This document shows positions 1-64,000 of a stretch of DNA of 64,000 nucleotides, in pieces. Under the pieces are notes generated by a model, which did not search any database, was not told the DNA's origin, and was given only the letters and a program-made list of their open reading frames with translations. Origin of the DNA: Aplysia californica. Lineage: Eukaryota. The stretch lies in the NCBI RefSeq assembly GCF_000002075.1, contig NW_004797633.1, positions 347,047 to 411,046 of the forward strand, given 5' to 3'. The number at the start of each line of letters is the position of its first letter. Position 1 is the stretch's first letter. Made by a program: the position numbers and the translations under genes.

Positions 1-24978: not shown

Positions 24979-25060
24979 CACTTTGCCACCTCATCTCACC
25001 GATTGGCGATGTTTACCACTCAGTGTCTTTGGATTGTCCCCAAAATATGATGGCAAAGTA
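24979..25060. mobile_element. Tiny TTAA-flanked (piggyBac-like) MITE
   Basis: TTAA-cactttgcca...tggcaaagta-TTAA; internal sequence shared with 39514-39650. Confidence 0.65.
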
Positions 25061-26041
25061 TTAAAGAGTTAGATACAAGTGACCCCTTGGTGCATCGAAG
25101 ATTTTAGACCTCTTTTCAGCACAACTTGGCAACTTCAGTGACAAGGTTTAGAAGAAACATCATTTTTGTGTTGATTTTGTGTTCATTTTTGTAGAATTTG
25201 GTAGAGTTAAAGAGTGACAGAAATTACACAGAACTTATTGAAACACCAAACTTCTGAGTAGCATTGGAAGGATTTTTATCTTTCTTCCCCAACTTTCATC
25301 TCTGATGTTCACACAGATTTTTCCAAGCTCCATTGCCCATAATTTGTCACATTGTGCTCCAGATAGCCGCAGAGCTCGTTGATGTGGTCTGATCTTTCAA
25401 ATTATTTCCAAGTGGTTTAAATTTTCTTTGTCAGTTCCCGATAAAAGGTTTTCACAATACACAGTATATTTTATGCACTGTCTTGCTGCTCACCAAAGTG
25501 CCAAGCACCTACTCTCCAAGAAAAAATGAACATAAAATTACCCCAAGAAACAAAATTGACGAACAAAAAACGAAAAAGTAATTAACCATAAGAAAAGGAG
25601 CCTACACCAGACATAATTTATGATTTTGTGCTTTCGAAGCCATACACAACCTTATATCATTATGTTGAGAAGTAAGATCTCGAAACAACCTTGGAGGTCC
25701 ATCAAACCAGCTGCTAGGCTACATGAAAGAAGCAGTATTCTACATCCCTTTAGACACAATAATGTGCTATCAGAGGCAAGAACTCTTGATCCACGGAGCT
25801 AATCTTATTGGAATCCAAATGTTCCAAAATTCACATAAAACTTGAGCCTGCTACATTTCCTCCCAAGTAAAAAAGGCACATTTGTTTTCACTGTCTGCCT
25901 ATTCAGTCATTTTTTAAAGACATTTAGTCATAATTATTAGAGCACAAACATTTGAAATTCTTATTCAAAACAAAAGCTTTAAAAAATAACGCCAACATTA
26001 CATTTTCTTTCACATTCAAGTTTTCACCACAAACCCATTCA

Positions 26042-26047
26042 TTTAAT
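26042..26047 (-). terminator. Candidate GANAB polyadenylation signal (ATTAAA)
   Basis: ATTAAA on the minus strand at the end of a ~1.3-kb stretch that is U-rich on the minus strand, downstream of the stop codon. Not verified by transcript data. Confidence 0.3.
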
Positions 26048-27304
26048 TAAAAATACTCTTTGAGAGAGTCTACGAGTCAATAAAAATACATAAAAGACTA
26101 TTTGATTTTGGATCGCTGTTTATTATCAGTTACTACATTGACTGTCTTAATCACAAGCATGAGCAACAATTGAGAAACAAGGTAACAAAACAAAATATCC
26201 AAACAAATTTGCAAAACCTGACAACAATTTTTTGAGGGCCATAACAAAACAAAGGACAGTAGCGCTGTGCTGACACAATCATTAAAGCTCAAGAAGTTAA
26301 AACGAAAAGAAATTTGAAAAATTTGCGTGCATTGTTAAACAGAAAGTAAACAGTGAATACATTATTATGTCTTTTTAGAACAAATCAGACAGGGTCAAAA
26401 GAAGGAAATAGAACAGGAAAGATGTGATTCGAGTCAAAATAAAAAATTTTACAACTCAACGTTATTACATGTTTTACTCTAAAAACATAAGTACAATGGC
26501 ATAGCTTTATTTTTTAAAGAGTAAGTATAAAAAGACAAAGAATTACCACTGGTCCATAAAAGAAGTTTTCAAATTATTCATTGTGGAGAACTCATCTAAC
26601 CTCACCCCTTTAAATAACAACACATCCCATCATTACATGACACTTTCATCATCGCTCATTTTACCCTTTGTGGTTTGTTAATCAACTCCTGTGATCTTTT
26701 TCGCACTTATGGATTCTATCATACAAAAACCTCTGCATGCACTGGACAGAGACCGACTCCCTTAGCTTTCATGCTGTGGCTGCGGCAGCCCACTTCACGT
26801 ACCCAAAATCATCAGATTCACATCACAACAGTATTCATCTAAAAATTTGGTCACATCTAGAGATACAAAACATCTGAGCCTCCAAAACACACATAACGTA
26901 TCAATGAGGTATAAAAAAAATAATACCAAGCAATAACAATGGTTTTAAACTGTCCACAAAAAAAATTTATGTGCTTTTGATATTTTCAAAAAGTGCTAAA
27001 CAATTAAAAATAAACATCAAAGATAATTCACCTCACCAACATTTTATCCCATCACTTTATCGAAAGGAACAAGTATCATTGCATACCAAGATCCTTTATT
27101 TCTTTTTTGACATCTCCGGATTAATTAGAACTATGGGAATGCTGCACTCAACAAATTACATCATGAAAAAAAAAGTCATATCACAAAGGGCAAAAATTAA
27201 CAACACACAAATCGAACACTCAAAGTACTAAAAAAAGGGAAATTTAATTAGCTCTCCAAACGTAAATTTTCCAGAATCAAATTAGTAATGGACATCAGCA
27301 TGCA

Positions 27305-27414
27305 TTAGTGCAGATTGATTATCCATTTTTCTGCCACATTCACACCTGGTTTTCGTATAGTGAGCACTTTGCTCTGAGCATCATATGTGTGGCCCAGCTC
27401 CATCTTCGTTCCAT
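27305..27414 (-). CDS. GANAB: GANAB last coding exon
   Basis: [35 protein letters not shown] (TAA at 27307-27305). Confidence 0.9.
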
Positions 27415-30400
27415 CTGCAGAAGAGACAAAAGAACATCGTGGGCCTGTTTATTTCATCGCCACTCTTTCATGCAAGGCAACACAGTAAGTGCATTAATAT
27501 ACTATGAAGACCAGTGGAAAAATGATCAGTCACAAACTCAGTATCACGTAATTATTGAACCTGGTACATTACCACAGGCACTAATTGAACTTTCATGGAT
27601 TACTGAACACTGTCAAGCCTAACAAGGGCTCACTCCCGAGTAATAAAATTAAGTCATTTTTATATTGAAATTTCATTGATATATTTTTCAACACAATCTA
27701 TTGTAGAGATTATTGACCTTTTTGCTGGACTATATCATGATCATGAAGGTGTCAATATGCTTTTCTCCGACTCGGCAATGATTTTTTTAAAGCAACATCA
27801 CGCAAGGCTTTTATAAACATTTAATACAGTATAAGAAGAAACAATTGAAAGAAATGTTTTTTTGGAGTCTAGAAATTTTGCCTTCATTAATACGAACACT
27901 TCATTCTATTAAATAGAGAGATTTAAAACAACCCCAAGATCCATACTGTGGAGACAATTTTAAAAAACAACTAAATATATGAACAATTTTAAAGCATAAT
28001 GAGACAATCACAATATTGACATTTTGAGAAATAGTAAAACCTGCTCTAACGAGCAAATGTCCAAAACAATCACCTGTGAAAACGACCACTTCCCACTTTC
28101 CCTTTTGCATTTTTTACCACATTGTAATAATACTGTCCAAGAGGACCACTGTTTTCCTCAACAGTGGGTGGTCTTCTTTGACAAGTTCAACTGTACTTAG
28201 TTATTTTCTAATTTTAAAGCCACAGACTACCTTGTTTGAGATCTGTCTATTCTGTTCTGTTTATAAAAATATAATATAAAGTTGAACCTGCTCTAAGGGC
28301 CACCTGTCCAAGACAATCACCTGTACTGTACAAATACAAATGACCCCTTCCCAGTCTGTCTGTCCATCTTATCCTCCCCTCGACTGCATTTTTAAAAAAG
28401 AAATTATACTGAACTGTTCTTCACGTCTGCCTGCCTAAGACAACCACGTTGTCCTCAACAATGAGTGGCTGTCTTCGACAATTTTTTCGACTACATGACA
28501 TTTTGAGGGAAGAGATTTTGGTATTGGACGAGACTTTTTTTTTTTTTTTAAAGAATATTGAAACGTTACAACTTTGACATTTGGGGTATGTCTGGTCTTG
28601 CCCTGAAACTGTGCATAAAAAAAAAGTTATAGAACCCAATCCCAGTCATGTTGTAAAGCCAACCTACCTGGCTTCACCAGATGGATCTTTTTGGGCTCGG
28701 TGTTGACACCAGCCACTACCACTCGCTCCAACCACTCCTTTGTGGTAAAACCTTCACCCTTGAACTTGACACTGCAGAGATTTTCATTTAAAGAGTACAT
28801 CAATCATCAATGAGCGTCTTGACTAGCATGCACGCACGCATGCACACACATATACACACCCACCCATACATCCCCACACAGAACAGGTTGAGATTTTGTA
28901 AGGATGAAAATCGTAACTCTTGAGAGGTAGATGGTTTGTTTGATCGCTTGTTTGATTAAAGAGAGGCACATCAACACAATAACTGGCATTTAGTGCATGG
29001 AAAACGATAAAATAACACAATTGGTGGGAAACAGGAAGGCCCTCCAACCCACCTAAGATGGTGAATAATATGAGTTGTAGTGGACAGTTCATCAGGGATG
29101 GACTGGGACAACAGTGACAGTACTATGAAGAAACAAAGGTAGCAGATCACTCCACAGAGAACCAAAAAATTAAAATTAAAAAGACTAACAGAAAGTGGGG
29201 AAACAACTTCACGGGGTTCTTCAAAGATCTTTGTGATTTGATTTTTACCAAAACAGTAGAACAAATGAAAGCAGAAATTTGTTTGTGTTTTAACTCGATC
29301 AGACTGTTTAATGAACAATTTACTATGTAAAGAAATTTTTTTTAAGTTTTCAAAAACCTTTCATATAGAATCTAGGTAATGCTTATCGCTTGCGGTGTTG
29401 GTGAATTTCTTAGACAATGAGTCAGTGGGGTTGGAAAAGGAGAAAAAAAAGTGTGTGGCAGCAATATCCATTTTAGTTTCATGTGGTGCGGATTAATTTC
29501 TTGATGCGAGATCAATAAGGTACACATTGTCACTGTTAAAATCTGAGACTCCTTTTACAACACAAAATAAAGCAATGACCACGGTTATAAGGGAGAAAAT
29601 ACTCACACGCAAAAAGAGCACAAAGCCATAGAGTAACAGCATAAATGCTAATTTATCTTCTTTTTCTTTATTCACAAGACTGATCGCTCTTGGAATGACA
29701 ATAACAGGTTTCTAATGCTTGTTTAAGACTTACACGGTCAACTATCCCTCCACAAGTGTGCAGTCTTTCACACATTATCTTACCTGTTTTCCAGTTTGAA
29801 GTTGTGGAAAGACAGCTCAGTAAGGGCATACTGTCCATTTCTGTATCCATAGGAGTGGTAGTCGTCAAAATAGAGCTGCCCTCCTGCTTTTCCCTGTAGA
29901 TGACAAATATTAAAAATGCCATAAAAACTGCTCACTCTGTTATATAAAGAAAACACATAAACAAAGCAAATCTCATTTTTTTCACAAAGCCTGAACTACG
30001 AGGAAGGTCATGGACACAAACATATCAATTCCTTGTACATCTAAACACTGATGTTCACGTGTGTTATTCTATCAGAGAGGTTGCAGTTCCTCATGATGAG
30101 TTTACAGTCCATTATCACAATTCCTCCCTTCCTCCCTGGGTGGACTAATCTGCAGCCAACTGAGACCAATTCAAAGAATTAAAAATTCCACAAATATTTT
30201 TAATGAGCTTGATGCACAAACAAATCAAACAGAGAAAACAGCAACTTTACATGTACTGAGGAAAAACAATGTTGCCAAGTTCACGTTCAAGGCAAGTTAA
30301 ATGAAAACAAAACTTCATCATGTACTGATTTTGATTTTTTTTAAAATATATATTAAAAAAAAGAAGCAGCACACACTAGCGCACCACCCAAATGCCTGCA

Positions 30401-33400
30401 GGGAACTAAACCAGGTCAACATACCTGCTTATCCAGGCACACAATGAGTGTGAAGGGATCGTTGTACATCAGGGACGCTGCCCTCCTGCCTCTCATCTTT
30501 CGAGGAACGATAGATCCTCCTCGCTGGAAGGCAGGGAGCTTGAAAAAAAATTCATATGTTAATAATAAGTCCATTCATACGTTAATAATAAGTCCACAAT
30601 TATCCAATAAAAACATATACAATACAGAGCTTTTGGAATCTTTTTAGGTTTCCAACTAGCTTACTCCAGAGGCAAGTACAGAAAAAAGTTGAAAACTTGG
30701 AGGTCCCATGCACAAGTGGCACACACTCAAGATACCTCAACAACTGAACGTAGAAGAAGGGAAAGATACTAATGATACCACCGGCTATCCTTGTAGAATT
30801 TCAAAGTTAACTCCTGTAATATCATGACAGGATATGTTAAGGGCCACTATTAACATAATTTACATCATTTAGGGGGCACATTGTTTTGAACCTGCTTGTC
30901 TGGGCTAAACCAGCCTGAGAGACGGATACATCATCCCGGCAGAATAGAAAGATACTCGATTGAAAAAATCCTCCACACTTAAAGTTTAGTAAGGGTTTTA
31001 CCGCGCTCACAACTGCATAAGGTCATATGAGCATGCGAAACAAGTTGGTTTTATTCTCAATAGTTCACCGCACGGCCTGATTTTGGTCAATATTTCTAAT
31101 TAAAAAGTTAAAATGCTAAAAATTGAGGGTAAATAGATTCTCCTCACTTAGAAATCGATTGAAATAAAACTAAAATAAAACTGACTCGACATGAACACTT
31201 CATACCTTAGAAAGTGGAGCTTCCACATTCGCTTCCTGGCGTCCAGGGTACGTCTTATAAGTGTCGATGTCATACCAAACCTGAATATATTGAAAACATA
31301 ATTAGTCTAATTAGTCTGAGTTTCTGATAAACTAACAGAGCACAGTAATGATACCTACGGACATAATTCTGTGGTCCCGTTTTTTTCAAAGACAAAGTTC
31401 AAAACATATTGGGGGGAGGGGGATCTTATCTCATACAACTCGCACTCCAGAACAAGGAAAGCATACAAAATAAAATCCAGCTCACATGGCAGACAGTAAT
31501 CATAACTGGCCCCTATAAATCAACCAGTCCAATCATTCATACATGGCAATAACAGCTTCCAAGTGAATGATTTAAGTTTGAAAAGCTGGGTTTACAAGTG
31601 ATGATGATGTCAATCTTATTTTTTTAAACTTACAAAGTAGAGACTGCCTAACATCTAAAACATAGATGCGCAAGTTAAAAAATTCGTCTTCACTGATTTC
31701 TAGTAGACAGAAATCCATCTTCTGATGGCTTGCTTTCATTCATGCTTATCTCCATGCTTCACTTTCTGGACAGAATCCAATTGTATTTTGAGAGCAAAGA
31801 AAAGGTCATTCAGTGCTAGAGACAGACAGACATTAGTAAGAGAAATGGGAAAAAAAAGTAGCCGCAACTGGTAGCATTTTCCAACTGCTTGCATCAAATT
31901 TATGACCACTGCATTTTTATAACTCAATTAATGTCTAACTGCGACACATAAAATGATTGGTTCAGAAGAACACCCATTAACAGCAAAGTAAGCACAAATG
32001 CCGTTTCTCTGGTAACAGTTTTCCAAAGGGACATATTTACTCCGACATGCACAAAGGAAAACAAAGCTTACCGTGTTTTCTCCTGGGAAGTAAACGGCAA
32101 TGTCCGTCTGGCCCTGGTCAACAACAGGCTTGACAAGGATGGCATCACCTGCGTGAGACAGAACAAACAACAACCTAGTTAGTTTTAGTAGAGATTTTAC
32201 GGTGCTCGCAATTGCATAAGGTCATAAGAGCGCCAGAAGATTAGAGGTATTACAAGAGAGTAACAAACATAAAAAAGAAGAAGGGGAGATAAGGATGATA
32301 GATGTTTGATAGGAAAGAAGGAACAAACCACACCAGACCACCCGCCAACCATCCACTTAACAACAATCTAACACTTGCATTCTCACACCTTTAACGCAAC
32401 TAAACAAGAGTCACTATGGCGAAAGAACTGTTGGGGTAAAGACAAGCAGATCGACACAATAACAGTCATTTAGTACTTGGGGAAAAGTAAGACAGACAGA
32501 GGAAAAGAAAAGAAGCAGGACTAGGACCTAGGAGTGGTGCCCTCCAATCACCCTTGCGAAGGAACTACTCCATGATGCAAAGACTACTCACCTACATACT
32601 CAAAAGTCTACATTTTTTTAAAGTAAAGCTATACATGGCAGTTCCCTGACTCAAAGGTGAATTAAAAATATGAGAGGGGGGTTCTCGTGGTTTAGAGGTG
32701 CGGCGTTCACTTCTCATTCAATAGGTCCCGAGTTCGAAACCAGACAGCGACTGAAAATTTCCTTCTCTGAAATGTTCTCCTTTCACCTCCTTTCCTGCTC
32801 TCTAACCATCTTCTGTTATCTGCTTTCGTCTCCACTTTCTTCCCCCCCTCCCCCCTACTCTGAGCTCCTGACTCTTCTGCAGCCTTCCTACTGCGACTGC
32901 TTGGCTCCGTCTTACTGCTGTCTTTCAGCCAAACCCCTGATCTTAGGTAAGATCTAACACCTTGCCTCCTCAAGTATAAACGAAGAATCATGGAGGCTTC
33001 GTGTGCAAGTTGTACACGTTAAAGATCCCTTGGTGGTCCTAATATCAATAAGAGTTAGCTTTGGTCAAATTAATTCCGACCATACTAAAAATGATTAATG
33101 TGTCCTGCGCGCTCATATGACCAGATGCAGTTGTGAGTGCTGTAAACTTATCATAACAAACAAAAGACTACTCGTCTACATAAGTCTACATTGAGAAGTT
33201 GAGATATACATGGCAGTTACCTGACTCAGAAGAGAATTTAAAATATGAAAAATCATACAGTAATCTATATAAAGTGGACAACTGAAAATATTGGTGAGAG
33301 AAAGAACACAGGAAATAAGCACATTTACAGCCATGTTTTAACAATGAACTGAATTTTTAAAAAGATAACACAGCAAATTTGTCCCAAGGAATAGAAAATA

Positions 33401-36400
33401 CTACTGTACCCATCAACCGCCGGAATATTTACAGGTACAATAAACTCACTTCTACAACATGCAGAGGACAACAAAAGGTTCTTTTTTTCTTTTGCTTTCA
33501 GTCCCTTTTCTATGTGTATGAATTAATGAGGTTTTGAAAGTATGAAAAAAAGGTATTCGTGTTCCCATTTTCAGATCGTTTTCATAATAGCTATTCTACA
33601 AAATAACATTTCTATATCTTGATATTTTTGCAACAACTGCAACACATGCAACAGAAGAGAAGACCACATAAGACATGCATTTAATGAAGGAGAGGTATTA
33701 ACAAGCTTGTTAACTTTTTCAAAACCCAAGTAGACATCTAATATTGTAATATGAAATTGTCTGACAACGAACAAAATTACATTGAGTAGGACTGGACTCA
33801 ATTTGGTGCACTTCAGTATAAATCAGTTAAAAAGACTCTTAATCCTGTTCCTGTACTGTTCAGACACTATAGAAATGCATGTGCAGGGACAAAAAATTTA
33901 CAGATCATATTAAATACATTTTGTATCAAGAAGTCAGGCAAAATCCAAACAATTTAATGTGAATCACAATTTCTGTATTTATACAGAAAGAGTGGACCTC
34001 TGGGTCAAGTGTATGTGATAAGACTTTAAAATTCAAAGACGGTGCTGTGAAGTCTGGCATAGTCGCCAAGCCTGTATTCAATAATAAAGCACTCACCCAG
34101 AAGATACTCATCGTCCATGGCAAACACGTTGGTCTCCTTAGGGTACTCCATCCAGATGGCTCTCATGACGGGCATGCCAGTGGTCTCCGACTCATGGAAC
34201 AGCTGGTACCAGAAGGGCAGGTAGGTGTAGCGCTTCTTGATAGCCTCCCGCGCCACCACCATGTACGCCTCCGGCAGCAGGTATGGCTCACGGCGTTTTG
34301 TGTCGATGTGGGCATGGGCACGGAAAAATGGTTGGAAGACTCCAGCCTAACAGGAAAAAAAGACATAAGAAGGGTAGACAGAAGATGTTCTGACACTGGA
34401 TGGGTTCAATTCTAAAACAGCATAATCATCAACAACCGGTGCCTTTCTTAAACATGGCATTTGTCCTAAATTGAAAAACTAAGTAATTTTTTGGCCAAAG
34501 AATTCAGCTTTTCAAACAAATCACATCTAGAGTGAGTTTTTTAGTTTTAGTAAGAGTTTTACGGCACTTGCAACACAATAAGGTCATATAAGTGCTGAAG
34601 ATTAGAGGTGTTACAAGAGAGTAACAAACACAAAAAGAAAAGGAGGGGACATAAAGACAATAGATTTTTTATAAGAAAGAAGAAGCAAACCACACCAGAG
34701 CACCCGCCAACCACCCACTAAAAGAAAGCAACGATACAGCCACATCCACATTATACATAATCATCTAAAGTATTCATTAAAAAAGTACTTGTCTTACAAC
34801 GGTGAACTCACCTGGTACCACCTCGTCAAGAGCTCATTGTCAGGATTCTTGAAGAAGCCTCCGACATCAGCACCAGAGAAATGTATGCCAGCCAGATTCA
34901 GAGACAGCATCATCGGTACGGTCATCTTCAGATGGCTCCACTCTCCCATGTTGTCTCCAGTCCAGACCGCACCTGAGAAGGGAATAGCCATTGTTATAAT
35001 ACAGCGTTGTGACAAGAGTGATATAATGTGATGCTCTGACCTGGGCCTATCTTATTTGTTTACTATACAACATGAAACTGTCGAGGCAAACTTTTCTCTT
35101 TTTTCAATCAATATTTCATTTACCTAATGATTTCTAATTTGTGAACACAGAAATAAACACAGCTTTTTGATTTTCAGGTCCACTTACTTGTACTGTGGAC
35201 CACCCTCATTCAAAACAAAAATATGTATTCGTCTGAGTTTGGCATATCAGAGATTAATCTATTCAAATATTCCCTTGTACCTTCTTTGTAAGCTGTAAAA
35301 TAATATAGGAATGGTCATGTCAACTATTAGTTTAGTGATATCAAGCATTTTGAATAAAACTGGCAATTGCAATTCTGACAGATTGACACAAAGGCAAAGG
35401 AAACACACACTTTCTTTAAAAAAATGTTGAGAAAACTTATATCATGACATGACCTTAAGTTCAAAGACCTTCGATCATGTACTTGGGTATTGTCTAACAA
35501 CACACACACAACAACTTACTTGTCCTCTGGCTTCCAGCGAAGAAAGCTCTGGTCAACACAAAAGGCCTCTCCTGGTAATTACTTCTTTTAAGAAGACCAT
35601 CAAAAGTAGCGTCATGCTGAAAGTACCAATCAATAATACTAATCAATATTTCAACCTGTCTCTTCACCCACAATACAGTGCAACCAAATCTGAATCTGCT
35701 GAGCAATCTCTCAGCAGGAAAAAGTCCCTGAACAGCCCTGACTATCCTTTAGAAATCATAAAAGGAAAAGCTTGTACAGTTTCACAGATGCTATAAAGGG
35801 AATCAAACCTAAAGTTCTTTTTTTTTTACTTAAGGATATTAAAACAATTTCAATAGAAACTTCATTTTCCCAGTACACATATGTATGTATATATATATAT
35901 ACACTGTGGAATCTACTTACAGTGAATACACTTAATCCAAACCAGCAGTTAATAGAAAGAAAATAAAATCCTGGAGGTTTTTTTCCTTAGCTGTTCGAGC
36001 AATCTCTCGAAACTAAAAATACTACTAAACCGACAAAAATGAAGCAGTCCTGCAGATTTCAGTATAAGAGGACTCCATTGTATATTTACTTCTTACATTT
36101 GAGAGAAAAGAGCAGTAACAATTTTAGAAGACAATAAATAAAAAGCCACTGACCACTAGCTTTCCAAACAGGTTGTGGACCTCTCGGTTCTCTCGCCCAG
36201 ACAAATGTTTTACGTCCTTCGGAAAAGTTATTTCAGGCGCATTGAACACCGAAGGTTCGTTCATGTCGTTCCACACAAAGAGGTTATCGGCCGTGCCAAC
36301 ATACTTGTCCAGGGCAAACTGATCAGCCCACCAGTCACGCACATGCTTCTCCATGAAGTCAGGCCAGCTGGAGGAACCTGAAGAGGTACAAAGAGGCAGA

Positions 36401-39400
36401 AATACAGTAGTAAGTACTCCCTTGAATATCACGATGATGAGGGTTATCTTCATGAACCTCTTATATAATAGAATAAAATCCAGAAGCAAAAATAATATAT
36501 TCATTACGCATCTTGTGTCTTCATAAACTCTTCCTACACTCTTATAAACCTCTCCAGTGCTCTCAAAAACACTTTCAATTCAGAGCATGAAAGACCAATG
36601 GTATTAAAAACATTTAAAATTTGTATATCTTGGTTAGTCATCTTAGTCTCCCAATAGCACTTCCCTGGTTTTCCTATTTCTGACTAGGAAAAAAAATGCA
36701 ATGTACTGAAGCCATTAAATGTGAATAATGTTAAGACAGGGATTTTGTCAAACTTCTTTTCATTTTCTTAAAACAAGATTTTCTACTTTGTTGCATTTCC
36801 TTTAAAAAAAATTTAAAAACATTCATAAAGTTTATTTAATGCCCCTTGAAAATTTTACAACATTTAAAAAAATTACCCTTTCCATTTAAATGATGAGAGA
36901 GGACACAAAAATTAGAAAGACATGTGTTGAAGTACCAAGCTCGGTTAGAAACTTAGAACCAGGATCAGTGTGAAACTCGGGAGAACCAACTCAAGGTTAA
37001 ATTCAAAGAATCAAGCTCAGCGTGCAACTTGGAGAACCAAGCTCATTGTGAAACTCGGAGAACCACGCTCATTGTGAAACCCGGAGAACCATGCTCATTG
37101 TGAGACTCATAGAACCACGCTCATTGTGAAACTTGGACAACCACTCATTGGGAAACTCGGAGAACCACGCTCATTGTGAAACTTGGACAACCACGTTCAT
37201 TGTGAAACTTGGACAACCACACTCATTGGGAAACTCGGAGAACCACGCTCATTGTGAAACTCGGAGAACCATGCTCATTGTGAAACTCGGAGAACCACAC
37301 TCATTGAGAAACTTTCCTGCCAGACCCACCTGGCCAGCACCAGCCATCAAAGTCATTGCCGTCCTTGTTCTTCACCAGGAGCCCCTTGTCCCGAGCATCG
37401 CTGTACACGCGGTAACCGTCTTCACGTTTCAGATGGGGGTCCACAATGGTCACCATCCTGCGGCCCTTCGATGAAAGGTTCCTCAGCATCTCAATGGAGT
37501 TGGAGAAGCGGCTGCCATCCCAGGTGAAGTATCTGTACAACGACAGAAAAGCAAAAGTTTAGTTTTAGTTTTATTAAAAGTTTTACGGCACTCACAACAC
37601 ACTAAGGTCATATAAGTGCTGAAGAAAAGATGTGTTACAAGAGAGCAACATACATAAAAAAGAAGGAGGACTTATAAGGACAATAGATGTTTGATTGGAC
37701 AGAAAGAGCAAACCACACAAGAGCAACAGAGTTGCGGTATACAAGAGGCAGAACAACAGCCACATACTACACTCAATATCACAGACTATAGACCATCAAT
37801 AATTTATTTATAGATGCACCAGCCATCGATGTCTTGGTGCTGTTTTGGCCTCTAAAAATTCAGGGCAATAAAAACAATTCTAATGAGTAGAAAGAGCAGA
37901 CTACTAGAAGAGCACAAGCTACTGGCTGCATAAAAAGTGAATCAATCAGACAAACATGAACATGAGAAAACAAGTGCACAAAGGAGACACATCATGAACT
38001 AGTTAAAGGACACATATTTATAAATGTTTTAATTACTTTTTTTTAGTAGGGGTTTTACGGCACTCGCAACTGCATAAGGTCACATGAGCGCCAAGGGGTG
38101 GATGTCAACAGAGAAGTCCTTACAGGGAATCGAGCTTACTCTGCTCACTTCTCTAGCTTCAACAGCACAAAGTCTGCTTCCACTATCAAGGCACCCTGGA
38201 AATAGCGGGTCACAAGAGTGTGACAAACATACAAAAGAAGTAGAGGGAAAATGACGATAGTAAGGATAAGGAAAGAAAAAGCAGCAGTTCAAGCACAGTT
38301 ATGAGCATGACATTCATGAATCATGAACCAATTCTTTTGTGTATAAGAACATTAATGTCTCCCCTTTGGGAATGGTCTAAAGATACTTCAGTCAGTAGTA
38401 CAGCCCCGGGGGGGGGGGGGGGGGGGGGGGTTAATTACTTTACATGGACTGAGGTTAATCTATTTTTCAAAAATAAAGTCAAAGAAATCTGTTTACTTAA
38501 AACACTGGGCATTACACTATTATAGTTAATATATTATCACAATGATCTGTTCAATTATCACCCTAATCATCAATAATACCAGTATTTTTGTAGCAGTTAT
38601 TCTTTGAAACTGCACATAAAGCGGACCAATGTATCTTTCAAGACAAATCAGTTTGGCCCGGGGGGAAAAAAAAGTTATATTTATCTAAAAGGCGTACTTT
38701 TTAGAATCTGTATGTTCGATGTCCAGCCATATCACATCAAATGGAATGTCAAATTTGTCCATCGTCTGATCCACACTGAAAAAAAGACATAAAAAAGAAC
38801 AGTAGCATGGCAAAAAAGATTAACATAACAAGAAGATATAAGCAACCTACAACAAAAGGTATAAATACTCAAGTGCCCATACAGCAACCTAATGCTAAAA
38901 AAGCAAGGAAACTGATAACTACAAACCGCACAAAAAGTAATAAAACTGACCACAAAAAAAAATACATCTACACCTTAAAACAAACCCTTACGGTAATGAA
39001 CACACATCACAATTAAGTAATATGCCTTCCCTTTATCCAACATGAGACTAACCGTCACTGGAGTGTGCGTCTCTGAACAGCACTCTTATAACCCATACTC
39101 AAAAAACAGAGTGAGGAGGAGCAAATAGTCTTTGTTCATATGAGCTTATCGATTTATTACTTTCTTTGTAAGGACGATATAACCCTGTATCATATGTTAG
39201 CTTTTGTACATGAGAAAGCAAGAAAAATATTCCGAAAGGTAAAAAAAAAAGTGTATTTTTCTCTTCTCCTTTCCCTCTTTTTCATGCATTCAAATACAAT
39301 ACATTCACTTACTTTCTCACATCGTCTTGGTCATTGTAATTCCATCTGCATTGGTGATAAGCCAGAGACCACAGCTATAAAGAAAAAGAAAATATGCTAG

Positions 39401-42400
39401 ATTTATCTTGAGGTATACCCACAACATATTGCGAAATACTGACAAAAAAAAAGGTCCACGGACAGTCAAAACCATAGAGTAAACGACCAAAATTCACATT
39501 TTTTAGAATTTAACACTTTTCCGTCACATCTCGTCTATCTGCGATGTTTACCAACCCCCCCCCCCCCGGGTTTCTTTGAATTTTCCCCCAAAATGCCTTT
39601 GCCTTTGATGGCAAGGGTTTTTACTCTATGAGCCTTGCGATGGCAAAGTGTTAAATGATTCTGAAAAGCATTGTAATGTATTAACAGCAAGACAAGTAAA
39701 TGAAACATTAATCTAAAAAGTATAACCAGAGTAGTTATGTTTTGCACAACATAACACAAACATAGCTTTGTCGAAGTTCATGACTTAACATCTGCTGTGG
39801 GGGAACAATTTCTTAAACTGACAACTGACAAATAAAACTGCAACAGCTGGGTTAACAAATTTCTCCCCCCAAAAATGTTTTTCAACTTTTCATTCCCTAA
39901 CTATCATAAGGATTTTTTTTTAAAGTGAAAACAAACACATTACTGCACAATTTCAATGACAGCAGTACCAGATTCTAAACACACATCTCTGCAGGCAATC
40001 AGATCAAACTGCAACACAAACAAATTTCATTTCAAACACACATCTGTGTACGCACTCACATCAAACTAATGAGTGTTTTCCTTCCACTCTTTCTTTTTGT
40101 AGAGGTTTTACGGCACTCGCAACTGCATAAGGTCATATGAGCGCCAAAAGACTAGAGGTGTTACAAGAGGGTAACAAACAAAAAAGGAGGGGAGATGAGG
40201 ACAATAGGCGTTTGTTAGGAAAGAAGAAGCAAACCACACCAGAGCACCCGCCAACCACCCACTTCCACCCTTTCTCACTAACTGAACTGCAACAAACATA
40301 TCACTACTTTGGGGTACAAATAACTGCAAAAAGTTTTCTTACTGGTGGCAGTGGGGTATTCCCAGTCAGACTGGCATACTGCTTGAAAATATCTCTGGGA
40401 CCTGGGCCGAGGAGCACAAAGATGTCAATGATTCCATCCTCAAAGAACCAGTGGGTGTCAGTCTGAGGAACCTCATTATTTCCAGTGACAAAGTCAGCCA
40501 GATTGGAGAAAACAGACTGAAAATTAGAACAGATAACAAAGCATGTGAAAAAAGGCAGCTTTGGAGAAAAAGGACACTAGTAGTACAGTCAGGCATGAAT
40601 AACTAAAAAAATACAACAACAACAAAAAATTTTAAAAACAGAAACAAAAACCAGTAGCACTCCTAAAAAGAACAGCCACACACAATATTGCCAAACAACA
40701 CTTACAATTTTAAACAAAGGTTTCAAATCAGCATGACTTACAAGTACACATAGCTGACAACTTTTCAACAAAAAAAACAACAGATTCTATGAACAATGTG
40801 TGTCAGAATGGTGAGCATTGGCCTGGCAACCCCCTCCAAACCCTTCACACGCAGTTTTCTCCATTCAATAAATTCAAGCTATTCAAAGCAAAATGCTGCA
40901 GCAAATGATCTCTCCAATTGACTTGTGCGTTTCATTTGCATTACTATTCGCAAACTGTGTTTTTTCACTCATTGAGGACGCGCGTTTTTCATACTTGAAA
41001 ACAAACTGTTTTGGGATACTTGAAAAGAGCAAAGAAGCATAACTTCTTTATTTGCACGAATTTTTCAGTTCCGTTTTCTTTATCCACACCTTTAAAAGGC
41101 AGGCTGCAAAATGCATACTGAGAAACATTTAAATTCATATTTTAAATTGCATGTGTTGTCTTTGATCCTCTACTGATTGGACACACAAGTCTGCTACGTC
41201 CTTAAAGAGTTACGGTCCCAAAATTTTTTTCAACATCGGCATGTCTGTGAAAAGCAGCAAAAGAAAACTGAGAATACATGTATTCCTTTACAAAAACAGA
41301 ACTTTAAAAAATGCATTAAACATGGTTTTTTACATCCCGGTTGGAAGCTATGAAAAAGAAAGGAGACTGCTTAAATTAACACTCACTTTATCAGCAACAT
41401 TGGAGTGGATGTCAACCCAACCCTCAGCAGCATTCTGGAAGAACACACCTACTGTGTTTTTTTCACTGAAATTGAAATGGAAAGAAAGCGAATTACAACA
41501 TCATGAACCTGGCAAACGAAACAAAACTATTTCTGGTGCACATCCTAGAACTTTGAATCGTACGGAAGGTTAAAAAGGCAATATTTCGGTGAAAACAACC
41601 AAGACTAAGCCCATCAATGCTAGGCCAGTTGTGATCTATATAAATGATAAGGAGACCAACATCTGTGGAGTATAGATGATTGAGTAAAAGACTTTCTATG
41701 AAATGAATGACACGTCTTTCACACCTTGTCTCAACATTCAACATCTCCTTGTCACATTTATTCATTATTTACAACAAAACAAAACATTTCAAACTGTTTG
41801 AGGAAAGAGAAGCATATCAACACAATACACCTTGTCACACCTTGTCACACCTTGTCAACAGTGTTGGGGTCACTACAGTCGGAACATGTCCCTCTCTACT
41901 CTCCCCCTCTCTACAGGATCCATCCCGGAGTCTGTCTGCTTATAGTCCCCATCATAATCTAGTTGGAGATCCGTCGGACTGGTCTGCACGGGTGGCTGTG
42001 TTTCCGTTCTCCTCTTTAGATCCCCTTCTCCTTCAATCAACACAATAATCATCATCTAGTGCAGGGAAAAGGGTGAGATAAGACCTATCAGCTGCACTCT
42101 CCAATCCCCCATAACCTAAACATGCTAATGCTGCAAAAACTAAACACTGCACATTGCAAAAAACTAAACACTGCACAGTGCAAACGCTTTTGTAAAATAT
42201 CCCACTTACTTGTGAGCAGCCATGAAAGGAATGTGTCCATAGAGAGCCATGGGGCTGTTGAGCTCATATTCAAACACGTCCAAATTATACAGTCGATAAG
42301 GATCAGTGTTTCTGAAATATGAAAGGAATAACAATCAATATGACTATGATACTAAAAGGAAAACGTATACATGGATTACGAAAATGAAACCTAATTTCTA

Positions 42401-45400
42401 AGGTCATCTTCTGTTTAAACAATGAACACCAAACTAAAGCTCATGCATTGATCCCTCACAGGCTCACAGCAACTTTTATACTTTTCAAATAATCTGTACC
42501 TTTTGCAAAAGTAGTGACAAATGGTACCACATAAAATATAGACAACATTTAGGTTTTTGTAAATATATTTGGTTTTGCTGTAAGATTTTTCTGAATGTCC
42601 AGCTTTCCCCGCATCAAATTCTTTTGTTTCAAAATTATATTTTCCATATCAAATTTTGAAAAACTACCAAAAAAAATAAAACAAACATGGCACTATATCA
42701 AAATCTGAATCTCACTTTGTAGTTTTCAGCGCAAACGTGTCGGCATGCTCAGGAATACCATACACGTATCGGAATCCCGGGAATGCTATGTCCAAGCCAA
42801 CTGACACGGGACCTGAAAACAAAGTCAATTTTATCTAGCAGTTGTACACTTTGCATCATCATCATACTGCAGACATACATTATACATCTGAACTTTTTAT
42901 CAACGAACTACATACATGTCACTGCAAAACTTCTGTCTACTTGAAGAAAAAAAAAAAGAGGGTGCAGATATCTGATTAGTACTTGAAGCTGACTACAAGC
43001 AAACTTGCATTAGAAAAGTCTATAACAAACTGCATGGCTGTTGATCATAAAGGAGATTTTTCTGGTTACCAACACTTCAACTCCATTAACCATTTAGCTC
43101 CTGTGGAGTTGCCCTGATACATGCCCCGAAATATATGAAAAGGGTGATATAATACTAAACATATTATATATACATTTTTTTTAAAATTTCATTTTTTTTA
43201 AAATGTTCACTAAATGATCTCGAAAAATGCAACTATACTAGGAAAAGAATGCTGCTTCCAACGAGTCAGTTTGAGCCAGTTTCCGCTGTGATACAATATG
43301 GTATAGGCAAGTTATTTATTTCTCCCATTATAGTTGTGACCATCCGGTTTTCATTCATAACCCATCTATTTCATCAAATTAAAATAATAACCAACTCCTC
43401 TTTCACTTGAAAATATGATTTTACCGTAGACTGAGAAATGAACACTCAGCCTGTCTTCATCTAGTCCGGATCGTTTCACAGGCTCAATTTTTATGTTATT
43501 TCAAAGTTTCCTCTAATTAGTTCAAGTCTCAACTCCATCGCATCCTCTATTTTGTCATATATATACTGTAAAAATTCACACACACACTATTTCTGGGTCA
43601 ATTCAACCTCATAGAATGAAAAACAACTCTTATTTGCACTTTAAAGCCTCGTTTTCAAACAATTCTAATCAAACATTCTTCCAAGACCTCTAAAAAAGTA
43701 TCCCACAGCAGTGTCAAGCGCTCAGAAATTGAAACACCACGCAATGCATCTCTAGGTGTGAATAGATAAGACTGCGCACCGCTGATCTAAAAGTGTTAGA
43801 TGGTTAAACATGAAATTCTAAAAGTTACTCTTAAGACATTTGCCAAAGCTAAAGCTCAGGCATGTGGCAGCAAGCAAAGTCAAATGAATAAAATCAGCTG
43901 CCTGAATTGGAACCTTAGAAAAGCTTCACACATTAATAAAAGACAGGGACAGAAAAGTACCATTGGGTTTGGAATCGGTGAACCCTTTAAAAGTTTCTTC
44001 CCACATGTCTGGTTCTTCTTCCTCCTCAGCCTTAACCTCCTCTCCCTCTTCCTGAAACAAACAACACAGAAGACATTAGTAGTTTTCACAGGTTTCCCAT
44101 TCTCCACGACAGGAAGTCAGTCACATGATATAATTGTCCAAAAACAAAAAGGTGCACCAAACCTATCCGTATACATGACTTCACAAATGATATATCAATC
44201 CCCCTTTGTTTTCTTCTCCTTCAGATAACAGATCGTTTTCCCCCCTTTCCTTTATATTTAACTGGCCATTTATCATTTGCAGCAAGCATAAGGGATGGAG
44301 AATGACAGCCGGTGTATGTCAAAGTCACTGTTTATAGGTTTAACACCCCTTCCATGCTGTATGATTATGTAAAAGAGGAACATTCCAATTTAATGCCCAT
44401 CTCTAATAGGACCAAACCAAATGAGTGAACAGCCTTAAAGACTCCCAGTGGGCGGTTGGCGGATGCTTTGGTGTGGTTCGCTCCTTCTTTCCTATCAAAC
44501 AACTATCATCTTTATCTCTCCTCCTTTTTTATGTTTGTAACTCTCTTGTACCAACTTTAATCTTCGGCACATATATGACCTTTACTGTGTTTCAAGTGCC
44601 GTAAAACTCTTACTAAAACTAAAGGACTCCCAAAAATAATGTAAGTTCATAAAGCCTGGGCCATCCGCTCCATTGTCCATCATGATAACAACTGAACCAA
44701 TGGCGCACCCTTTAAGTATTTCACGGTCAAAGAGGAATGGGAGAAAAAGAGCTAGGTAGGACAGCCTCATTTCACAATGACTTAATCTCTGAATCTGGAG
44801 CTTGGACACAAAAGTGAACATAGAACCTATTGTCTGAAGAAGTATTTATTAAAACATCACACTTTAAAAGGAAGTTTACCACAACTGATCTCTTTAAAAA
44901 GATAAAGTTTCTGACAAATTCAAACAGCAGCCCAGCCAATCTCGACAGAGAAGTATTAGTACTACAAAAGCCAAAACATGCCTTGATGAACCCTCAGGTA
45001 CGTATTAAAACATCACTTGCCCCTACAGTGCTACTTCCATAAAGACCTAGGCACACGAAACTCAACTACATCATAACAGAACAAAAGGCTAAATGAAGGT
45101 GAGGGAGGAATGTAGCGAGAAGGAACAGTTCCGGGAACTCAAAAACAATGCTGCCAAGATAAAGCAATGCAAACTCACACGTGACCAAAACTAAGATATC
45201 TTGATTTACTCTGTCAAAAAGTGAAGATATCTCAGTGTGACTTTTAACATTACCTTATTGGTCCTGAATGATTTTAACAACAAGTTAATTTACTCTCTAA
45301 ACTAGTTTTTATCAAATATTTCCTTATTTTTTTCATCCATGACAGAACAAAGCAAGACTTGGTTTTCTAATCTAGACTAGTCTACTCTAGACAGTTCTAA

Positions 45401-48400
45401 ATCAAACCTACCCTAGATCTGGGTCCAGTTTTTTTAGATATCTAAATGAAGTTACCACTACACTTACAATAGACAGAGAAAGTTACCTTTCTATTTTTAA
45501 GTAAATCATAATACAGAATTTATTTAGCAGTTAGTAGGTGGCGCAATCCAGACTCAAAAATGCAGCAAAAATAGAAACAAAACATTTTCTTAAGACCTAA
45601 ATCAACTCCATTTTAAAAATGAAGCATTAACCAAAACACAACAATTTAAAAACATATTGTGAAGTGAACAAACTGTCTAACCTTTCGTTTTAAGTGCAAA
45701 AAAAATTTAGAGCAGTAAAATAGTGGCTTTTCAGATATTGGTCAAAATGACTCTCATGGGATTCACTTCAAAAGTTTAGCTGATCTGAGTCAGTAAATTA
45801 AGGTTAGTGCCACACAAATTCGCCAGCCAAAGGGATAAATGCAAGGGGGAAAAAAACAACACCAGGCTTTCATCACAAATGGTGTGGACAGTTAATCAGT
45901 AGTAGAAAATCAATTAATGAATTAATGTTGTTGTTGAGTAGTTGTTTGTGTCTATTTTTATCAGGTCAGTATCATAAAACCCCCATTTTGCCATGGATAA
46001 ATTTTTAGGAAAACAGAAACACAGAAAAGAAGACTCAGCAGAAGGAACAAATCACACTCGGCAGCTCTGCATGTGTTATCAATAACTAAAAATAGGTTAC
46101 ACAAAGCCTTGCATTTGAGCTGAACAATAAGAGACGCGTTGTCTCTCCTATTTTGTTTTTTTTATTCGCTCTCTATTTAGCCAAGTAAATTCTCTAGTCC
46201 TCTGAAGTTCCCGTTATAAAGGCTTTATTGTATTTTGTTCTTATGACCAGTTGGCCTGCAAAAATACTTTAAGAATGTGTTTCATGCTGCTTTAAATCTA
46301 CTGAAAACCTGGTACTATCCAATAGTTTCCAACAGCCAGTAAATGGGTGAGTGTTAAAAAATATAGGAGTTCCAAATAAAAAATTAAAACATATTTCAGT
46401 CAAGCAAACTCTATTAATAAGTAAAGTAAGGGGGGGAGGGGGGGGTCGCCAAATAGGTATACATACTGTATTAAGGAAAGGAAGTGAAATCGAAAGGGTA
46501 CTATACACCACTATAAATGCCCAGGAAAAAGGGAGTACAGATGTCAGAGAAACATAATTAAGACAGTGAATTTCCAAATGCAAAATGAAAAAGTAATCAT
46601 CCGACACCCAAGCAGTTAAAAGCTACTACAACCTACGTTAAGCATCTCCGTCCAATTGAAGCTAAAGCCTAAAACAAACATTTGTTAATCCCAATGTCTT
46701 TATGAGCATTAAAAAATTTTAATAAGCCATTCTTAAAACCTTCAGCCTTTTTTAATTAAAAAAGATGAATTTTTTAGGGAGTACAGATCAGCCTTTACTT
46801 CTACAAAAAATTTTCCTGACGGAAAAGAAAAATTTCGGGTAATTTTATTAAAGCAGACCTAACTTGTACAATTAGCTTTACCTTATGTACAACACCCTAA
46901 CAAAGGAACAAAACTCAAGAACATTTCCAAAAACCATCTGTAACTTTTATAACCTTCGTTCATTGCCTTATCGAATTAAAAATGAAGTAAAGAATCATAC
47001 TGAAACTATCTATATATTTAACGGGGGGGGGGGGGGTTGTTTTCTTATATTTTCCTCACTTTCTCCTCACGTCCATAAACTCACCTTCTGCTCTCCCTCA
47101 GACTCTTCACCAGCCCCTTCGTCCTTGGCCTCTCTGAAAGGTTGTGAAAGTAATGAGAATACAGACGAGCCCAGGGAAGAAAACCAGCCCCTGATCAGAC
47201 ACAAAGAGCGTCAAGTATCATTGTGAAAAAAAGAATGAAATGGTGGAAACACGTCTTGAGAAACAAAAGGTCAACAAAGACATGCTTTCCAAAATACAAA
47301 TAGAATACGTGATGGAAGTATGGAGCAAGAGACCACCAATGCGTGCATACTTTATTTGACGGTAACAATATGTTACAACAAAAACATATTGACCGCACAC
47401 TGACAAACCAACAATCATAGATAATGTTTATATACCATACATAAAGTAGACCAAATGAAAACTGAACGAAATAAATAAGGTACCAACCAATTATTAAATC
47501 AAATAAAATTTCTTTGTTGATTTATGTGAGATGCAGCGAGAAACGTGCACCGGATGTCATCAAATAGCTTTAACAACGCAAAGGAACTCAAAGTGAAAAC
47601 ACTGCAAATAAAACTAAATGAAATATACAATAAAATAACAAATACAGTAGTCTCTGCCTAAGATCCCAGTGCTTGGGAGCAAGGAAAATGTGCTCTCTAA
47701 GGAGAACTGGGTCTTAGCCGAATCATCAGAGGGAGAATCCTTGGTGAATCATGGTCCGGCCCACAATCACTAAAATGTTCTCCCCTTGCTTTGAAATGTA
47801 CTGACATGATCCCTATGTGGGTTTAAGACTTATGGTGAGCAAAGAGTGACTAAATTATCCAACAGTCTCAAAGTTCCCTTCAATCGCATTAACCCACCCT
47901 TTAATCTGTTACAAAATGTATAGCTTTCCAAGTCTGACAGAGGTATCTTGCCACTGCTGTTACGGATCATTGTATTTAGACTGCACCAATTAAAATCCAG
48001 TCTGTCTAGCAAATTTGAGAGTTGCTGCTATGATAAGAGAAACAGTGGCACTGACGAGTTCACGGTTAAATGTGATCCTGTCTGATGCGGCCTTGTAGGC
48101 CGTACCCACACAACATTTGATGAGAGTTCAGGCGAAGGGTCGGGTAGAAAAAACAAACATGTCAACAAGTTCACATCTCACGTGATCCTGTCTTGGGTAA
48201 ACATTGTGCAAACTCATCGAAAATAAAAAACGGAGATGTGATCTCATTCACAGGGGTAAATTGCAACGGGCAGTATAATGATCCTAAGTTTTCACTGCTT
48301 AGTTGATCAGCTGCGCACTCACAGGTTTTTGTTCCATAAATTATGATTTGAAACGCAAGATCTTAGCCGGATGTTGTCCTTCAGAGCAGGATCTTTGGGG

Positions 48401-51400
48401 TGACTTGTGTAATAACTAGCTTAGTTTTATCAAGACTCGATTATTGTAACTCATGGTTATCAGGAATATCACAGGAGAAAGTTAGACTTCAAACTGTCCA
48501 AAACAATGCTGCACGTTTCGTTTTATGGAAAAGAAAGTGAGACTCTGCTAAACCTCTTTTACGGACATTGTACTGGCTTCCTGTTGAGAAAAGAATTGTG
48601 TACAAGTTGGCCACCCAATGTCACAAACGCTTGAATGATAATGTGCGCCATCATATTTATCAAATCTGTTAAGACTGTACATTCTAACTTGCAGTTTAAG
48701 GTCATCAGCGGACAAAAAGAAATTTCTTTTACCATCTATGAAACTTAAAACAATGGGTGAAAGGCATTGGAATATCAAGGCCCCAAGATCTGGAATGCTT
48801 TGCCAAGTACTTTAAGAGTGATCAAATCTGTTGATTTATTCAAATGTCAGCTGAAGTCATTTCTGTTCTTAAATTAATAAGATGAATATATGGAGCGATT
48901 TCCTTTTAGTCAGAACACAACGTTTTATGTTACTGTTGTACATTGTATTATATTGTAAAGCGCTCAGAGACTGTGTACTGCATAAATATCATTTATTATT
49001 ATTATCATTAAAATTTTGTTTTCTCAAAGCAGCAAAATTTAAGGGAACTGGATCATAAACAGTTGGATCTGAGGCGGAGACTACTGTACATGAACAAATC
49101 ATAGCTGAATATGAGTGACATATGAAACTGAGTAAACAGTGGACAAGACAAATGTGTCCATCTACCGAAAAACTGCATTTGTTAAGTGTTTTTCCTAAAC
49201 AGTTCTAATCTTTTACATAAAGTCTTGCTTTATTAGGGACCTGTTTTCATTTATGTACTTGCATAACTAACTACCTAACTTTTTATTGGTCAAGTACTCT
49301 TTTCTTCTGCCTGTCTCCCACTTCAAGCCTTACTTGTGTGTCTGTAGAAGCTATGAAATGAACATTGAAAGCTGCAAATACTAAATATGCATCTAAATAA
49401 ACAAACACCACTTGAAAAATGTGTTCTCAAGCAAAGAAAAAAAGTAGTTAAAAAAGTAATCCACTTTCCAAATACATCTTCTGATCCCTTTTAGAAAAAG
49501 AAACATTAAAGTTTGCATAGATTCCACTAGACTGTAAGTGTAAGTAATTTTCCACTGTTAAATGTGGGCTGTCACCTTGAAAAAAAAAAGTAGTTGACTG
49601 AGAAGCCAATTCTGAACAATATTTTAAGATTCATAGAAATTTGTTGGCATAAAATTACTCTGATGCAAAAGCTCAACACATTATGTGATAGTACCCGCCT
49701 CCAAAAAAAAAAAAAGATAATATTTGAAAACTTCTAGTTATATTTACAGATACGTCACCAACTTTATAGGCCAACATATGCCATCACTACACAAAAGTGC
49801 ACTTATATGATCTATAATCATTATGACATTCAAATATTGTGTATGTGTAGGCAATAAACAGTGCACATTTTACCTTGCCTTTGTTGGGCATCTATTCAAT
49901 GTCCTTGGTGAACTTTGCAATGCATACTGGAAGAGTACTTCTCAAGCAATGTCCATATAGATTATGTGAAAAATTCCTTATACTACAAATAAAAAGTACA
50001 TTTTTCAGCCAGGTTCTATTGTCTAAATTTATGCAAGTTTTTCACCAGAGTGACAATAAGTGTCTTAGTACCTCCATAATCTAAAAAGAAATAAACTAAA
50101 AAGAGAGATAGTTGTCACATTTCCATCATGCTAATATTATTATTAGTTAAACTGTTACAGATAAGCACACCTTATTTTTTTTTGGGAGGGGGGTATAAGG
50201 ACAAAAACCATTTTCAACATATTTTATTTCAGTTTCCAAAAAAAGTAACACCACACTGGTACATTAAAATTTTAATTGGACTCTGCTCGTACAACCTACA
50301 CTCAATTTTTAAAATGCTCTCTTACTCTTACCATTTATTGCTCTTATTAGCCCAACATTATGAAAGCCAAACAAGCCAAGCGTGAAAGAGATAGTTCTTT
50401 AAATATGGACAGCAACTACCTTTGAAACATATGAATTAGTATTTTGAATTGCCCTATAAGGAGATATTACCTTCACATTCTTAGAAAGAGAAACCCTTGA
50501 ACAAGGAACACAAATAGTTCATGCAAAACATGCTTACTCTTTGGTACGAGAGTGCTCAAACTTCAGCAAGCCCTGTGCATTGAGACTGGTAACTGGTTCA
50601 TCATTTATCAAAAAGTCCAGCCTCAGAGGGTTGACATTGATCACCATCTTATTTTGTCCTAGAGAAAATGTCAACTTGCCATCTTTTTCACCATGGTACT
50701 TCAGCCTGAAAAAAAAAAAAACAATTACAGAATCTAGTCAAAAACAAATTTAAAATAAACAAAATTAAAATTAGTATCAATACATTTATAAAAATCTGTT
50801 TAAACTTAAATTTAGCAGCCCCTAGAAAATGAAGCCAAGCAAGCGTATATATTTATTTTTTTAAGAAAGAGACCATCTCAAGATATTCTGGGCAGAAAAA
50901 AAGTAACACAATACCCCTGGGGTATCAATACTATCATTTCTTTTTTAAATAAAGGAAAGCAAATATGAAACCCTATATACAACACAGAAATTATGGACAT
51001 GTGCCACGTGTAAGCAGATAAGAAAAGAAAAACTCACTCTTCCTGAACAGGCTCAGCAACCAGCGTCAGCCCAACAGGAATCTCATATCGTTCCCTCAGT
51101 GCTTCAGCCTCTGCTAGCTTCACTCTGAAGATACCGTGTTGAAGACCATAGCCTTGAAGTAGAAAGCGTATGTTGTTCTTGGTGTTCAACACTTCTACCA
51201 TGAGTGAGCTGGATGATATGCGCAGAGTGGACGGTTGTACGACGTAACTGGAGGTACCAGGCTCCATGTTACGTTGACGCCTGCATAACAAAAAGACAAA
51301 TTACACTTCACAAACCCAAGACTAGAATCAAAAGAGAATTTGATAAACCAATCACAAAGAAGCAAAAAAGTATTTGATATAAGCCCGACAAAACATTTCA

Positions 51401-60245: not shown

Positions 60246-62499
60246 ACTATTAAACAATGAAAACTACTTACGGGTTTTAATTAGTATATAATTATCTCCC
60301 TTTGAAGTTTCTTAGTGACTTACGGGATTTATAAGCACTGACATATAGCTTTCTTGCATTGTCTTTCGAATTTTAGATTGCAACATTTCTGTCGCTATTT
60401 GTGTAAACAATGAACTGTATGAATGAAAAGAGTCTATATTTTAAGACAATATGTCATTTTAAAATGTGACATAGGACATTATGCAAATATAACATAGTCA
60501 ATTAATGGCCTTAAGGGAAAGAATAAAGGTTACCCTCCTTGTATAATAGAGCCTGTTATTTTTACCCCCTCTTACACAATAAGGAATACCTGAAATTATT
60601 TAAATATATGAATTCTGCAATAACCTGACCTGATAGATGAAAACTAACAACAAATTTGGATTCAGCACATCATTTTCCAAAATATTTGACAGCTTTCGTT
60701 GCTAAGCCTTCTTCATCGTTGATCGGTGGTGCTGTCTCGAAAGCAGGGACGAAACCTATGTGCATCATCTTTAATTATAACAGCCCGTCCGTAAATACGT
60801 GCCTGAGCAGGATGCCCAATACAACCGCAGAGGAGAATAATAGTTCTCCAACGAAATAGAAAATTTTGAAGAATTAAAGTTCAAGGTGACTTGTGCTTTC
60901 TGCTGTGGCCGAAGAGACCATTTCTGGCAAAGAAACATTTGCTACATTTAGAACATAATATATAAAAGCCCCACTTTCACATGCGATGCGTGCGCAGCTT
61001 TTAGGTTTCTATTTTGGTTTCAGCATTTCTTATCCGTGAAGCCTCATTTTATATGATTTGCTGCCCACTGTGACTGCTGCTCTCCAGCTAGGAGTCAGGA
61101 GCTAAGTTCTCAGATGTTGAAGTTTATATTGAAGTCCTTCAGGTACATTTTCAGGGTGTCATTGTAGAGCGCTTTTTTTGATGCGTCATATCTTACGCTT
61201 CCTTGAGGAACATCCTTTGGAATTCTGACATCAGACATTCTTTCGACAAGGCCAGGCCAGTGAAACGGAATCCTTTTGAGCTTTGAAAACAGACTCTTGC
61301 CATTTGCCCTTTTGAGAAATGTCTTGAAGGGCGCTAGCAGCAGGTTCAACTTCTATCCTCCCCCCACCCCCACCCCCACCCCCCACCCCCTCAGTGAGAA
61401 AGAGCAGCGCAAACATCAGACTCACTTTCGCTCCTGGTACATGTGTATCTGATGGCTAAACAAAATGGCATCATCTTTAATCAACACGCATTGAGCAGGA
61501 ATAGTAAAGTACCGAAAAAAAAAACCCCATGGTATTTGCTACATTTTTCTTCTTCACCGCCGCTTTTTCAATAGTTGGACAATTGCCTCATGGCACTTTT
61601 GTGCAACAAAGCTCTGTCTCTTAAATTGCCATTCTGCCTACCTGCCTGATTTCTTTTTGGTTCCAAGCCAGGTTTCTCTGTTTTGTTCCCATTTCCTGTA
61701 AGGTCTTCCCATTCGATCCCCTCTTTCCTTTTACAGCGTTCAAAAATTTGTTTCTCGTGTGAATCATGGTGTTTGATATGACCATATTGACATTCAGTTG
61801 CAGTTTCATATTGCGTCTTAGAGGAGTGTTGGCTTTTCAGTGGAACAGATTGATAGCCTTCTACTTTGGTTTATTTGAAGGTATAATTTTCGAGCCCTCC
61901 GGATTGTCCACACAACACGGGTAATAATAATAATAAATATGCTGCTAATTTCAATTTTCTACCAAAAATACTCAATGCGCATTACATTACTAAAAATATC
62001 ACACCTAAAAAAATAATGGACATGGGTGTACGTAAAACATAGTATTATGCATATATACATTATACTATGTATAAAAATTTATATTAGAAAAATAGTCAAG
62101 CAGTGAGCTAAAAATATAGAATGCAATAGATTGATTAAAAAAAACGACAACTCACGAACGGTCACAATAAAATTGAAACTAGAATAACGAAAAACATTCG
62201 CTCTCTATANNNNNNNNNNNNNNNNNNNNNNNNNNNNNNNNNNNNNNNNNNNNNNNNNNNNNNNNNNNNNNNNNNNNNNNNNNNNNNNNNNNNNNNNNNN
62301 NNNNNNNNNNNNNNNNNNNNNNNNNNNNNNNNNNNNNNNNNNNNNNNNNNNNNNNNNNNNNNNNNNNNNNNNNNNNNNNNNNNNNNNNNNNNNNNNNNNN
62401 NNNNNNNNNNNNNAGTCTCAAGATTGTCCATACACGTGTATAATTATACAGTTCATCGTTTTGACAGGTATGCATTTGTGAAAGAAATGCGCTGGAGAT

Positions 62500-63785
62500 G
62501 TTTTGGGAAAATGCGAATAGTTAGGGCACTCCTTATTTTATTTGGGAGTTCGTTTCGTACATAGGGAGCAGGGACCAAAGAATAATTAAAAAGGAACGCT
62601 CGCCATATGATTTGTGATTTTGTTTTGGATTCTAAGAATTAGATTGCCAGTGACTGATCTTAGGGCACTGGGTGGGTGATAATATAATTCCAGGAATTAT
62701 TTTAGATAAATATGACTAATACATTTAAAACAGAAAACGGCAGTTTTGCATTTGATCCCTTTTTTTTACTGGCTGCCGGTGTATTTCTTTCAGAATTGGT
62801 GTTAAATGCGCTGATTTTTTTTTTCATTATCATGCTGCTTAATTGACTTTGGAGTACATGTACTTGCAACTTTTAAAAATAGCTTTTCCCACGTTAAACC
62901 AGATAAAATAGCATTGCAGTAATCTAATTTTGATAAAAATCAGTACTAATGTCTTGGATGCTGCTTTAGTAAAATAATTCCGTACACTGCCGATTTTGTT
63001 TAGCTGAAAATATATAATTTTGCTGATCTGGCTAATTGAAGAGGCCAGACATAAGTGCCATCATAATCCAACTGAACCCCTAAATTTTTAAGACTTCTTT
63101 TTTAAACAATGGTATGATTATTGATTTTTAGTTATAGTAGAGGTTTTACAGCGCTCGCAACTGCATAATGTCATATGAGCGTCAGGAGATTAGAGGTGTT
63201 ACAAGAGAGTAACAAACATAAGAAGGGGAGATATAAGGACGATATAGATGTTTGATAGGAAAGAAGAATTTAAGCAAACCACACCAGAGCACCCGCCAAC
63301 CACCCACTGATTATTGATGTCAATTTGTAGTTCTGGAAGATTTGTAATGGCTTTTGTATTTCCACTCAACATTATTTCCGTTTTTTTTTCATCTTTCAGT
63401 TTCAATTTATTACCGGTCACCCATATTTTTAATTCCCGAAAACATTGCTCAGTAGAGTCGACTAAAAGTGATATTTGATCGAAATCAACAGACTTATGTA
63501 TCTGAGTGTCATCAGCATAAAAAAAGAAGGGAATTCATGCCATACGTTACCGTCTTAAAATAATCAGTAGGTTATTCCCAGACAGCATGTGTCTATCCTA
63601 CACTGTAAACAAGACAGGTCCAAGAATACAGACCCCTGGGGAACACCAAATCTGAGTAAAACGTTATAGACTGAACGCGTGCTTCCAAACACAACCATAT
63701 ATTTACACTATTAGTTTAAAAATGAGATATTGTACTCTATGACCACAGCTGAAATCCCCATAATTACTTTTACAATGCTCCAGGC
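62500..63785 (-). mobile_element. L2/CR1-group LINE reverse-transcriptase relic
   Basis: Minus-strand peptides FGVPQGSV, FYADDTQI, NKLKLK..KTEIM, KNLGVQLD, LSKLDYCNAIL, YGERSF; frameshifted and interrupted by a GTGGG element. Confidence 0.85.
63126..63307 (-). mobile_element. GTGGG element (subtype B) inserted into an L2 relic
   Basis: TSD tgattattgat. Confidence 0.9.
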
Positions 63786-64000
63786 ACTACCGGTATAATA
63801 AGTTACATTCTCCCCCCCCCCCCCCCCCCCGTTTCGCTGAGAAAACGCCGAGAGATACTCTAGTTGCCACACATGGCGACGTGTTTCCAGAAAGTGTCTT
63901 CACAAGACAGTCGTAGGCCGCTACGACGGTGACATGTAGTGCAACCCGCTTCCTGTTAAAGTATATCCTGAATGCCACGACGTCTCTACCCCCATTATAT

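Follow-up and report, generated by a model that had tools for sequence, protein, structure and literature searches.

Branch-point sequences borne by transposable elements are known from human splicing, and the accounts summarized here follow the portions of the cited papers on which we drew. The consensus of exonized inverted Alus carries a strong U2-pairing motif, CUAAU, which is a mapped branch point, with 154 cases recorded; the human branch point has a U at -2 and an adenosine 19-37 nt before the acceptor (PMC4315302). Elements also contribute branch sequences to disease pseudoexons, for example the 3' end of an L1MD3 at GPR143 and an AluY at CEP290 (PMC7951965). Intronic elements have zones of under-representation, and Alus show a sense bias 20-200 bp from exons (PMC3088655). 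In molluscs, SINEs with the tails of Nimb/I-group LINEs accumulate in genic regions (PMC11481361, PMC4758252). The part of PMC5786205 on which we drew held nothing relevant to the pattern described below.

The retroposon family studied here, family A, resembles each of these systems in part. As with the Alus, a retroposon consensus holds a strong U2-pairing motif, but the Alus lie antisense and supply the whole acceptor of a new exon, whereas family A lies in sense, is free of AG, and would provide only the branch region of pre-existing coding exons (PMC4315302). In the pseudoexons, too, a retroelement 3' end gives part of a predicted branch sequence and not the splice sites, yet those are single aberrant human events, while family A has a family-wide distribution at normal exons (PMC7951965). 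The Alu bias is similarly stronger near exons because one strand bears cryptic acceptor signals; mammalian elements, however, are depleted near exons and most of all near acceptors, whereas family A is enriched in sense with its peak in the branch zone (PMC3088655). The mollusc SINEs are likewise short and have 35-61 bp of 3' end in common with an I-superfamily LINE, but family A lacks a tRNA head, and that work, in the portions drawn on, tests genic compartments rather than splice-site distance or orientation (PMC11481361, PMC4758252). Element-borne branch points, depletion near exons and the Alu sense bias are thus already known. The new part is enrichment of a family in the branch zone upstream of ordinary coding exons, of which we found no report in mainly open-access main texts on splicing, mollusc SINEs and MetaSINEs.

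Family A copies at GANAB and RhoGEF acceptors

The window is a 64,000-nt stretch of the Aplysia californica genome. Within it, GANAB was mapped exactly with a 100%-identical A. californica protein to 22 exons on the minus strand. Introns 16 and 11 end at 32149 and 37533, and exons 17 and 12 had therefore been numbered correctly in the first-pass annotation. Intron 16 contains a 179-nt copy of family A, a non-autonomous retroposon, in sense to GANAB (32178..32356, minus strand), with a fixed G-rich 5' end and a T/C-rich body. AG occurs once on its sense strand and 24 times on its antisense strand. The copy ends 29 nt upstream of exon 17 (32072..32148, minus strand), in agreement with the insertion about 28 nt away that had been proposed. 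The hairpin near its 3' end (32200..32235, minus strand), common to families B and C and to a LINE 3' end, is predicted to fold weakly in this copy (z -0.95) and strongly in the copy at 11105-11176 (z -5.15). The tail, TACTAAAACTAAC (32178..32190, minus strand), holds two candidate branch adenosines judged from sequence: 32185, the A of a TACTAAA core at -37, and 32179, within the CTAAC at 32182-32178 and at -31, the position originally given for it.

Target-site duplications (TSDs) flank the copy at 32166..32177 and 32359..32370 (both minus strand). They are identical at 11/12 positions in the window and, with a variant at 32367 found in contigs of two other runs, at 12/12. The upstream duplicate marks host sequence that once lay upstream of -29 and is now beyond the element, and the displacement of native sequence, put at about 180 nt at first pass, is borne out, the other host adenosines having moved by ~190 nt. 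The pre-insertion site read GTTAG with its A at -28, and the insertion took away the -2 U; GTTAG may have had a role as a host branch site before that event.

The host pyrimidine tract and AG acceptor of intron 16 (32149..32165, minus strand) and exon 17 itself are supported by protein mapping and spliced contigs. Contigs from three of four runs, representing three studies, jump a gap of exactly 1948 nt, bounded by CT..AC, at this acceptor, and the fourth run reads through GANAB introns like DNA. The downstream duplicate contains a TAG, at -28 and 3-4 nt past the candidate branch A, which the spliced contigs leave unused in favor of the annotated acceptor. An AG too near the branch point is not used as an acceptor, and the skipping of this TAG fits a candidate branch A lying too close to it. 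No empty alleles were seen; both GANAB copies are also present in two other DNA-like runs, a sample too small for fixation to be judged.

The second GANAB copy is a 5'-truncated one (37558..37725, minus strand) that ends 25 nt before exon 12 (37330..37532, minus strand), an exon placed by protein mapping and by contigs whose exon 12 piece ends at 37532. Its CTAAA motifs offer candidate adenosines 37559 (-27) and 37565 (-33), so that the layout claimed for this exon, at about 27 nt, does recur. No host adenosine remains from the tail to -4, leaving those of the tail as the only ones upstream of -4. The candidate adenosines at exon 17 (-31, -37) and exon 12 (-27, -33) have the U at -2 and fall within the human range of 19-37 nt. 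Use of the tail as branch point in introns 16 and 11 seems to us quite probable. Right after the exon 12 donor begins a 26-nt minisatellite of ~12 copies (36955-37313) with periods of 52 and 78.

The third proposed case, at exon 11218..11368 of a PLEKHG-like RhoGEF gene on the plus strand, held only in part. A family A copy (10982..11175, plus strand) ends ~42 nt before the exon, its tail lies at -44 to -54, and the A of its CTAAC (11170) is at -48 as claimed. This is a weak example, since host-side branch candidates are still present at 11191 (-27, TTTAC) and 11199 (-19, CTCAA); the tail's candidate adenosines (-44, -48) also lie outside the human 19-37 nt range. An interrupted second copy (10691..10955, plus strand) sits in tandem directly upstream. 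An antisense copy (11399..11579, minus strand) located 30 nt past the donor of the same exon is a counter-example to strict sense bias at donors. The terminal part of RhoGEF, at 17500-20880 (plus strand), is open for >1100 codons.

Of the 15 copies or fragments found in introns across the window, 12 lie in sense (p=0.035, with tandem copies that are non-independent). In GANAB, a zone that takes up 3.5% of intron length contains 2/7 sense copies (post hoc test, p=0.022). An introner or intron-creating element was considered and rejected, as the copies lie inside existing introns whose donor and AG are host sequence. At 34540-34641 (plus strand), where the antisense strand is A-rich, each polyA run has 600-730 reads that terminate in A runs. 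Internal priming or true polyadenylation may account for them, a possible further cost of antisense copies.

Anatomy and relatives of family A

Family A copies are ~180 nt long. They open with a fixed G-rich stretch, continue in a T/C-rich body, and close with a 3' hairpin followed by an (ACTAA(A))n tail. Exact anchors number 14,922 for the tail and 13,762 for the head in the 927-Mb genome. The head, a G-rich tract followed by internal T runs, is not tRNA-like, and a search of the window for a tRNA-derived (SINE2) head gave no tRNA or Rfam match. TSD scores were at least 9 in 105/159 full-length local copies. Among 50 tail-unselected copies, the TSD was 10-14 nt long in 45, and its first three positions showed an excess of A only (0.46-0.56). 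Both the variable length of the TSD and a LINE-shared 3' end that finishes in short tandem repeats are as expected of a non-LTR retroposon produced by TPRT.

This 3' end is common to family A, the 410-nt family B, the 530-nt family C and a young LINE; against the LINE 3' end at locus L342, family A matches at 84% over 54 nt. The partner-type LINE has RVT_1 and RNase H matches in Pfam, endonuclease matches in 1226-aa frames ~3 kb upstream at matching places, and 150 scored copies at 91-100%. It also has a motif that we take to be a zinc knuckle. The hairpin end is present at 12/12 of its loci, but its tail is (ACT)n without the TACTAA motif, and the exact mobilizing LINE may therefore be a sister family. 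A Nimb/I-group identity for the partner is a lead suggested by these features. Family A is not a truncated 3' UTR of the LINE found, with which it has only ~50 nt in common. The 1226-aa frames occur in the young LINE family at L621-L632 and at G000:C221:856916-864986, with 3'-end tandem repeats at C221 and C204.

Several relatives and neighbors were recorded alongside. Family B (~410 nt; window 38033-38400, minus strand; L037, L060, L081, L236) starts with CCCCC..GGGCGGTGC, combines part of the family A body with the same tail, and has an internal donor-like word, AGGTGAG, on its sense strand. Family C is a ~530-nt SINE with a head that looks tRNA-like by eye and the same hairpin end (window 32680-33170, plus strand, and 58435-58977, minus strand; L070, L332), and may be the described Aplysia Nin-DC SINE. 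Copies often adjoin or enter earlier copies (window 10691-11175 and 1139-1438; many loci), about one-fifth having another within 480 nt upstream. A MITE of ~430 bp with long TIRs and 10,968 ends (L018, L044, L561-L620) has an internal acceptor-like TTTTTCC(G/A)CAGG and an end that reads CTCAC.

Distance and orientation genome-wide

We counted the acceptor-like motif Y6-N-YAG-G at four distances (~30, 60, 110 and 310 nt) behind sense tails and antisense heads. Rates give the number of real-looking exons that follow the motif in each 28-nt bin, per 1000 anchored copies. Exons were called with a classifier of our own making, which sees coding exons only and applies a coding-plus-donor score to downstream sequence only; trained on two genes, it recovered 20/20 GANAB and 6/7 RhoGEF exons and accepted 3% of 582 decoys, the donor matrix not being held out. 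Raw motif counts fell with distance for sense copies (105, 98, 77 and 54; p=0.0003) and stayed level for antisense copies (44, 39, 34 and 40; p=0.73). The sense:antisense ratio was alike near and at 100 nt (2.2 vs 2.1), and raw counts by themselves tell nothing, false acceptors making up most of the matches.

Real-exon rates behind sense tails were 3.10, 1.58, 1.36 and 0.27 per 1000 with rising distance, from calls in 44/100 examined of 105, 12/50 of 98, 20/76 of 77, and 4/54. Antisense rates were 0.07 (1/44), 0.07 (1/39), 0.29 (4/34) and 0 (0/40), with the first two cases being one same acceptor. The sense copies are thus enriched ~11-fold near acceptors relative to 300 nt (p=5e-10), differ sharply from antisense copies in the near zone (p=3e-12), and show a difference in orientation between the near and 100-nt zones (p=0.046). 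Without nested second tails, the sense rate at ~110 nt falls from 1.36 to 0.88, as in 7/20 of those cases another tail lies no more than ~60 nt from the acceptor. Sense copies had been expected at first pass to be tolerated or enriched at -20 to -50; they are enriched rather than just tolerated, and the converse, that they might be as depleted near acceptors as antisense copies, clearly fails.

Pfam support for the downstream exon followed the same order, with 18/100 sense-near, 1/44 antisense-near, 7/76 sense-far and 2/34 antisense-far loci. Open frames of at least 20 aa from the near and ~100-nt sets were submitted, past the first 60 loci only score-favored ones. Some loci speak against the classifier: L396 scored 7.0, yet its Pfam support adds an antisense case at ~70 nt; L146, counted as antisense-far, has its exon 33 nt behind a further antisense head, and the Pfam match at L277 is doubtful.

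On the donor side, a real-looking exon preceded the sense head in 9/30 examined of 54 (including two duplicates), compared with 2/30 of 61 for antisense tails, 2/30 of 51 for sense copies at 300 nt (a control inflated by the donor-like word inside family B) and 7/206 decoys. The first-pass proposal that the tail explains the orientation bias is therefore overstated: sense copies are also in excess at two places that require no branch point, just after donors and 100 nt out from acceptors (20/76 vs 4/34), and the branch point is not the whole cause.

Three accounts of the enrichment itself bear on these profiles. Uniform insertion followed by weak positive selection, with exon-adjacent sense copies favored for the strong branch point they add and for intronic signals of the U-rich or G-run kind, would suit an enrichment that is specific to family and strand. 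The control MITE end (10,968 copies) stayed at baseline at acceptors (2/30 of 39, or 0.24 per 1000) and donors (1/30 of 36), the 50 unselected copies had, apart from 1-3 A where the TSD starts, no DNA target motif, and false acceptor motifs were not enriched close to tails (53 vs 34 control matches). An 11-fold excess, however, demands selection at very many sites, and perfect CTAAC is not enriched; we hold this account to be distinctly unlikely. Loss of copies far from exons, with exon-adjacent ones shielded, or targeting of host branch motifs through tail microhomology, is extremely improbable. Hairpin identity is slightly lower near real exons in the mean (30.2 vs ~32.4, p=0.09) but equal in the median (34 vs 34-34.5), shielding is absent for the control MITE, and nesting is equal (10/44 real vs 11/56 false); microhomology has a few long cases, such as AACTAA at L181, but is mostly 0-1 nt. 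Neither age nor nesting differed significantly between the real and false acceptor sets.

Preference for pyrimidine-rich targets was rejected, as control motif matches were only 1.4-fold higher after tails and TSD composition was unremarkable; a branch-like DNA target motif was not seen in the 50 unselected copies. The third account is guided insertion, in which the exposed UACUAA tail of the element RNA would bind SF1/U2 and travel with them to where spliceosomes assemble, and the LINE enzyme would insert near splice sites in sense. The steep sense-only gradient on both exon sides would be in keeping with this, as would a tail predicted to be unpaired past the hairpin in 3/4 folds, and the related LINE with an (ACT)n tail, lacking the motif, offers a natural control. 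The idea is purely speculative, purging of antisense copies accounts for the strand bias more simply, and we judge guidance very unlikely. We are nearly as doubtful of the broader version, a splice-site-seeking retroposon whose tail attracts SF1/U2, directs insertions to the edges of exons and has standardized the branch points of about a thousand constitutive introns, and would call it decidedly improbable.

Unusual arrangements were noted at some loci. L146 and L208 have tandem duplications of the acceptor region, with repeated antisense heads and acceptor before a collagen exon at L146 and acceptor-donor units repeated after a sense copy at L208. An apparent tiny intron made of element at L208 sits in that tandem duplication and was dropped. 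At L151/L308 (G000:C169:1071741-1071932), a 93-nt exon lies between sense copies that are each within 35 nt of a splice site.

The tail as candidate branch point

That the tail mimics a branch point is favored by the survival of sense copies in the branch zone, where antisense copies almost never survive (44/100 vs 1/44), and by the U2 match; the branch role itself is likely rather than observed. The best U2 match was 5/6 in 41/44 tail cases, as expected from the anchor by construction, and at least 5 in 5/39 host acceptors. Among the 44 real sense-near cases, 14 have no adenosine between the tail and -15, and a host-side YTNAY is absent in 29 and retained in 15. Of the 17 empty sites that could be reconstructed, 7 had a host YTNAY that the insertion displaced or split, 7 still have theirs, and 3 had none. 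Two antisense copies near real acceptors, at L146 (ACTAAC) and L396, keep downstream host branch-like motifs, which also speaks for the tail. By sequence criteria, then, the tail would be sufficient and is sometimes the sole candidate.

Nothing we saw points to selection for an improved tail. The adenosine-free share is not significantly above that of false acceptors (14/44 vs 11/56, p=0.17), and cutting host acceptors at the same distances gives an expected 20%. CTAA[CT] is not enriched near real exons (~9/44, by eye, vs 14/50 unselected copies), and most tails carry CTAAA rather than perfect CTAAC or CTAAT. At L087, the real acceptor of an ABC transporter exon is 19 nt from an antisense copy, and no host adenosine survives.

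The tail might instead be dispensable, with degenerate host or cryptic branch sites in use and the pattern produced by exon-edge insertion preference together with an AG-free sense strand. Such an explanation would accommodate the sense excess and near-exon enrichment at donors, the 15/44 introns that keep YTNAY, the lack of surplus CTAAC or adenosine-free cases, and splicing at L087 with an antisense head at -19. It has difficulty with the introns in which the tail holds the only nearby adenosines, namely the 14/44 and GANAB exon 12, and with a sense:antisense ratio of 44:1 in the branch zone vs ~3-5:1 at donors or 100 nt. We consider it unlikely.

Proposed explanation and significance

From the observed anatomy, positions, acceptor use and profile, we favor, as moderately probable, the reading that sense copies cluster by real exons, chiefly 18-45 nt before the acceptor, where the likely branch point is the TACTAAA(A)CTAA tail, which would rescue insertions that displace the host's own. 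LINE machinery would mobilize family A. Its AG-free, pyrimidine-rich sense strand would be harmless in an intron, and the antisense strand, with 24 AG and GAAGAAG, would be purged, giving the general orientation bias by analogy with the part of the Alu study drawn on (PMC3088655). The exon-edge excess most likely reflects an insertion preference for accessible exon-flanking DNA from which only sense copies survive. In the branch zone the tail would rescue sense insertions through presumed pairing with U2, because it matches TACTAAC at 5/6 pairing positions, a closer fit than that of most host sites. Only population data could tell apart access, positive selection and guidance by splicing factors as causes of the enrichment.

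The pre-acceptor zone is regarded as the part of an intron least tolerant of transposons, and family A accumulates there. Scaling 46 matches by the 2/27 known acceptors that fit the motif gives a very uncertain estimate of ~600 exact-anchor copies so placed, with more among diverged copies. With hundreds of dated insertions whose empty sites can be reconstructed, the family would form a test set for branch-point turnover and for insertion preference vs selection. The likely rewriting of branch points by family A would be a route by which mobile DNA can supplant a core splicing signal of ordinary exons.
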